Positions 1-64,000 of a stretch of 64,000 bases of DNA are shown here, in pieces. Source of the DNA: Trueperaceae bacterium (GTDB lineage: Bacteria; Deinococcota; Deinococci; Deinococcales; Trueperaceae); contig CBDCDZ010000004.1 of the NCBI GenBank assembly GCA_965215565.1, positions 3,424,001-3,488,000 of the forward strand, read 5' to 3'. Position numbers and translations under genes: made by a program. Position 1 is the first letter of the stretch. The number at the start of each line of letters is the position of its first letter. The notes below the pieces were generated by a model, which was not told the DNA's origin, ran no database searches, and was given only the letters and a program-made list of their open reading frames with translations.

Positions 1-61
1 TATTTTCACACATTTGTCGGTATGGAATCTTACACTCTTTGTGAAGTCCTTAACGAGACCC

Positions 62-1027
62 TTACCGGGGTGTCGCGCCGAGCCGCTCCAGCGCTCTGGT
101 AGCGGGTTCGAACGTCGGATCGGCGGCGAGCGCGGCGTCGTAGTTGGCGGCGGCTTCTCTGAGTTCGCCGAGCGCCTCATACGCCTCTCCTAAGCCGTAA
201 AACGCTTCGACGTAGGCGGGCGAAGGGAGCGCGTTATCCGCGCCACCATCCGCTAAGCTCGCGTTATCTAGCACGTTGAGGGCATCGTTCCACATCTTAA
301 TCGATTCTTCATAGTCGCCGCTGAGGGCTAGGAGCTTGGCGCGGTGCAGGTGTGACCAGGGCTCGAGCGTCCCTTCGGGGGTCGCGGCGGCGGCTTCGTA
401 AGCCCTTAACGCACGTTCGAAGTTGCCCGCTTGCCAAGCGACGCGCCCCAAGTCCATCGCGACGCTGTAGGAGGGGGCTTGCTCTAGGGTGGCCTCGAGC
501 AGCGTTTGCGCCCTTATGAGGTCGCCACGGGCGGCGGCGATGAGGGCTTCGAGCTGGGTATATGCGGGTTTCGCGGCACTTAGCGAGAGAACGCGCTCCA
601 ACTGCGTCTCAGCCGTGGCGAGGTCGCCCGTCAGGTAGAGCGCTCTCGCATAGAGGTAGTGTGCCTCGGCGCTCTCCGGTAGCGCCTGGACGAGTTCTGG
701 ACCCTCGACTTGTGCGGCGAGTGCGTAGAGCCCCTCTTGGAGCAGCGTGCGCATCTCGTCCAAAGAGGTAGTAGGTGCTTGCGCGAAGGTTAAGGGTACT
801 GCGCAGAGGAGGAGCCCAAGCGCAAGGTGACGCCGAAGCGCTCTGAGAACGGCGCAGAGCGGTCTCTTCAGACACTCTAGGCGCGTTCCCAGAGACCGCA
901 TCGCGTCAGCGTAGGTGAGGTTGCGCGCTGCCTCACGTGCGCTCTCACTGACCGTTGAATGAAGAGACGCCTTGACTGGCTCCCTTCTCAGCCCGGTGTA
1001 AGGACGTTTAGCCCGGCTCATAATCAC
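62..1027 (-). CDS. Tetratricopeptide-repeat protein, probably exported; true start likely downstream of 1027
   Basis: Repeated TPR-like helices (AHYLYARALYLTGD, AFYGLGEAYEALGE); signal-peptide-like segment LALGLLLCAVPLTFAQA. Confidence 0.75.
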   Translation of the reverse strand: MIMSRAKRPYTGLRREPVKASLHSTVSESAREAARNLTYADAMRSLGTRLECLKRPLCAVLRALRRHLALGLLLCAVPLTFAQAPTTSLDEMRTLLQEGLYALAAQVEGPELVQALPESAEAHYLYARALYLTGDLATAETQLERVLSLSAAKPAYTQLEALIAAARGDLIRAQTLLEATLEQAPSYSVAMDLGRVAWQAGNFERALRAYEAAAATPEGTLEPWSHLHRAKLLALSGDYEESIKMWNDALNVLDNASLADGGADNALPSPAYVEAFYGLGEAYEALGELREAAANYDAALAADPTFEPATRALERLGATPR

Positions 1028-1074
1028 CTATTCTAGCGTTCTCATATGAGCGCACCGCAAAAGCTGAGCCGCAC

Positions 1075-1980
1075 TTACGCGGTTTCCTTTTCGGACCTGT
1101 TCTCGGGCTCGTTCTCAGACCTGTTCTCAGTCTCCTTCTCGGCGTAGTCGGGGTTCGCCCGCACGTCGGGCTTGCGCGGGTACGTCGCCGCGTCCACGGC
1201 GCGTTCCGCGAAGCGTTCGTCGCCTTCACGCTCCTTCCAAACCCTCGGTTTGGCGGGGACGCCCAAGCCCACCACGTGCGGCTCGAAGTCTCGGGTGGCG
1301 AGCGCGAACGCGCCCATCATGCTGTCGTCGCTGAGCACGGTGCCCGCCAGTACCGTCGCGTGATAGGCGACGCGCACCCCCTTACCGATGACGGTCTCTT
1401 TCAAGGTGACGTCGGGTACGTCTAGGATGCTATGCGTGTGGCTGTAGACGTTGACGTAGTCGGAGAGGCTCGCGTTGTCAAAGAGCTTCACGCCGCCGAT
1501 ATCGTCGATGAACACGTGCCGGTGGATCGTCACGTCGTCGCCCGCTTCGATGTTGTAGCCCACCGACACCTCGACGTTCTGAAAAATTTTGAGGTTTTTG
1601 CCGGCGCGCGCAAAGATACGCTCGGCGAGCATCCGCCGCAAGCGCACGCCGCTCTCCACCGATTGACCGAGCGGGGTCTGGTCTAAGCTTTTCCAGAGCC
1701 ACAGGAGCGGTTTGACCTGAGCGAACTTCGCCTGGTCCGTCGCGACGTAGTGCTCCGCCTCGAAGGTGACGTTGCGCGGGTCTAAAGCGAGCGCGGCGAT
1801 GGGCGAAGCGGCTTCGACGTCGGCGTAGCTTTTGGCGTACATGACGTGCGCGAGAACGTCGCGCACCACCTCGTTGCGGTCTAAACCGGCGTCGTCGAGC
1901 CTCTCGGCGAGACTGCCGATGAAGTGGGTGAGCGCTTTCTCCGCGTGGCTGGGGAGTGAGCGGGGAATGAGCCAAGGCAC
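1075..1980 (-). CDS. Hexapeptide-repeat (left-handed beta-helix) acyltransferase
   Basis: LbH repeats (NIEAGDDVTI, TVIGKGVRVAYHATVLAG) and GVPAKP motif; leaderless-type TAAGGT-N6-GTG start. Confidence 0.85.
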   Translation of the reverse strand: MPWLIPRSLPSHAEKALTHFIGSLAERLDDAGLDRNEVVRDVLAHVMYAKSYADVEAASPIAALALDPRNVTFEAEHYVATDQAKFAQVKPLLWLWKSLDQTPLGQSVESGVRLRRMLAERIFARAGKNLKIFQNVEVSVGYNIEAGDDVTIHRHVFIDDIGGVKLFDNASLSDYVNVYSHTHSILDVPDVTLKETVIGKGVRVAYHATVLAGTVLSDDSMMGAFALATRDFEPHVVGLGVPAKPRVWKEREGDERFAERAVDAATYPRKPDVRANPDYAEKETENRSENEPENRSEKETA

Positions 1981-2064
1981 ACGTTCACCTTAGCGTCATG
2001 AAGCTATAGGTGCGGGTAGCTTGGCTGACGCAGAGGAATAGGGCGCGGGTAGAACAGCTCGAGC

Positions 2065-2685
2065 TTACAAGCGTACCCCTGTAACGCCCGCGTCGGCGTC
2101 GCTGAGCACCGTGACTTGCCGCCCCAAGACCTCGGCGGCGCGTTCGCCCAAATCAGGGGCGGGCTCGAGTCCAGCCGCGCTCACGAGCACCGGACGCGCT
2201 TGCAGCGCCACGCTGTGATTCCTTTCCAAACGCGCCATGAGCGACTCGAAAGACCAGTCCGCTACCCAGATATTTTTGAGCGCGATGAGCGCGGGGCGTC
2301 CGCGCGTCGCGGTGACGCCCGCGTCTTCGCTCACCTGACCGGGACGGCGCACGCGCACGCGGCTCGGCAGAGGCGCGAGACCTTCGTAGAAGAGGTCGAT
2401 AGCACCGTCGAGCAGGAAGTGCGCCTTGAGGAGCCCCTGCGCTTCGGGGGCCAACTCCTCGATGTCGTCCTCATCGGGATTGCTGAGGTCGAGCCCGCGA
2501 AAGAGGGCGTTAAGTTGCGCGGGCAGGTTGTTGGTGCGGTAAAAGGTCTCTTCGACCTCAGCCGGGACGACGCGCAGCGGTGCGAGGGTGAGACCGGCGT
2601 CGCTCAACCTCTGCAGGGCGGAGAGTTCGGGCTCGAGCTGCGGCGTTTCGCCCAGCGTGACGAGTGTGCGAGAGGAGGTCACCAT
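2065..2685 (-). CDS. Conserved hypothetical protein (distantly PEP/pyruvate-binding-domain-like)
   Basis: 206-aa ORF with genome-typical codon use; TATGAT -10 just upstream of the ATG; family resemblance is weak inference. Confidence 0.6.
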   Translation of the reverse strand: MVTSSRTLVTLGETPQLEPELSALQRLSDAGLTLAPLRVVPAEVEETFYRTNNLPAQLNALFRGLDLSNPDEDDIEELAPEAQGLLKAHFLLDGAIDLFYEGLAPLPSRVRVRRPGQVSEDAGVTATRGRPALIALKNIWVADWSFESLMARLERNHSVALQARPVLVSAAGLEPAPDLGERAAEVLGRQVTVLSDADAGVTGVRL

Positions 2686-2751
2686 AGGGAGGCATCATAC
2701 CAGTAAAGCCGCGCTTCACCTCGAGCCTCATCTCGGTGATACACTAAAGAG

Positions 2752-4035
2752 GTGTTGACGAAGCGCCGTACCGGAAAAGGCCGTAGACTCGCCAAAGGGC
2801 TCCGCCTCCTCCTCATCGTCGTGCTGCTGCTCGCGCTAGCGGGGCTCATCGCGGCGCTAGGGAGTCGCTACTTGGAGGTAGCCGAGGTGCGCGTCCCCGA
2901 GGTGGTCGGGGCTGACTTCAGCGCTGCGCAGCGGGCGCTGCGCCAGGTTGGTTTGAACGCTGCACCTTATAACGAGAACGTGCCGGGCGCAGCCGTCGAC
3001 AGCGTGACCGCGCAGAGCCCCGAAGCGGGCGTCACCGTGCGCCGCGGGCGCAGCGTCAGCGTAGGTGTGCACACGCCGCCGGGCGACACGCGCGTCCCGA
3101 GTCTGGTGGGTCTCTTACAGAGTGGCCTCACCACGCAGCTTTCTGACCGGGGCTTGCAACTCGGCGAGGTGAGTTACCAGTACAGCGACAGACCCGAGGG
3201 TCAGATCATCGCCCAGTCACCGGACGCGGGCGGCTTGCTCGGCGCGGGCAGCGGCGTCGACGTCGTCGTGAGCCGCGGGCAAGAGGAGCGCGAGGCGGAG
3301 TTGCCCAACCTCGTAGGTTTACCTTTAGAGGAGGCGAAGCGGCGCTTAGAAGGTCTCGGCTTTCGCCGCGTCGAAGAGGTCGCGACGCGCTTAGGGCGCG
3401 CGGGGGTCAACGCGCAGAGCCCGCGTCCCGGCGAGCGCGCGCAGGTGAGTGCGCCCGTCACCCTCTACTACACCTTTAGTGGCGGACAAGTGGTGCGTGT
3501 TCCTAACGTGAAGGGGTTGCCTGTGGAGCAAGCTGAAAGAGCGCTCCGCGCCGCCGGTCTCAACGTCGTGTGGGTCAACGAGGACCCTTATGACCCCGCC
3601 CAACCTCCCGGCGTCTCAGAAGTCAACCCGAGCCGTTACACGCTGCGCGGCACGCCCGTCGCGCTCCGCGTGAACGGCTCCGCGGGCTCGTTCCGGCCAC
3701 GCCCGCCGCAGACGAACGCGGGTCAAGAGGGCGCGCGGCAGAGACCGAGGCAGGGTACACAGGCAGAGGGCGGCAACGGAGGTGAGCAGCCCAACGCTCA
3801 GCGTGGCGATGGGCGCAGTATCCCCGTGAACTTCGACCCCAGCATCTACGGCTCGTTTCTGCGCGGCAAACCTTATGAATTTCGCTTAGACGTAACCGAC
3901 GCCGCCGGCGAACGCACCGTCATCAGCCGCTCGATGCCCGCCGACGAACCCATCAATGACTCTGTAGAGGTCTACGGCGAAGCCGAACTGCGCATGTTTA
4001 TCGACGGGCAAATCGTGTTGGCGTTCAACCCTTAA
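2752..4035 (+). CDS. Membrane-anchored PASTA-domain protein
   Basis: N-terminal TM helix followed by four PASTA repeats (VPEVVG, VPSLVG, LPNLVG, VPNVKG; QSP motifs). Confidence 0.9.
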   Translation: MLTKRRTGKGRRLAKGLRLLLIVVLLLALAGLIAALGSRYLEVAEVRVPEVVGADFSAAQRALRQVGLNAAPYNENVPGAAVDSVTAQSPEAGVTVRRGRSVSVGVHTPPGDTRVPSLVGLLQSGLTTQLSDRGLQLGEVSYQYSDRPEGQIIAQSPDAGGLLGAGSGVDVVVSRGQEEREAELPNLVGLPLEEAKRRLEGLGFRRVEEVATRLGRAGVNAQSPRPGERAQVSAPVTLYYTFSGGQVVRVPNVKGLPVEQAERALRAAGLNVVWVNEDPYDPAQPPGVSEVNPSRYTLRGTPVALRVNGSAGSFRPRPPQTNAGQEGARQRPRQGTQAEGGNGGEQPNAQRGDGRSIPVNFDPSIYGSFLRGKPYEFRLDVTDAAGERTVISRSMPADEPINDSVEVYGEAELRMFIDGQIVLAFNP

Positions 4036-4056
4036 AACCGTTCTACTTTCAATTAA

Positions 4057-4089
4057 GTCAGCGCCGCCTCAGCTCGAGGCGGCGCTGAC
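4057..4089. terminator. GC-rich hairpin after the PASTA gene
   Basis: gtcagcgccgcctc...gaggcggcgctgac inverted repeat. Confidence 0.6.
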
Positions 4090-4174
4090 CTCTTGAGGGT
4101 TGACTATCTCGGAGCTGGTACTGCTCAACCTCTTCAACACACAGTGAACCTTCTTAGGTGACAGAGCACATGGC

Positions 4175-4203
4175 GTAGGGGTGGGTTTCAAACCCACCCC
4201 TAC
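4175..4203. repeat. REP-like palindrome with GTAG end
   Basis: gtaggggtgggtttcaaacccacccctac; related tgtaggggc...gcccctaca at 58168-58209. Confidence 0.65.
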
Positions 4204-4400
4204 TGAATTGCCTCTTTCTGTGGCGCTCACGTTCACTAAAAGTCCTCACGACTCAGCGCCGTACCAAGAAATTCACATTTGTAGTGCATCACCCAATTGG
4301 GGGTAGTGGGCTCTGCGCCGCTCCGTCATCATGCGGAGAGGCAGACGCCAATCTCATGCGAGGTGATTTTTGACATGGACCCAACCCTAAGGACTTTTCC

Positions 4401-4853
4401 GTGACGCGGCAAGGCTTCTCTATCTTAGAGCTGCTCGTTGTGATGGCTGTTGCTGGCATCATTATGGGCATCGCGGCGCTGAACCTCAAGCCGCTGCAAG
4501 GCGACCTGCAAAACAGCACGAGCAACCTAGCAGGTCACATGAAGAAGGTGCGCGCCAGAGCGATGGCGAGCACGTCGGCGTATCACATCGTCTACGTGTC
4601 GCCGAGCGAACTCCGCGCCGAGGTCAGCGTGCGGTGCTCGGACAACTCCAACACCTGGCAAGACGCGCCGGGCTTCGGCTTCGTCCTCGAAGAGCCCATC
4701 ACACTAGTCAACAACCTTAACGAAGGTGACGAAATGGTTTGCTTCTCGAGCCGCGGTCTAGGGAATGCGAGCCCAACCTTTACGCTCCGCGACGACAAGG
4801 GCAAGACGCGCCGAATTGAGCTGTTTAGAGGTGGGGCGGTGGAGGTTCGATGA
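4401..4853 (+). CDS. Type IV pilin-like protein (FimT/GspH-like), cluster 1
   Basis: Class III signal peptide QG|FSILELLVVMAV. Confidence 0.9.
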   Translation: MTRQGFSILELLVVMAVAGIIMGIAALNLKPLQGDLQNSTSNLAGHMKKVRARAMASTSAYHIVYVSPSELRAEVSVRCSDNSNTWQDAPGFGFVLEEPITLVNNLNEGDEMVCFSSRGLGNASPTFTLRDDKGKTRRIELFRGGAVEVR

Positions 4854-5265
4854 ACACGTCCATGAACACCTCTATGAACGCCCGTGGCTTCAGTCTTATC
4901 GAGGCGCTTATCGCCCTGTCCATCCTCTCAGTAGTGCTCGCCAGTGTCGTTCCGCTCTTCATCACCTTTTCCCGGAGCAATCTGGATAGCCAGCGCCGCA
5001 CGGAAGCGATTGCGGTGGCGCAGATGGTGGTGGACGAACTGCGCCAACAGTCCTTCGAGCAGTGGCCCGAATCTATGGCCTGACCCGGACGGTGTGAAAT
5101 CCCGCTCGAGCGGTCACGAAGATACCCTTTACGACGCAAGAATTTCATACTGCACAGCGGACCTGCCCCTGTGCGGCTCCGGTGCCAGACATACCCGAGT
5201 GGAGGTGGTGAAAGATGGCAGAGACGTACTATCAAGTCGAAACGGTCTACACGCAGTTCGATGTC
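4850..5265 (+). pseudogene. PilV-like minor pilin, frameshifted
   Basis: RG|FSLIEALIAL N-terminus; frame breaks near 5075-5083 and continues in another frame (YCTADLPLCGSGARHTRVEV); end coordinate approximate. Confidence 0.7.
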
Positions 5266-6221
5266 CCGCAGGACTAGCGGTGTCACCCTCATCGAGCTGC
5301 TCATCTCGGTGGCGGTAGGGCTCATCATTATTACGTCGGCGTTTGGGCTCACTATGTCGAACCGCCAACTCCTAGCCGTTGACCAAGAGCGCACCGAAGT
5401 CAACCAAAACTTGCGCAGCGCCCTCGATATCATCGGCGCGGACGTGCGCGTGACGGGCGAGCGCTTGGGCTCGACGGGCGTACCTGCGATGGCGGTGCGC
5501 AACGGCAACGAGCTAGTCTTGCGCCGTTCGGTGCACGACGACGTGATGCCCGCGTGCAGCGATTCTACCGATTATCCCACGATTTATGATCATCAGCTTT
5601 TCCTGCGAAAGGCAACGAAACCCGAACTTCCCAGAATGCTCGACGGACATCGCCCGTGACAGTAAAAGAGGGTTTATCAGACGGAGTCGTGTACGAGATG
5701 GCAGCGACGGCATACCCGACGACGCTCCATTACTGGCATGGACTAAAAACGAGAATGGTGGAACACTTCCAGCTTACATCTACAGCCAAGGGACGGTGAC
5801 AAGGCGAAGTTCCTTTAGCGTTAATAGATGATGGCGAAGCTAAGGTCAAAGGTCTAAAGCAAAGGTAAAGGTGGAGCTATTTCGAAGGTATAGCCATCGC
5901 GACGGTTCTTGGGTAAAAAGATTACAACATGCTCGAGCAGAACAGTATCTACCTCTTAGAGGAGCGGCGCTACCGCCTCAACGACGACGGCGTGCTCGAG
6001 CTTGTCCTCAACGATGACGGCAACAACGTGCAGCGCGTGGTCAACGGCTTGGGCGAGTTCAACATCACTGCAATCCTCAATGATGACAGCGGCACTCTGA
6101 CTTCGGCGAAGTTGCGGGCGAAAACTGGAAAGACCTAAAAGCCATCGAAATCGAACTCAAGAGTGAAGAGGGGCGCACGCTCAGCTCGCAATTCTTCCCA
6201 CGTAACGCGCTCTCGCGTTAA
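5261..6221 (+). pseudogene. PilW-like minor pilin, several frameshifts
   Basis: SG|VTLIELLISV N-terminus; pieces in different frames; C-terminus FFPRNALSR* mirrors AYPRNALLP* of the paralog at 8513-9298. Confidence 0.7.
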
Positions 6222-6245
6222 GGCAAGTTAAGGAGACAAGGTAAG

Positions 6246-8163
6246 ATGAAACAAACCAACCGACAACACGGCTTCGCGCTTATCACGGTGCTCATCATGC
6301 TCGTGGTCTTTATGGCGCTCGTCACCGCCTACTTCACGCTGACGGGTATCGAGCTGTCGACGACGGCCTCGAGCGCGGCTAGCACTAGCGGCTTCTACGC
6401 CTCAGAAGGTGGGCTAAACGTACGCGGTGAGGCAATTCGCCAGACCTTCTTGGACTACAACCAGCCGGAAGGTTTAGCCGTAGACGAAGACACCGCCTGC
6501 CAAGACTCGAGCGACTTCGAAGCGCCTGAAAGCGACGACTACGCCTGCCGCCAAACCACCATCGGCGGACGCAACGTCATCACCTACGTCACCGAGGACG
6601 AGGACAACAACGATGGTAGAATCATCCGTATCCCCAACAGTGAGACCTTCGGCGGTCTCAACGCCATCCAGAACCGCTACGACGTTCACTCCGAGGCGCG
6701 CAACCCGCGTGACAACACCCTAGAAGCGCGCACCATGATGACCTTTCGCAGCCGCTTGGTGCCCGTCTTTCAGTTCGCCGCGTTCTACAACAAAGACTTA
6801 GAAATCGCGCCGGGCGCTGACATGACCCTAAACGGGCGCGTCCACGTCAATGGTGACCTCTACACAAACGCGAACAACACGCTGCACCATCACAGGTAAA
6901 GTGACGACTGCCGAGCGCGAAAATGGCGAGGGAGGCAACTTCTACCGTGGGCGTAAAGACAGAAATAGTTGTGGTGGCACGGTGCGCGTCGGGGACGCAA
7001 ATTCGAACACAAACCCTGACCCAGCGGTTGAGTGCAAGGATGGTGATCGTGAGGGTAGAGTTTCTCAAGACACGCTCGACGCTTGGAACGAACAGATTAA
7101 AACAGGACTCGAGAACTTGAGTGTTCCCAAAGTTGACGCCTTTAATCCTGGTGGGGAGTACTGGGACCAAGCTGACTTGCGCATCGCTTATGACGTAGAA
7201 AACGAATAGAATCATCGTGCCACAAAGAAATATCGTCGCCAACCAAATTCAAGCTGGACGGGACGGCATCAAACGCACTTCAAGCCTGTCAAAACGCTAA
7301 CTCCGACTCGCCAACCCTGGAATGGGGGAGCTGCCCCGCCTATCTCCAATGCGGTCGCTGTTTCGAATAGTCTTCCGTGATAGGCGTGAAGGTAACAATG
7401 GTAGAAAAATCATGCTCGAGATCGACGTTCAGGCCCTCTCTGCGCTGCATGAGCGACAACCCGCTTATGTGGAGCAACAACCCCAACAGTGACATCGACG
7501 AAACGTCGCAGGGTGGTCTGGTTATCTACGCTACTGTGTTCGATAATAGTGCTAACCCTCGTGGCAACCCTATCAATAACTACGGCGTCCGCGTGCGTAA
7601 CGGTGACCAGCTTCGCTCCAGCGATCCGAGCCACCCTCAAATCCAAGGCTTGACGTTCGCTACCGACCAAGCGATGTATGTTCAAGGCGACTACAACCGC
7701 GATGACCGTCCCGGTGACCTGGAGACCTGCGAGCTTCTTGGCGGACTCGCTCAATATCCTCTCGAGTGCTTGGACTAACGATACAAACAGCAACGGAGGA
7801 CTCGGCAACCGCGTTGCTAAGGATACAGAGATCAACGCAGCCTTCCTCGCTGGTACTGACTCCACTGGCAACGAAGAAGGTACAGGCGGACAAGGCGGCG
7901 ACTACAACGGCGGTTTAGAGAACTATCCTCGCCTCCATGAAAGGTGGTCAGGTAGAACGCTGACCTACAAAGGCTCTTTCGTGAGCTTCGATAAGCCACA
8001 ACACGTGAACGGCAAATGGGGACTCGGCGACGTCTATAAGGCCGCCCAAACGCAACTGGAGCTACGACACGCGCTTCAACAACGCCGAGCACTCCTGCCC
8101 CCGATGGCACCCCGCTTCGTCTACTTGCAGCAAGAGCGCTTCGTACGCGACTTCGAGAGATAA
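6246..8163 (+). pseudogene. PilX/ComZ-like pilus-associated protein, multiply frameshifted
   Basis: HG|FALITVLIML N-terminus, FYASEGGL, GRVHVNG; later fragments (GGLENYPRLHERW, LPPMAPRFVY) lie in successive different frames. Confidence 0.75.
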
Positions 8164-8186
8164 ATCCAAATTCAAAAAACGTAGCG

Positions 8187-8213
8187 GCGCGGTAGGGTCC
8201 AACCCTGCCGCGC
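8187..8213 (+). terminator. Hairpin after pilin cluster 1
   Basis: gcgcggtaggg-tccaa-ccctgccgcgc. Confidence 0.6.
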
Positions 8214-8512
8214 TTCCTCGTTCCTACTGAGTTGGAGCTTCTTATGGGTGCTCGCTGCTCTATAGTTTACGCTCTGCTCGCCACTCGCTCTAAGTGCACT
8301 TCGAAAATTTGTGCGAGCGCTGAGGTAAAGAGGTGGTTTATTCATGCACTCCTACACATCACCCCTTATCACGCTCAATCTCGCCAACAGAAGAGGTTGC
8401 AACCTCTTTTTTACGTCGTGGCGTCCGAAATGCAAGAGGATTGGAGCGTATGCCAGCCATTGCAACTTCTGGAGCAACCCACTCACGCTCATATAAGAGG
8501 TTGACGCTCAGT

Positions 8513-9298
8513 TCAGGGTAATAGCGCGTTGCGCGGGTAGGCGCGTACGCTCAAGAGGGGCAGCTCGAGCCTCCGCCCACGCTGCACGCGCCCCATCCGC
8601 AAGTTCAGCTCAACGGAGCCGTCCGCCTTGAAGACGAAGAGGGGCGGCTGCCCCTCCTCTGTGGGTTGCGCGTAGTCCACCAAAATCTGCGCAGTGCTAC
8701 CGCCCAACCCCCTGAGAACAACGCTCGGGTCGGGGGGAGACCTGAGCCTGTTGCCTGCGCGGTTGACCCCGTCGTAGACGTGTTGGCGGTACTCCATGAG
8801 GAGCCAGGCGTCATCGTTGGCGGGGTCTGGCTGCGGGGCGTACTTGGGGTTCGCCTCGTCCATGAAGACGCCGCGCTCGAGGGGGTAGTAGGCGTAGAAC
8901 ATGTAGCACATGTCTCTGTGATCCCTATTGCACGTCGTTACGTCTGCGTCCGAGGAGCCTTTGGGCGGCGCGAGCAGCGCGATAACGGGGTCCGCGCCTA
9001 CCGTCCAACTTTGCGCGCCGCGCACCGTGTTGCGAGTTCGCATCGTGTTCGTCATGGCGAAGCGCGTGCCCGGCGGGTAGATGTGCGAGGCTCCTTTGAG
9101 CCTCGAGACGATGAGCTGTTGCGCGATCTGACCCTCACTGAGGAGTTCGTTGCGGGCGTCTATCGTCGCGGAGGCGCGGAGCGAGCTGCCGAAGAGCTGC
9201 GTAAACGCGAGCAGGATGACGCCCATGATCGCTATTGCGATAAGAACCTCGAGCAGCGTGAGCCCGCGCCGACTTAGGTTGTGGGAGCGCGGGCTCAC
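8513..9298 (-). CDS. PilW-like minor pilin, cluster 2
   Basis: RG|LTLLEVLIAI class III signal; C-terminal PRN motif. Confidence 0.88.
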   Translation of the reverse strand: MSPRSHNLSRRGLTLLEVLIAIAIMGVILLAFTQLFGSSLRASATIDARNELLSEGQIAQQLIVSRLKGASHIYPPGTRFAMTNTMRTRNTVRGAQSWTVGADPVIALLAPPKGSSDADVTTCNRDHRDMCYMFYAYYPLERGVFMDEANPKYAPQPDPANDDAWLLMEYRQHVYDGVNRAGNRLRSPPDPSVVLRGLGGSTAQILVDYAQPTEEGQPPLFVFKADGSVELNLRMGRVQRGRRLELPLLSVRAYPRNALLP

Positions 9299-9831
9299 GG
9301 CCTCGGGACGTCCACGGTGAGCGAGGTGGCGCGACTCGGGTCCGCGTTGCTCGGGTCAGCCGCCATCACGCTGACGGTGACGCGTTTCAGCGGCGGCGGG
9401 TTGAGCGCCCTCGCGCTATATGCGCTGCCGCCGCAGGTGAGGGGGAGCGCCTCGAGCGTCTTCGCATCAGCGTCGAGCGCCCAGACGCTCACCTTGACCT
9501 CGAAGCCTTCGCTAGGGTCCGGGAGGTTCTCTACGCAGTTACGCGCGTAGCGGCTGCGGCTCGCCCGGTGCGCCGCCGCGCTGCGCACCTCTTGTGGGGT
9601 TGGGTTCTGCGGGTCTCTGGCGGATGGATACGCGCGCCACTGCGCCTGAACGTGTTCGATAACCTCTTGCGCTTGCGCCGTAGCGCCCAGCGTCCGGGTG
9701 CTCTCTGCGGTCATCCGAAAGAGTCCGGTCAGCGGGGCGAGAATCGCGGTGGCGAGTACGCCCAGGAGCACCATCGCGACGAGCAATTCGACTAGGGTCA
9801 GCCCCTGTTCAAGGGTCCCCTTAGAGGTCAC
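9295..9831 (-). CDS. PilV-like minor pilin, cluster 2
   Basis: QG|LTLVELLVAM; overlapping stop/start with neighbours. Confidence 0.88.
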   Translation of the reverse strand: MTSKGTLEQGLTLVELLVAMVLLGVLATAILAPLTGLFRMTAESTRTLGATAQAQEVIEHVQAQWRAYPSARDPQNPTPQEVRSAAAHRASRSRYARNCVENLPDPSEGFEVKVSVWALDADAKTLEALPLTCGGSAYSARALNPPPLKRVTVSVMAADPSNADPSRATSLTVDVPRP

Positions 9832-10339
9832 TGACGATCACCTTGCCCGTCACACCGATCACCTTGACGTAGCGCACCTCGTCCGTTCGCGTAGAGGAGA
9901 TGACGAAGCGCCTGTTGAGCGCGCCGCTGACCTCGCCGTAGGGCGCGGTGTAGGAGACCGCGCCGCTGCCGCGTTCAACCTCTACTTGAGCGTCGTGCGG
10001 AAGTTGCCGCGTCGTGGCGACGCCGTTCAAGGTGAGGACGTAGCTCGAGGCGTCCTCACCCAGCGCCACGCTCGCGCTCTGACTGTAGCGCTGCGCCGCG
10101 CTCCTCGCCCGGCGCAGATCAGCGGCGAACTGCACGGTGGCTTCTTGCAGTTGCGCCCTCCGCTGCGCCTCTAGGTAGGGACCTGAACCGAGTGAGGCGA
10201 GGATTCCAATGATGGCGAGCACGATGAGTAGCTCGGTGAGCGTAACGCCCCCTATCCCTATCGTCTTTGCTCCTGTCGTATTTGTCATCATCTTCATCGC
10301 CATCGTTTTCGTCGTTGTCACGGGCGCTCGACTTCCCAC
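9821..10339 (-). CDS. FimT/GspH-like minor pilin, cluster 2 (start uncertain)
   Basis: GG|VTLTELLIVLAIIGIL; C-terminal VIGVTGKV. Confidence 0.85.
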   Translation of the reverse strand: MGSRAPVTTTKTMAMKMMTNTTGAKTIGIGGVTLTELLIVLAIIGILASLGSGPYLEAQRRAQLQEATVQFAADLRRARSAAQRYSQSASVALGEDASSYVLTLNGVATTRQLPHDAQVEVERGSGAVSYTAPYGEVSGALNRRFVISSTRTDEVRYVKVIGVTGKVIVSDL

Positions 10340-12183
10340 AACCCTCGTTGACGGCTAAAGGCGTCAACGCGGCTCGTCCAGGTGGTCTGCGCTGGAAAGA
10401 AGGGCGGCGCGAAGCCCTCCGCGAAGCGCGGGTCATAGCGGTAGTGGCGTGCGTAGCCGCCCGAGCCTAGCGTGCCCACCGTCTGCGACTGATCTTCAAT
10501 GAGGCTACCCAAGAGGTTGACGCGCGCCTTTTCACCGGCGACGTAGCCCCTAAACCTGTTGGGGTTGCGCGTTCCGAAGCCCGCACCACGCCGAGACGCC
10601 ATGACCGCCGCGTGCACGCCTAAGTCCTGGTTGCGCGGTCCGTCCAGCAAAACGTCGCCGCCGCTTGTGTAGATGCCGAGCACGTTCAGCGCGTCTTCTT
10701 CTCCAAAAGGGCTGTCCGTGTAGGTGAGGCTTTCCTTAATCGTGATATCGCCCGCAGCCACTAAGGTGATCTGACTTTTGGCGGCAATGTCGGGGGCGTT
10801 CGTACCGTCGCCGCCTAGATGGTCGATATCGCCGTCCACGTAAACCACGCCGCTAAAGTCGCCCGATAGAGTGCGGGTGCGCCCGTCCGCTTCGACGCGC
10901 CACGTGTCGCCCTCTCGTGTGAAGACCGTCGTCTCGCCGCGACCTTCAACCTCTTCTTGGGTCACTGCGATCACCTGCTGACCCCTCCGAGTCGAGAACG
11001 TCAGGGCTTTGGCGTCGCCCTTGACGTAGAGCCCGCCCTGCCAACGCGCCGCTCGGTTCGCGTTTTGACCGTCGCCTGCGCTGTAATACACGCCGTCTTT
11101 TAGCTCGGGGACGTTCCAAGCTGCGCGCACCTCGCGTTCGCGGCCGCTTTCGGTGGTAACGCCACCGAAAGCGGCGCGTAGTTGAGTATTGCTGCTCGTG
11201 GGCAGCGCAACCTCGTCCGCGCCGAAGCGTCCCGGTGCGCCCTGAAACACGTCGGGGTAGTCCGCTTCTCGGACGCCTGCGTGCGCCGCGCCATGCGCGG
11301 CGGTCGTGAACGTATCTAAAAAGGTAGGCACCTGCTCGCCTGAGCGTGCGAATCCCGGTCTGCCATTTGTATGAACGGGACCGCCGAAGCGTTCGCCGCC
11401 CGCGAAGTAGAGCTGAGCGCCGCCTACCGCTCGTGTGTCGTTGCGAAAGACGCTGTAGGCGCTGAAGCTCGAGCGCTCAATCGTAACGTCGAAGCGTCCC
11501 GGCGTCTCGAGCCTCACCGTGCGCGTCGCGCTGACCTCGCCGCCCGCGCGCACCTCGCCCGTCGACGTCACCGGGCTGACTCCAAAGGTGAAGCGGTAGC
11601 GCCCCGGTCCCATGAGGCGCACCTCTTCGGGGATAAGCCCGAACGCGGTGCGGTACCACGTTTCGGTACCACGCCTTTCGTCCGAGGCGACGCGGGTCTC
11701 TACGGGGTTACGTTCGCCGCCGAACGCCTCGCGCCAATACTGATTCGGCGTCGTACCTTCGGGGTAGGCGTCTCGAGGTGTATAGGCGGTGAAGAGGGAG
11801 AAGCGTTCCTCGCCCCCTGCGCCTACCGGCGCAGCTTCGCAGAGCACCACGCCCCGCCTGCGCTGCTCGGGCGTCCAGGTGTCCGGCAACTCACGCACGC
11901 TTTGGGCGCAGAAGTTCGCGGCGTGCGCTGTGACGGTGGCGTCGGTTGTATGGGCGCGAAGGCGCAACGTCTGCAGCACCCCTTCGATCTCGCCGAACTT
12001 GCTCCGGGCGCGGCTCAGCCCGGACTCGGCGGCGTACTGCGCTTGCAGCGTGACGCGCCCCTCGGCCGTGGCGCGGCGGCTCGAGAGCGCCAACGTCGAG
12101 GTGACGGCGAGCAGCGCCACGATAAGGACCATCGCCGACAAGAGAACGACGACGAACGCAATACCTTGTTGCTGCCTATGCAT
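10318..12183 (-). CDS. ComZ-like (DUF4900-type) PilX-N-terminal pilus protein
   Basis: QG|IAFVVVLL, AQYAAESGL, GPVHTNG, C-terminal YRYDPRF..GFAPPFFP. Confidence 0.8.
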   Translation of the reverse strand: MHRQQQGIAFVVVLLSAMVLIVALLAVTSTLALSSRRATAEGRVTLQAQYAAESGLSRARSKFGEIEGVLQTLRLRAHTTDATVTAHAANFCAQSVRELPDTWTPEQRRRGVVLCEAAPVGAGGEERFSLFTAYTPRDAYPEGTTPNQYWREAFGGERNPVETRVASDERRGTETWYRTAFGLIPEEVRLMGPGRYRFTFGVSPVTSTGEVRAGGEVSATRTVRLETPGRFDVTIERSSFSAYSVFRNDTRAVGGAQLYFAGGERFGGPVHTNGRPGFARSGEQVPTFLDTFTTAAHGAAHAGVREADYPDVFQGAPGRFGADEVALPTSSNTQLRAAFGGVTTESGREREVRAAWNVPELKDGVYYSAGDGQNANRAARWQGGLYVKGDAKALTFSTRRGQQVIAVTQEEVEGRGETTVFTREGDTWRVEADGRTRTLSGDFSGVVYVDGDIDHLGGDGTNAPDIAAKSQITLVAAGDITIKESLTYTDSPFGEEDALNVLGIYTSGGDVLLDGPRNQDLGVHAAVMASRRGAGFGTRNPNRFRGYVAGEKARVNLLGSLIEDQSQTVGTLGSGGYARHYRYDPRFAEGFAPPFFPAQTTWTSRVDAFSRQRGLWEVERP

Positions 12184-12436
12184 GAGTGGACCTCTTCAGG
12201 ATGGATTGTCGCGCTCGAGTTTCGCCCTTCCAACTCAACGCTAACGAAACATCGTGACTTTGGCTAGGAAACTTTTATCTTTGGTAGATGGACCTGCCGG
12301 AGTTCGGGCTGATTAGCCAGGTGCGTTTCCAGGACGAAAGTGTTGAGAAGAGCAGAGGTTGGCCTCGAGCTTCCTTAACGGACCTCTAAAGACGCGCTTG
12401 CCCAAAAATCCCGGTTGTGCGGTACACTTAACGCCT

Positions 12437-12964
12437 ATGGCGGACCCTCATCACCGCGCCCTTCTCTGCGCCGCGCTCCTCGCCGCCGGACGCCCGCTCG
12501 CTCACAAAGACCTCGGTGAGCTTCTAGGCGGCGCTGACGTGGCGGAGACGGTTCGCGATCTGCAGAGGACGCTCGAGGCGCAGAGCCTCGGCCTAGTCGC
12601 CGAAGAGGTGGCGGGCGGTGTCCGGCTCGTGGTTGCGCCGGCGCTCACGAACGAACTCGCCGCACTCCTCTCGCCGCCGCCCCTGCCCCAACTCTCCAAA
12701 GCCGCCGTCGAAACGCTCGCGCTCGTCGCCTATCAGCAGCCGGTCACGCGCGGCGAGCTAGAGGCGGCGCGGGGCGCGTCGTGCGCGTCGACGCTCGACA
12801 CGCTGCAAGAGCGCGAACTCATCAAAGTCGTCGGACGCAAAGAGGTCATCGGCAGACCGCTGCTCTACGGCACCACCGAGCGGTTTTTAGTGGAGTTCGG
12901 GCTGCGCTCGCTCGCCGACTTGCCCCCGCTCAGCGAGCAACCTACCGCGTTCTTGCGCGGCTAA
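12437..12964 (+). CDS. scpB: SMC-Scp complex subunit ScpB
   Basis: LSKAAVETLALVAYQQPVTRGELEAARG and GRPLLYGTTERFL motifs; TACACT-N8-ATG start. Confidence 0.95.
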   Translation: MADPHHRALLCAALLAAGRPLAHKDLGELLGGADVAETVRDLQRTLEAQSLGLVAEEVAGGVRLVVAPALTNELAALLSPPPLPQLSKAAVETLALVAYQQPVTRGELEAARGASCASTLDTLQERELIKVVGRKEVIGRPLLYGTTERFLVEFGLRSLADLPPLSEQPTAFLRG

Positions 12965-13045
12965 GGTTGCCGCTCCGCCGCGCCGTTCCTAGCCCTGCGA
13001 TGAGTCAGGAGAGGTGCCCATATGTCCGTTCATTCCAAAACGGTA

Positions 13046-13921
13046 TTATCTGAGCGTCTCGAGCCACGCCGCTAAAGCCCGCCCGATCTCGTTCGGTCTA
13101 TCCTCGGGCAAAAAGTGCAACCCCGCCCCGACATCCACCGCCGTGAGGTTGGGGAGCGCCTTGCACCACGCCACCTCGTCCTCACTGATAATCGCCCCCG
13201 GCTGTGCGTAGAGGAGGAGCTTGGGGACGGCTGAGGTCTCTAGATATCTGTGATAGCCGTCCACAATCTCAGCTACGTCCGCAGGCTCACCCTCAATTGG
13301 AATCTCCCTGACCGCTTGCAGGATGGGTTTGCGGTCTCGCTCCTCTAAAAAGGGCGCGCGGTAAGCGTCCATCTCCTCTTCAGATAACTCGCGCAGGGTG
13401 CCACCGGGTAGGACGGTCTCGAGAAAGAAGTTCTCCTCTAAAATCATCCGCTCGCCGACGCCTTCCGTGCGCAACCTCTTAAACATCTCCTGTGAGTCTT
13501 CGTCAAAGTCAGCCCAAGTATTCGTGTGAAGGTGCCCCTCTATTAGCGCCACCGCTCTGACGTTACCCGGATAGCGCGTGAGGTAGTGGAGCCCGACCGC
13601 AACGCCCCAGTCGTGCATGACGAACGTGAGGTTATCGAGACCTAACGTTTTGATAAAAGCGTCCACGTAGTCGATGTGCTCAACCAGACGATACGAACTA
13701 TCCGGCTTGCCCGACGCGCCCATGCCGATGAGGTCAGGGGCGAGGCAGCGCCCCTTATCCGCCACGTGCGGGATGACGTTGCGCCACAAGTAGGATGAGG
13801 TCGGGTTGCCGTGCAGGAAGAGGATAGGGCTGCCCTGCCCAGCCTCCAAGTAGTGCATGGACGATTCTTTGACCACGACGGTTTTTGAGGTCAAACGCTC
13901 GGGAATAGAAGCGCCAAACAC
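13046..13921 (-). CDS. Haloalkane dehalogenase (alpha/beta hydrolase)
   Basis: LHGNPTSSYLWRN, APDLIGMGASGKP, HDWG nucleophile, GLHFLPED. Confidence 0.92.
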   Translation of the reverse strand: MFGASIPERLTSKTVVVKESSMHYLEAGQGSPILFLHGNPTSSYLWRNVIPHVADKGRCLAPDLIGMGASGKPDSSYRLVEHIDYVDAFIKTLGLDNLTFVMHDWGVAVGLHYLTRYPGNVRAVALIEGHLHTNTWADFDEDSQEMFKRLRTEGVGERMILEENFFLETVLPGGTLRELSEEEMDAYRAPFLEERDRKPILQAVREIPIEGEPADVAEIVDGYHRYLETSAVPKLLLYAQPGAIISEDEVAWCKALPNLTAVDVGAGLHFLPEDRPNEIGRALAAWLETLR

Positions 13922-13924
13922 CGC

Positions 13925-14542
13925 TTACCTGCGCGCCTTATTCGCGTGCGGAAAAGGAATCTCAGGACGCGCCAAGCCGAGAAACCCCGCCAACTCGCCC
14001 CAGCCGTCACCCTCTTCCCAGCAGACTTCTAAGAGGTCGTTAGGGCGCGCTCTGAAGTAGTTTCTGACCTCTTCCAAATGCTTTTCGTAAAAGCGGATGT
14101 GTTCGTCCCTATGCTCATGTGGCGTGGCGTAGCCGTAGATGACCTTTCGAAACCGAGTCGGACCCGTCAGTTCGGCGTGCTTGCGCAGGCTTTCAAACCA
14201 GGTTTCGGGGTCTTTGCGCCTCGTCAGGATGAACTTCGTACCTGGAAAAGTTCGGTCGAACTCCCTGTAGAGGAGGGGCCAGGGCCAGTCTTCGAAGCTG
14301 TCGAAGTGGCTGGCTTGTTCTAGCACGCGCATGTAGTCTCGCTCGCGCCACGCTCTGAATGCCTCCACGCTGTAAGAGGTGTGTTTCATGCCCCAGTGCT
14401 GCAAGCACACGCCCAAGGTGGACGTGCCCGTTTTGTTGAGACCGACGCCGACTATCTTGCCTCTATCTTCCATCTCTGGACCGCTCCCCTTCATTCGATT
14501 TCGCGCCGCTTGCGCTGCGAGGTGACCTGCGATGATAAACAT
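13925..14542 (-). CDS. Sulfotransferase-family P-loop protein
   Basis: GLNKTGTSTL PAPS-binding loop, DWPW, KFILTRR, GWGELAGFLG, FPHAN. Confidence 0.85.
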   Translation of the reverse strand: MFIIAGHLAAQAARNRMKGSGPEMEDRGKIVGVGLNKTGTSTLGVCLQHWGMKHTSYSVEAFRAWRERDYMRVLEQASHFDSFEDWPWPLLYREFDRTFPGTKFILTRRKDPETWFESLRKHAELTGPTRFRKVIYGYATPHEHRDEHIRFYEKHLEEVRNYFRARPNDLLEVCWEEGDGWGELAGFLGLARPEIPFPHANKARR

Positions 14543-14705
14543 ACATTACCTCCGTTTTTCGCGCCCATCCTTGCTTTCGCTACGCTTTGACCTCTTTTAC
14601 GTTTTAGCTTTACTTCATGTATTGGCTTCTGCTTCTTTCACCCTCTCGCCTCACTTGACCCTTTTCTTATACGAATCTTCTACTTCCTACGACCTTTCTA
14701 ACTTC

Positions 14706-15481
14706 GGTAGTGGCTCAACACGAACTGCTAAGCTAAGGGATGGTTACTCAGACAGTACAGTGTTATCACTGCGGCAGCGAGAACGTAAAGAAGAACGGCA
14801 AAGCCCCTAATGGCAAACAGCGCTACCACTGTAAGGAATGCAACCGAGCGAGTTTAGAGAACCCAAATTACGGCTACAGTAAAGAGAGAAAGGAAGAGAT
14901 TCTTAAAGCTTATCAAGAGCGCTCTAGTATGCGCGGTGTCGCTAGAACGTTTGGGATATCACGTAACACACTGGACGCCTGGCTCAAAAAAAGCCAAGAT
15001 AACGCCTCCCCTTAGCGATACACTCATAGCTCCTAAAGTACCTGGAGCTGTAGAGCTTGAACTCGACGAAATGTGGTCGTTTGTAAGCTGCAAAGCTAAA
15101 AAGCTCTGGATATGGCTGGCTCTTTGCAAACAGACCAGGCAAGTCGTTGCTTGCGTCATAGGAGGACGCGGTAGCGCTACGTGCAAGAAGCTTTGGGGCA
15201 ACGTACCTAACGCCTACAAAAAAGGTCTCGTCTTCAGTGACTTTTGGGAAGCTTATCAAGCTGTTATCCCCGACGAGCAACATCAGGCTGTCGGCAAAGA
15301 AACTGGACTTACGGCTCACGTTGAACGTTTCAACAACACAATTCGTCAGCGCCTCGCCCGCTTTGTCAGAAAGACCTTGTCCTTCTCTAAAGCCCAGCAC
15401 ATGCACCTTATCTGCCTGCATATGTTCCTCGTTAGCTACAACCTGGAGGTTAAGGTTGGCAGTCTGAGGTGAGCCACTACC
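14706..15481 (+). mobile_element. IS1-family insertion sequence, 776 bp
   Basis: Terminal IRs GGTAGTGGCTC / GAGCCACTACC; 8-bp target duplication CTAACTTC (14698-14705 and 15482-15489); InsA and InsB ORFs inside. Confidence 0.95.
14740..15472 (+). CDS. IS1-family transposase (InsA 14740-15015 plus InsB to 15472, joined by frameshift at the A7 run 14986-14992)
   Basis: Zn ribbon CYHCGS..KNG..GKQRYHCKEC and HTH; DDE part ELDEMWSFV, SDFWEAY, HVERFNNTIRQRLAR. Confidence 0.9.
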
Positions 15482-15555
15482 CTAACTTCATTGCTCCAAC
15501 CTTATCGGCACTTTTTCTCGTGGGGTTTCTCGAGTGCGTCCTTCAGAAAATTATC

Positions 15556-15592
15556 TGAATCGATTTTCTAAATCGTTTCAGTAGTATAAGAT
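15556..15592 (+). promoter_or_regulatory. Putative LacI-type operator pair and leaderless -10
   Basis: tgaatcgatttt and taaatcgtttca (CG-centred pseudo-palindromes), then TAAGAT-N8-ATG of the LacI gene. Confidence 0.45.
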
Positions 15593-15600
15593 GAAGCTCT

Positions 15601-16719
15601 ATGCATGTCAAATCTTCTCGCCGCGTCACGCTGAAAGCTATCGCCGAAGACTTGGGCGTCGCGCTTTCCACTGTCTCGAACGCCTACAACCGCCCCAACC
15701 AGCTTTCGCCGGAGTTGCGCATAAAAATTTTAGAGCGTGCCAAAGAACTCGGTTACGCTGGACCTGATCCGGTGGCGGCGAGCCTGCGCCGAGGCAAGAC
15801 GGGCGCGGTGGGACTCGTCTTTCCCAACTCGCTCTCGTATACCTTCACCGACCCCATTGCGGTCTCATTCGTGCGGGGCGTCGCGGGTGAGGTGGAGCGG
15901 GCGGGCTACGGTCTGCTGCTCGTCGGCGGGTTTTCTGCGGAGGACGGGGTTGATGAAACCGGGGGAGAGGTTAGCGGGTCACGGCGCGAGACCTTCTTGG
16001 CGGCGGAGGCAAACGTAGACGGGTTCGTGCTCTACAACCTCTCGAGCCGTGACCCTCTTTTAGACACTGCGCTGGGACGCAATCTACCCACTATTCTTGT
16101 AGATAACCCAGATATCGCGGGCGTTCCCTCGGTGATTGTTGAGGACGAGTTAGGAGCGTATAGAGCGGCGGAGCACCTGCTCAGTCTGGGTCACAAAAGG
16201 TTGGGGGTGATTTCGCTCGAGCTAGACCTGAGTGCGAAGGGTGCGCTGATCGGCCCAGCGCGGCAACGAGAGGCTGCCTACCGCCCAACCCAGACCCGCT
16301 TGCGAGGTTACGCCGCCGCTGTGAGCGCCGCCGGGCTCGCCTGGGACGAGGTGCTCGTTTACGAAACGGAGGACAACTCTGTAAAACAGGGGCGAAAAGC
16401 TGCGGCGGCGCTCCTCAGCCAACCTTGGGCCCCAACCGCCTTTCTTGTAATGAGCGACCAGCTCGCCTTGGGCGCGCTCGCACTCGCCACCGAACGGGGC
16501 GTCCGCGTGCCCGTTGACCTCTCCATCGTCGGCTACGACGACAGCGTCCTCGCGGCGCAAGCGACGCCGCCACTGACGACGGTGCGACAACCTTATGTCG
16601 AGAAGGGGCGCATCGCCGGGGAGATGCTTTTGGCGCGGCTGCGAGGTGAAACGCCCACCTCGAGAAGTCTAAAAACAGAGCTGGTGGTAAGAGGCTCGAG
16701 TGGGCGGGTGCAGCGCTAG
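15601..16719 (+). CDS. LacI-family transcriptional regulator
   Basis: TLKAIAEDLGVALSTVSNAYN HTH; DLSIVGYDD, PPLTTVRQP. Confidence 0.95.
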   Translation: MHVKSSRRVTLKAIAEDLGVALSTVSNAYNRPNQLSPELRIKILERAKELGYAGPDPVAASLRRGKTGAVGLVFPNSLSYTFTDPIAVSFVRGVAGEVERAGYGLLLVGGFSAEDGVDETGGEVSGSRRETFLAAEANVDGFVLYNLSSRDPLLDTALGRNLPTILVDNPDIAGVPSVIVEDELGAYRAAEHLLSLGHKRLGVISLELDLSAKGALIGPARQREAAYRPTQTRLRGYAAAVSAAGLAWDEVLVYETEDNSVKQGRKAAAALLSQPWAPTAFLVMSDQLALGALALATERGVRVPVDLSIVGYDDSVLAAQATPPLTTVRQPYVEKGRIAGEMLLARLRGETPTSRSLKTELVVRGSSGRVQR

Positions 16720-16833
16720 GGGCGGCGAGAGCGGGCTGCGCATAGATTCGGTGAGGTGATGAGGCGAACTGTAGCGCTTTTTCTCCTCATCTGCCTCTCG
16801 CATTCCCCTTCACTTCAAGGTAAAGTATCCCTC

Positions 16834-17472
16834 ATGCCTTTCTATCGTTTTGGAGGGGGCTGGCTCGAGCTAATTGTCGGTCCCATGTTTTCAGGCAAGT
16901 CCGAAGAGTTAATCCGCCGCGTGACCCGCGCGTTTATCGCCAAACAAAAGGTCCAGGTCTTCAAGCCCGCCTTGGATACGCGCTATGACGCGGTGTCGGT
17001 GGCGTCGCACAACGGGCGCACTTTAGAGGCAGTAGCCGTGCGCGACGCTGGGGAGATGCGCGAGAGGCTGGAGCCGCAGACGCAAGTCGTCGCCATCGAC
17101 GAGGGACAATTTTTAGGGGATGAACTCGTCTCTTTAGCCCTAGACCTCGCGGATGAGGGCAAGCGCGTCATGATTGCGGGGCTCGATCTAGACTTTCGCG
17201 GCGAACCCTTCGGCGTGATGCCGCAGCTTTTGGCGCGAGCGGAGTCGGTGACGAAACTCACCGCCATCTGCAAGTGCACCCACGCCGCGACGCGCACTCA
17301 GCGGCTCATCGGCGGTCATCCGGCGCACTACGGCGACCCCGTCATTTTAGTCGGCGCGGCGGAGAGCTACGAGCCGCGCTGCCGCGCCTGTCACCGTGTG
17401 CCGCGCACGGAGCGGGCGACGCCGCTCTTCAAAATCGGGGCGCAGCGCGAGAAAGATGGGCTCGAGCGTTAG
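16834..17472 (+). CDS. tdk: Thymidine kinase
   Basis: [44 protein letters not shown]. Confidence 0.97.
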
Positions 17473-17679
17473 ATTCTTCGGGACACTCGCTACATATTTT
17501 CTGGTATAGTTGTACTGCTGAAAGGTCTTGCGCGTAGGCGGAAGCGGTGTTGCGTCTCTCGCGGCTGCCGCGTACACGAAGCGTAGTACATAAAGTGTGG
17601 TACACCGCTCAGGTCCACCTGAAACGAGAAAGGGGTAGATTGTGTTCTCTGACACCAGCCTCGAGCTATACTTAGCCCC

Positions 17680-19041
17680 GTGGCGGAACCTCAGTTGATA
17701 CCCTTTCACGAAGCCTTGGAGCGTGCACTGAACGTAATGTGCCACCTTTTTGGCGTGCCCATCGTGCTCGTCGGGAGTGAGGAGGCAGCATACGCGCGTG
17801 GCTTAGACGCGCCTCAGCAAGCGACGCTTTGGGCGTTCGTGCGTGAGGTCGGTGCTCCCGAAGGGACCGCCGGAGACGTGCGCGTGATCCTCGACGCCGA
17901 AAGGGACCCGCGCACCGCCCAGCACGCCGCTGTCCGGCGGCTAGGGCTCCGCTTCTACGCGGGTACGTCTTTGGGCGGGCAGCATTTCTGCGTCGCCCAC
18001 CGCGAGCCGCGCGAGCATTTTGGCGAGGCGGAGCGCGCCGTGCTCTTAGACGCCGCCACGCTAAACCTCGAGCGCCACGCCCTCCACCTCACTGCTGCCG
18101 CGCTCAGGGGCAGCCGCGAGTTCAACCGGAAGATGCTCGAGAGCATTCAGGACTGCATCAAAGTTTTGGACCTAGACGGCGCGCTACTCTATATGAGCCC
18201 GAACGGGCAAAAGGCGCTAGAGCTTGACGACGTGGACGACTTTTTGGGAAAGCCTTGGCTCGAGTTGTGGCACGGCGCGGACACCGAGGACGCGCGGCGG
18301 GCACTGCAGAGCGCTAGGGAAAACGGAACGGGACGCTTCCAAGAATCTTTGGCGACGGCGAAAGGCGAGCCCAGATTCTGGGACGTCCGGGTCACACCCA
18401 TGCTAGACGCCCAAGGCGAGCCCGAAAAGCTCCTGCTCGTCTCCAGGGATATCACCCAGCAGAAGCGGCGCGAAGACGAGTTGGAGAGCGTGCGTGAACA
18501 GCTCCAGCTCGCGAATATGAAGCTCGAGCACGACACCTTACACGATATGCTCACGGGACTGCCGAACCGCAAGCTCTTCGCCGAGCACGTCTGGACCGCG
18601 ATCAGCCGCTTAGAGCGTCATCCGGGGCAGCGTTACGCAGTGCTCTTTCTCGACTTCGACGACTTCAAACGGGTCAACGACACGTTTGGGCACGGCGTCG
18701 GCGACGAGTTATTAGTAGCTATCGCTGAACGACTCAAGCACGTGGTTCGTCCCTCGGATATCGTCGCGCGACTTGCCGGGGACGAATTCACGGTGCTCCT
18801 TAGCGACGTGCAGAGTGAACGTGACGCGGCGCAAGCGGCGGAGCGCATCGCCCAAGCGTTCGCCGAGCCGCTAGAACTGAGCGACGAAACCCTGCGCGTG
18901 ACCGTGAGCATCGGCATCGTCGTGAGCGAGCCGCGCTACCGCCAACCCGAAGCGATTCTGCGCGACGCAGATGCAGCGATGTACCGCGCAAAAGCGGCGG
19001 GTAAGGCGCGCTACGCCGTATTCAGACCTGCGCCGAACTGA
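17680..19041 (+). CDS. GAF-like/PAS sensor diguanylate cyclase
   Basis: PAS (DCIKVLDLDG...SRDIT), HDMLTGLPNR, DDFKRVNDTFGHGVGD, RLAGDEF. Confidence 0.9.
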   Translation: MAEPQLIPFHEALERALNVMCHLFGVPIVLVGSEEAAYARGLDAPQQATLWAFVREVGAPEGTAGDVRVILDAERDPRTAQHAAVRRLGLRFYAGTSLGGQHFCVAHREPREHFGEAERAVLLDAATLNLERHALHLTAAALRGSREFNRKMLESIQDCIKVLDLDGALLYMSPNGQKALELDDVDDFLGKPWLELWHGADTEDARRALQSARENGTGRFQESLATAKGEPRFWDVRVTPMLDAQGEPEKLLLVSRDITQQKRREDELESVREQLQLANMKLEHDTLHDMLTGLPNRKLFAEHVWTAISRLERHPGQRYAVLFLDFDDFKRVNDTFGHGVGDELLVAIAERLKHVVRPSDIVARLAGDEFTVLLSDVQSERDAAQAAERIAQAFAEPLELSDETLRVTVSIGIVVSEPRYRQPEAILRDADAAMYRAKAAGKARYAVFRPAPN

Positions 19042-19076
19042 GGCGAACGGTAGAGGCGGACAACACGTAAAGAAGT

Positions 19077-20432
19077 TCAGCGTCTTTGCGGCTCGAGCCT
19101 GCCCACCTGGGCGCGTTCGTCGCGGGCTTCGAGCCCCACCACGACGGGCTGCACCTTGAGCCAGAGCCACGCCACCTGTACGCCGCTCCCGACGACGAAC
19201 GCCGCCACGCCGACGTAGAGCCCCGCCACGCCCTCCCACAGCACGCCGCCCACGAGAATAACCGCGCTTACGGCTAAAGACAGCGCGACGGACTGCACGA
19301 CGCTACCCGTCCGCTTGCCGTGCACGATAAGCCCCTGATACCAGTTTTGCAGCACGCTGAGGCTGGGCCACAGGAGCGCGAACCAGAGGCCCGACTGCGC
19401 GAGCCGCGCGAGCCCAGGCTCCAACCCCGCAACGTTCTCGAACCAGAACGTGCTAAGAGGTGTCGCCGCGATGAGGAGGAGCGCTCCGAAAATGCCTACG
19501 GTGAGCAGCCAGGTGAAACGGCGCAAGCTCACCAGTGACTGTGGCTCGTCCGCGAGCGCCACGACGACTTCGTTATACGCCATGCCCAAACTCCGAAACA
19601 CGAAGATAAAGCCGCTCAGGATAGGCCAAGCCGCGAGCGACTCCAGTGCCCGCGGCATCCGCCCGAGCGCCGCGCTGCCGAGCGGTTGCGTGAGTAAAAG
19701 GAGAGAAGAGGTGGCGGCGAGCGGAATATAAAAGCTGTAAAACGCGGACCAGGTGAGGTCTTCCGCAGTGGGCGCTTCCCTAAGCTCCCGCAGCGCCGGG
19801 CGCACCCGCCAGCCGATGTAAACCATCTCGGTGAGGACGCCCGCCGCGATGCCCGCCGCGCCTATGACGATGCCGGGCACCCCTCCTACCCAAAGCGCCA
19901 CACCTACCCCTACGCCCATCGCCACGATATTCGCGCAGAGGCGGATGAGCGTGCCCGTGCTGACTGCCCTCGACTGCCCGAAACGGATCAGCACCCCTTG
20001 ATGAAAGCGGCGGTGCGCGATGCTCCAGGTCCAGGGCAAGATGACCATAAGCCCTAAACGCGCGGGCGCTATGACCTCTTGCGGCGGGCTGAGCGCCGCC
20101 ACGATGACGAGGTCATAAAGCGGCGTGAAAACGAGCAGTACGTGGAGCAGCGTGAGCAGACCCCCCGAGACCATCATGAAGCGGTAGATTTTCTGGTACG
20201 ACGCCCAATCTTTACTGAGCGCCGTCGAAGTCGCGAGCAGCATGATGATAGGCGCTTCGATGATGAGCGCGATAGGGAAGACGACGCCCCCTAGCGCAGC
20301 TAAGTTGACCGTCGGCTCAGCCAGGCGCGCGATGACCGCGCCCACGAGCGGCTGCTCTAAGCCCATGAAGAGCCAGCTTATAGCGAGGGGCCACCAAGTT
20401 CTAAAGACGTGAGTAAGGGATAGGGCGTGCAT
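19077..20432 (-). CDS. MATE/ANKH-like polytopic membrane transporter
   Basis: About 12 hydrophobic segments with a two-fold internal repeat (WWPLA / YIPLA). Confidence 0.75.
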   Translation of the reverse strand: MHALSLTHVFRTWWPLAISWLFMGLEQPLVGAVIARLAEPTVNLAALGGVVFPIALIIEAPIIMLLATSTALSKDWASYQKIYRFMMVSGGLLTLLHVLLVFTPLYDLVIVAALSPPQEVIAPARLGLMVILPWTWSIAHRRFHQGVLIRFGQSRAVSTGTLIRLCANIVAMGVGVGVALWVGGVPGIVIGAAGIAAGVLTEMVYIGWRVRPALRELREAPTAEDLTWSAFYSFYIPLAATSSLLLLTQPLGSAALGRMPRALESLAAWPILSGFIFVFRSLGMAYNEVVVALADEPQSLVSLRRFTWLLTVGIFGALLLIAATPLSTFWFENVAGLEPGLARLAQSGLWFALLWPSLSVLQNWYQGLIVHGKRTGSVVQSVALSLAVSAVILVGGVLWEGVAGLYVGVAAFVVGSGVQVAWLWLKVQPVVVGLEARDERAQVGRLEPQRR

Positions 20433-20555
20433 GACGGCGTTTATGGTACCCGCTCGAGTGCGTGGAGATTGCGGTGCTGGGGGTGTTTAAGTTCGAAGCA
20501 ATGCGTTGAAAGCATTTGAAAAAGTTGAAAGGTTCCTAAATACAAAGTTCATGGT

Positions 20556-21851
20556 CTACTCCGCTTCCAGCAGATTCATTACATAGTCTCGCGAAATTTT
20601 GTCTAACAGTCCCATTGCTCTTACGCGCTCTATTAGTTCGTCTTCTGTACCGCTGATAAGTGCTTCAATAAAGTAGTCAAACCCCGGCATCATCTTACGT
20701 CTTCCATTAAGAATGCTGGCTACTCGGTGAAATTTTGGATTGCCTCCGCGCTCTAAGATAGGGCAAGCCGCAATCAAAAATACTACTTCATGCCAAAGGT
20801 TCCTGATGTCAAAGAAAAAGTCGCTCAGAGTAAGCAAACTGTAAAGAACACTTTCTCGGTCCTGATACTTTACTGCAAGCTCAAGTGAAGAGAAGAAGAA
20901 TTTAAGAGCATGTTTGTAGTTTCGTTTCCGCCAATAAACATGACCAATATTCCTAGTTACTATAGTAACACCTATATAGTCGTCTATCTTCTCAAAGATG
21001 GCTGAAGCTTCAGAGTAACAGCGCAGTGCTTCTTCGGTATTTCCCAAAGCTAGGTAAGCATTTCCAAGATAATCAAGCTGCGCCGCCGCCTCTTCTGCTT
21101 TGCCAATTCTTCGAGCTACTGCCAAGGCTGCACAATGACGCCTTCGTGCCTTATTAGGTTCATTCATTTTAAGGGCTACTCCTCCCATCTCTCTAAGAGC
21201 CCGTAGCTTCAATGAAATTTCACCTGTTTTGCGAGCAATACCAAAACTTTTCGTGAAGTGTTCTAGCGCTTTTTCATGATTGCCCAGTTCCCGTTCTATC
21301 TCTCCAATGTCATGGAGCAACGCGCTTTGCGTATCTCGATTCCCCAATTCCTCAGCGATAACTAGAGCTTCTTCGCGAAGCTGCTTTGAAGCCCTATCCC
21401 CAAAAATATTAGCGACAATGCCAGCAAAACTACCGAGTGCTTGTAGCTCATCTTCGCGATAACCGAAGGCTCTAGCAATGAATAGAGATATAGCAGCAAG
21501 CTCATACGCTTTATACCGTTTGTCCATTTCATATCTACCTAGCTGATATAAAGCAATAGCTTGATTGCCTATAGCTTTGCCTTCTCCACGTTTGTCGCCA
21601 AATTTTCGAGCAATTTCAGCCGATCGTTCATGACACTCAAGAGCTTTCGCGTATTCCTTAGTATGTAAATAGCTATTTCCAAGATTAAGTAGAATGACAC
21701 GTTCCAAATCGCAATAGTCATGCTTATTGACTAACCTTAAAGCTTCCTCGTGATATTCTACAGCTCTTTCAGAAAAATTGAGTTTTTGACCAATATTTCC
21801 TATCTTATCTAGAGTTACAACTTCGATACGATGCTCTGGTTCTCGTATCAA
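20556..21851 (-). CDS. TPR-array C-terminal half of the split STAND protein
   Basis: Many TPR repeats (LLNLGNSY, LHDIGEIE, LDYLGNAY); same frame as 21861-23579, separated only by TAG plus three sense codons. Confidence 0.8.
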   Translation of the reverse strand: MIREPEHRIEVVTLDKIGNIGQKLNFSERAVEYHEEALRLVNKHDYCDLERVILLNLGNSYLHTKEYAKALECHERSAEIARKFGDKRGEGKAIGNQAIALYQLGRYEMDKRYKAYELAAISLFIARAFGYREDELQALGSFAGIVANIFGDRASKQLREEALVIAEELGNRDTQSALLHDIGEIERELGNHEKALEHFTKSFGIARKTGEISLKLRALREMGGVALKMNEPNKARRRHCAALAVARRIGKAEEAAAQLDYLGNAYLALGNTEEALRCYSEASAIFEKIDDYIGVTIVTRNIGHVYWRKRNYKHALKFFFSSLELAVKYQDRESVLYSLLTLSDFFFDIRNLWHEVVFLIAACPILERGGNPKFHRVASILNGRRKMMPGFDYFIEALISGTEDELIERVRAMGLLDKISRDYVMNLLEAE

Positions 21852-21860
21852 ATCGAAAAC

Positions 21861-23579
21861 CTAAAAAGCTAAGTCGAGCGCCGACCAATATTGAGACGTT
21901 CTCATCAGATAAATGTGGACTGCATCTAAAACTGCAATAAAGTCTTTTTGTTTGGGCTGTAGTCCTGGAAGCAAATATACAGCCTGTTCCCAGTAGACCT
22001 TATAAAGTTGTAGGTCAATTCTTCGCGTTTCAGGTTCATGCCCTTCGAGAAGTTCGTGAACGAGTTGCCATGTTTTAGCCTTTAACCCCTCCTCACTACC
22101 CTCTTCTTCAAACTTCTCTTTGGCGTATTCCCAAAGCAGTGCGTGTAAAGAGTACTTCTCCTTAGAGGTGTCGAGGAGTGAGCGCCGCCCCAACTCAGTT
22201 AGCGCACGCTTAACAGGAAACTCTTCTAAACCGCCCATGTAAACGATAGATGCTAAGTTAGAGCCCGAAGGCATCAAAGTACCCATGACCTGAAAAATAC
22301 GTTTCTGCTCCGGTTTTAGATGCTCATAAGAAAGCTCGAAGGACAGGCGCACGCTGCTTTCTGAACTTAATGAACTATCCTCATAGCGTTCGAGATACTC
22401 GAGGCGCTTTTGCCGCAGTTCAACCAGGGCTTTTTCAGGGCTTCCGTCAAAATAGCTGTTGATCTGCACGGCCAATAAGTTAATAGCGAGAGGTAGATAG
22501 CCGAGTAGCGAACAAATCTCATCCACTGCTTCAGTCTCGGAATCTTCAGGGAGTCTCGAGTCGTTGTAGAACTGCTTCCTGGCTGCATCTGGCGAAAGTT
22601 TACCTACTTGGATACTATGCACTAATTCGTGACTCACCGCTGCCCTGCTTGTAAGGAGTAACTGTGCAGGACGGACAGCTTCAATAAAGCCGCGAATGAG
22701 TTCGGGGGCTTCGAGATTGTCAATAACGAGCAGCCGCTCATCTGAGCGAAAAAGCTCTTTGGCTAGCTCGAGAACATCGCCCTCAACGCGACCTTCTATA
22801 AACTTGCTCGCCGCTTTTTCGGCAAGCAACTGGATTTGCTGCCCGACGGATTCGCCTCCATGTATTCCCGATAGGTCTCTCGCGTTTACTATAGTTGCGC
22901 CAAGTATCATTTCTTCAGAAGCTGTAACGTGTTGAGCAAGCGTGCTTTTACCTACACCGGGAAGACCGAAGAGTTGGACACGTTGCCGCTCCTGCAGGGC
23001 TTTTCTAATCTTAGCTTCAAGTTCGTCACGCCCCACGACTTCAGCTATAGGAGCATCAACTTTCGGTACGCGAATTTTGCGCCCTAAATCTCTTCCAGTA
23101 AAGAATCGCGTCGCGATAGCTTTCAGCGTATCGTCTGCAGAGGGATTGTCTAACTCTAAAAGTATCTCCCTACCATAGTGCCAGTGAATTGAGATTCCGG
23201 CACTGTTAGCTATGCCTTCAATCTTGTCTCGGGCTGAGGTTTGTTGTACAGCATCCTTATTGATGTAGAAGTCGATGCGTGCAAGCTCGGTATAAGCATC
23301 CTGCTCCTTCTTCTTGACTGCTTTTTCTACTGAATCCTTGCACTGTGACCAATCAATGCCATTATCAAAATGCTTTGCTTGGTAAGAAGCGAAAACCTTT
23401 TCACCCTCTACTTCGACTTCAATAGGTTCAATCTCGACGCCCGGTTGATTTTTGTGCTCCTTGATCTTCCATGCTGAAATGTTGTGGCGATGCAAGAATA
23501 GATAATGAGATAGATTTTGAAACTCAGCCGTTTCCTTACCTGCGTTGATGTAGTCAAAGCCTCTCCATGTGATGGACAC
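21861..23579 (-). CDS. Mrr/Avs4-like nuclease domain plus NB-ARC STAND NTPase (N-terminal half)
   Basis: KNQPGVEIEPI...YQAKHF nuclease-like motif; Walker A GLPGVGKS, Walker B LLVIDNLE, LLLTSR, GYLPLAI, LHALL. Confidence 0.85.
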   Translation of the reverse strand: MSITWRGFDYINAGKETAEFQNLSHYLFLHRHNISAWKIKEHKNQPGVEIEPIEVEVEGEKVFASYQAKHFDNGIDWSQCKDSVEKAVKKKEQDAYTELARIDFYINKDAVQQTSARDKIEGIANSAGISIHWHYGREILLELDNPSADDTLKAIATRFFTGRDLGRKIRVPKVDAPIAEVVGRDELEAKIRKALQERQRVQLFGLPGVGKSTLAQHVTASEEMILGATIVNARDLSGIHGGESVGQQIQLLAEKAASKFIEGRVEGDVLELAKELFRSDERLLVIDNLEAPELIRGFIEAVRPAQLLLTSRAAVSHELVHSIQVGKLSPDAARKQFYNDSRLPEDSETEAVDEICSLLGYLPLAINLLAVQINSYFDGSPEKALVELRQKRLEYLERYEDSSLSSESSVRLSFELSYEHLKPEQKRIFQVMGTLMPSGSNLASIVYMGGLEEFPVKRALTELGRRSLLDTSKEKYSLHALLWEYAKEKFEEEGSEEGLKAKTWQLVHELLEGHEPETRRIDLQLYKVYWEQAVYLLPGLQPKQKDFIAVLDAVHIYLMRTSQYWSALDLAF

Positions 23580-23659
23580 AGCTCATTCTACCGACAGTTA
23601 CAGAATTTTGAGAAATTTGAAATAAAGAGCTTTGGTGGGCTCACTCGAGAACTAAAACA

Positions 23660-24001
23660 CTACATCTCGAGCTGAAACCGTACAGCATCTAAAATAGCTC
23701 GTTTTAGCTTAGCGTCGGTTAGCTCGCCGAACTCTCTACCCAACCTCGTTTTATCAAGCGTGCGAAGCTGGTAACAGAGTGCCACAGAGTCAACTTTGAG
23801 ACCGGCAGTTTCAGCCCTCAGCAGCACTTCATTCGGGTACATCCGCCTACCTTTGTAAGAGGTTAAGGGAATGATGTTGACGACACGCAGAACCTGGTTG
23901 CTCTGCTCGCGGCTAACGACTAACACGGGGCGAACACCGGCTTGCTCAGAACCTTGAGTGGGGTCAAGTGAGGCGAGGAAGACGTGCCACTGGTAAATCA
24001 C
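23660..24001 (-). CDS. mazF: PemK/MazF-family toxin
   Basis: LDPTQGSEQAGVRPVLVVS, IIPLTS, DSVALCYQLRTLDKTRL. Confidence 0.92.
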   Translation of the reverse strand: MIYQWHVFLASLDPTQGSEQAGVRPVLVVSREQSNQVLRVVNIIPLTSYKGRRMYPNEVLLRAETAGLKVDSVALCYQLRTLDKTRLGREFGELTDAKLKRAILDAVRFQLEM

Positions 24002-24234
24002 TCAGTTGGCTCCCACCATTCCGCGTCAACGTGCTCAAAATCCTTCATCGTCTGGTTTAAGTCAGCTAGGAAAGCCTCATCGTTCGCCGCTTCTTGCAAG
24101 AGGGCTAGCTTATCCTCTTCGCTCTGCTCGGGCTCGAGAATACTCCGAACACGGGCGTAATCTTCTAAAGACAGGATAACTGCGACGGGCTTGCCTGCTT
24201 CGTCCGTGATGAACTGTCGCTTTTGTGTCGTCAT
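23998..24234 (-). CDS. Putative antitoxin of the MazF-type toxin
   Basis: Small acidic ORF (FITDEAGKPVAVILSLEDY) overlapping the toxin start by 4 nt. Confidence 0.75.
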   Translation of the reverse strand: MTTQKRQFITDEAGKPVAVILSLEDYARVRSILEPEQSEEDKLALLQEAANDEAFLADLNQTMKDFEHVDAEWWEPTE

Positions 24235-24316
24235 AAGGTTAGTCTAGCAGGTCTAGTAGGGCATGATATTCGAGAGGTCTCGAGCCTCCTCCACAAAGCA
24301 AATGCTAAACTATTTC

Positions 24317-24669
24317 ATGCGTACGCTCAAGGCTGTCATAGATGAACATGGTCATATCGAACTGCTCGAGCCTATTATAGCGATTATCAGAAATACTGAT
24401 CCAAAATGGCGCAGGCATCATCACTGAAAGTGCGTGCTAGACTATGTTTTACCTTCTTAGATTGGCTCAAACCAGATGATGCCTGCTATACTTTAGACGC
24501 AAAAAAGCAGGTTCTGGTGACGATACTCGAGGAAGATGCCCACCCTCAAGCGTCGCCACCCACTAGGAGTAACAGATTTCTTTCAGGATTCTTGATCGTC
24601 TTAGCAATCGGATTTTCGCTCCTGATGGTCAATATAGCGCTTGTGTTCCGAGCCTTTACACCAGGCTAA
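24317..24669 (+). pseudogene. Small gene interrupted by a MITE (reconstructed MRTLKAVIDEHGHIELLEPITLDAKKQVLVTILEED...TM helix)
   Basis: Removing 24378-24490 (111-bp element plus one TA) restores a continuous ORF; TAAACT-N5-ATG start. Confidence 0.75.
24378..24488 (-). mobile_element. MITE family A, full copy with TA duplication
   Basis: TA|TAGCGATTATCA...TGATGCCTGCTA|TA, 111 bp. Confidence 0.85.
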
Positions 24670-24676
24670 AGACGAC

Positions 24677-26611
24677 TCAGCGCACCTCTGCCCCGCTCGA
24701 GACTTCTCTATCCAACGCCAAAACGCTCAAAGTGTCTGCGTCTTCCGCTGCCAAGATCATCCCCTGCGACAGAACACCGCGCAGTTTGACAGGTTTGAGG
24801 TTGGCGACGATCACGACTTTTTTCCCCACCAACTCGTCCGGCTTATAAAACTGCTTGATGCCCGAGACGATGGTGCGCTCCTCGGGTCCGAGCTTGACGG
24901 ACAAGACCAAGAGCTTATCCGCTTTCGGGTGCGGCTCCACCTTCGTGACTTCGGCGACGCGAAACTCGAGCTTGCCGAAGTCCTCGATCGTCACCTCGGG
25001 TTTGTGCTCCAAGGTCTCCTCTTTGTCCTCTAACGATTCTTGCAGCGCCGCCATGTCGATGCGCGGAAAGAGCGGTTGTCCAGGCTTGGTCTGCGTACCC
25101 TCTGGCGTGAGGTTCCACCTCCCAGCGTCTTGCAGCGTCACCTCACCCGTGAGCCCGAGCTGTTCGCGGAGTTCTTTCGACTTCTGGGGGATGATGGGCT
25201 CGAGTAAGATGGACGCGCACCGCAAGGATTCCGCGCAGTTGTACAAAACCGTATCCAAACGCGCCGCGTGCGCTTCGTTTCGCGCCAAAACCCAGGGCTG
25301 CGTGTCGGCGATATATTTGTTTGCCTTGCGTACCGCCTCCAAGACTTTTTCAATGGCCCGCTCGAACTGGAGCGCGTCGAAGAGGTCACTCACCGTTTGG
25401 GGCAAGTCGGCAAAGGCGTCGCGAAGTTCAACGTCGATCGGTTCCAGGTCACTCGGCTTGCCAATTACGCCGTCTCGGTACTTCCCGAGCATCCCCAGCG
25501 TGCGGTTCAAGAGGTTGCCGAGGTCGTTGGCTAAGTCCGAGTTGATGCGCTCTGCGAGTCCCACCTCACTGAAGGTCGCATCTAACCCGAAGCTCATGTC
25601 GCGCAAGAGGTAGTACCTAAAAGCGTCGTTGCCGTACGTGTCCTTGAGGTCCAAGGGACGCACCACGTTCCCCTTAGACTTGCTCATCTTGCCGCCGTCC
25701 ACGAGCCAGTAGCCGTGCACGTTGAGGTGTTGGTACACGGGTAACTCCGCCGCTTTGAGCATGGTGGGCCAGAAGACGCCGTGCGGTTTCAGGATGTCTT
25801 TGGCGATGAAGTGTTGGGCGTGCGGCCAGTACCGCTCTGTCAGGTCTTGGCTCTCCAAGGCCGAAAAGTAGTTGATGAGCGCGTCGAACCAGACGTACGT
25901 GACGTGGTTCTCGTCCCAGGGTAAGGGGATGCCCCACGGCACGCGGGCGCGGGGGCGGCTGATCGAGAGGTCGCCGATGGGCTCGCGTAAAATCCCTAAG
26001 ACCTCATTGCGGTAGCGCTCCGGGCGGATGAAGTCGGGGTTGTCTTCGATGGTTTCGCGGAGCCAGGGGCGATACTTCTCCATGCGGAAGAAGTAGTTCT
26101 CTTCGCTGCGGTACTCGAGCTTGATATCGTGCTGCGGGCACCTGCCGTTTGTAAGTTCTTTCTCCGTGTAGTAGCGCTCGCAGCCCGTGCAGTAAAGTCC
26201 GCCGTATTCGCCGAAGATGATGTCGCCCTTGTCGTACACGCGCTGCAAAATTTCACGGACGACTTTTTGGTGGCGCTCCTCGGTGGTGCGGATGAATTCG
26301 TCGTAGTGGATGTCCAAGCTATCCCAAACCGCGCGGAATTGACCTGCGATCTGGTCCGTGTACGCCTGCGGCGAGAGGTTGGCGGTCTCAGCGGCTTTCT
26401 GAATCTTCTCGCCGTGCTCGTCGGTGCCCGTCAGGAAGTAGGTGTCGTCCCCTTTGAGGCGATGAAAGCGCGTCACCACGTCCACGAGTGTGGTGGTGTA
26501 GGCGTGCCCGATGTGGGGTTCCGCGTTGACGTAGAAGATGGGGGTGGTAGCGTAGTAGGTGGTTTTCGTAGGCGTATCAGTGGCGCCTTTCTTCTCTTCT
26601 GCGGTGTCCAT
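24677..26611 (-). CDS. metG: Methionine--tRNA ligase with C-terminal tRNA-binding domain
   Basis: PHIGH, TGTDEHG, YVWFDAL, KMSKS, HPKADKL..GVLSQGM; SD GGAGGT before ATG 26611. Confidence 0.97.
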   Translation of the reverse strand: MDTAEEKKGATDTPTKTTYYATTPIFYVNAEPHIGHAYTTTLVDVVTRFHRLKGDDTYFLTGTDEHGEKIQKAAETANLSPQAYTDQIAGQFRAVWDSLDIHYDEFIRTTEERHQKVVREILQRVYDKGDIIFGEYGGLYCTGCERYYTEKELTNGRCPQHDIKLEYRSEENYFFRMEKYRPWLRETIEDNPDFIRPERYRNEVLGILREPIGDLSISRPRARVPWGIPLPWDENHVTYVWFDALINYFSALESQDLTERYWPHAQHFIAKDILKPHGVFWPTMLKAAELPVYQHLNVHGYWLVDGGKMSKSKGNVVRPLDLKDTYGNDAFRYYLLRDMSFGLDATFSEVGLAERINSDLANDLGNLLNRTLGMLGKYRDGVIGKPSDLEPIDVELRDAFADLPQTVSDLFDALQFERAIEKVLEAVRKANKYIADTQPWVLARNEAHAARLDTVLYNCAESLRCASILLEPIIPQKSKELREQLGLTGEVTLQDAGRWNLTPEGTQTKPGQPLFPRIDMAALQESLEDKEETLEHKPEVTIEDFGKLEFRVAEVTKVEPHPKADKLLVLSVKLGPEERTIVSGIKQFYKPDELVGKKVVIVANLKPVKLRGVLSQGMILAAEDADTLSVLALDREVSSGAEVR

Positions 26612-26648
26612 GTTGACCTCCATATGTGGAACATAAAATTTAGAACAT

Positions 26649-26678
26649 AAAAAAAGGACGCTCTTCGCAAAGCGCCCT
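26649..26678 (-). terminator. Intrinsic terminator (attenuator) in the metG leader
   Basis: AGGGCGCTTT-GCGA-AGAGCGTCCT followed by a U tract. Confidence 0.85.
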
Positions 26679-26697
26679 GTGACGGTTAAGTGTGGAC

Positions 26698-26739
26698 TTA
26701 TCCGTGACCAGGGTGAAGTTGCATCATTCGCCAGTTCAT
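26698..26739 (-). CDS. metG leader peptide MNWRMMQLHPGHG (leaderless)
   Basis: TG-n-TATACT 7 nt before the ATG; tandem Met codons; lies directly before antiterminator/terminator. Confidence 0.75.
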   Translation of the reverse strand: MNWRMMQLHPGHG

Positions 26740-26985
26740 AGAGGTGAGTATAGCAGAAAAAGAGGTCGGGCGCGTTTTCTCGTAGTCGGCTGAGTTTTAG
26801 TGAGACTGAGGGATGAAGCGGCGGCTTCAAACTTTCCGACTTGGGGTCTAAGTTCTACTTGACGCGCGGTCTTGTCCTCGAGTCGGAGGATGTCTCAGCA
26901 ATATAGTTTTCTCACACGGTTTGTGAAGCGAGCCGTCGTGTAGGGTAGCCTCGAGAAAGGAACTACACAATTAGGGGGGATAGCT

Positions 26986-28590
26986 ATGGACCAACCGCAG
27001 TTTGATTTAGCTACGATTGATATCGTTATCATCGTGCTCTACTTCGTGGGCGTCATCGCGCACGGCGTCTACATGAGCCGCAAGGGAAACGAGGACGCCG
27101 AGGGGTACTTTTTAGCGGGGCGCGGGTTGCCCTGGTACCTCATCGGCTTCTCGCTCTTCGCCTCGAACATGTCGGGCTCGTCGTTCGTCGGGCTAATGGG
27201 CGGGGCGTACGACAACGGGCTCGTCATCTTCAACTACGAGTGGACCGCCGCGTTGGTCCTCATCTTCTTCGCCTTCTTTATGCTGCCCTACTTTTTGCGG
27301 GCGAACCTCTTTACGATTCCCGAATACTTGGAGACCCGCTTCGACAAGCGCTCGCGCTACGCCTACTCCGCCTTTACGGTTTTGGCGATCATGTTTATCG
27401 ATACGGCGGGGGCGCTCTACGCGGGCGGGTTGGTTATCACCACCGTCTTCTCAAACTTCGCGCTGTGGCAGGCAGTGGCAGTTTTAGCCTTCGTCGCGGG
27501 CATCTATACGATTTTGGGCGGGCTTTCCGCCGTCGTCGTGACCGACACGGTACAAGCGATTTTGCTCATCGTGGGTGCGACGGCGATCTTTATCATCGGC
27601 TTAAACCAGGTGGGTGGTTGGGGTGAAATGACGAGCCAGCTCGCGCCCGGTCAGCTCAGCCTTATCAGACCTGTAGGTGACGACTTTCTGCCTTGGCCTG
27701 GTATCTTGGGCGTGATCTTGCTCGGCTTTTACTACTGGACCTTAAATCAGTTTATCGTGCAGCGCACTTTGGGGGCAAGCAACTTAGATGAGGGACGCAA
27801 AGGGGCGCTCTTCGCCGGGCTCTTAAAACTCCCCAACCTCTTCATCATGATATTACCGGGCGTCATGGCGCTCCTCTTATACCCTGAGCTGTCCAACCCT
27901 GACTTGGTTTTCCCGACGCTCGCGTTTGACCTCTTGCCTATCGGTCTGCGCGGGCTCGTGATGTCGGCGCTCATCGCCGCGATTATGTCGAGCTTGGACT
28001 CCGCGCTGAACGCTGCCTCGTCGCTTATCACCTTGGACTTCATCAAAGAACTCCGCCCTGACACCTCGCAGAGTACGCTCGTGCGGCTCGGGCGCATCAT
28101 CACGGGCGTCGTCATGGTCATCGGCGCAATCTACGCACCCGCGATTGCCAGCTTCGAGACGCTCTTTGAGTACTTTCAGTCGGTGCTCTCTTACATCATA
28201 CCGGCCATCGTCGCTGTCTACATCATCGGGCTTTTTTGGAAGCGCATCAACGCGAACGGCGCGTTCTGGACGATCCTTTCGGGTCTCGTCGTCGGCATTC
28301 CCCTCTTTATCATGAAAGAGGTCACGAATGTCTGGACAAATATCGGTCTGCCGAACATCCACTTTACCTACATGGCGGTCCTGATGTTCATCTTCGCTTT
28401 CGTCCTGATGACGGTCATCAGCTACGCCACCGAAGCACCCGACCCCGAAAAGATTCGCGAGTACACCTTTACGCGGGAGAACTACCGGGAGGACATCAAG
28501 GGTCAGGGCGTGCCCTGGTACCGCGACTTTCGCTACCAGTCCGCGGCGCTCTTCGTGCTGATGGCGGCGACGGTGGTGTACTTCTGGTAG
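26986..28590 (+). CDS. Sodium:solute symporter (SSS/SLC5)
   Basis: YFLAGR, SLFASN, TIPEYLETRF, VVVTDTVQ, AAIMSSLDSALN. Confidence 0.95.
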   Translation: MDQPQFDLATIDIVIIVLYFVGVIAHGVYMSRKGNEDAEGYFLAGRGLPWYLIGFSLFASNMSGSSFVGLMGGAYDNGLVIFNYEWTAALVLIFFAFFMLPYFLRANLFTIPEYLETRFDKRSRYAYSAFTVLAIMFIDTAGALYAGGLVITTVFSNFALWQAVAVLAFVAGIYTILGGLSAVVVTDTVQAILLIVGATAIFIIGLNQVGGWGEMTSQLAPGQLSLIRPVGDDFLPWPGILGVILLGFYYWTLNQFIVQRTLGASNLDEGRKGALFAGLLKLPNLFIMILPGVMALLLYPELSNPDLVFPTLAFDLLPIGLRGLVMSALIAAIMSSLDSALNAASSLITLDFIKELRPDTSQSTLVRLGRIITGVVMVIGAIYAPAIASFETLFEYFQSVLSYIIPAIVAVYIIGLFWKRINANGAFWTILSGLVVGIPLFIMKEVTNVWTNIGLPNIHFTYMAVLMFIFAFVLMTVISYATEAPDPEKIREYTFTRENYREDIKGQGVPWYRDFRYQSAALFVLMAATVVYFW

Positions 28591-28619
28591 CAGGCGACGG
28601 TGGTGTACTTCTGGTAGCA
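28566..28619 (+). repeat. Perfect 27-bp tandem duplication spanning the symporter stop codon
   Basis: ggcgacggtggtgtacttctggtagca x2. Confidence 0.9.
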
Positions 28620-28692
28620 GGTATCATCTGGTTTGAGACACGCTCACCGTAGGAAACGATGTCTAACACGCACATTATGAGATGATACCCTT
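28615..28692 (+). mobile_element. MITE family A, truncated copy
   Basis: TAGCAGGTATCATCTGG...GATGATACCC. Confidence 0.8.
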
Positions 28693-29283
28693 CGGGCAGG
28701 ACCATAAGGTTGTGGACATTAGTCCGAAAGTCAGTACCGCAGCAAAAGAGGACGCAAGAAGAGTGATGAGGTAGACGCTGAAAACGTAGCTCGGGCTGCT
28801 TTGGCTGAGCTGACTAAGGCAAAACATCTCGCTAGCTAAACCTTACAGCGCACAAGCTGAGCTTAGCGAGCCTTCTAGAGGTGGCTCGCCAAGTCGAAGC
28901 CATTGCAGTGCTTAAAGAACAACTCAAGACGCTCGAGCAGGCGATATCGTTCTTGCCTGAACTCGGCTTTCACGCCGCCACGCTACTTGCTGAAGCAGGT
29001 GACATCCGCGCTTTCGTTCACAACACGCCTTTGCCATGTATTCAGGTTGTGCGCCTGTCGAGCGCTCTTCTGGTGGTCAGAAGAGAAGGCAACTCAACAT
29101 CGGCGGCAACCGTCGGCTCAACCGCACCTTTCACATGATTGCCCAAGTCAGACTGCGCCACAGCGAACCGACAAGAGCCTATCTCGACAAGAAACAGCAG
29201 CAAGGCAAGACCCGCCGGGCTGCTCTAAGAAGGTCAGCAGCACCCACAGAGGTGGAAGGGGGCTTGACAACTCTATACTAAGT
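28693..29283 (+). pseudogene. IS110-family transposase remnant
   Basis: KKSDEVDAENVARAAL and GGNRRLNRTFHMIAQVRLR..TRAYLDKK..GKTRRAALR fragments in different frames; ends GGGGCTTGACAAC. Confidence 0.8.
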
Positions 29284-29352
29284 TCATCTGGTTTGAGACA
29301 CGCTCACCGTAGGAAACGATGTCTAACACGCACATTATGAGATGATACCCTT
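29284..29352 (+). repeat. MITE family A core, identical 69-bp direct repeat of 28624-28692
   Basis: Base-for-base identity at a 660-bp offset. Confidence 0.9.
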
Positions 29353-29744
29353 GCCGGTTATGAAATTTTTGCGGATGCAAAAGGCAAAACTTCGTCCCTG
29401 CGGGCTTTCAGAAAGCGGCATTTTGTCTCAGTATGTCTTGGAACTGCTTTGGTGAGGACGCGGTAGGCTCGAGGTGAATAGGTAGCTCGAGCCTATCCCT
29501 CTCGTTGCTGATGAGGGTATACCGAGCGCACAAGCGCGATAAGACGCCTGAGCTGTTTTGCAGAGCGCGAAGCAGGGTACCTCTAAGGGTTCGTGCCGAC
29601 TCTTCTAATGTCTTTCGCAGTTTTAGGTGGGTGCATTGATGACTGGATGCCATCCGCTGCCTTCATGAAGATGAGCGTCTGTGGGCTACGTTCATATTTA
29701 TTAAAATGTGATTTGTTACGCTTTTGCAAAAGGAGGCGAGTTTT

Positions 29745-30020
29745 GTGAAAAAACTGATAACACTATTAAGCGCATTTTTACTCGTATTTTCTTTAGCCGC
29801 TTGCGGCCCCGGCGACGGCGGCGCGAGTAACGACAACGACAGCTCGGCAACCGTAGAGTCTGGCAGCGAAGAGGAAGCTGCCAACGAAGTTGCGGGCGAA
29901 GCCGAAGAGGTGCAAAACGAAGCTGAGAACCTAGAAGAGCAAGCCTCGGGTGAAGCCTCGAGCGGCAGTACGGGCGGCGCAACCGGTGGCAGTACGGGCG
30001 GTAGCACGGGCGGCGACTAG
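29745..30020 (+). CDS. Small acidic low-complexity lipoprotein
   Basis: SD AAGGAGG, GTG start, lipobox SLAAC-GP, E/A-rich body, STGG-repeat tail. Confidence 0.8.
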   Translation: MKKLITLLSAFLLVFSLAACGPGDGGASNDNDSSATVESGSEEEAANEVAGEAEEVQNEAENLEEQASGEASSGSTGGATGGSTGGSTGGD

Positions 30021-30180
30021 GAAGCTGGCAGCTCATCGGATTCCGTGAGACGACTCTCATGATGAAAGGCTGTTTCAGCGTCTGTAACTTGAGCAGCGCC
30101 GCTCCCACGCTAACGTTGCTCATTTAATCCTTTATGAGTTTTCATGTGAGAGCGTTAAAGTACCCCATAAGGAGGCAACA

Positions 30181-30339
30181 ATGAAAGATATCATGAAAGT
30201 TTTCCGTTCCCCTAGAATCGTTTTGCTCAGCGTGTTCGCCGTTTTCACCCTCTCGCTCGCCGCGTGCGGCCCTTCGGGCGGTGGCGAAGGCGGTAGCGAA
30301 AGTGGCACGGCTGAGGGCTCGAGCACCGGAGGCGGTTAA
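30181..30339 (+). CDS. Tiny lipoprotein (52 aa), paralog of 29745-30020; not in the ORF track
   Basis: SD AAGGAGG; MKDIMKVFRSPRIVLLSVFAVFTLSLAACGPSGGGEGGSESGTAEGSSTGGG*. Confidence 0.75.
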   Translation: MKDIMKVFRSPRIVLLSVFAVFTLSLAACGPSGGGEGGSESGTAEGSSTGGG

Positions 30340-30360
30340 GCCTTCCTAACGCAATCAGCA

Positions 30361-30390
30361 GAAAGGCGAGCTTCGTGCTCGCCTTTTTTC
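30361..30390 (+). terminator. Intrinsic terminator
   Basis: aaaggcgagc-ttcgt-gctcgcctttttt. Confidence 0.85.
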
Positions 30391-30461
30391 ATGATTCTAC
30401 TTTTTTGTTCGCACGAGTTCTTGTGCGGATTTTAGAGGCGTCCCGTTCTGTGCCTACATAG

Positions 30462-31991
<1,530 letters not shown>

Positions 31992-32061
31992 CGTATGATA
32001 AAGGCTATGAGAGTCCCTACTCGCTTCGATGCTCGCACTGGGGGTTACGAGGAGGTTGCCT

Positions 32062-32421
32062 ATGTTCGCTAGCATGAGCCACAACGAACTCGTCGCCCAA
32101 GTCGAAGACGTGGTGAGTGACGCCCGCAAGCGCCTCGGTGTAGAGGTAGAGATGCTCGCGGGCAAGCGCGAAACCGACTTGGCTCTACTTATCACTAAAG
32201 GTGAGAAGAAGGATGCGATGGCGCTGCCGGTTCACCTGCAGGACTACTTGCCCTACGCCGATATCGAACTCATCGCCTCGCAGGTGCAAGGCGCAGACTA
32301 CAAGCTTACCCTAGTCGTCACGCGCAAACTGCGCGAGCAGCCCAGCCAAGAGATGGAGCGCCGCGCTAAGCTGCGTAACTTCAGTAAGCGGGTGTCGTCG
32401 CCGAGTTTGCGCAGACGCTAA
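32062..32421 (+). CDS. Hypothetical protein
   Basis: SD GAGGAGG before ATG 32062; genome-typical codon use. Confidence 0.6.
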   Translation: MFASMSHNELVAQVEDVVSDARKRLGVEVEMLAGKRETDLALLITKGEKKDAMALPVHLQDYLPYADIELIASQVQGADYKLTLVVTRKLREQPSQEMERRAKLRNFSKRVSSPSLRRR

Positions 32422-32534
32422 AATTAACGAAATTTTCAAGGGACGCTGAGTCCCTTTTTTCATTGGCGAGCTTGCTCTAGCTGATAAGCGTCGCTGCCCT
32501 CTCAAAGGCCAGTGCGGTGGTGCGTCTATACAAG

Positions 32535-32645
32535 TAGCAGTTCCACAACATATTGAGACAGTTGAGCGCAGATATCATCCCTTGAAGTGCGTGCTAGACA
32601 TTGTTTTACAAAGTGCGAGTGTCTCTGACCAGATGATACCTGCTA
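32535..32645 (-). mobile_element. MITE family A, full-length copy (111 bp)
   Basis: TAGCAGTTCCAC...CCAGATGATACCTGCTA. Confidence 0.85.
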
Positions 32646-32759
32646 AAGCATTACCTTAAAAATGAATCCTGAAAACCCTTTGCTCCGAAGAAACGTTAGT
32701 TAAAGCATTCACACGCTTGAGTTTGAAAAGCTCACACTTCTTTTTTGCTGTATAAACGG

Positions 32760-32788
32760 TTGCATATTCACGCCTGTTCTGCTACACT
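32760..32788 (+). promoter_or_regulatory. Sigma70-type promoter of the leader-peptide unit
   Basis: TTGCAT-17 bp-TACACT with extended -10 TG. Confidence 0.7.
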
Positions 32789-32826
32789 TTTAAGTGCCCA
32801 TGAAGGGCGGAAAAGGAGGTGCGAAG

Positions 32827-32958
32827 ATGGTTCAGATTCATACCCAAGTCAAGCCTAAAGTTTGCGCGAAGCCGAGCTGCGAAGCGGTTTATCTGAGCGG
32901 CTGCATGGCTGGACTTCATAAGGGCTTCGCATCACTAGGGGAGACGTGTTTGAGTTGA
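32827..32958 (+). CDS. Putative 43-aa leader peptide MVQIHTQVKPKVCAKPSCEAVYLSGCMAGLHKGFASLGETCLS
   Basis: Strong SD AAAAGGAGGT (32811-32820); followed by a terminator whose 5' arm can pair with the last codons. Confidence 0.65.
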   Translation: MVQIHTQVKPKVCAKPSCEAVYLSGCMAGLHKGFASLGETCLS

Positions 32959-32979
32959 CTAACTCGAGCCGCACCGTTT

Positions 32980-33008
32980 CCCCGACCTCATCCGTCGGGG
33001 TTTTTTTT
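32980..33008 (+). terminator. Intrinsic terminator / attenuator
   Basis: CCCCGAC-ctcatcc-GTCGGGG-T8. Confidence 0.9.
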
Positions 33009-33125
33009 GCCCCAAGCAGGTTTGTCTGGTCACGAACACCCTCACCGAATGATGCGCAAGCTAACGCGCACATTCAAGGACAATATCTGCGCAATTCAAA
33101 ACCAGCAATTTCTAAGGAGAACCAG

Positions 33126-33263
33126 ATGTTTACTGATCCAATGCTTCAAATTGCCAAAGACCACGCCCGCGACCTGCGCCGCAAAGCCAGACGCGACGCG
33201 CTAGCCAACTACCCAGACCGCGAAAGACGCCCCCGTATTCTCAGATACTGGGCGAACCGCTAA
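33126..33263 (+). CDS. Small basic protein P1 (45 aa)
   Basis: SD AAGGAGA; MFTDPMLQIAKDHARDLRRKARRDAL... Confidence 0.65.
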   Translation: MFTDPMLQIAKDHARDLRRKARRDALANYPDRERRPRILRYWANR

Positions 33264-33278
33264 AACCACACGTTTTGA

Positions 33279-33414
33279 TAGCACTTCCACAACATACTGA
33301 GATAGATGAGCGCAGATCTCTGTCCGTAAGGACTAGCGGGATTTCATCTCAGAATGTGCGTTCTAAACGATGTTCTCTACAGTGGGAGTGTCTCCAACCA
33401 GATGATACCTGCTA
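33279..33414 (-). mobile_element. MITE family A copy with about 25 bp extra internal sequence
   Basis: TAGCACTTCCAC...CCAGATGATACCTGCTA. Confidence 0.8.
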
Positions 33415-33457
33415 CAAGAAGTGGCGCGGCGGCTTCGACTCGGCAAGAGGAGAGCCG

Positions 33458-33646
33458 ATGATTCACTCAGATAAGTTTTTAGAGCGCACCGCCAAAGACC
33501 AAATGTAAGACTTCCAGAAAGAAGCCGCCATAGAGCGCCAGCGCCCTAGCTACCGCCAGCGCTTAGCTGCTCGTTTGATGAAAATTGCGAAGTGGCTCGA
33601 GCCCGAAGCCGAAAGCGCTCCTGCGCCCGAGCTTCTAAGCCGCTGA
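33458..33646 (+). pseudogene. Small protein P2 with in-frame TAA at 33506-33508
   Basis: SD AAGAGGAG; MIHSDKFLERTAKDQM*DFQKEAAIERQRPSYRQRLAARLMKIAKWLEPE... Confidence 0.65.
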
Positions 33647-33745
33647 CCTCAACCTGATATAAAGAGCAAAAATACTAAACGGTTCGCTCAGTCCTCTACA
33701 TAAGAGGCTGGGCTTACGTTTTGGATTTGCTAGCCTGTAAGGTTA

Positions 33746-34429
33746 TTATTTAGGAGAGTCCTTCACAGGTGTAAGTCCCAGCGTGAAATAGTAGCGTTGC
33801 TCCGAGGATGACTCGGGTCTCGAGTATCGCCCCAACAATTCCGACAACTCCCGCTGAAACGCCTTCGCCTCTTCGAACGTGAGCGCGGTGAAGCCGTTCG
33901 TAACCCATACGGCGGGAAAGTCGGGGTCGAGGATGCTCGCGCCCGGTCTTTCCGCTTCGGGTTTGTGAGAGGGCGCGAGGCGGGCGACGCCACTCTCCCC
34001 CTCTTTCGCCAATAAGACGCCCCAACTGTCGGCTCGGTCTAAGAATGTTTGTGCGAGGTTGCGGATAAAGCGCTCCGAAGAGGCGTGCAGCATCTCGCTA
34101 ATGAGCGCTTCTAACGAGGCGTAAGGCGTCACTTCGAAAGGGGCAAAAAACGCCTCGGCGCTCGCCCGGTACACCTTGACGGCTCGCCCCTTGCGCGGCT
34201 CCTCCCGCGCCACTTCGATAAGCCCCAAAGCTAGGAGTTTTTGCACGCGGTAGTGCATCGCGTTGAGCTTGAGCCCAACCTCCGCCGCCGCTTCGCTGAG
34301 CGTTCTCTCGCCGCGTATAAAGGGGTTTAGAAAATGCCGTTCGGCAGGGTCCGCTAAGACCCGCGCCGCTTCGGGGTTTGTCACCACAACCGTTTCATCT
34401 GCGGGCTTGTTCAAAGAGGTGTCTTCCAT
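33746..34429 (-). CDS. ArsR-like winged-helix transcriptional regulator
   Basis: AARVLADP..TLSEAAAEVGL..MHYRVQKLLALGL..GRAVKVYRA. Confidence 0.8.
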   Translation of the reverse strand: MEDTSLNKPADETVVVTNPEAARVLADPAERHFLNPFIRGERTLSEAAAEVGLKLNAMHYRVQKLLALGLIEVAREEPRKGRAVKVYRASAEAFFAPFEVTPYASLEALISEMLHASSERFIRNLAQTFLDRADSWGVLLAKEGESGVARLAPSHKPEAERPGASILDPDFPAVWVTNGFTALTFEEAKAFQRELSELLGRYSRPESSSEQRYYFTLGLTPVKDSPK

Positions 34430-34595
34430 TTGAAGTAGCTTACCCCCATGATGAGATTAGGCGAGGAGAGATAAGTGATGGTAAAACAAAATAAAAATAA
34501 ACGTAAACATAGTAGCTTAGTTTTACTAAATATAAAAGTAAACTTGATATTTGACCAACAAGCTTCTAAGATTCACTCAACGGAAGGAGTGCAGT

Positions 34596-34799
34596 ATGTG
34601 GAGGGAAACGAGTTTCGTAATTCGGGAAGGTCAAGATAAGCTCGCTCGCTATCATCAAGAGGTCAGCCGCGCGAAGATGCTGGGTCACACGTCACTGAGA
34701 AGTCGCCTGGCACAGACACTAAGAGGTTGGGCGGAGCGGCTCGAGCCTACTCCCCTCCCTTCTCGAGTAGACAGACAGCCCGCCAAAAGCGCACACTAA
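34596..34799 (+). CDS. Small basic protein P3 (67 aa), first gene of the ABC operon
   Basis: SD AAGGAG; RSRLAQTLRGWAERLEP motif shared with P2. Confidence 0.7.
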   Translation: MWRETSFVIREGQDKLARYHQEVSRAKMLGHTSLRSRLAQTLRGWAERLEPTPLPSRVDRQPAKSAH

Positions 34800-34802
34800 G
34801 CC

Positions 34803-35801
34803 ATGTCCATCATCCGACTCGAGCACGTCACCAAGCGCTACGGAAAACGCAAGTCGAAAGAGGTCGTTACCGCCGCCGAAGACGTGTCGTTCGAGGTGGC
34901 GAGAGGTGAAATCTTAGGGCTTTTAGGTCCGAACGGGGCAGGGAAAACAACGACGATCAAAACGATTTGCGGACTTCTCAAACCCGACGAGGGGCGCGTC
35001 ACCGTGAACGGCGTGGATAATCAGCGCAAGAGGTTGGAGGCTCTGCGGCATATCAGCGCCGTGCTAGAAGGCAACCGCAACCTCTACTGGCGCTTGAGCG
35101 TGCGGGAGAACTTGGAATACTTCGCGGGCAACCGGGGCGTGTCGCGGCGAAGCGTTAGGGGCAAGATCGATGACCTCTTGGCGCGGTTTCGCTTAGAGGA
35201 CAAAGCGGGCGAGTTAGTCAACAACCTCTCGAGGGGGATGCAGCAAAAACTCGCCATCGCCGTCGCCATGCTCGCCGAGACCGAGGTCATCCTCTTAGAC
35301 GAGCCGACGCTCGGGCTGGACGTAGCGACGGGCTACGAAGTCAGAAGACTGCTCCGCCAAGTCGCGAGTCAAGGACGCACCATCATTGTGAGCACCCACG
35401 ACATGCCCGTGGTGCAAGACCTCTGCGAGCGCACCGTGATTATCAACGCAGGGCGGGTGGTGGTGGACGATAAGGTCGAGAACTTGATGCGACTCTTTGA
35501 AACGAGAGCGTACGTCGTTACGCTGGGCGCACCGCTCAGTTCGGAGCAGCAGCGGCGGCTAGAGCGTGCGTTTCCGGTTCTGAGCTACGACAACGGGGAG
35601 AATAGTGGCGGGGAGAAAGGGACGCTCAAGGTGAGCCTCGAGCACAGCGACGCCATCTACGACCTCATGGAGATTTTGAGACTCGAGCGCACCCCCGTCG
35701 AAGCGATAGACCGCACCGCTGTCAATTTCGAGCGGGTCTTTATGGAACTCGTCAAAGAACCTGAACCGGCGGAAAGCGAAACCGAACATGCTCTGGTTTA
35801 A
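34803..35801 (+). CDS. ABC exporter ATP-binding subunit
   Basis: GPNGAGKTT, LSRGMQQK, ILLDEPT. Confidence 0.95.
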   Translation: MSIIRLEHVTKRYGKRKSKEVVTAAEDVSFEVARGEILGLLGPNGAGKTTTIKTICGLLKPDEGRVTVNGVDNQRKRLEALRHISAVLEGNRNLYWRLSVRENLEYFAGNRGVSRRSVRGKIDDLLARFRLEDKAGELVNNLSRGMQQKLAIAVAMLAETEVILLDEPTLGLDVATGYEVRRLLRQVASQGRTIIVSTHDMPVVQDLCERTVIINAGRVVVDDKVENLMRLFETRAYVVTLGAPLSSEQQRRLERAFPVLSYDNGENSGGEKGTLKVSLEHSDAIYDLMEILRLERTPVEAIDRTAVNFERVFMELVKEPEPAESETEHALV

Positions 35802-36558
35802 CGTCTTAGAGGCGAACGTCCGCAAAGTCGCGATCGAACTGCGGCGCTACTTACCTAATACGCTCAGTTTACTGTTCACTTTCTACGCGGTCTTCTTCGG
35901 TCTTTTCTTGGGCGTTCAGTTCCTCGGCTCGCCCGAAGACGCGGCGCAGGGGACGCCCTACATCATCGTCAACACGGTGCTCTGGTTTTTGGCGCTCATG
36001 GCGATGCAGGGCATCGGCTGGGAGATCGAGCAGGAGGCGACGCGGGGCACCTTAGAGCAGCTCTACATGTCGCCCGTGGGCGCGTGGCGCATCCTCCTGG
36101 CGCGGATGATAGGCACTGTACTCGCTAACGCGCTCGTCATCGCGGTGATGCTCGTGCTCGCGATGCTCACGGCGCAGAGGTGGCTCACCTTTGACCTCTT
36201 GACGCTTTTACCCGTGCTGTTCTTTACAATTTTATGTATGCTCGGCATCGGCTTTATGGTGGCAGGGCTCGCTCTGATGTTCAAACGGATTCAGGCGTTT
36301 TTGCAGATTGCGCAGTTCATCTTTTTGGCGCTCGTGTCGGTGCCGCCCTTTGTGGGCTGGCTCGAGCTTCTCCCCGTCATCAAAGGCTCGGACATGATTC
36401 GCCGCACGATGATCGAGGGAACCTCTCTCCTGCAGTTTTCCTCACTCGACTGGCTCTCGCTCGCACTGAACGCCGCCGTATACTTCGCGCTCGGCGTGCT
36501 GCTCTACCGGCTTGCCGAAAAGCGGGCGATGCGGTTGGGACTTTTGGGGCAGTATTAG
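35788..36558 (+). CDS. ABC-2 type permease
   Basis: Six TM segments, EATRGTLEQLYMSP. Confidence 0.9.
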   Translation: MLWFNVLEANVRKVAIELRRYLPNTLSLLFTFYAVFFGLFLGVQFLGSPEDAAQGTPYIIVNTVLWFLALMAMQGIGWEIEQEATRGTLEQLYMSPVGAWRILLARMIGTVLANALVIAVMLVLAMLTAQRWLTFDLLTLLPVLFFTILCMLGIGFMVAGLALMFKRIQAFLQIAQFIFLALVSVPPFVGWLELLPVIKGSDMIRRTMIEGTSLLQFSSLDWLSLALNAAVYFALGVLLYRLAEKRAMRLGLLGQY

Positions 36559-36562
36559 AAGC

Positions 36563-36668
36563 AGCAATCCAGTCGAGCTGGTACACGCTAGTTCTTGCGA
36601 AGCAAACGAACGGTGAGCAATGAGTAGATGCCTTTTACTTTCAACTCATTGCTCGTTGCTCATTGCTA
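36563..36668 (+). repeat. Intergenic repeat family B
   Basis: agcaatccagtcRagctggtacacgctagttcttgcgaagcaaacgaacggtgag plus a gcaatgag/ctcattgc hairpin; second copy at 49330-49450. Confidence 0.85.
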
Positions 36669-36724
36669 TCTTCACGTTTCACCCGACTTCCCCAGCTCGC
36701 CTCGCGTAACGTATACTGCCCTTA

Positions 36725-37120
36725 GTGAGTGATGACAGTAACCAACCCAAAACGTACACCGACAGAGAAATTCTCCTAGAGTTCTTCCCTGCGACAGACG
36801 AACACCTTTTGCCTGCGTCGGGGGCGTATAGGCTCGAGCACGGCGACGGACATATCCTCCTTCGCGACGAGAAAAAGGACCGCGCCGCTGTTTTAATTCC
36901 TATATCACAAGCGGGCAACGCCTCCACGCAAGTTTGCTGTGATCTCTGCGCGAGGAGTGCGCCGCGCCACTTCTTGCAAATGTTTCGCGCCGAGCTGCCC
37001 GGCTCGAAGGGGCGGCGCTACCGCTACGTCTCGCTCTGCAAAGACACGGAGGGCTGCAACGTGCGGCGCATGGGGGATGCGTCGTTTGAGGCGCTGCTCG
37101 AGCGGGTGCTAGGGCGCTAA
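36725..37120 (+). CDS. FusB/FBP C-terminal-like treble-clef zinc-finger protein
   Basis: CDLC...GSKGR...LCKDTEGC Cys spacing resembles the EF-G-binding protein C-terminal domain (recognised by eye). Confidence 0.6.
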   Translation: MSDDSNQPKTYTDREILLEFFPATDEHLLPASGAYRLEHGDGHILLRDEKKDRAAVLIPISQAGNASTQVCCDLCARSAPRHFLQMFRAELPGSKGRRYRYVSLCKDTEGCNVRRMGDASFEALLERVLGR

Positions 37121-37131
37121 GCCTCACTCTA

Positions 37132-37155
37132 AACAAGGGGTTGCAACCCCTTGTT
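37132..37155. repeat. Perfect 24-bp palindrome, repeat family C
   Basis: AACAAGGGGTTGCAACCCCTTGTT; relatives at 8391-8408, 59310-59333, 61685-61708. Confidence 0.8.
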
Positions 37156-37184
37156 CATGTCAGATGCCGTATTAGACTGTCCCT

Positions 37185-37946
37185 ATGAAGTTTCAAGGTA
37201 AATGCGCCATCGTGACAGGTGGCGCTCAGGGTATCGGAAGAGCGACGGCCAAGCACCTCTTAGAGCAAGGGGCAAAAGTCGTCATAGCGGATACGGACGC
37301 CGAAGCGGGACAAGAGATTGTTGAGGCGTATTTAGACGTAGGCGAGATTCACTTTACGCAAGTGGACGTCTCGAGCGAAACCTCCGTGGAGTCCTTGATC
37401 TCTGAGACGGCCGAGCGCTTAGGTGGTCTCGACTACCTCGTCAACAATGCCGGAACGATGATTCGCAAACCCGTAACAGACCTCAGTTTAGACGAGTGGA
37501 ACGAGGTTTTGGGGGTCAACCTTACGGGCATGTTTCTCTGCGCGAAGTACGCCGCGCCGCATCTCAAGAGGTCTCGGGGGGCGGTGGTGAACGTCGCCTC
37601 GAGCCGCGCGGTCATGTCCGAGCCCGACACCGAATCCTACGCCGCTTCAAAAGGGGGCGTCGTCGCGTTGACGCACGCGCTCAGCGTCAGCTTGGGACCA
37701 GAGGTGCGCGTGAACGCTGTGAGCCCCGGCTGGATTTCGGTAAGTGAGTGGCAGAAAGAGGCGGAGCGTGAAGCCGCCTCACTTCGTCCGGTAGACCACG
37801 AGCAGCATCCGGTGGGGCGCGTCGGCAAGCCTGAAGATGTCGCAAAGCTGATCGGCTATTTGCTCTCTGACGAAAGCGGCTTTATCACCGGGCAGAACTT
37901 CGTTGTAGACGGCGGCATGACGCGCAAGATGATCTATGTAGAGTAG
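37185..37946 (+). CDS. Short-chain dehydrogenase/reductase
   Basis: TGGAQGIG, NNAG, YAASK. Confidence 0.95.
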   Translation: MKFQGKCAIVTGGAQGIGRATAKHLLEQGAKVVIADTDAEAGQEIVEAYLDVGEIHFTQVDVSSETSVESLISETAERLGGLDYLVNNAGTMIRKPVTDLSLDEWNEVLGVNLTGMFLCAKYAAPHLKRSRGAVVNVASSRAVMSEPDTESYAASKGGVVALTHALSVSLGPEVRVNAVSPGWISVSEWQKEAEREAASLRPVDHEQHPVGRVGKPEDVAKLIGYLLSDESGFITGQNFVVDGGMTRKMIYVE

Positions 37947-37967
37947 ATTCCGGGCACTTGCACCTCT

Positions 37968-39008
37968 TTACCCCACCAACTGCATCACTACCGCCAAATC
38001 ATCGAACACCATGTAGTGCTCTTTCACCTTGTCATCCACAATGTACACGTGGCTTATCCCCAAAATGTTGACGCGCTTGTCCGTGGGCTTGCCGTACCAG
38101 CCGTAGCGGGCGTGCGTGCCCGAGAAGCGCCAACGCACGGCGGCGCGGTAGCCGCCCTCTTCACTCTCTAAGCCGTACACGTGCTCCACGTTCATGTGCG
38201 CGTCGGGGAACATGGCCATAAAGTTCAGGTGATACGCCCGGATGTTAGCGACGCCGCGCAGGGTGAGGTGATGCGGGACGTGGAGGCTCGAGTCCTCCGC
38301 GTACTTCTCTGTTATCCGGTTGAAGTGCCTCGAGTTCCACGCGTCGTGAAAGAGCTGCCTGATAAATTCCTCGTGTGGGTCTCCGCTCTGCGGTTGATAC
38401 GCCGCAGGTGGGTACTGCCCTTGCAAGCGGTCCGTTTCGCCGGTCACGCTCACGGACCAGAGCGCCGCCGCATCCTTCGCCACCTCCCAGATGTCGAAGC
38501 CGAGCTGCCGCACCATCGCGGCGGTGTCGCGCACGAGCCACTCCTCGACGACGAGGTTCTCTCTGACGAAGCAGTTGGCGATGGCTAAGAACTCGGCGCG
38601 CCGCCCCGTCGGGGGTCCCCATGGACTGTAGCCCGTGTTCGTCCCGGTACTCACCAAGAGGTGCGAGGTGTGAAAGCCGCGCTCGTCGTCGCCTGTCCAG
38701 AGAACATCTTTGGCATATAGACGGCGGTTAGGGAGGGCGGCGGCAGAGGCGATGGAGCCGCTCACCACCTCTTCGACGCCGTAGGCGGTGCCGTAGCCCG
38801 TATGCACCATGACAGTACCCAAATAGGTGTCGTAGATGTGCCCTATGTCGCCCTCTTCCCAGATGCGGTGGGTGATGCGCAAGATGTAGTCCACGATGTC
38901 TTCGTACTGCGGGTCGAAGCCGCGCATGGCGTGTTCAGTTTGCTTATTTTGGCGGCGCACGTGGGTTAAGTTTTGCTCGAGTGAAGGCGTGTCCAAGTCT
39001 GAGTCCAT
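37968..39008 (-). CDS. Tandem SnoaL-like ester cyclase protein
   Basis: Two NTF2-like repeats (GPPTGRR..EEWLVRD; GKPTDKRV..EHYMVFD). Confidence 0.8.
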   Translation of the reverse strand: MDSDLDTPSLEQNLTHVRRQNKQTEHAMRGFDPQYEDIVDYILRITHRIWEEGDIGHIYDTYLGTVMVHTGYGTAYGVEEVVSGSIASAAALPNRRLYAKDVLWTGDDERGFHTSHLLVSTGTNTGYSPWGPPTGRRAEFLAIANCFVRENLVVEEWLVRDTAAMVRQLGFDIWEVAKDAAALWSVSVTGETDRLQGQYPPAAYQPQSGDPHEEFIRQLFHDAWNSRHFNRITEKYAEDSSLHVPHHLTLRGVANIRAYHLNFMAMFPDAHMNVEHVYGLESEEGGYRAAVRWRFSGTHARYGWYGKPTDKRVNILGISHVYIVDDKVKEHYMVFDDLAVVMQLVG

Positions 39009-39153
39009 CGTGTCTCCAAATCGTAAGTGTTTACTACGGTCTTTAATGAGTGTATCAGCCTCGAGACGGGGGCGCAGTTTGACCCAAGTTTGGTGAAGTT
39101 TCGCCGTGATATTGGGACATCTCCGAGTGGACGCGGCAAACCGTAGGGCCCAC

Positions 39154-39900
39154 CTAGGCTTTGCGAACTTCGAATACGCCGTTCGCGCTGCCCTCTTCGA
39201 AAGATTCCAACTCCCAATTCTTATAGAGGTTTACAATTTCAAAACCGCTCTTTCGGACGAGAGCGAGGAGTTTCTCGAGCGGGGTGAACTTGAGGTTGAT
39301 GCTCGAGTGCCTGAGCTGTCCATCCGAATACTTACGCCTCATCTCGTAGTAAAGGATGCCCTTTTCAGCGTCATAGCGTGTTTGCTTGTCGAAAAAACGC
39401 ACGTCGCGTCCGTCAGGAAGGGTGTACGTGCTCCAGAGCTGAAAGTCGTCATCTATAGAGAGGTCATAACCTTCGGGCAAGCGCGTGTCGAAGACGAGGA
39501 GCCCACCCTCGTTGAGATGGGTGTGGATGTTGCTTAGTAGTAACAGAACTTCTTCGTCGCCCAAAAAGCCTTGAAAAGCGTTGCCCGTCATCACGGCTAA
39601 AGCGAAGCGCGTATCCAACGCGAACTCGAGCGCGTTCGTAAGCCTAAACGAGAGGGTGTCTTTCCCCGCACCTTTTTCTTCCGCTCGCGCTAACATCGCC
39701 CCTGTAATGTCGATGCCGACGGTCTCTAAACCTGTCTCCGCCAAAGGAACTGTGACGATGCCCGTGCCGCAGCACACATCCAGAATCGCGCCGTTTTGCT
39801 GCAAGGCCAACCTCTTCAAGTACGCGGTTTCGCCTTCGTATTGGTTGCCATACTGCGCGTCGTAGTCCACGCCCGAAAAGAACTCGCTCAAGTCTTGCAC
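39154..39900 (-). CDS. Class I SAM-dependent methyltransferase
   Basis: ILDVCCGTG, HLNEGGLLVFD. Confidence 0.9.
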   Translation of the reverse strand: MQDLSEFFSGVDYDAQYGNQYEGETAYLKRLALQQNGAILDVCCGTGIVTVPLAETGLETVGIDITGAMLARAEEKGAGKDTLSFRLTNALEFALDTRFALAVMTGNAFQGFLGDEEVLLLLSNIHTHLNEGGLLVFDTRLPEGYDLSIDDDFQLWSTYTLPDGRDVRFFDKQTRYDAEKGILYYEMRRKYSDGQLRHSSINLKFTPLEKLLALVRKSGFEIVNLYKNWELESFEEGSANGVFEVRKA

Positions 39901-39928
39901 GCTTTTAGTTGTAACATTTGGTAGGTGA

Positions 39929-40321
39929 TCAGGGGAGCAGCTCGAGCGGTTTTCTCGTCCTCACAACGTTGAAATGTCTGCGGTCTGTTGTAGCGACTCG
40001 CCCGACATGCTCCGCTAAAGCGATGACAGAAGCGTCAGCGAAACCGAGTGGTAAGTCAGCGTATTGGCGCGTGAGTTCTTGGATGCGGGGCAGGTCGCTT
40101 TCACGCCACTCGAGGCGGAACTTCTCGCTTTGACAGTCGTCCAAGAATGCCGCCATCGGATACTGACCTAAACGGCTTTCGACCATGTACGCCAGTTCGC
40201 TGAGTATCGCGACAGGAACGATGATGACTGGTTCGCTGAGAAAAACTTCGTTGACGACCTTGTAATTCTGGTCCTTCTTATTGAGAAAAGCGAGAATTGC
40301 CGAGGTGTCAGCGACGATCAA
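39929..40321 (-). CDS. vapC: PIN-domain (VapC) toxin
   Basis: MIVADTS, LSELAY, LGFADASVIALAE, TTDRRHF. Confidence 0.9.
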   Translation of the reverse strand: MIVADTSAILAFLNKKDQNYKVVNEVFLSEPVIIVPVAILSELAYMVESRLGQYPMAAFLDDCQSEKFRLEWRESDLPRIQELTRQYADLPLGFADASVIALAEHVGRVATTDRRHFNVVRTRKPLELLP

Positions 40322-40796
40322 GGGCTTTGAGGTCTTTTAGATGAGCGCTCTGAACATCGCTGTCGATAATACCCGAGGAGGAGAAATAGGGGTGCTCTTT
40401 CCGCCAAGCCGCTAGAACAAGTTCATCAAGCTCGCCGTGCAACCGGAAGATAGTCTGTCTCACCTCTTCTACCTGAACGAGTAACGCTAAAAGTTCCGGT
40501 GCTTTATCCGTAGCCTCAAGCTCTCGTTTCATCTCCGGTATGTTGAAGTTGGGCAACTTCTCCGTGAAGCGAAAATCGTGGTCACGCCACAGTTCATCGG
40601 GCGCGATGAGACCCTCTTCTAACCCCTGACGGATGATGACGGGCGCTTCTTCGAGCGCTTCTACAACCCTTGTGAACGCGCTCAGAATTTCTCGAAGACT
40701 CCGCTCGAGTTCTTCTTGCACCACTCGAGACGTATCGGAAAGTAAGTGCTGAAGTTGCTTAGAATAGCCTTCAGTTGCTTGAAGAGGCGTGTCCAT
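40308..40796 (-). CDS. Putative antitoxin of unusual length upstream of vapC
   Basis: Acidic helical 162-aa ORF overlapping the vapC start; TATAAT-N5-ATG. Confidence 0.55.
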   Translation of the reverse strand: MDTPLQATEGYSKQLQHLLSDTSRVVQEELERSLREILSAFTRVVEALEEAPVIIRQGLEEGLIAPDELWRDHDFRFTEKLPNFNIPEMKRELEATDKAPELLALLVQVEEVRQTIFRLHGELDELVLAAWRKEHPYFSSSGIIDSDVQSAHLKDLKALDRR

Positions 40797-40855
40797 ACCT
40801 CATTATAGACGACACGATAACGCCACGTCCTTCATAAGTTTCATATACTAAGCCT

Positions 40856-41320
40856 ATGTCGAATCATTTCGAAGGCGGCAAAGCCGTCATGGTGGATGTT
40901 TCTGAGAAAACCGAGACGAAGCGTGAAGCGGTGGCGCGTGCCACGTTGGACTTGCCCGAGGCTGCCCTCCACGCGCTCCAAGCAGGCGGCGTAGGCAAAG
41001 GAGACGCCGTTGCGGTTGCCGAACTTGCAGGCATCATGGGCGCGAAGCGCACTTCGGAGTTGATACCGCTCTGCCACCCGCTCCCTCTCACTAAAGTTTC
41101 CGTCGTCGGTGAGCTGGACGCGCTAAGAGGTCAGGTGACTTTCACGGCAACGTGCCGCGTCACGGGCAAGACCGGCGTCGAGATGGAGGCTTTAACGGCG
41201 GCGAGTATCGCGGCGCTAACGCTCTACGACATGCTCAAAGCGGCAAGCAAAGGTATCGTCATCCGCGAGACCAAACTTTTAAGCAAAACGGGTGGCAAGT
41301 CGGGCGCGTGGAGTGTTTAA
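40856..41320 (+). CDS. moaC: Cyclic pyranopterin monophosphate synthase
   Basis: MVDVSEK, LIPLCHP, TGVEMEAL, YDMLKA, KTGGKSG. Confidence 0.97.
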   Translation: MSNHFEGGKAVMVDVSEKTETKREAVARATLDLPEAALHALQAGGVGKGDAVAVAELAGIMGAKRTSELIPLCHPLPLTKVSVVGELDALRGQVTFTATCRVTGKTGVEMEALTAASIAALTLYDMLKAASKGIVIRETKLLSKTGGKSGAWSV

Positions 41321-41335
41321 TGTGGAGTATCTGAT

Positions 41336-41812
41336 ATGGCACGCTTGACGTTCGCGCGGGCGCTCTCCCAGGACGATGAGGACGATTTAGAGTCCATCGA
41401 CCTCTCTTACGCGCAGTATTTCGGTTTAGAGCCTATCGTGACGCGCTCGTCGCTCAACTTTTACACGCGCACAGGGCACGCTTTTATCTCGGTCAAAGAG
41501 GGCGAGGTGACGGGCTTCGCCTTCGCCCAGTCCATCTGGAACGGCACACGCCCGACGGTTTATCTGAACCGCTTAGCCGTCGCTGATTTGGATGATACCG
41601 AGTCCCGTTTGGCTCTCATCGAAGCTGTGACCAAAAGCGCTTACGACGCGGCGGTGTACGATTTGCAGGTCCAACTCCCCAAAGGTGATAAATCTGGCAT
41701 AAGTGCGCTCGCAGACAAGGGATACTCGGAAGTGGACGTCGTGACGTTTGCGAGGGTTTTGGGCTCGAGGGGACAAAAGCAGGTGTCATCTGGTCAAAAA
41801 CGCTCTGAGTAG
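41336..41812 (+). CDS. DUF1999-like GNAT-fold protein
   Basis: FYTRTGHAF, GFAFAQSIWNG, VTKSAYDAAVY. Confidence 0.7.
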   Translation: MARLTFARALSQDDEDDLESIDLSYAQYFGLEPIVTRSSLNFYTRTGHAFISVKEGEVTGFAFAQSIWNGTRPTVYLNRLAVADLDDTESRLALIEAVTKSAYDAAVYDLQVQLPKGDKSGISALADKGYSEVDVVTFARVLGSRGQKQVSSGQKRSE

Positions 41813-41887
41813 AGAAAGCGCTTGTGAACGCATCACGTTCATAGATGATATCTGTGTCATTCAAGCTCAGTTGACATGAGATTTCAA
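41777..41887 (+). mobile_element. MITE family A, degenerate copy overlapping the 3' end of 41336-41812
   Basis: aagcaggtgtcatctgg...gatgatatctgt. Confidence 0.65.
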
Positions 41888-41902
41888 AAGGGGAGAGCGA
41901 GC

Positions 41903-42109
41903 ATGACGAGAGTTTTATTAGGCATACGCGGCATGGACAACGAGGGCGACGAAGGTAAAGTCGAAGAGACCCTGCTTTCTGTCGAGGGTGTGCAGAGCGT
42001 CGAAGCGTCACGTGGTCAAGCGGCTGTAGAGTATGACCCGGCGGACAGCACCATTACGGATTTAATTCGCGCCCTTCGCAAAGTGGGCTTTTCAGCCGGG
42101 ATGGAGTAG
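41903..42109 (+). CDS. HMA/CopZ-like small protein lacking CxxC
   Basis: IRGMDNEGD..KVEETLLSVEGV..VEYDP..LRKVGF. Confidence 0.75.
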   Translation: MTRVLLGIRGMDNEGDEGKVEETLLSVEGVQSVEASRGQAAVEYDPADSTITDLIRALRKVGFSAGME

Positions 42110-42138
42110 GGCGAATCTCTAAGCGTTAGAATCGGGGG

Positions 42139-42468
42139 ATGGCATCTGACTTAGGTCCAACTCCTAATGTTTACGTCGGGGTGTATCTGGCTCGCCTCGA
42201 GATGCCTTGGGTGAGTAGCCTTAAAGAGAAACGCTCGCTAATCAAGCCTGTCACGGAAAAGCTCAAGGTGCGTTTTCCTGTGTCGGTGGCGCGGCTCGGC
42301 GGGCTTGACGCGCACGACTGGGAACTGATCGGGGCAACCGCCATTAGCGCTGACCCGGTGTGGTTGGAGGGGATGCTCGGCAAAGTCGGTGACTTTGTTG
42401 CGGCGCACGGTGTGTACCGCGTCGCTGAGAGCAGTGTGGAGTTAGAGCTGTGGTCGAGCGGCGATTGA
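42139..42468 (+). CDS. DUF503-family protein
   Basis: SSLKEKRSLIKP..LKVRFPVSVA. Confidence 0.85.
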   Translation: MASDLGPTPNVYVGVYLARLEMPWVSSLKEKRSLIKPVTEKLKVRFPVSVARLGGLDAHDWELIGATAISADPVWLEGMLGKVGDFVAAHGVYRVAESSVELELWSSGD

Positions 42469-42551
42469 GTTATTTAGTGGTTGTCTATGAAGGCTTAGAA
42501 ACGTGCTCGCGCTGTTGAGTCCGGTGGGTTTGCGGTAGGATAGAGCTTTAA

Positions 42552-42663
42552 TAGCAGGTATCATCTGGTTAGCTACACCCTCACCAAAGAGAACATCATT
42601 TAGCACACACTTGATTGTGATGATATCTGCGAAGAAGTGGTGCAACGATAAGTGGAACTGCTA
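42552..42663 (+). mobile_element. MITE family A, full-length copy
   Basis: TAGCAGGTATCATCTGG...GTGGAACTGCTA|TA. Confidence 0.85.
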
Positions 42664-42720
42664 TAAGAAGCTTAGAGGGGCGCACACAAGCGCTCACGGA
42701 CGAATAAAGGAGCTTAGAGC

Positions 42721-43101
42721 ATGGCAAACACATTAGAGACGCGCGCTGCGCCAGATAATCTTGGAGCAAAAGATCGCGTCATCGTTACCGACGAAGCGCT
42801 CTCGACGATTATCGGGCTCGCCGCCCATGAGGTGCCGGGCGTCGTGGGGATGTCGCCCGCGAACTTCCGCGAGGGCGTGCGGCGGATTTTAGGGGCGCAG
42901 CAGGTGGACGAGGGTGTCGAGATTGCGAGGGGTGAAGAGACGATCGTCACGCTCTATCTCGTGGTGGCGTACGGCGTCAACATTCCGGCAGTCGCTGAAT
43001 CAGTGCGTGAGCGCGTGTTCTACGCGGCGGGAACGTTCGCGGGCGTCGAGGTCTCGAGGGTGCAGATTCATATCGTGGGGGTAGGCCGTGGCGAGCGCTA
43101 G
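42721..43101 (+). CDS. Asp23/Gls24-family protein
   Basis: IIGLAAHEVPGVVGM, VAYGVNIPAVA; classic partner of the DAK2 gene. Confidence 0.92.
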   Translation: MANTLETRAAPDNLGAKDRVIVTDEALSTIIGLAAHEVPGVVGMSPANFREGVRRILGAQQVDEGVEIARGEETIVTLYLVVAYGVNIPAVAESVRERVFYAAGTFAGVEVSRVQIHIVGVGRGER

Positions 43102-44704
43102 CGCCGGAGCAAATGCTGGAGCCGGGCAGACTCTGGCGGTCAAAGACCTCTGCACCGCCTTTGTCTACGCGACGGATTGGCTGGGCGTCTACGTCGAAGA
43201 GGTCAACGCGCTCAACGTTTACCCCGTGCCCGACGGCGACACGGGCACGAACATGCACCTCACCATGCAGTCCGTGCGCCGCCAGCTCAACGAGGAGCGC
43301 CCCAAGACGATGGAGGACTTGGCGCACGCCCTCTCGTATGGGTCGCTACTAGGGGCGCGGGGCAATTCGGGTGTGATTTTGAGTCAGGTCTTAAAAGGTT
43401 TTGCGGAGGCGATCCGCGACCAGCGTGCGTTAGAGGCGCAAGCGTGCATCGACGCCCTAAAAGGTGCTACCAAAAGCGCCTACGCCGCCGTGATGAAGCC
43501 CGTCGAGGGAACCATTCTGACGGTGGTGCGCAGAGCGGCGGAAGGAGCGGAAGAGGCGGGCTCGGCGCATCCTTTGACCGTCCTCAAAGACGCTTGGAAA
43601 GCGGGACAGAAAGCGCTGCAAGAAACCCCTGAGATGCTGCCGATGCTCAAGCAAGCGGGCGTGGTGGACTCGGGCGGGCTAGGCTTTCTGCGCGTGTTGG
43701 AGGGCGTCATCGCCTCGTTCGAGGGGCGCGACTTGCCCAAGCCGCCCAAGATCGAATCCCGCGCCCAGGAGCAGTTCGAGGAGCAGGAGTTCGGCTTCTG
43801 CACGGAGTTTTTGCTGGAGAACGTCTCCGTCCCGACGAAAGAGATTCAGGAGATGGTTCAAGACTACGGCGACTCCCTCCTCGTCGTCGGCGCAGAGGGT
43901 TTCGTAAAGGGGCACATCCACACCGAAGAGCCCGAAAAGCTCCTCGCCGCCGTAGTGCGCTACGGCTCGATGGTGCGCTCCAAAATTGAGGACATGAGCG
44001 AGCAGCACCACGAGATTCTAGAGGGCGTCAATATGAGCGAGGCAGAGCCGCCCAAGAGTGCGCTCGTCGCGGTCAGTGCGGGCTACGGCATCACGAAAGT
44101 TTTCCGCTCGCTAGGCGCGCGCGTCGTCGGGGGCGGACAGACGAACAACCCGAGCGTCCAAGACATCGCGGACGCGGTGCGTACAGTCGGTGCGGACGAC
44201 GTGATCATCATGCCGAACAATAAAAATATCATCATGGCCGCTGAGCGCGTCGGTGACATCGTCAAGGAGAAGCGCATCCGCGTGTTGCCCACGCGCACTG
44301 TCGGGCAGGGTCTCGCCGCCGCCGTGCTCTTTAGCGAGAGCAGCGAAGCGGAGGAGCTTTTTGAAGAGATGAAGGAGGCGGCGGAGCACGCCCTGACCCT
44401 GGAGGTCACCACCGCGAGCCGCACCACGACGGTGGAGGGCGTCGAAGTGACCGAAGGCGACTACATCGGCTTGGTCAATAGCGACCTCAAGGTGGCGGCG
44501 AAAAGCCCGGAGGAGAGCCTGAAGAAGCTCTTGGAGGAGTCCGCCGACTCCTTTGAGATCGGTACGCTTTTCTATAGCCCTTCAGTCGGCGAGGAGAAGG
44601 CGACGGCGTTAGCGGAGGAACTCGTTGAGGAATTTCCTGACTTGGAGATCGAACTCCACCCCGGCAGTCCTGACTTGTATGCGTACTTGATGGCGCTCGA
44701 GTGA
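43088..44704 (+). CDS. DAK2-domain protein (fatty acid kinase FakA/YloV-like)
   Basis: NVYPVPDGDTGTNM, GARGNSGVILSQ, KPVEGTILTV, GGQTNNPS. Confidence 0.95.
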   Translation: MASASAGANAGAGQTLAVKDLCTAFVYATDWLGVYVEEVNALNVYPVPDGDTGTNMHLTMQSVRRQLNEERPKTMEDLAHALSYGSLLGARGNSGVILSQVLKGFAEAIRDQRALEAQACIDALKGATKSAYAAVMKPVEGTILTVVRRAAEGAEEAGSAHPLTVLKDAWKAGQKALQETPEMLPMLKQAGVVDSGGLGFLRVLEGVIASFEGRDLPKPPKIESRAQEQFEEQEFGFCTEFLLENVSVPTKEIQEMVQDYGDSLLVVGAEGFVKGHIHTEEPEKLLAAVVRYGSMVRSKIEDMSEQHHEILEGVNMSEAEPPKSALVAVSAGYGITKVFRSLGARVVGGGQTNNPSVQDIADAVRTVGADDVIIMPNNKNIIMAAERVGDIVKEKRIRVLPTRTVGQGLAAAVLFSESSEAEELFEEMKEAAEHALTLEVTTASRTTTVEGVEVTEGDYIGLVNSDLKVAAKSPEESLKKLLEESADSFEIGTLFYSPSVGEEKATALAEELVEEFPDLEIELHPGSPDLYAYLMALE

Positions 44705-44815
44705 CCTCTCGGGATCACTGTGGAATACCATGATGAACGTATGGAGAACTGTAGGGGAGCGCTTAGCGAGCTTAACCGCTTTGCTTATACCTTGTGAGAG
44801 AAAGGATGTACAACA

Positions 44816-45631
44816 ATGAAACGATCGGCTTTGCTTGTATTTGCCTGTATGACGCTGCTGAGCTTGTCCGCTTGCACGATTGTGATAGGAGGCGGCAATT
44901 CGAGGTTCTCTGGAGCCACCGACGTCGCGGTTGGTGAAGACTTTAGCACGCCTGCTTTAGAGGATGTCGAGGCGGACGAGGCGGTGTTCTACCGAATCCG
45001 CCTCTCAGACGTAGAGAGTGACTTAGTTGTTATCGAAGCGGACGCCGCAAGTGAGGACGACGCGCTCGAGGTGAACGTTTACAGCGCAAGTGGCAGCGCC
45101 ATCCTGACGAGCACCAGCCCGGACTATTTCGGACCTGTGGGCTCAGCGAGCACCGGGGTGAGCGCTCAGCAAGTGGACACCACCATCTCCTGTAACGGTC
45201 CCTGCGCCGCGATCCGCCCCTCTTCCGAAGAGCAGATTTATGTGTCCGTAGACTCGAGTGGCGCGCAGACGTTTGACCTCTACGTCGTAGGCGTTGACTT
45301 CACCGACGAGACCGAGCCCAACGGCTCCATTCGCGAGCCCGCCTCGCTCGCCCAAGATCAAGCAGCCGCCATTGAATTCGTCGGCGACGAAGACTTCTTC
45401 CAGAGTGAGAACGATGTATCGAGCGTGTCTATCTCGACGGACACGCCTGAACTTGAGCTTCGTTTCGACGTCTACTCAGAGTCGGGGCGGGTTCTAGGCT
45501 CGGGTACTCCCGGTGAACCCTTCACCTTGCCGAACAACCAGTCCGCCCAACAACTTATCGTGAGCGTCACCTCGCAGAGTGACCGCGCGGGGGTCGGGGG
45601 CAGCGCTAACTACGGCGTTAGTTTCGATTAG
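44816..45631 (+). CDS. Acidic beta-rich lipoprotein
   Basis: Lipobox LSAC; D.TEPN and D.DFF motifs reminiscent of PPC-like domains. Confidence 0.75.
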   Translation: MKRSALLVFACMTLLSLSACTIVIGGGNSRFSGATDVAVGEDFSTPALEDVEADEAVFYRIRLSDVESDLVVIEADAASEDDALEVNVYSASGSAILTSTSPDYFGPVGSASTGVSAQQVDTTISCNGPCAAIRPSSEEQIYVSVDSSGAQTFDLYVVGVDFTDETEPNGSIREPASLAQDQAAAIEFVGDEDFFQSENDVSSVSISTDTPELELRFDVYSESGRVLGSGTPGEPFTLPNNQSAQQLIVSVTSQSDRAGVGGSANYGVSFD

Positions 45632-45726
45632 CGCGCCGCAAAGGTTGAAAGCTGAACTTTTTACCTCTTAACGCTTCTTCAACCTCCCCTCACAGCGCGT
45701 CATCCTCTTTAGGCTACACTCTGAGG

Positions 45727-46653
45727 ATGACGCGCTTTTTTTTAGTTCTACTCATCCTTTTATCCTTTGGTGCGACGTTCGCTCAACGTTGCCTCAGCGA
45801 GCTGCAAGCCGGTGTACCTCAAAACGAGCTGGCTGATCCCGCCACCGGACGCGACGCGGCTTCGTTCCTCAAACGGGCGGTGGACTTGCTCGAGCCTGTC
45901 CTCCCGCCCCTCTTCACGGTGAGCGACGCGCCCGTTTCTAGCGAGGATGCTAGCTACAGTGAGGTGCGCTTTTTGGCAGAGCGCGGGCTTCTACCTGGTA
46001 CGTGGGACGCGGACACGCTCGCCCCCGAAACCTGGACGGAGATGGTCTCTAGCGTCGCCGCTTGGTACGACTTGGACTTTACCCAAGAGGTCGCCGCCGC
46101 GCCTACAAAAGGTCAACTGCTGGCTGACCTCGCTAATTTAATCGAGCGAGCCGCGCCGCAGCTCGAGCCCGTCGCGCTGCTCGCCTATGACCCGCAAGGG
46201 GGCGGCGTCACCTTCTGGGCGATCATCCGCAATGGCGGCGTCTATCCGCGTATGATCGTGCAGCGTCCGCCTGCAGAGGGTGTGGACGCGCGCCGCGATA
46301 CGCAGCGGGCGCTCTCTCTCTTGGGGAGCTGCGTGTATTCGCTCAGCAACTACGTCTCCGCACCTGCGGACACAGCGCAACGACTCTTTCTGGCGAACAG
46401 TGACGCGCAGATGGTCATCGCGCAAGCGGACCCGCCCATAGAAGGGACGGTAGGGCAGAACCTCATCTACGTTCCCGAAGGGGAAGAGGCTGAGGTTCTG
46501 CGCTTTGAGGGCCCGGAGGCAGACGTGTATGAGCAATACGCCGCGCTCTTCGTCGGTCCGAGCATCGGCGTGCCTGCGCTTTTGCGCATCATCCCGCAAC
46601 TGCGTACGAACATGAACCCGAGGGAGATCATCGCGTTCGTGCGGGGGTCTTAG
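45727..46653 (+). CDS. Exported hypothetical protein
   Basis: Signal peptide ending ATFA; TACACT-N6-ATG. Confidence 0.7.
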   Translation: MTRFFLVLLILLSFGATFAQRCLSELQAGVPQNELADPATGRDAASFLKRAVDLLEPVLPPLFTVSDAPVSSEDASYSEVRFLAERGLLPGTWDADTLAPETWTEMVSSVAAWYDLDFTQEVAAAPTKGQLLADLANLIERAAPQLEPVALLAYDPQGGGVTFWAIIRNGGVYPRMIVQRPPAEGVDARRDTQRALSLLGSCVYSLSNYVSAPADTAQRLFLANSDAQMVIAQADPPIEGTVGQNLIYVPEGEEAEVLRFEGPEADVYEQYAALFVGPSIGVPALLRIIPQLRTNMNPREIIAFVRGS

Positions 46654-46819
46654 CCTCGCTCTAACGACTGGACATAGAGATTGGTGAAAGAGGCTCGAGG
46701 TTGACCTCGAGCCTCTCTATCTGAAAGGTATCTCTTGGTAGCTCCACGACGCACTGAAACATATGAGCGCTTTCCGTAGGCTTCCGCCAAAGGCGGGAGA
46801 CGGAAGTTTTGGCAACGCC

Positions 46820-46893
46820 AAAGGCACCATCACCGAACATGTGTGCTAGACAGTATTTTTACAGTGACAGCTCTGACCAGATAATACCCGCTG
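46820..46893 (-). mobile_element. MITE family A, degenerate partial copy
   Basis: gtgtgctagaca...ctctgaccagataatacccgct. Confidence 0.65.
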
Positions 46894-46955
46894 TCTCCAA
46901 CGCACAAAAACGCTGTGACCTCTCCTGTTATGCTCCGTTTTGCAGGAGGTTCACT

Positions 46956-47375
46956 ATGTCAGCCATTCTCTGGGCGCTCATCGCCATGCTCGCCTACTCC
47001 TTTGTTGCGCCCTTCGTGAGCCGCGCCATCGGCGGCGGAATGCCCGAGTTCTTAGTTTTGCTCATCACCTCGGTGATGCTCGTACTCGCGTCGCTCCTTG
47101 TCGCCGCGCTCACAGGTGAACTCAAGGTGCGCGAGTTAGCGCACCCGTCCGCTTGGAGTGCGTACCTTGCAGGCGCGTTCTTAGCGGTGGGCATCATCAC
47201 CTACTACCGCGCCCTATCGCTCGGCGCGGTGAGCGTGGTGGTGCCCATTTTCGGGCTTTTTATCGTCGTGAGTTCGGTGGTGGGGTTCGTCTTTTTAGAT
47301 GAGCCGCTGACGCTGCGTAAGATAGCCGGAATCGTGCTGGCAGGCGTCGCGGTTTATTTGGTGGCGGGGGCCTGA
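46956..47375 (+). CDS. EamA/DMT-family membrane protein (single domain)
   Basis: YYRALSLGAVSVVVPI, FLDEPLTLRKIAGI; SD AGGAGG. Confidence 0.88.
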   Translation: MSAILWALIAMLAYSFVAPFVSRAIGGGMPEFLVLLITSVMLVLASLLVAALTGELKVRELAHPSAWSAYLAGAFLAVGIITYYRALSLGAVSVVVPIFGLFIVVSSVVGFVFLDEPLTLRKIAGIVLAGVAVYLVAGA

Positions 47376-47509
47376 GCTAGCGGAGAGCTAGGCTCAAGAC
47401 CATAAGCAGCAATGTTGGCAAAGTGCGCCTCTAAACAAGTGATACCTGCCACATGAACTACTCCGCTAGGCAGGCAGTCATGTGAATCCTGAAACGGGTA
47501 AAGCCCGCG

Positions 47510-48037
47510 TCAGTCCAGCTTTTTGGCGTACCAGTCCAAAACCGGCTTCGCGTCGATCGCAAAGGTGTAGCCCAGCGAGCGCCAGAACCGCTTCGCTCTC
47601 GGATTGCGCCCGTAAATACTCGCTAAAATCCGCTTGGTGCGTCCTCTGAGCTTGGTCTCTAATTCGCCGATGCAGAGACGTCCGTAGCCTCTATTCTGGA
47701 GCGCTTCGGGGATGAGCAAGAGGTTGACGGTTGCGTCACCCGCTTCGGGGTAGTCGAGTTTGTAATCCAAGTAGCCTACTACGCGCTCACGCGCGCCCTC
47801 ATTGGTCAGCATCAGTTCGGTATGGCGTTTAGGGTCTTGGGCGGCAGCCTCGAGTTCGTGTTTAACCTCTTCTAACGTCGGGAGCGGGATAGAGATGATC
47901 TCAAAGTAGCTCGGCGACTGGCTGTATACGTCAAAAATGCGCTCAGCATCGGCTGGCGATGCGGGACGTAATGACATGGTTGCTACAGCAGTGTGCACAG
48001 GAACTCCCTTCGGAGGTAGTTGAGCGCTGTCTTTCAA
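47510..48037 (-). CDS. GNAT-family acetyltransferase (start uncertain)
   Basis: LQNRGYGR, NPRAKRFWRSLGY. Confidence 0.85.
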   Translation of the reverse strand: MKDSAQLPPKGVPVHTAVATMSLRPASPADAERIFDVYSQSPSYFEIISIPLPTLEEVKHELEAAAQDPKRHTELMLTNEGARERVVGYLDYKLDYPEAGDATVNLLLIPEALQNRGYGRLCIGELETKLRGRTKRILASIYGRNPRAKRFWRSLGYTFAIDAKPVLDWYAKKLD

Positions 48038-48174
48038 GTTAGCTCAGTATACCTCTCTCTTATAAACGTATGCGGTGACACGTCTAACGTAAGAGCAGGT
48101 ATCAGGGTCACACGTTGAGAGGTGGGACTTGCGCCCACGCACGAGGTAGCGAACGGCTGCTGGTAAACTGCGCC

Positions 48175-49212
48175 ATGCCCCCTACTCAGCCCGCTATCTT
48201 TATTGACGGACATTTAGACCTCGCCTACAACGCCCTCGCCGCAGGGCGTGATCTCACCCTTTCCTTAGAGGAACTGCGCCGCACCCAAGACGAAACCGCG
48301 CTCGTCACCCTGCCCGAGCTGCGCCGCGCCGGGGTGCGCGTCGTCTTAGGCACGGTTTTTGTGAGACCGGCGGACGCGAAGTCCTTGGGCGGAAAGGGGA
48401 CGTTGGAGGGCAAAGTCTACGAAACACCCGAAGAGGCGAGGAAGCTCGCTCTGGCGCAGTTGGAGCTTTACGAGCGTTGGGAAGAGGCGGGCGAGGTGCG
48501 TATCGTGCGTACCCTGGCTAATTTAGAGAGCCATTTGGCTGCGAGTGCGGAGGATTCGCGCGTCGGCGTCGTCCTCTTGATGGAGAACGCCGACCCCTTG
48601 CGCACGCCGGCTGACCTTGACGAATGGGTCCGGCGAGGTCTGCGCGTCATCGGTCCCGCTTGGCAGCGCACGCGCTACGCGGGCGGCACGAGAGCGCCGG
48701 GTCCGCTCACGGATTTGGGCGTAGAACTCATTCAAGCGATGAACGAAGCGGATGTGACGCTCGACGTGAGCCACTTCGCTGAGGAGAGCTTTTGGGGTGC
48801 GCTGGACCTAAATCCTGTTTCCGTCATCGCGAGCCACAGCAACGCTCGCTCGCTCGTCCCCACCGACCGCCACCTCTCGGACGACATGCTCTTAGCGCTC
48901 GCCGAGCGTGACGCGGTAGTCGGGCTAGTCATCGCCAATCCGTTTTTGCGAACGGGTGTGACGCAGGACTCGCGCAAAGAGGAGACTACCTTGCAACACG
49001 TGCGCCGCCACGCCGAACACATCGCCGAACGTATCGGCTGGGAGCGCGTGGCGATAGGGAGCGACTTCGACGGCGGTTTCGGCGTGCCAGACGTGCCGAA
49101 AGAGGTCGGGGGCGTCGCCGACTTCGCTAGACTGGGTGAAGCGGTCCCCGAAGAGGTTAGGGCGGGCTTCTTAGGGGAGAACTGGCTGCGGTTTTTGCGG
49201 CGGGTTTTATAG
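48175..49212 (+). CDS. Membrane dipeptidase (peptidase M19)
   Basis: IDGHLD, LLMENAD, LDVSH, IASHSN, AIGSDFDGG, GENWLR. Confidence 0.92.
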   Translation: MPPTQPAIFIDGHLDLAYNALAAGRDLTLSLEELRRTQDETALVTLPELRRAGVRVVLGTVFVRPADAKSLGGKGTLEGKVYETPEEARKLALAQLELYERWEEAGEVRIVRTLANLESHLAASAEDSRVGVVLLMENADPLRTPADLDEWVRRGLRVIGPAWQRTRYAGGTRAPGPLTDLGVELIQAMNEADVTLDVSHFAEESFWGALDLNPVSVIASHSNARSLVPTDRHLSDDMLLALAERDAVVGLVIANPFLRTGVTQDSRKEETTLQHVRRHAEHIAERIGWERVAIGSDFDGGFGVPDVPKEVGGVADFARLGEAVPEEVRAGFLGENWLRFLRRVL

Positions 49213-49320
49213 CAGGTATCGTCTGGTTTGAGCCAATCTCACTAAAGAGAACATTGTTTAGCACGCACTTTAGGGGATGATATCTGCGCCATTTCAGCTC
49301 AATGTTTATGATAACCGCTT
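49210..49320 (+). mobile_element. MITE family A, full copy flanked by TA on both sides; supplies the dipeptidase stop codon
   Basis: TA|TAGCAGGTATCGTCTGG...TGATAACCGCTT|TA, 111 bp. Confidence 0.85.
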
Positions 49321-49329
49321 TACCTAAGA

Positions 49330-49450
49330 AGCAATCCAGTCAAGCTGGTACACGCTAGTTCTTGCGAAGCAAACGAACGGTGAGTTCAAAGCAATGAGCA
49401 ATGAGTAGAAGGCTTTAGACTCATTGCTCATTGCTCGCTACTCATTGCTT
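49330..49450 (+). repeat. Intergenic repeat family B, second copy
   Basis: Near-identical to 36563-36668. Confidence 0.85.
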
Positions 49451-49476
49451 TCTAGCAGCCTGATAATCTAATAACC

Positions 49477-50505
49477 GTGACGAACTCCAACTTCTACACC
49501 TCTCGCCTCGAGCAGCGCCGCGCCATCCTCGCGCCGATGGCGGGCTTTACCGACGCGCCCTTTCGTAAACTTTGCCGGGACTACGGCAGCGCCTGGGCGG
49601 TCACGGAGATGGTCAGCGCCAAGGCGCTCGTGCAGGGCGACATGCAAGGTATCGAGATCGGCAAGCCCTACCCCGGCGAGCCCGACTTGGTGATTCAGGT
49701 CTTCGGCGGCGAGCCTGAAATCGTGGCGGCGGGCGGTCGCATCCTTTTCGACACGTACAAACCTGTTGCGCTAGACATCAACATGGGCTGTCCGGTCAAA
49801 AAGGTGACGGGCAAGTCCTGCGGTTCCAAACTGATGCTAGACCCAGGACGCGCCGCCGACATCGTGCGGCACCTCGCCGCCGCCGTCCCCGTTCCGGTAA
49901 GCGCCAAGATGCGCTTGGGGTACGACAAGGTGAACGCGAAAGAGGTCGCGCTCGCCTTGCAAGAGGCGGGCGCGTCCCTCGTCACAGTTCACGGGCGCAC
50001 CGCCGCGCAGAAGTACAGCGGCGAGGCGGATTGGGAGAAGATAGGAGAGGTAGCGGGAGGGTTGCGCATCCCCGTCGTCGGCTCAGGCGACGTGCAGAGT
50101 AGAGCGCAAGTCGAGCGCTACCAGGCGCAGGGCTTAGGCGTGATGATCGGGCGCGGCGCGTTGGGGCGTCCGTGGATTTTCGCCGAGCTGCGCGGCGCGA
50201 TGTCGCCAAGTTATGAAGAGATGGCGTGCACCGCATACCGTCACGCTGAGATGTTTTGTAATTGGCACGAGAAAGGGTACAAAAAAGAACACGGGAAAGA
50301 ACACAGAAAAGAACACAGAAAAGAACAAGGCGTGGTCCCTTTTCGCGGTCAGCTCATCCGCTACTTCGCGCCTTTTCCGAAAGCAGATGCGCTTCGCAAA
50401 GAGGTCGTCAAGCTCGAGTCCTTAGAGGATTTGGCGACGTTCATCGCTCACTATGTCGGCGTCGAGGTCTTGCGAGAGAGTCAACACGAAGTCGAAGTAG
50501 GGTAG
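49477..50505 (+). CDS. dus: tRNA-dihydrouridine synthase
   Basis: LAPMAGFTD, TEMVS, DINMGCP, VHGRT, GSGDV, MIGRGALGRPW. Confidence 0.93.
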   Translation: MTNSNFYTSRLEQRRAILAPMAGFTDAPFRKLCRDYGSAWAVTEMVSAKALVQGDMQGIEIGKPYPGEPDLVIQVFGGEPEIVAAGGRILFDTYKPVALDINMGCPVKKVTGKSCGSKLMLDPGRAADIVRHLAAAVPVPVSAKMRLGYDKVNAKEVALALQEAGASLVTVHGRTAAQKYSGEADWEKIGEVAGGLRIPVVGSGDVQSRAQVERYQAQGLGVMIGRGALGRPWIFAELRGAMSPSYEEMACTAYRHAEMFCNWHEKGYKKEHGKEHRKEHRKEQGVVPFRGQLIRYFAPFPKADALRKEVVKLESLEDLATFIAHYVGVEVLRESQHEVEVG

Positions 50506-50665
50506 CTCGCCGCCGTCTAACATTCGAGAGCAAACGTCAAAAATTTCACATGTAGAAAGAAACCCTACCCCTGTTGACTTCGGCGCGCGAACACATGACT
50601 TGATAGATGCGCCGAACGGCGTTTTCCTACTCGAGCCGTAAGCGAACGAACCGCTATCTACTCGG

Positions 50666-50695
50666 TTGACCTCCCGCGCCGCGCACTGCTATGAT
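50666..50695 (+). promoter_or_regulatory. Promoter of tRNA-Leu
   Basis: TTGACC-18 bp-TATGAT with extended -10 TG. Confidence 0.6.
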
Positions 50696-50724
50696 AGCTT
50701 GCTGAGTCGGAGGAATGGTTGCGT

Positions 50725-50806
50725 GCCGGGATGGCGGAATTGGTAGACGCAGTAGACTCAAAATCTACCGGGTAAAACCGTGCGGGTTCGAGTCCCGCTT
50801 CCGGCA
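50725..50806 (+). tRNA. tRNA-Leu (anticodon CAA), CCA not encoded
   Basis: Acceptor GCCGGGA/TTCCGGC-A, D arm GGCGGAATTGGTAGACGC, anticodon arm GTAGA-CTCAAAA-TCTAC, long variable arm, GGTTCGAGTCCC. Confidence 0.97.
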
Positions 50807-50808
50807 TA

Positions 50809-50890
50809 CAGCAGGTATCATCTGGTCACAAACGCCCTCAGCGGATAAAGCATGACCTAGCAACCACATTCCTAAGATGATTCCTGCGTG
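50809..50890 (+). mobile_element. MITE family A copy immediately 3' of the tRNA
   Basis: TA|CAGCAGGTATCATCTGG...GATGATTCCTGC; right end degenerate. Confidence 0.75.
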
Positions 50891-51015
50891 ACTCAATACA
50901 AGTAGTCGAGAAAGTAAGTGGTTGAAAAACGTCTTCTAAGACTCAACCACCACATTCATTAATAGAATTCCTGTCGCTACCGAAAGCTCGAGCGACGCTG
51001 TGGAGGAACGTTTAA

Positions 51016-51258
51016 GTGTTTATCATATTCTGGTTAGTGTTCATTCTTTTTATCTTAGCGTCAGTCGGTCTGACCTTTATCATCTTGCTGCAAGAGCCCA
51101 AACAGGGCGGTCTCGGCGAAGGCTTAGGCGGCGGCGGTGGCGAAGGTTTGGGCAGCACCACAGGCGGCACGGCGGGCGGCTTGCACCGCCTCACCATCTG
51201 GTTGGGCGTCGTTTGGGGTCTCCTCGCGCTCGCGCTTGCGGTGATTCCGAGAGCCTAA
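51016..51258 (+). CDS. secG: Preprotein translocase subunit SecG
   Basis: TM-ILLQEPKQGGLG-Gly-rich loop-LHRLT-TM; adjacent to tRNA-Leu. Confidence 0.92.
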   Translation: MFIIFWLVFILFILASVGLTFIILLQEPKQGGLGEGLGGGGGEGLGSTTGGTAGGLHRLTIWLGVVWGLLALALAVIPRA

Positions 51259-51281
51259 CTAGATAAAGTTAAAAATCTCAC

Positions 51282-51311
51282 AGACCCGCTCGAAAACGAG
51301 CGGGTCTTTTC
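51282..51311 (+). terminator. Intrinsic terminator after secG
   Basis: agacccgctcg-aaaa-cgagcgggtctttt. Confidence 0.85.
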
Positions 51312-51775
51312 CATTTTGTGCCGCTACAGCGCGACATGTGTTAGGATTTGCGCACGCACAGTGCAGAATCTTCGCAAAACGGATGAAATGACCTTAATCC
51401 GACCTAACGTCCTCTCATGGGAAAAGCGCCTAGAGTACACCTACGCTGCCGGAGGCGCTCGAGTCCCACGAGGATTCACAGCGTCACAAATGAAAACAAC
51501 ACCTGATCGGTTTGGAAAAAACGCTTTGCAAGCTTTCGCCAAAAAATGTGTAGAGTGTTACGAAAAAACTTTTCGAACGGCAGCCTGTGAAAAATTGACG
51601 CTTGTAGGTGTGAGTGATAGATTAGACGGTATAGAAGGAGGCGCTACAGAAGACAAGAAAAACGTAGTGTAGTACACCTTGATTTTCCGTGACTTTTCGA
51701 GTTAGCCTACTTTTAGCGACACAATTCGCTCCGGGGACAATTTCCAACGTTGCTCCCTACTTCTTGGAGGTTTAC

Positions 51776-53569
51776 ATGAAGAAAATCCTCTTGACCCTTG
51801 CCCTATTTTCACTCGGGGCACTCGCCTTCGCGCAGCCTTACCAGTGGCCTGAAAATTACGCGCCCGAAGCGCCGCAGGGTGGCGCGATCGAAGAGACCGT
51901 CTTTGGCGACTTCTTGACGCTCAATCCGGTGCTTAGCTCTTCAGCTACTGAGACCGCCATCCTCGGCATGATCTCCGGTCCCGCACTCATCTACCGCGAC
52001 TGGCTTGGCAACCGCTCCTTCCGCGATGAAGAGGGTAACTTTAACCTCCTGTTTGCTAGCGACATCGAAGAGGTGCGCACCGAGCAGGAGTTCGTCATCA
52101 CGCTCCGCGAAGGCTGGACCTGGTCAGACGGCACGGAGATTACCGCCGACGACTTCATGGCAGCGCGCACCATTAAAGGTGACCCTGACGTGCAGTCCAA
52201 CGATTACTCCTCTACTGAAGTAGGCGAAGACGGGCGCGTCGAGTACGAAAAACTCGGCACGTACCAGTTCCGCGTAACCCTACCCGAGCCGCAGGTGAAC
52301 GCGATGGGCTTTAACGTCGGCATTATCGGCGCGGTGCCCGCCCATATCTATATGCCCATTTACGAAGAGAGTGGTGCCGAGGGCATCCGTGCGCTCTGGG
52401 GTGTAGACACGCCTGTTGACGAGATCGTTTCGGGTGGACCCTATACCGTCGCTGAATTTCGCCCCGGTGAGCGCATCGTCTTGGAGAAAAACCCCTCGTA
52501 CGGCGAAGATGTCATGGCGGCGAACGGCGACCCGCTCCCCGGACCCGACCGCTGGACCGTCACCTTCACCGAAGACCGCAACGCCCAGCTCGCGCTCGTG
52601 ACCACCGGTCAAGCGAACTTCTACTGGCCCACTACCTTGGATGAGGTTCGCGCCGTGCAGCAAGCGGTAGAAAACGGCTCGATCAACGGTGAGCTGTTCG
52701 CCAACATCGGTCCCGACACGCTCGTGGACTTCATCACCTATAACTTCAATACGACGAACGAATGTAAGAGCACGCTCTTCCGCTCGCCCGACTTCCGCCA
52801 AGCCATCTCGATCATGATCGACCGCGACGCGCTCGTGGACGCGGCGCTAGGCGGTCTCGGCTTTCCTGCAAAAGACTACCAGAGCGAAGCGGCTGAGCCT
52901 TTTAACGCGCCGAACTTAGACCCCTTCGAATTCAACCCTGAGCGTGGCGTCGAGATTCTCAACTCGCTCGGCTACACTGAAGAGGGACCTGACGGCGTGT
53001 TGCGCAACCCCGAAACGGGCTGCCGCGTCGCCTTTGACCTCCAGTTCAACTCGGGCAACAACCGCCGCGCGCAAGAGGCGCAGGTGATCGCGCAGACGCT
53101 CGCCCCTTACGGCGTCGCCGTGAACCCCCGCGAAGTCTCCACTGAAATCTGGTCTAACTCCATCGTCGGTACGGAAGGTTTACCCCGCGAGGTGGACTAC
53201 GACGCGCAGATTTGGGGCTTAGCGGGCGGCGACCTGGATAACCCCTCTTCAGTGAACGTGCTGGGTCTCGGCGTCAACCTCAACTCTTGGAACAAGAGCA
53301 CCACCGACGTCAAGCCTTGGGAGATCACGATGGACCGCCTCAGCCGCCGCATGGACGCGACGCTCGATATCGATGAGCGCGTCGAGGTTTACAACCAACG
53401 TGCCGCGCTCATGCGCGAGTACCTCCCGATGACCCCGCTCATCAGCCCTGCGTTTCACCTCTACGAAAACATGAGCAACGTTTGGCCTGAAGAGGCGCTC
53501 GACTCCAACAGCGTCGAATCGCCCTACCGCCCTGGTGGGTTTAGGTCAACCCTCGCAACGCCGCAGTAA
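51776..53569 (+). CDS. Peptide/nickel ABC transporter substrate-binding protein (family 5)
   Basis: Signal peptide ending AFA, LREGWTWSDGTEITADD, SGGPY, FRQAIS..IDR; SD GGAGG. Confidence 0.93.
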   Translation: MKKILLTLALFSLGALAFAQPYQWPENYAPEAPQGGAIEETVFGDFLTLNPVLSSSATETAILGMISGPALIYRDWLGNRSFRDEEGNFNLLFASDIEEVRTEQEFVITLREGWTWSDGTEITADDFMAARTIKGDPDVQSNDYSSTEVGEDGRVEYEKLGTYQFRVTLPEPQVNAMGFNVGIIGAVPAHIYMPIYEESGAEGIRALWGVDTPVDEIVSGGPYTVAEFRPGERIVLEKNPSYGEDVMAANGDPLPGPDRWTVTFTEDRNAQLALVTTGQANFYWPTTLDEVRAVQQAVENGSINGELFANIGPDTLVDFITYNFNTTNECKSTLFRSPDFRQAISIMIDRDALVDAALGGLGFPAKDYQSEAAEPFNAPNLDPFEFNPERGVEILNSLGYTEEGPDGVLRNPETGCRVAFDLQFNSGNNRRAQEAQVIAQTLAPYGVAVNPREVSTEIWSNSIVGTEGLPREVDYDAQIWGLAGGDLDNPSSVNVLGLGVNLNSWNKSTTDVKPWEITMDRLSRRMDATLDIDERVEVYNQRAALMREYLPMTPLISPAFHLYENMSNVWPEEALDSNSVESPYRPGGFRSTLATPQ

Positions 53570-53741
53570 CGCAACGGTGCTGCTGTAAAGAATTCAGGTA
53601 GAGCCTTGAACTAAGGCTCTACCTTACCCTCTTCGTCAATCTTTTAACACCCTATTTAGAGAGCCGAACACACTATCTAATCAGTAGCAAACTAATCAGT
53701 AGCAAAACGCTCATTCCAAAATCCAAAGCTGGAGAAGCCCG

Positions 53742-54722
53742 TTGATTCCATACATCATCCGACGAATCCTCAACCTCATCCCCACCTTTTTCGTGGCGAC
53801 GTTTTTAGCGTGGTGCGTCATCGAGCTTGCGCCCGGCGATTTCGCGAGCCAATTTGCCTTTGACCAGGTTGACGTGAATAAAGCAGAGCGCATCCGCGAG
53901 TCGCTAGGGCTCGACGATCCCTGGTACGTCCGCTACCTCTACTGGCTCCGCAACGTCGTCACCGGCTTGGACTTCGGCACGAGCATGACCACCAAAGGCG
54001 ACGTGAGCAACCTCATCTGGCCGCGCATGGTGAATAGCTTGTGGCTGCTCCTGCCCGCCACGGTGCTCACCTACCTCGTGGCGATTCCTATCGGCGTCTA
54101 CTCCGCGCTGCGCAAGTATTCTATCGGCGACAGAATTTTAACGGTCTTTAGCCTCATCGGGTTAGCGGTTCCCAACTTCTTTTTGGCGCTCTTGGTCGTG
54201 GCGTTTGCGGTGCAGTGGTTTCAAAACTTCGACTACCTCTTGATTCCTACGGGTGGGATGACGAGCAGCGTCTACAGCCAGCTTTCGTTCTGGGGTAAGA
54301 CGACAAACTTCTTGTGGCACTTGGTTGCGCCGATGTTGGTGGTGGCGCTCTCGAGTCTCGCCTTTATCACCCGCATCATGCGCGGTGAGATGTTAGAGGT
54401 TATGGGGCAAGACTACATCCGCACGGCGCGTGCGAAGGGGCTCTCGCAGCGCGTGGTGAACTACAAGCACGCGCTCAGAAACGCGATTTTAGTCATCGTC
54501 GCGACGATTGGTGGCATCTTGCCGGGACTCATCAGCGGCGCGGGCACCGTGGAGTACGTGCTCCGCTGGCCCGGCATTACACCCTTATTTATCTCCTCTA
54601 TTTACGCGCAAGACGCCTATGTGGTGATGGCGTTCCTGACGATTTTAGTCGTGCTACTCATGGTGGGCAACCTCGTCTCCGACGTGGCGTTGGCGCTCAT
54701 CGACCCGAGGATACGGTACTGA
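53742..54722 (+). CDS. Peptide ABC permease (OppB/DppB-like)
   Basis: DYIRTARAKGL EAA loop, IDPRIRY. Confidence 0.95.
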   Translation: MIPYIIRRILNLIPTFFVATFLAWCVIELAPGDFASQFAFDQVDVNKAERIRESLGLDDPWYVRYLYWLRNVVTGLDFGTSMTTKGDVSNLIWPRMVNSLWLLLPATVLTYLVAIPIGVYSALRKYSIGDRILTVFSLIGLAVPNFFLALLVVAFAVQWFQNFDYLLIPTGGMTSSVYSQLSFWGKTTNFLWHLVAPMLVVALSSLAFITRIMRGEMLEVMGQDYIRTARAKGLSQRVVNYKHALRNAILVIVATIGGILPGLISGAGTVEYVLRWPGITPLFISSIYAQDAYVVMAFLTILVVLLMVGNLVSDVALALIDPRIRY

Positions 54723-55936
54723 TGGCTGACACCGCCTTTAACCCCGACAAAGAGCGCCCGCAAGAGGGGCAGAAGCCGCCCACCGCGAAGGGGGCGAGCC
54801 TCACCTCCATCGCTTGGGCGCAGTTCCGCAAGCACCCGATGGCGCGCATTGCGCTGACGGTCTTGGGTATTTTCTACTTCTTTGCAGCGTTCGCGGACTT
54901 CATCGCGCCCTATCCCGAGGCATACATCAACCCTCGCTCCACCTTTCAGCCGCCCACCCAAATTCGCTTTACCGACGAAAACGGTTTGACGAGACCCTTC
55001 GTTTACGGACTCGAGAAAGAGCTGGATTTCGACACGCTCGAGACCACCTGGACCGTAGACGAGTCCCAGAAGTACCCCATCGAACTCTTCGTGCGGCGCG
55101 AAGCTGTGCGCGAGCGCTACGTGCCTTTTCCTATCAACCTCATTCCGCAGGGTCTCCGCCAGGACTTGGGCATCCGTCCCTGGGCGACGCTGCACCTCTT
55201 CGGCTTGGTTGACTCTCCGTCCCAAGCGAACCTCTATTTGTGGGGCTCTGACGACTTGGGCGGTGATGTATTCAGTAAGATTCTCTTTGGCGCGCGCATC
55301 AGCTTGACAGTCGGGATTCTCTCCGCCATCGTGACCGTCGCCATCGGCGTATTTTTCGGCGGGCTGGCGGGCTACTTCGGGGGCTGGGTGGACGAGCTTA
55401 TTATGCGTTTTATCGAGGCGCTGGCGGCGATTCCCGACCTCTTCTTGCTCATTGCGCTCTCCGCCATCTTCTACCCGCTCAACTTGCCCTCCTCGACGGT
55501 CTTCTTGCTCATCGTGGTGGTGCTGGCGATGGTGGGCTGGGGCAGTGTGGCGCGCACCGTGCGCGGGCAGATTCTCTCGCTCCGTGAACGCGACTTCGCC
55601 TTCGCCGCGAAGTCTCTAGGCGCGAGCAACGCCCGCATCATCGGGCTCCACATGCTGCCGCACACGCTAAGTTACCTCATCGTCTACATGAGCTTGATCA
55701 TCCCCTCGTTCATTATCGTCGAGTCGGTCTTGAGCTTTTTCGGGTTAGGTATCCAGCCGCCCTCGACGAGTTGGGGGCTCATGCTCAACACGGCGCAACG
55801 CTTCGTCGGCGTGACCGGGCTCACCGACCGCTGGTGGATTTTCTTGCCCGGCGTGTTCATCTTCATCTCGGTCTTAGCCTGGAACCTCTTGGGCGACGGG
55901 TTGCGCGACGCCTTTGATCCTAAAAGCCGGCAGTGA
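54722..55936 (+). CDS. Peptide ABC permease (OppC/DppC-like)
   Basis: GARISL, AAKSLGAS, LLGDGLRDAFDP. Confidence 0.95.
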   Translation: MADTAFNPDKERPQEGQKPPTAKGASLTSIAWAQFRKHPMARIALTVLGIFYFFAAFADFIAPYPEAYINPRSTFQPPTQIRFTDENGLTRPFVYGLEKELDFDTLETTWTVDESQKYPIELFVRREAVRERYVPFPINLIPQGLRQDLGIRPWATLHLFGLVDSPSQANLYLWGSDDLGGDVFSKILFGARISLTVGILSAIVTVAIGVFFGGLAGYFGGWVDELIMRFIEALAAIPDLFLLIALSAIFYPLNLPSSTVFLLIVVVLAMVGWGSVARTVRGQILSLRERDFAFAAKSLGASNARIIGLHMLPHTLSYLIVYMSLIIPSFIIVESVLSFFGLGIQPPSTSWGLMLNTAQRFVGVTGLTDRWWIFLPGVFIFISVLAWNLLGDGLRDAFDPKSRQ

Positions 55937-56103
55937 GCGGGGCTGCTTTGGGAGGGTCTCGAGTACTCGTCAAGCCGCTCGAATCTGGTGCTAGCGACGT
56001 GGACCGTTGCCGAACCGAAGTGTTTTTATGGTGCTCGAGTGAAAAAGCTTACAATTAGTTAGGTTGAACGGATATGATAAGCAGATGACAAGGAGCATAT
56101 ACT

Positions 56104-57114
56104 ATGGCTGACTCCGAGAAGCTCTTAGAGGTCAACAACCTCAAAACCTATTTCGACACGGATGACGGCACGGTCAAAGCCGTAGACGGCGTGAGCTTTC
56201 ATATCGACCGGGGCGAAACTCTGGCGGTGGTGGGTGAGTCGGGCTCGGGCAAGTCGGTCACGAGCTTATCCATCATGCGCCTCATCGCCCAGCCTCCCGG
56301 ACGCATCGCGGAGGGTGAAATCCTCTTCGAAGGCGAGGATTTGGTCAAGAAAAGCGAAGCGCAGATGCGCAAAATTCGCGGCAACGACATCTCGATGATC
56401 TTTCAAGAGCCGATGACGAGCCTCAACCCGGTCTACACGGTGGGCGACCAAATCGCCGAAGCCATCGTGCTGCACCAGAACAAAAAACGCCGCCAGGCGA
56501 TGAAGCTCGCTACTGAGATGCTCGACTTAGTGGGCATTCCCGAGCCGGGCAAGCGCGTTCACGAGTACCCGCACCAGATGTCGGGCGGGATGCGCCAGCG
56601 GGTGATGATTGCGATGGCGCTCTCGTGCGGTCCTAAGCTCCTCGTCGCGGACGAGCCCACCACGGCGCTCGACGTGACCATCCAGGCGCAAATTCTGGAC
56701 CTGATGCGCAAATTACAAAAAGAGATCGGTATGAGCATCCTCTTCATCACGCACGATTTGGGTGTCGTGGCAGAAATTGCGGACCGTGTGGTCGTCATGT
56801 ACGCAGGGCGCGCGGTGGAGGAGGCAGATGTCGAGACGATCTACGCCGAGCCGCAGATGCCCTACACGCTGGGACTTCTCAACTCGATTCCCCGCGTGGA
56901 TAAAGCGGCGGAGGAGCAAGAGCGGCTCCAAGCTATTCCCGGCAACGTTCCGAACCCCCTATACCTGCCGGCGGGCTGCTCCTTTCACCCGCGCTGCCGC
57001 TTCGCCATCGACGAATGTAAAGAAGCGGTTCCGCCCCTGGAAAATACGGGCGGCGGTCATATGGTGCGCTGCATCCGCTGGAATGACCTGACCTTGGAGG
57101 AGAAAGTAGCATGA
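56104..57114 (+). CDS. Peptide ABC ATPase (OppD-like)
   Basis: [28 protein letters not shown]. Confidence 0.95.
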
Positions 57115-58154
57115 CGGTCAAAGCCTACGACACCGGGTCCCAGGAGCAGTCACAAACTAGCAAGCGCAAAGGCTCAAAGGGCGAGTACCTCTTAGAGGTC
57201 AAAGGGCTCAAAAAGTACTTCCCGATTCGGGGCGGGGTGTTCTCGCGCGTTGTCGCCAATGTTAAAGCGGTCGAGAACGTCAGCTTGAACATCAGAGCGG
57301 GCGAAGTCGTCGGACTCGTCGGCGAGTCGGGCTCGGGCAAGACGACAGCGGGGCGCACGATCTTGCGTCTCTTAGAGCCTACAGACGGCGAAATTCTCTT
57401 CGACGGCGTGGACGTCGCCAAGCTCTCGCGCTCCGAGATGCGCGAGTACCGCAAAGAGATGCAAATTATCTTTCAGGACCCCTTCGCCAGCCTGAACCCG
57501 CGCATGACCGTCGCGGACATCATCGGCGAAGCCCTGACGATTCACAATTTGGCTAAGGGCAAAGCGAAAGAGGAGCGCGTCGCCGACCTCTTGGAGCGCA
57601 CCGGGCTCTCGTCGGCGCACATGCGGCGCTACCCGCACGAGTTCTCGGGTGGGCAGCGGCAGCGCATCGGCATCGCGCGCGCGCTCGCCGTAGACCCGCA
57701 GTTCATCGTCGCGGACGAGCCCGTCTCGGCGCTCGACGTGTCGATTCAAGCGCAGGTTGTGAACTTGCTCCAAGACCTCAAAGAAGAACTCGGCTTGACG
57801 CTGCTCTTTATCGCCCACGACTTGGGCGTCGTCGAGTACATCTGCGACACAGTCGTGGTGATGTATCTGGGCAAGGTTATGGAGATCGCGCCCTCGAAAG
57901 ACCTCTACTCGAACCCCGTCCACCCCTACACCGAAGCGCTGCTGTCTGCCGTGCCGATTCCTGACCCGACGGTCAAGCGCGAGCGCGTCATCTTGCAAGG
58001 CGACATCCCCAGCCCCATCAACCCGCCTTCGGGTTGTGTGTTCCGTACCCGTTGCCCCATCGCGATTGAAGAGTGCGCCAAGGTGGACCCGCCTTTAGAA
58101 GAGGTCAGTCCGGGGCATTTCAAGGCGTGTATACGGCGTCCCGGTCCGGTTTGA
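57111..58154 (+). CDS. Peptide ABC ATPase (OppF-like)
   Basis: [31 protein letters not shown]. Confidence 0.95.
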
Positions 58155-58242
58155 TTTTGCAGAGCAGTGTAGGGGCACTACGTACGTTGCTGTATAAATC
58201 GCCCCTACATGTGACGGAATGATCCGTGCTGCGTGAACGCCG

Positions 58243-59247
58243 ATGACCTCTTCGAATATGCAAGACGCGCTGGGCGAGCGCATCCTCTCTCACCTGCCTA
58301 CAAATCACCCTAAAGCTGAACTCGAGGCCTTCTACACCCTCATCCGCAACTACCCCGAACGGGGTGGGAAGCACCTTCGGGGCCAACTCGTGCTGCGCTC
58401 CATTTCGGCGCACGGCGGAGCGTGGCGAAGAGGTCTGGACGTCGCGGCGGCGTTGGAGCTATTCCAAAACTGGGTGCTGATTCACGACGACATCGAGGAC
58501 GACTCTGAGGACAGGCGCGGCGCGCCCGCGCTGCACCGCGCGGTAGGGATGCCCGTCGCGCTCAACGTCGGGGACGCGCTGCACGTCTACATGTGGCGGG
58601 CGCTGCATCACTTGGACGACTTCTCTCAGCAGGTGCAGCGGCTTATATTTCGCGAGTTCGAGTGGATGATTTCGCGTACGGCGGAGGGGCAGCACTTGGA
58701 CCTCAGTTGGGTGGCTGAGGGCACGTTCGACATCTCCGAGACGGATTACTTGGAGATGGTCACGCTCAAAACGGCGTACTACACGGTCGTGTGTCCCTTG
58801 CGGCTCGGGGCGCTCTGCGCTGAAGTGGAGCCGGACGTGCGGTTCGTCGAAGCGGGTATTCATTTAGGCGTCGCCTTTCAAATCCGCGACGACATCTTGA
58901 ACCTCATGCCCGAGATTTCTTACGGCAAAGAGTTCGCGGGCGACCTCTTCGAAGCCAAGCGCACGCTCGTGTTGGCGCACCTCTTCGCCCACGCCACGCA
59001 AGGTGAGCGAGAAGAGGTCTATGCGCGGTTGGCGAAGCCGAGGGGTGACAAGACGGAAGAGGACATCGGGCGTGTTTTAGGTCTTGTCGAACACTACGGC
59101 TCGTTGGCTTACGCGCAAGAGGTCGCCGAGGCGAGAGCGGCGCAGGGATTGTCCCTTTTAGGTGAAAGTTTTGCCGACTTACCGAATCAGGATGAAGCGC
59201 AGCGAATTTTGGAGTTGTTGAGTTCTTTAGCGAACCGGAAGACATAG
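58243..59247 (+). CDS. Polyprenyl (GGPP-type) synthetase
   Basis: GGKHLR, LIHDDIED..RRG, GQHLD, AFQIRDD. Confidence 0.93.
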   Translation: MTSSNMQDALGERILSHLPTNHPKAELEAFYTLIRNYPERGGKHLRGQLVLRSISAHGGAWRRGLDVAAALELFQNWVLIHDDIEDDSEDRRGAPALHRAVGMPVALNVGDALHVYMWRALHHLDDFSQQVQRLIFREFEWMISRTAEGQHLDLSWVAEGTFDISETDYLEMVTLKTAYYTVVCPLRLGALCAEVEPDVRFVEAGIHLGVAFQIRDDILNLMPEISYGKEFAGDLFEAKRTLVLAHLFAHATQGEREEVYARLAKPRGDKTEEDIGRVLGLVEHYGSLAYAQEVAEARAAQGLSLLGESFADLPNQDEAQRILELLSSLANRKT

Positions 59248-59488
59248 CGAGCAAGAGGTCTGTTACGAGAAGTTGGTAGTGGCTCTGTCTAGAATGACAC
59301 GAATGTCAGAGCAAGGGGTTTCAACCCCTTGCTTCATCGTCCAGATATGGTGGAAGGCGTGCATAACAGCGTTCGACTTAGAACCGCTACTTCGCGCGGT
59401 TCTTGCACGAAACGTGGTACACCGCCAAAACGAACGAGAGGTGGCAAAAACCACGCTGTAGGTGTCGGGGACGCTTTAGGCTCGAGTC

Positions 59489-60100
59489 ATGCTCCGTGTG
59501 CCCAACCTCTTCTACAGCCTGAGCCGCTGCCCGGTCTGCCGGACGCGGCCGAGCAGCGCTAAGGGATGTTGCGCGGTCTGCGCGGCGGCGCTGTTCGCGC
59601 CCCACATAGAGGGCTTCGAGCTTGCGCTAGGAAGCTATGAGGGGCGGCTGGAGCGAGCCGTCAGAGCCTTTAAGTTTCACGGTGTGACGCGCTTGGGTGT
59701 GACCTTCGGTGAAGAGATCGCGTCTGTCATACGCGGCGGCGCTTGGTCTCTAGACCTCATCTGTCCGACGCCTTTGCATACGCGCCGCCGTTTAGAGCGC
59801 GGCTACAACCAGTCCGCCGTCATCACCCAGACGGTAGCGCGGCGGCTAAAAATTCCTCACCGTCACGCAGTTAGGCGCGTCCGGGCGACGCAGCAGCAAG
59901 CGCGTTTGGGCGGCAGCGAGCGGCAGAAGAACGTCGCGGGCGCGTTTCGCGCTGAACCCCTAAAGGGCGAGCGGGTTCTCCTCATAGACGACGTGATGAC
60001 GAGCGGCGCGACGCTGACCGAATGCAGCTTGGCGCTACTGGAGGCGGGCGCGAGCGGGGTTTATGTTGCCGTCGTCGCGAGAGCGCCGCGTAGACGCTAA
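59489..60100 (+). CDS. comF: ComF-family phosphoribosyltransferase-like competence protein
   Basis: CPVC..CAVC Zn finger, RGYNQS, LLIDDVMTSGAT. Confidence 0.92.
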   Translation: MLRVPNLFYSLSRCPVCRTRPSSAKGCCAVCAAALFAPHIEGFELALGSYEGRLERAVRAFKFHGVTRLGVTFGEEIASVIRGGAWSLDLICPTPLHTRRRLERGYNQSAVITQTVARRLKIPHRHAVRRVRATQQQARLGGSERQKNVAGAFRAEPLKGERVLLIDDVMTSGATLTECSLALLEAGASGVYVAVVARAPRRR

Positions 60101-60372
60101 ATGAATAATACGAGGTTGCATGACTTTGTTTGCAAAACAAAGTCATGCCCATCTGTGATGGTAAGCTCTAACGCCCTCAGGAAGGATAAGTAATACTAAA
60201 GTGAAGTTTAGATGTCGTACTTTTGACATCTAAACCGCGCGTGAGCGCGTACCCTCAGACGCTCTCAATTTACAACATCCTTGAATCAGGTTAGTATAAG
60301 CTATACGACTCTGTATAAGAGGACGCCCGTAACGACGCCGAGCAGCGCACCCACCACGACCTGCCTCCTTCC

Positions 60373-61527
60373 TCACCCTCCGCCGAACGGTCCTCTAAGC
60401 GGTTGCAAGGGCGTGTTCTCGTCCGTCAAGCCGTAAGGGTAGAGGTCGTAGTTCGTCAGCTCGACGAACCCGTCACCCGTGTGGGAGCCCGTGAGGTCCA
60501 CCGCGCCCTCCCAGTAGACGATGCCCGTCGACGCCCGTGTGTCCATCTCCTGATTTTCGATCACGGGGACGACGTTCACGTCGATGTCATGTTTCGGCAC
60601 GCGCACGCGCCATTCAATAGGGTAGACCGCGCCCGTCGTCTCGCTCGTCCACGTTTTTCCTGTTTCGATGATCTCGAGGTCGTCCTCGCTGAGTTCTAAG
60701 GTGCGCCCGTCCGCCGTGATGAAGCTTCCTGCCTGCGCGGTGTACTCGCCATTAGGCATACGGATGAGGTAGACCATCAGTTCGGTGTTGTCGTCAAACT
60801 GCATACTGAACCAGTCCCAGCCCGCATAGCTGCTCAGATCGAAGTCGCCCCACTGGTGGTCGTGCCAGGCGGTCCCGGAGACCTCCAACGTCTTACACGC
60901 TAGCCCGGAAAAGTCGCAGTCCGCCTTGAGCGTGCCCGAGACCGCCATGCGCGTATACGAGACGTAGTAGCTCGTGCCGCCCGGTCCCATCGACTGGATG
61001 CCAGGCGGATCGCCGTGCAGAGCGGCGGGTTTCGTAGGGGTCAAGACGAGGTCGATTTCGTAGCCGCCCTCATTCGCCCTGACGCGGTGGCTCACGCCGT
61101 CCTCGGCGCGCTCAGCGCTCCAGCCTCCGACGAACACGTCAAGCTCGTCGCTGCTCGCGCCCGCTTCGTAACCCCAAAAGTCGGCGCGTTCGCCCATCGT
61201 AAAGGTCTCGTCCGTCTTGTCCGTCACGGCGAAGTGCCCGACGTGACCTCTATCTATAAGGTAGTAGACCGGGTAGAAGCCGAAAAGCTCGATTTCTGGC
61301 GGCGCGTACGCCTTGAAAAAGGTCAGCTCGAAGCCGTACTCTTCGCCTGATTCGTCCGTTAAGTGCCCCGTGTAGTACCACCACTCGATGGGCGCGGGGT
61401 GCGCGGCGTCGTCCTGGGGCAAGACTACCTCTTCCACTGGATAAGGTTCGTCGTAGACGCTCGGGACACAAGCGGTAAGCATCATCAGGGTGAGGGGGAC
61501 CGTCCACCATCTTGGGCGCATATTCAT
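60373..61527 (-). CDS. AttH/CrtC-like lipocalin-domain lipoprotein
   Basis: Lipobox LTAC; EWWYYTG, SYYVSYTR, AWHDHQWG, GWDWF, YWEG, GFVELT. Confidence 0.85.
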   Translation of the reverse strand: MNMRPRWWTVPLTLMMLTACVPSVYDEPYPVEEVVLPQDDAAHPAPIEWWYYTGHLTDESGEEYGFELTFFKAYAPPEIELFGFYPVYYLIDRGHVGHFAVTDKTDETFTMGERADFWGYEAGASSDELDVFVGGWSAERAEDGVSHRVRANEGGYEIDLVLTPTKPAALHGDPPGIQSMGPGGTSYYVSYTRMAVSGTLKADCDFSGLACKTLEVSGTAWHDHQWGDFDLSSYAGWDWFSMQFDDNTELMVYLIRMPNGEYTAQAGSFITADGRTLELSEDDLEIIETGKTWTSETTGAVYPIEWRVRVPKHDIDVNVVPVIENQEMDTRASTGIVYWEGAVDLTGSHTGDGFVELTNYDLYPYGLTDENTPLQPLRGPFGGG

Positions 61528-61866
61528 AGTCCAAGGATACCCAATGGCGGCGCGCGGATTCGTAGTGGCAGGTTGCAGTCGTTGGGAGTTGAAAGAGAAA
61601 AGGACTGAGGTTAAAGTGTTTTAGTTGAGGTTCTAAGTCGAAGGCCGTCACACCCCTTCTGACGTCTCCATATAGATGAAGATGAACAAGGGATTGAAAC
61701 CTCTTGCTTTGACACCCCTATTATTCCAGATAGAGCCACTACCAAGTCTTTTTCCCAGTTCCTCGAGTGACGAACTTCACTCTACGTCCACGAACTGTGG
61801 AGGTTCAACCTCTTGCGCGGGTACAATGCCCCTCGTGAATCTTTCTAACGCAAATCAAGAGGTCAA

Positions 61867-62898
61867 ATGATGAATAAGATGCTTTTACTGGTTCTCGCTG
61901 CCGCGCTGCTCGTCTCGGCGGGCATCTGGTTTCTCGTGCGGCCGGGAGTGGCGGGCTCGAGCGAGACAGCCGAGACGAGCGCCGAAACGAGTACCGAAAT
62001 GGGCGCTGAAGCCAGCCAAGAACAGGCAGGCGGCGCACAAGAAGAGATCAATAGGGAAACGGGCGGCTCGAGTGGCGGTATGACTAGCGGTATGTCCGGC
62101 GGTGAAGCGTCTGGTGGCGCACCTCAAGTCGACATCCCTGAAGGCTACACGCTCACGCCGTACCTCTCTGAGTCGCAGCAGCGCACCTTCTCCGAGCCGC
62201 AGCAGGTCTTGGAGGAGAACACCGACTACGCCGCCGTCATCCAGACGAACGAAGGCACGCTCGTCGCCGACTTGTACGAAGACAGAACGCCCGAGACCGT
62301 CAACAACTTCGTCTTTTTGGCGCGCAACCGCTTTTACGACGGCGTCGTCTTCCACCGTGTATTAGAAGACTTCATGGCGCAGACGGGTGACCCGACGGGC
62401 ACGGGTACGGGCGGACCCGGCTACGAGTTCGGCTTAGAGGTGCAAGAGGACCTCGGCTTCGATAAGGCGGGCGTTTTAGGGATGGCACGCACCGCTGACC
62501 CCGACTCGAACGGCTCGCAGTTCTTTATCACGTTGACAGGGACGCCGCACCTCAACGGCGAATACACGGTGTTTGGCGACGTCATAGAGGGCGTCGGCGT
62601 GCTCGACAACATCCAGCGCATCAACCCGCAGAATCCCGAAGTTGTGGTTCCGCTAACTACCAGCCTCGAGGACTTGAGCGCTCAAGGTATCAACCTTCCC
62701 GGCTCGAGCGACATGAGCGCCGAAGCTGCGATTACCGAAACGCTCGGCGCGACGCCCGCTTTCGGGCAAACCTTTCAAATTGCAGGCTATACCGGTGTGA
62801 TAGGGCGCAGCGGGCAAGATACTGTGATAGGGTTTTTCCCCAAGCCCGACGTGATGGAGACCGTTACGATCATCCAGCGTCCGGCGGGGAACAACTGA
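61867..62898 (+). CDS. Membrane-anchored cyclophilin-type PPIase
   Basis: N-terminal hydrophobic anchor, G/S/E linker, [20 protein letters not shown]. Confidence 0.93.
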   Translation: MMNKMLLLVLAAALLVSAGIWFLVRPGVAGSSETAETSAETSTEMGAEASQEQAGGAQEEINRETGGSSGGMTSGMSGGEASGGAPQVDIPEGYTLTPYLSESQQRTFSEPQQVLEENTDYAAVIQTNEGTLVADLYEDRTPETVNNFVFLARNRFYDGVVFHRVLEDFMAQTGDPTGTGTGGPGYEFGLEVQEDLGFDKAGVLGMARTADPDSNGSQFFITLTGTPHLNGEYTVFGDVIEGVGVLDNIQRINPQNPEVVVPLTTSLEDLSAQGINLPGSSDMSAEAAITETLGATPAFGQTFQIAGYTGVIGRSGQDTVIGFFPKPDVMETVTIIQRPAGNN

Positions 62899-62939
62899 AC
62901 TTCTAATAACTGCTATACAACCACCTAAAGGAGCCATAT

Positions 62940-63505
<566 letters not shown>

Positions 63506-63509
<4 letters not shown>

Positions 63510-64000
63510 TCCGCGCTGACGCTCTCACGTTCAATCTGCACGCCGCTGAGCGTGCCAAACTCCCGTTGCCTCGGCATCTGCCCTTCGCCCCAGTACATCG
63601 TCGTGTGCGGAAAGGGAATCTCGATGCTCTCGCGGTCGAAGCGGGCTTTGATGCGCTTACGAAACTCGCGCCCCACGCCCCACTGCTCTTTGGGCAGCGT
63701 CTTGAAGAGGATGCGGATAATGATACCGGACGCGCCTAGCGCCTCGACGCCCAAGACCTCGGGCGGTCCCATCACGCGCCAGCTCCAGCCGAGCGCGTCC
63801 GCGAAGTCGTCAGCTTCGTCCCTAATGACGGTGAGCGCGTGGTCGAGGTCGGTGCGGTACGCCACCTCGACATCGATGACGCTGCGCGACCACTCCTTGC
63901 TCATCACCGTAACCTTATCGACCTGACCGTTCGGGATAACGTGGACGCGCCCCTCTAAATCGCGCAAGGTGGTGATGCGCAGGTTGATCTTCTCGACGAG
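63506..64000 (-). CDS. Mechanosensitive channel MscS family, 3' part (runs off the window)
   Basis: [28 protein letters not shown]. Confidence 0.9.

Follow-up and report, generated by a model that had tools for sequence, protein, structure and literature searches.

The window analysed here, a 64,000-nt stretch of a 4.5-Mb Trueperaceae genome, encodes an Arg-rich protein of 45 aa, whose family has not been described, behind a leader that is probably a ribosome-coupled transcription attenuator of the whiB7/bmrB type, sensing a general slow-down of translation. The family across which the element is conserved is, by database labels, Trueperaceae. An earlier note had read the locus as an attenuator coupled to the ribosome and controlling a small basic protein, and comparison across the family now backs that reading through the spacing of the leader stop, the antiterminator, the neutral drift of the leader sequence, the conservation of the gated gene and the existence of leaderless relatives. 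The positions that it gave for the promoter, the Shine-Dalgarno (SD) sequence, the 43-aa ORF with four Cys, the terminator and the 45-aa gene all match the sequence.

Promoter and 5′ Region of the Leader

Transcription is predicted from sequence to start at about 32795, downstream of a sigma-A type promoter with an extended -10 element (32760–32788, + strand). The promoter comprises a -35 hexamer TTGCAT (32760–32765), a 17-nt spacer, a TG at 32780–32781 and a -10 hexamer TACACT (32783–32788), and the same motif was found in 42 of 67 loci examined. It had been described as near-consensus; the promoter is present and conserved, but only 8/12 hexamer bases agree with the consensus, which is why a strict promoter scan missed it. 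Overlapping the -35 element in the 42 loci is a conserved box (32750–32769, + strand) in which G-x-A-T-A is followed by five bases and TTGCATA. Relative to the TTG, the G at -10 is present in 39/42 loci, the A at -8 in 36/42, the T at -7 in 40/42 and the A at -6 in 40/42, these loci having been chosen by their hexamers and not by the G-x-ATA box. The box is a possible operator or activator site. A matrix of the full promoter, whose training set included the locus itself, scored 37.4 bits here and 16.8 bits at the next best site on the main contig; scanning the genome with it found no regulon sharing the promoter box. Such uniqueness suggests a dedicated regulator without a regulon. In the spacer between the terminator and the gated gene, the promoter matrix found no further site.

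The 5′ end of the transcript would fold into a hairpin, GCCC-loop-GGGC (32795–32809, + strand), which is part of the minimum free energy (MFE) structure and in three congeners keeps its stem with a changed loop. Where transcription is predicted to start, a GTG/ATG in frame with the leader ORF (32794–32826, + strand) could extend it in a leaderless manner, both here and in the congener G002; in G001 a stop codon lies within that stretch. The leader SD region (32814–32826, + strand) contains AGGAGG at 32814–32819, and is followed by the leader ORF (32827–32958, + strand) with Cys at residues 13, 18, 26 and 41. In the MFE fold, 32818–32826 pairs with 32925–32933 (codons 33–36), forming a helix that hides the SD. 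This helix is retained with changed bases in G002. Its z score here is -1.15, shuffled sequences are beaten at p<0.05 in 2/30 loci, and the pairing of a locus with its own partner exceeds the median foreign pairing in 14/21 loci; family-wide support is thus only moderate.

Terminator and Antiterminator

The leader ends in an intrinsic terminator (32980–33008, + strand) with a 7-bp stem (32980–33000) and a tract of eight U residues. Its computed stability is -12.7 kcal/mol, which 2/200 shuffled sequences equalled. Upstream, the RNA can form a bulged antiterminator rod (32938–32983, + strand) that carries the leader stop at its apical loop and captures the CCCC of the terminator; this rod has a free energy of -24 kcal/mol (z -3.6), and 0/200 shuffles were as good. 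The helix that the earlier note proposed, 32938–32949 with 32971–32983, is contained in the MFE structure as part of this longer, bulged rod reaching to 32983. Among congeners, the apical stem has both one-sided and two-sided changes, while the outer pairs are invariant and show scant covariation. The same note had suggested folding 32900–33010 as a check; taken alone, the segment 32900–33012 is not unusual (z -1.0). The entire leader (about 215–221 nt) folds better than 200/200 shuffled sequences. A further hairpin, GGGG-U-tract-GCCCC (32997–33013, + strand), also belongs to the MFE structure and is possible only after read-through; a hairpin of this kind is more stable than -1 kcal/mol in 28/30 loci, a count that has no shuffle control. 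At this locus, the terminator has a computed probability of 0.01 if the RNA is free of ribosomes, which rises to 0.98 when a ribosome occupies the leader from codon -9 on. Rfam covariance models gave no match at the gathering score to the leader, the best scores being 18–20 bits and far below gathering, and an Rfam scan of the window returned one tRNA only.

The Proposed Switch Across the Family

Between promoter and gene, 48 of the 67 loci have an SD-led open frame, as judged from sequence, with three of the starts placed by hand. In 30 of these 48, from 14 genera, the leader is separated from the gene by a terminator at least as stable as -9 kcal/mol, and the gap from terminator to gene is 25–102 nt in 26/30. 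The other 18 leaders have no intrinsic terminator. Rho-type control of these 18 was considered and is not supported, because only spacer length differs between the two groups (178 nt without and 91 nt with a terminator); spacers are rich in C in both, with a median C/G ratio of 1.51 without and 1.62 with a terminator. Six loci (L143, L144, L148, L152, L165 and L196) lack both leader and terminator, and in these the same promoter lies 52–102 nt upstream of the gene. G110, which belongs to the same genus as a leaderless member, retains the attenuator. Our script detected neither state in 13/67 loci, which may in part reflect a detection limit. One doubtful locus, L220 (in genome G028), was excluded from the hairpin and codon counts. 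Another genome, G035, is the source of a single locus among the 30 with a terminator and of a Cys-free leader, and the conclusions do not depend on it.

The earlier note had suggested examining the conservation of leader and stems, and the outcome was divided: the stems, the stop spacing and the gated gene are conserved, while the sequence of the leader peptide is not. Leader ORFs range from 21 to 62 aa across the 48 leaders (25–62 aa in the 30 terminator loci). The leader in the window is 37% identical to that of G002. Six close pairs of leaders show 21 synonymous and 64 non-synonymous codon changes, two further pairs that differ in length having been left out. The peptide drifts as if neutral. 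By this comparison its amino acids do not matter, and it would act by the position of the ribosome. The end of the frame, by contrast, is fixed: the leader stop lies 21–37 nt before the terminator in 27/30 loci and 13/14 genera, compared with 6/60 for the other two frames, and in 25/28 loci when the two hand-placed starts among the 30 are removed. Since the 21–37 nt window was picked post hoc and the loci are kin, we regard this as a strong pattern and attach no formal test to it. In three loci with a terminator the leader stop is 43–75 nt away from it. Judged by sequence comparison, a frame that is free to change its residues but ends at a set distance from a terminator has the look of a ribosome-position sensor. 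A 105-codon open frame (32946–33263, + strand) also crosses the terminator into the 45-aa gene.

The antiterminator, computed to be mutually exclusive with the terminator and to have its 5′ arm in the leader ORF, was likewise compared across loci. Equilibrium folding of the full leader gave a clean OFF/ON switch in only 14/30 loci, and the model therefore needs co-transcriptional folding. When nascent RNA was folded as it would be before synthesis of the terminator's 3′ arm, the 5′ arm was captured upstream in 29/30 loci and released in 26/30 once a ribosome occupied the stop, with both in 25/30. Capture is common by chance in GC-rich RNA, as 149/200 terminator-like hairpins of the genome exceeded a probability of 0.5; at a probability above 0.9, the figures were 21/30 homologues versus 63/200 such hairpins. 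The terminator arm pairs better with the end of its own leader than with the median foreign leader in 17/21 loci, and an unrestricted duplex test of the antiterminator beat shuffled sequences at p<0.05 in 7/30. A second structural type was found in 10 loci from three genera. Here, nine bases of the terminator arm can pair in every sequence, compensatory changes occur in the hairpin that contains the stop codon, and 8/9 of the outer antiterminator pairs are invariant. In this type the antiterminator arm lies 10–15 codons upstream of the stop, farther than a single ribosome would cover, and the switch may therefore depend on trailing ribosomes.

Proposed Mechanism

We propose that the sigma-A promoter starts a leader of about 215 nt, in which a strong SD precedes an ORF of 43 codons. 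A ribosome trailing the polymerase and positioned at the last nine or so codons, or at the stop, would cover 32938–32949, and the antiterminator would not form. With the antiterminator blocked, the terminator, a computed structure, would end transcription at its U-tract. Late initiation or an earlier stall, as might be caused by a ribosome-targeting antibiotic, amino-acid starvation or a shortage of ribosomes, would let the antiterminator form before the 3′ arm of the terminator exists, and the polymerase would then read into the 45-aa gene and the one or two small paralogs behind it. The helix that hides the leader SD might, with weak support, hold an untranslated leader in the ON state.

What the Leader May Sense, and Alternative Explanations

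Cys residues in the leaders are not enriched over stop-free shuffles (z 0.4; a total of 64 compared with 69 in another frame). Adjacent Cys residues occur in 1/48 leaders, there is no tract, and positions scatter. At least one Cys is present in 43/48 leaders and in 16/18 genera compared with 13.1 expected (P ~0.02, with kin that are not independent). The leader has four Cys here, five in G001 and one in G002, where the single Cys is four codons before the stop. For Ala codons z is 1.8, and no alanine-like bias stands out. No family-wide arrest motif was found in the leaders. Among 103 neighbouring ORFs scanned, many of them without a Pfam hit, no cysteine-pathway gene was found. By analogy with the whiB7 uORF, the signal is most likely a general slow-down of translation and not the supply of one amino acid.

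These observations bear directly on the idea, raised in the earlier note, that the leader is a cysteine sensor in which ribosomes pause at Cys codons under cysteine limitation and read-through follows. The frequency of Cys-containing leaders could be taken in its favour, as could the view that any amino acid coded before the switch point could trigger the response, as reported for the whiB7 uORF. Against it stand the lack of enrichment or a tract, the varied positions, the absence of a cysteine gene downstream and the leader of G002, in which a stall at the only Cys would favour termination; we consider such a sensor highly improbable, and that part of the earlier proposal is not supported. 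An arrest peptide specific to a drug or metabolite, in the style of ermC or CruR, seems every bit as improbable. Its appeal comes from the C-terminal GETCLS, which is identical in three congeners, from an A-P-x-G-like stretch that is in frame in several genera, and from E-G-P-P in the second structural type. Such residues, however, coincide with helix arms that are conserved as bases. They do not extend to the whole family, and in G110 the bases concerned are read in a different frame. The copper-sensing uORF CruR (DUF2946) is defined by conserved CXXC and RAPP motifs; neither is conserved among the leaders, and both are absent from this one.

It is also possible to see the leader as a structured non-coding element, either a riboswitch or a protein-controlled antiterminator, in which the frame is incidental. 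A fold that beats 200/200 shuffles, the conservation of several helices and a neutral peptide would all suit that explanation. However, the SD and start are kept, the frame stays open despite drift and the stop spacing is specific to it (27/30 versus 6/60), while the interior has no conserved sequence able to bind a ligand and no Rfam match; on balance we think this very unlikely. We would say the same, with slightly more conviction, of a self-contained gene for a peptide or small RNA that ends in a constitutive terminator, behind which the 45-aa gene is expressed by leak-through or from its own, possibly repeat-borne, promoter. The unit is indeed complete in promoter, SD, ORF and terminator, and in the genus a repeat copy fills the spacer. 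Nevertheless, the peptide is not conserved, the gap from terminator to gene can be as short as 25 nt, and leaderless relatives link the same promoter straight to the gene; the repeat was detected with its profile in only three congeners among the 67 loci. The earlier note had named an own promoter for the gene with constant read-through, or a stand-alone peptide gene without a conserved antiterminator, as findings that would speak against attenuation, and neither was seen: the leader promoter is the one joined to the gene in leaderless relatives, and the antiterminator is conserved. A ribosome-coupled attenuator responding to slowed translation thus remains the preferred explanation.

The Gated Protein and Its Operon

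The gated gene (33126–33263, + strand; SD at 33114–33119) encodes 45 residues, 11 of them Arg. The C-terminal 17 residues are conserved in a 39-row alignment, in which a P, a W and an N are invariant, and follow the motif Y-x-D-x-E-R-x-P-R-x-x-x-[HY]-W-x-N-R. Eight pairs of homologues show 50 synonymous and 24 non-synonymous codon changes, as expected of a gene under purifying selection, and on this sequence evidence the 45-aa product is a real protein. Using a 39-row profile, the gene was found in 61/102 genomes of the family and in 0/198 genomes from four further families within the phylum; a 3-row profile had found it in 47/121 family genomes. At the DNA level, a comparison with 61 genomes gave good matches in only two congeners. 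When 1.84 billion representatives were searched without filters, 55 matched at E≤0.001, of which 54 are stand-alone proteins of 40–75 aa and the remaining one is a low-complexity, repetitive protein of 895 aa. The database entry P0003 is a version of the gated protein extended at the N terminus to 71 aa, probably by a wrong start. A loose DNA pattern run against the genome collection gave 117 or more scattered matches in unrelated taxa; these were attributed to chance and not used.

The protein has no Pfam, NCBIfam or PDB assignment, and atlas look-ups gave only matches below 0.9, all to hypothetical proteins. It is not a WhiB protein, having no Cys and no WhiB match, nor a DUF1127 protein, as 0/39 members matched PF06568 at E≤1; a search of the genome found no WhiB family member and no DUF1127. 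Over its N-terminal 28 residues it is related to the products of the small helical genes downstream (HHalign 91%). The operon consists of the 45-aa gene together with small paralogs, either one or two.

The second small helical gene (33458–33646, + strand) is a pseudogene here, interrupted by a TAA at 33506–33508, and is an intact 62-aa ORF in G001. Contigs identical to the window cover this TAA in both sequencing runs, and other contigs of run X2 have a sense codon. A copy of a genome-wide repeat lies between the gated gene and this paralog (33279–33414, + strand); it is strain-specific and absent in G001. A contig of run X2 skips it, and co-occurring contigs from the same sample have neither the insertion nor the stop. 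The second small gene, along with a repeat copy in the leader-to-gene spacer (33015–33097), the 5′ hairpin and the SD-hiding helix, had been missed in the earlier reading.

The last codons of the 45-aa gene are nearly always AAC CGC before the stop, and in many homologues they can pair with a GCGG segment 10–50 nt downstream (33250–33263 with 33423–33440 in the window, where the hairpin is split by the repeat insertion; L002:1200–1290 on the - strand). This pairing beats shuffled spacers at p<0.05 in 16/65 loci, and in G001 the fold of the gene end near the next SD is striking (z -4.3). The possibility that the gated gene serves as a second leader that opens the SD of the next gene was rejected as a general mechanism, because only 4/43 loci show the SD opened by more than 0.3.

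Genomic Neighbourhood

Of the 32 genomes with both the gated gene and an ABC-2 exporter, 22, from seven genera, encode the permease on the same strand and no more than 7 kb downstream (counted by hand). Among 13 maps, five, including that of G035, place the exporter directly after the operon with no terminator found between them. In three others (this genome, G117, and G079/G034 counted as one lineage) a convergent helix-turn-helix (HTH) gene lies between operon and exporter. Here, the convergent gene cuts the exporter off, and only the small genes would therefore be gated. This HTH_20 regulator (33746–34429, - strand) is divergent from a small helical gene (34596–34799, + strand) and the ABC-2 exporter (34803–36558, + strand). 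The arrangement recurs at C4:3252500, where another HTH paralog is divergent from a small gene of this type. As a general rule, a partnership between the small genes and HTH regulators was set aside as a weak lead, with only 2/11 HTH paralogs having a divergent small gene.

The spacer copy at 33015–33097 (- strand) is a degenerate member of a genome-wide repeat of about 111 bp (nhmmer E 4.7e-9) and lies outside the switch; among the 67 loci, the repeat profile matched only three congeners. The repeat is intergenic and MITE-like, with inverted ends TAGCAG...CTGCTA, and gave 525 profile hits and 98 BLAST hits of at least 95 nt genome-wide. Further copies in the window are at 32535–32645 (+ strand), 28615–28689 (- strand) and 29284–29448 (- strand). 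The gene proS (30549–31991, + strand in the window) precedes the module here, as it does in several further genera, and is followed by a 130-aa ORF (32029–32421, + strand) without a Pfam match. Farther upstream, a 27-nt tandem duplication (28566–28619) lies at the end of a transporter gene. Short ORF fragments, which we take to be transposase-like, are flanked by two identical copies of a 69-nt direct repeat that lie 660 nt apart (28624–29352).

Comparison With Known Attenuators

The same ribosome-coupled logic has been reported for whiB7, bmrB and rli53 (10.1101/2023.06.02.543512, PMC4191407, PMC11550727). The whiB7 uORF is described there as varying in length and sequence and as responding to antibiotics and to starvation for the amino acids that it encodes (10.1101/2023.06.02.543512, PMC11550727). 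The whiB7/wblC leaders of Actinobacteria resemble the present one in having a long, variable uORF whose full translation leads to the terminator and whose poor translation leads to the antiterminator, and in controlling a small product. In contrast, the locus in the window shows no sequence relation to them, no WhiB domain, no Ala-type bias and no shared-motif regulon. In Bacillus subtilis, the bmrB leader of bmrCD is similar in its roughly 50 codons, its ribosome-mediated attenuation and its link to an ABC exporter (PMC4191407). However, the bmrB terminator is reported to lie inside the coding region, while here it follows the stop and the exporter is cut off (PMC4191407).

In Sinorhizobium meliloti, duf1127-1 is reported to be gated by a uORF and induced by tetracycline, probably in a Rho-dependent manner (PMC12218461). 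It shares with our locus a translation-monitoring uORF, a small Arg-rich protein and a helix that hides the ribosome-binding site (PMC12218461). It is said there to act through C-rich codons at the uORF start, unlike the intrinsic terminator and antiterminator at the uORF end here. The polycysteine attenuators reported in mycobacteria likewise place a short ORF with Cys codons upstream of the controlled gene (10.1101/834739). They differ in being leaderless, having a Cys tract, acting on translation and controlling cysteine-metabolism genes, none of which applies here (10.1101/834739). Among the top-listed matches in Creative Commons literature in PMC and in bioRxiv, we found no such attenuator for Trueperaceae or other Deinococcota; subscription papers and supplements may list it.

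Possible Functions and Implications

Genes behind ribosome-sensing attenuators, such as those for WhiB7, ABC-F proteins and drug exporters, are needed when translation is impaired. The 45-aa family is therefore a candidate translation-stress factor. The protein may act as an effector through its conserved basic-aromatic C-terminal tail, and its partner would most likely be nucleic acid, with the ribosome as the leading candidate and its own promoter as the next. A more far-reaching view, which we regard as rather unlikely, is that a WhiB7-like circuit evolved independently in Deinococcota, with a 45-aa iron-sulfur-free effector that feeds back and a tie to the neighbouring ABC-2 exporter. The protein would then bind the G-x-ATA box, together with sigma-A region 4, and amplify the response; alternatively, it would be a new stress factor that binds the ribosome by way of the invariant tail at its C terminus.

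The switching principle at this locus is already known. What is new is the cargo, a conserved family of small proteins with no known relative. Moreover, the family represents a natural series of two attenuator types, terminator-less leaders and leaderless loci, and thus of the gain and loss of switches.
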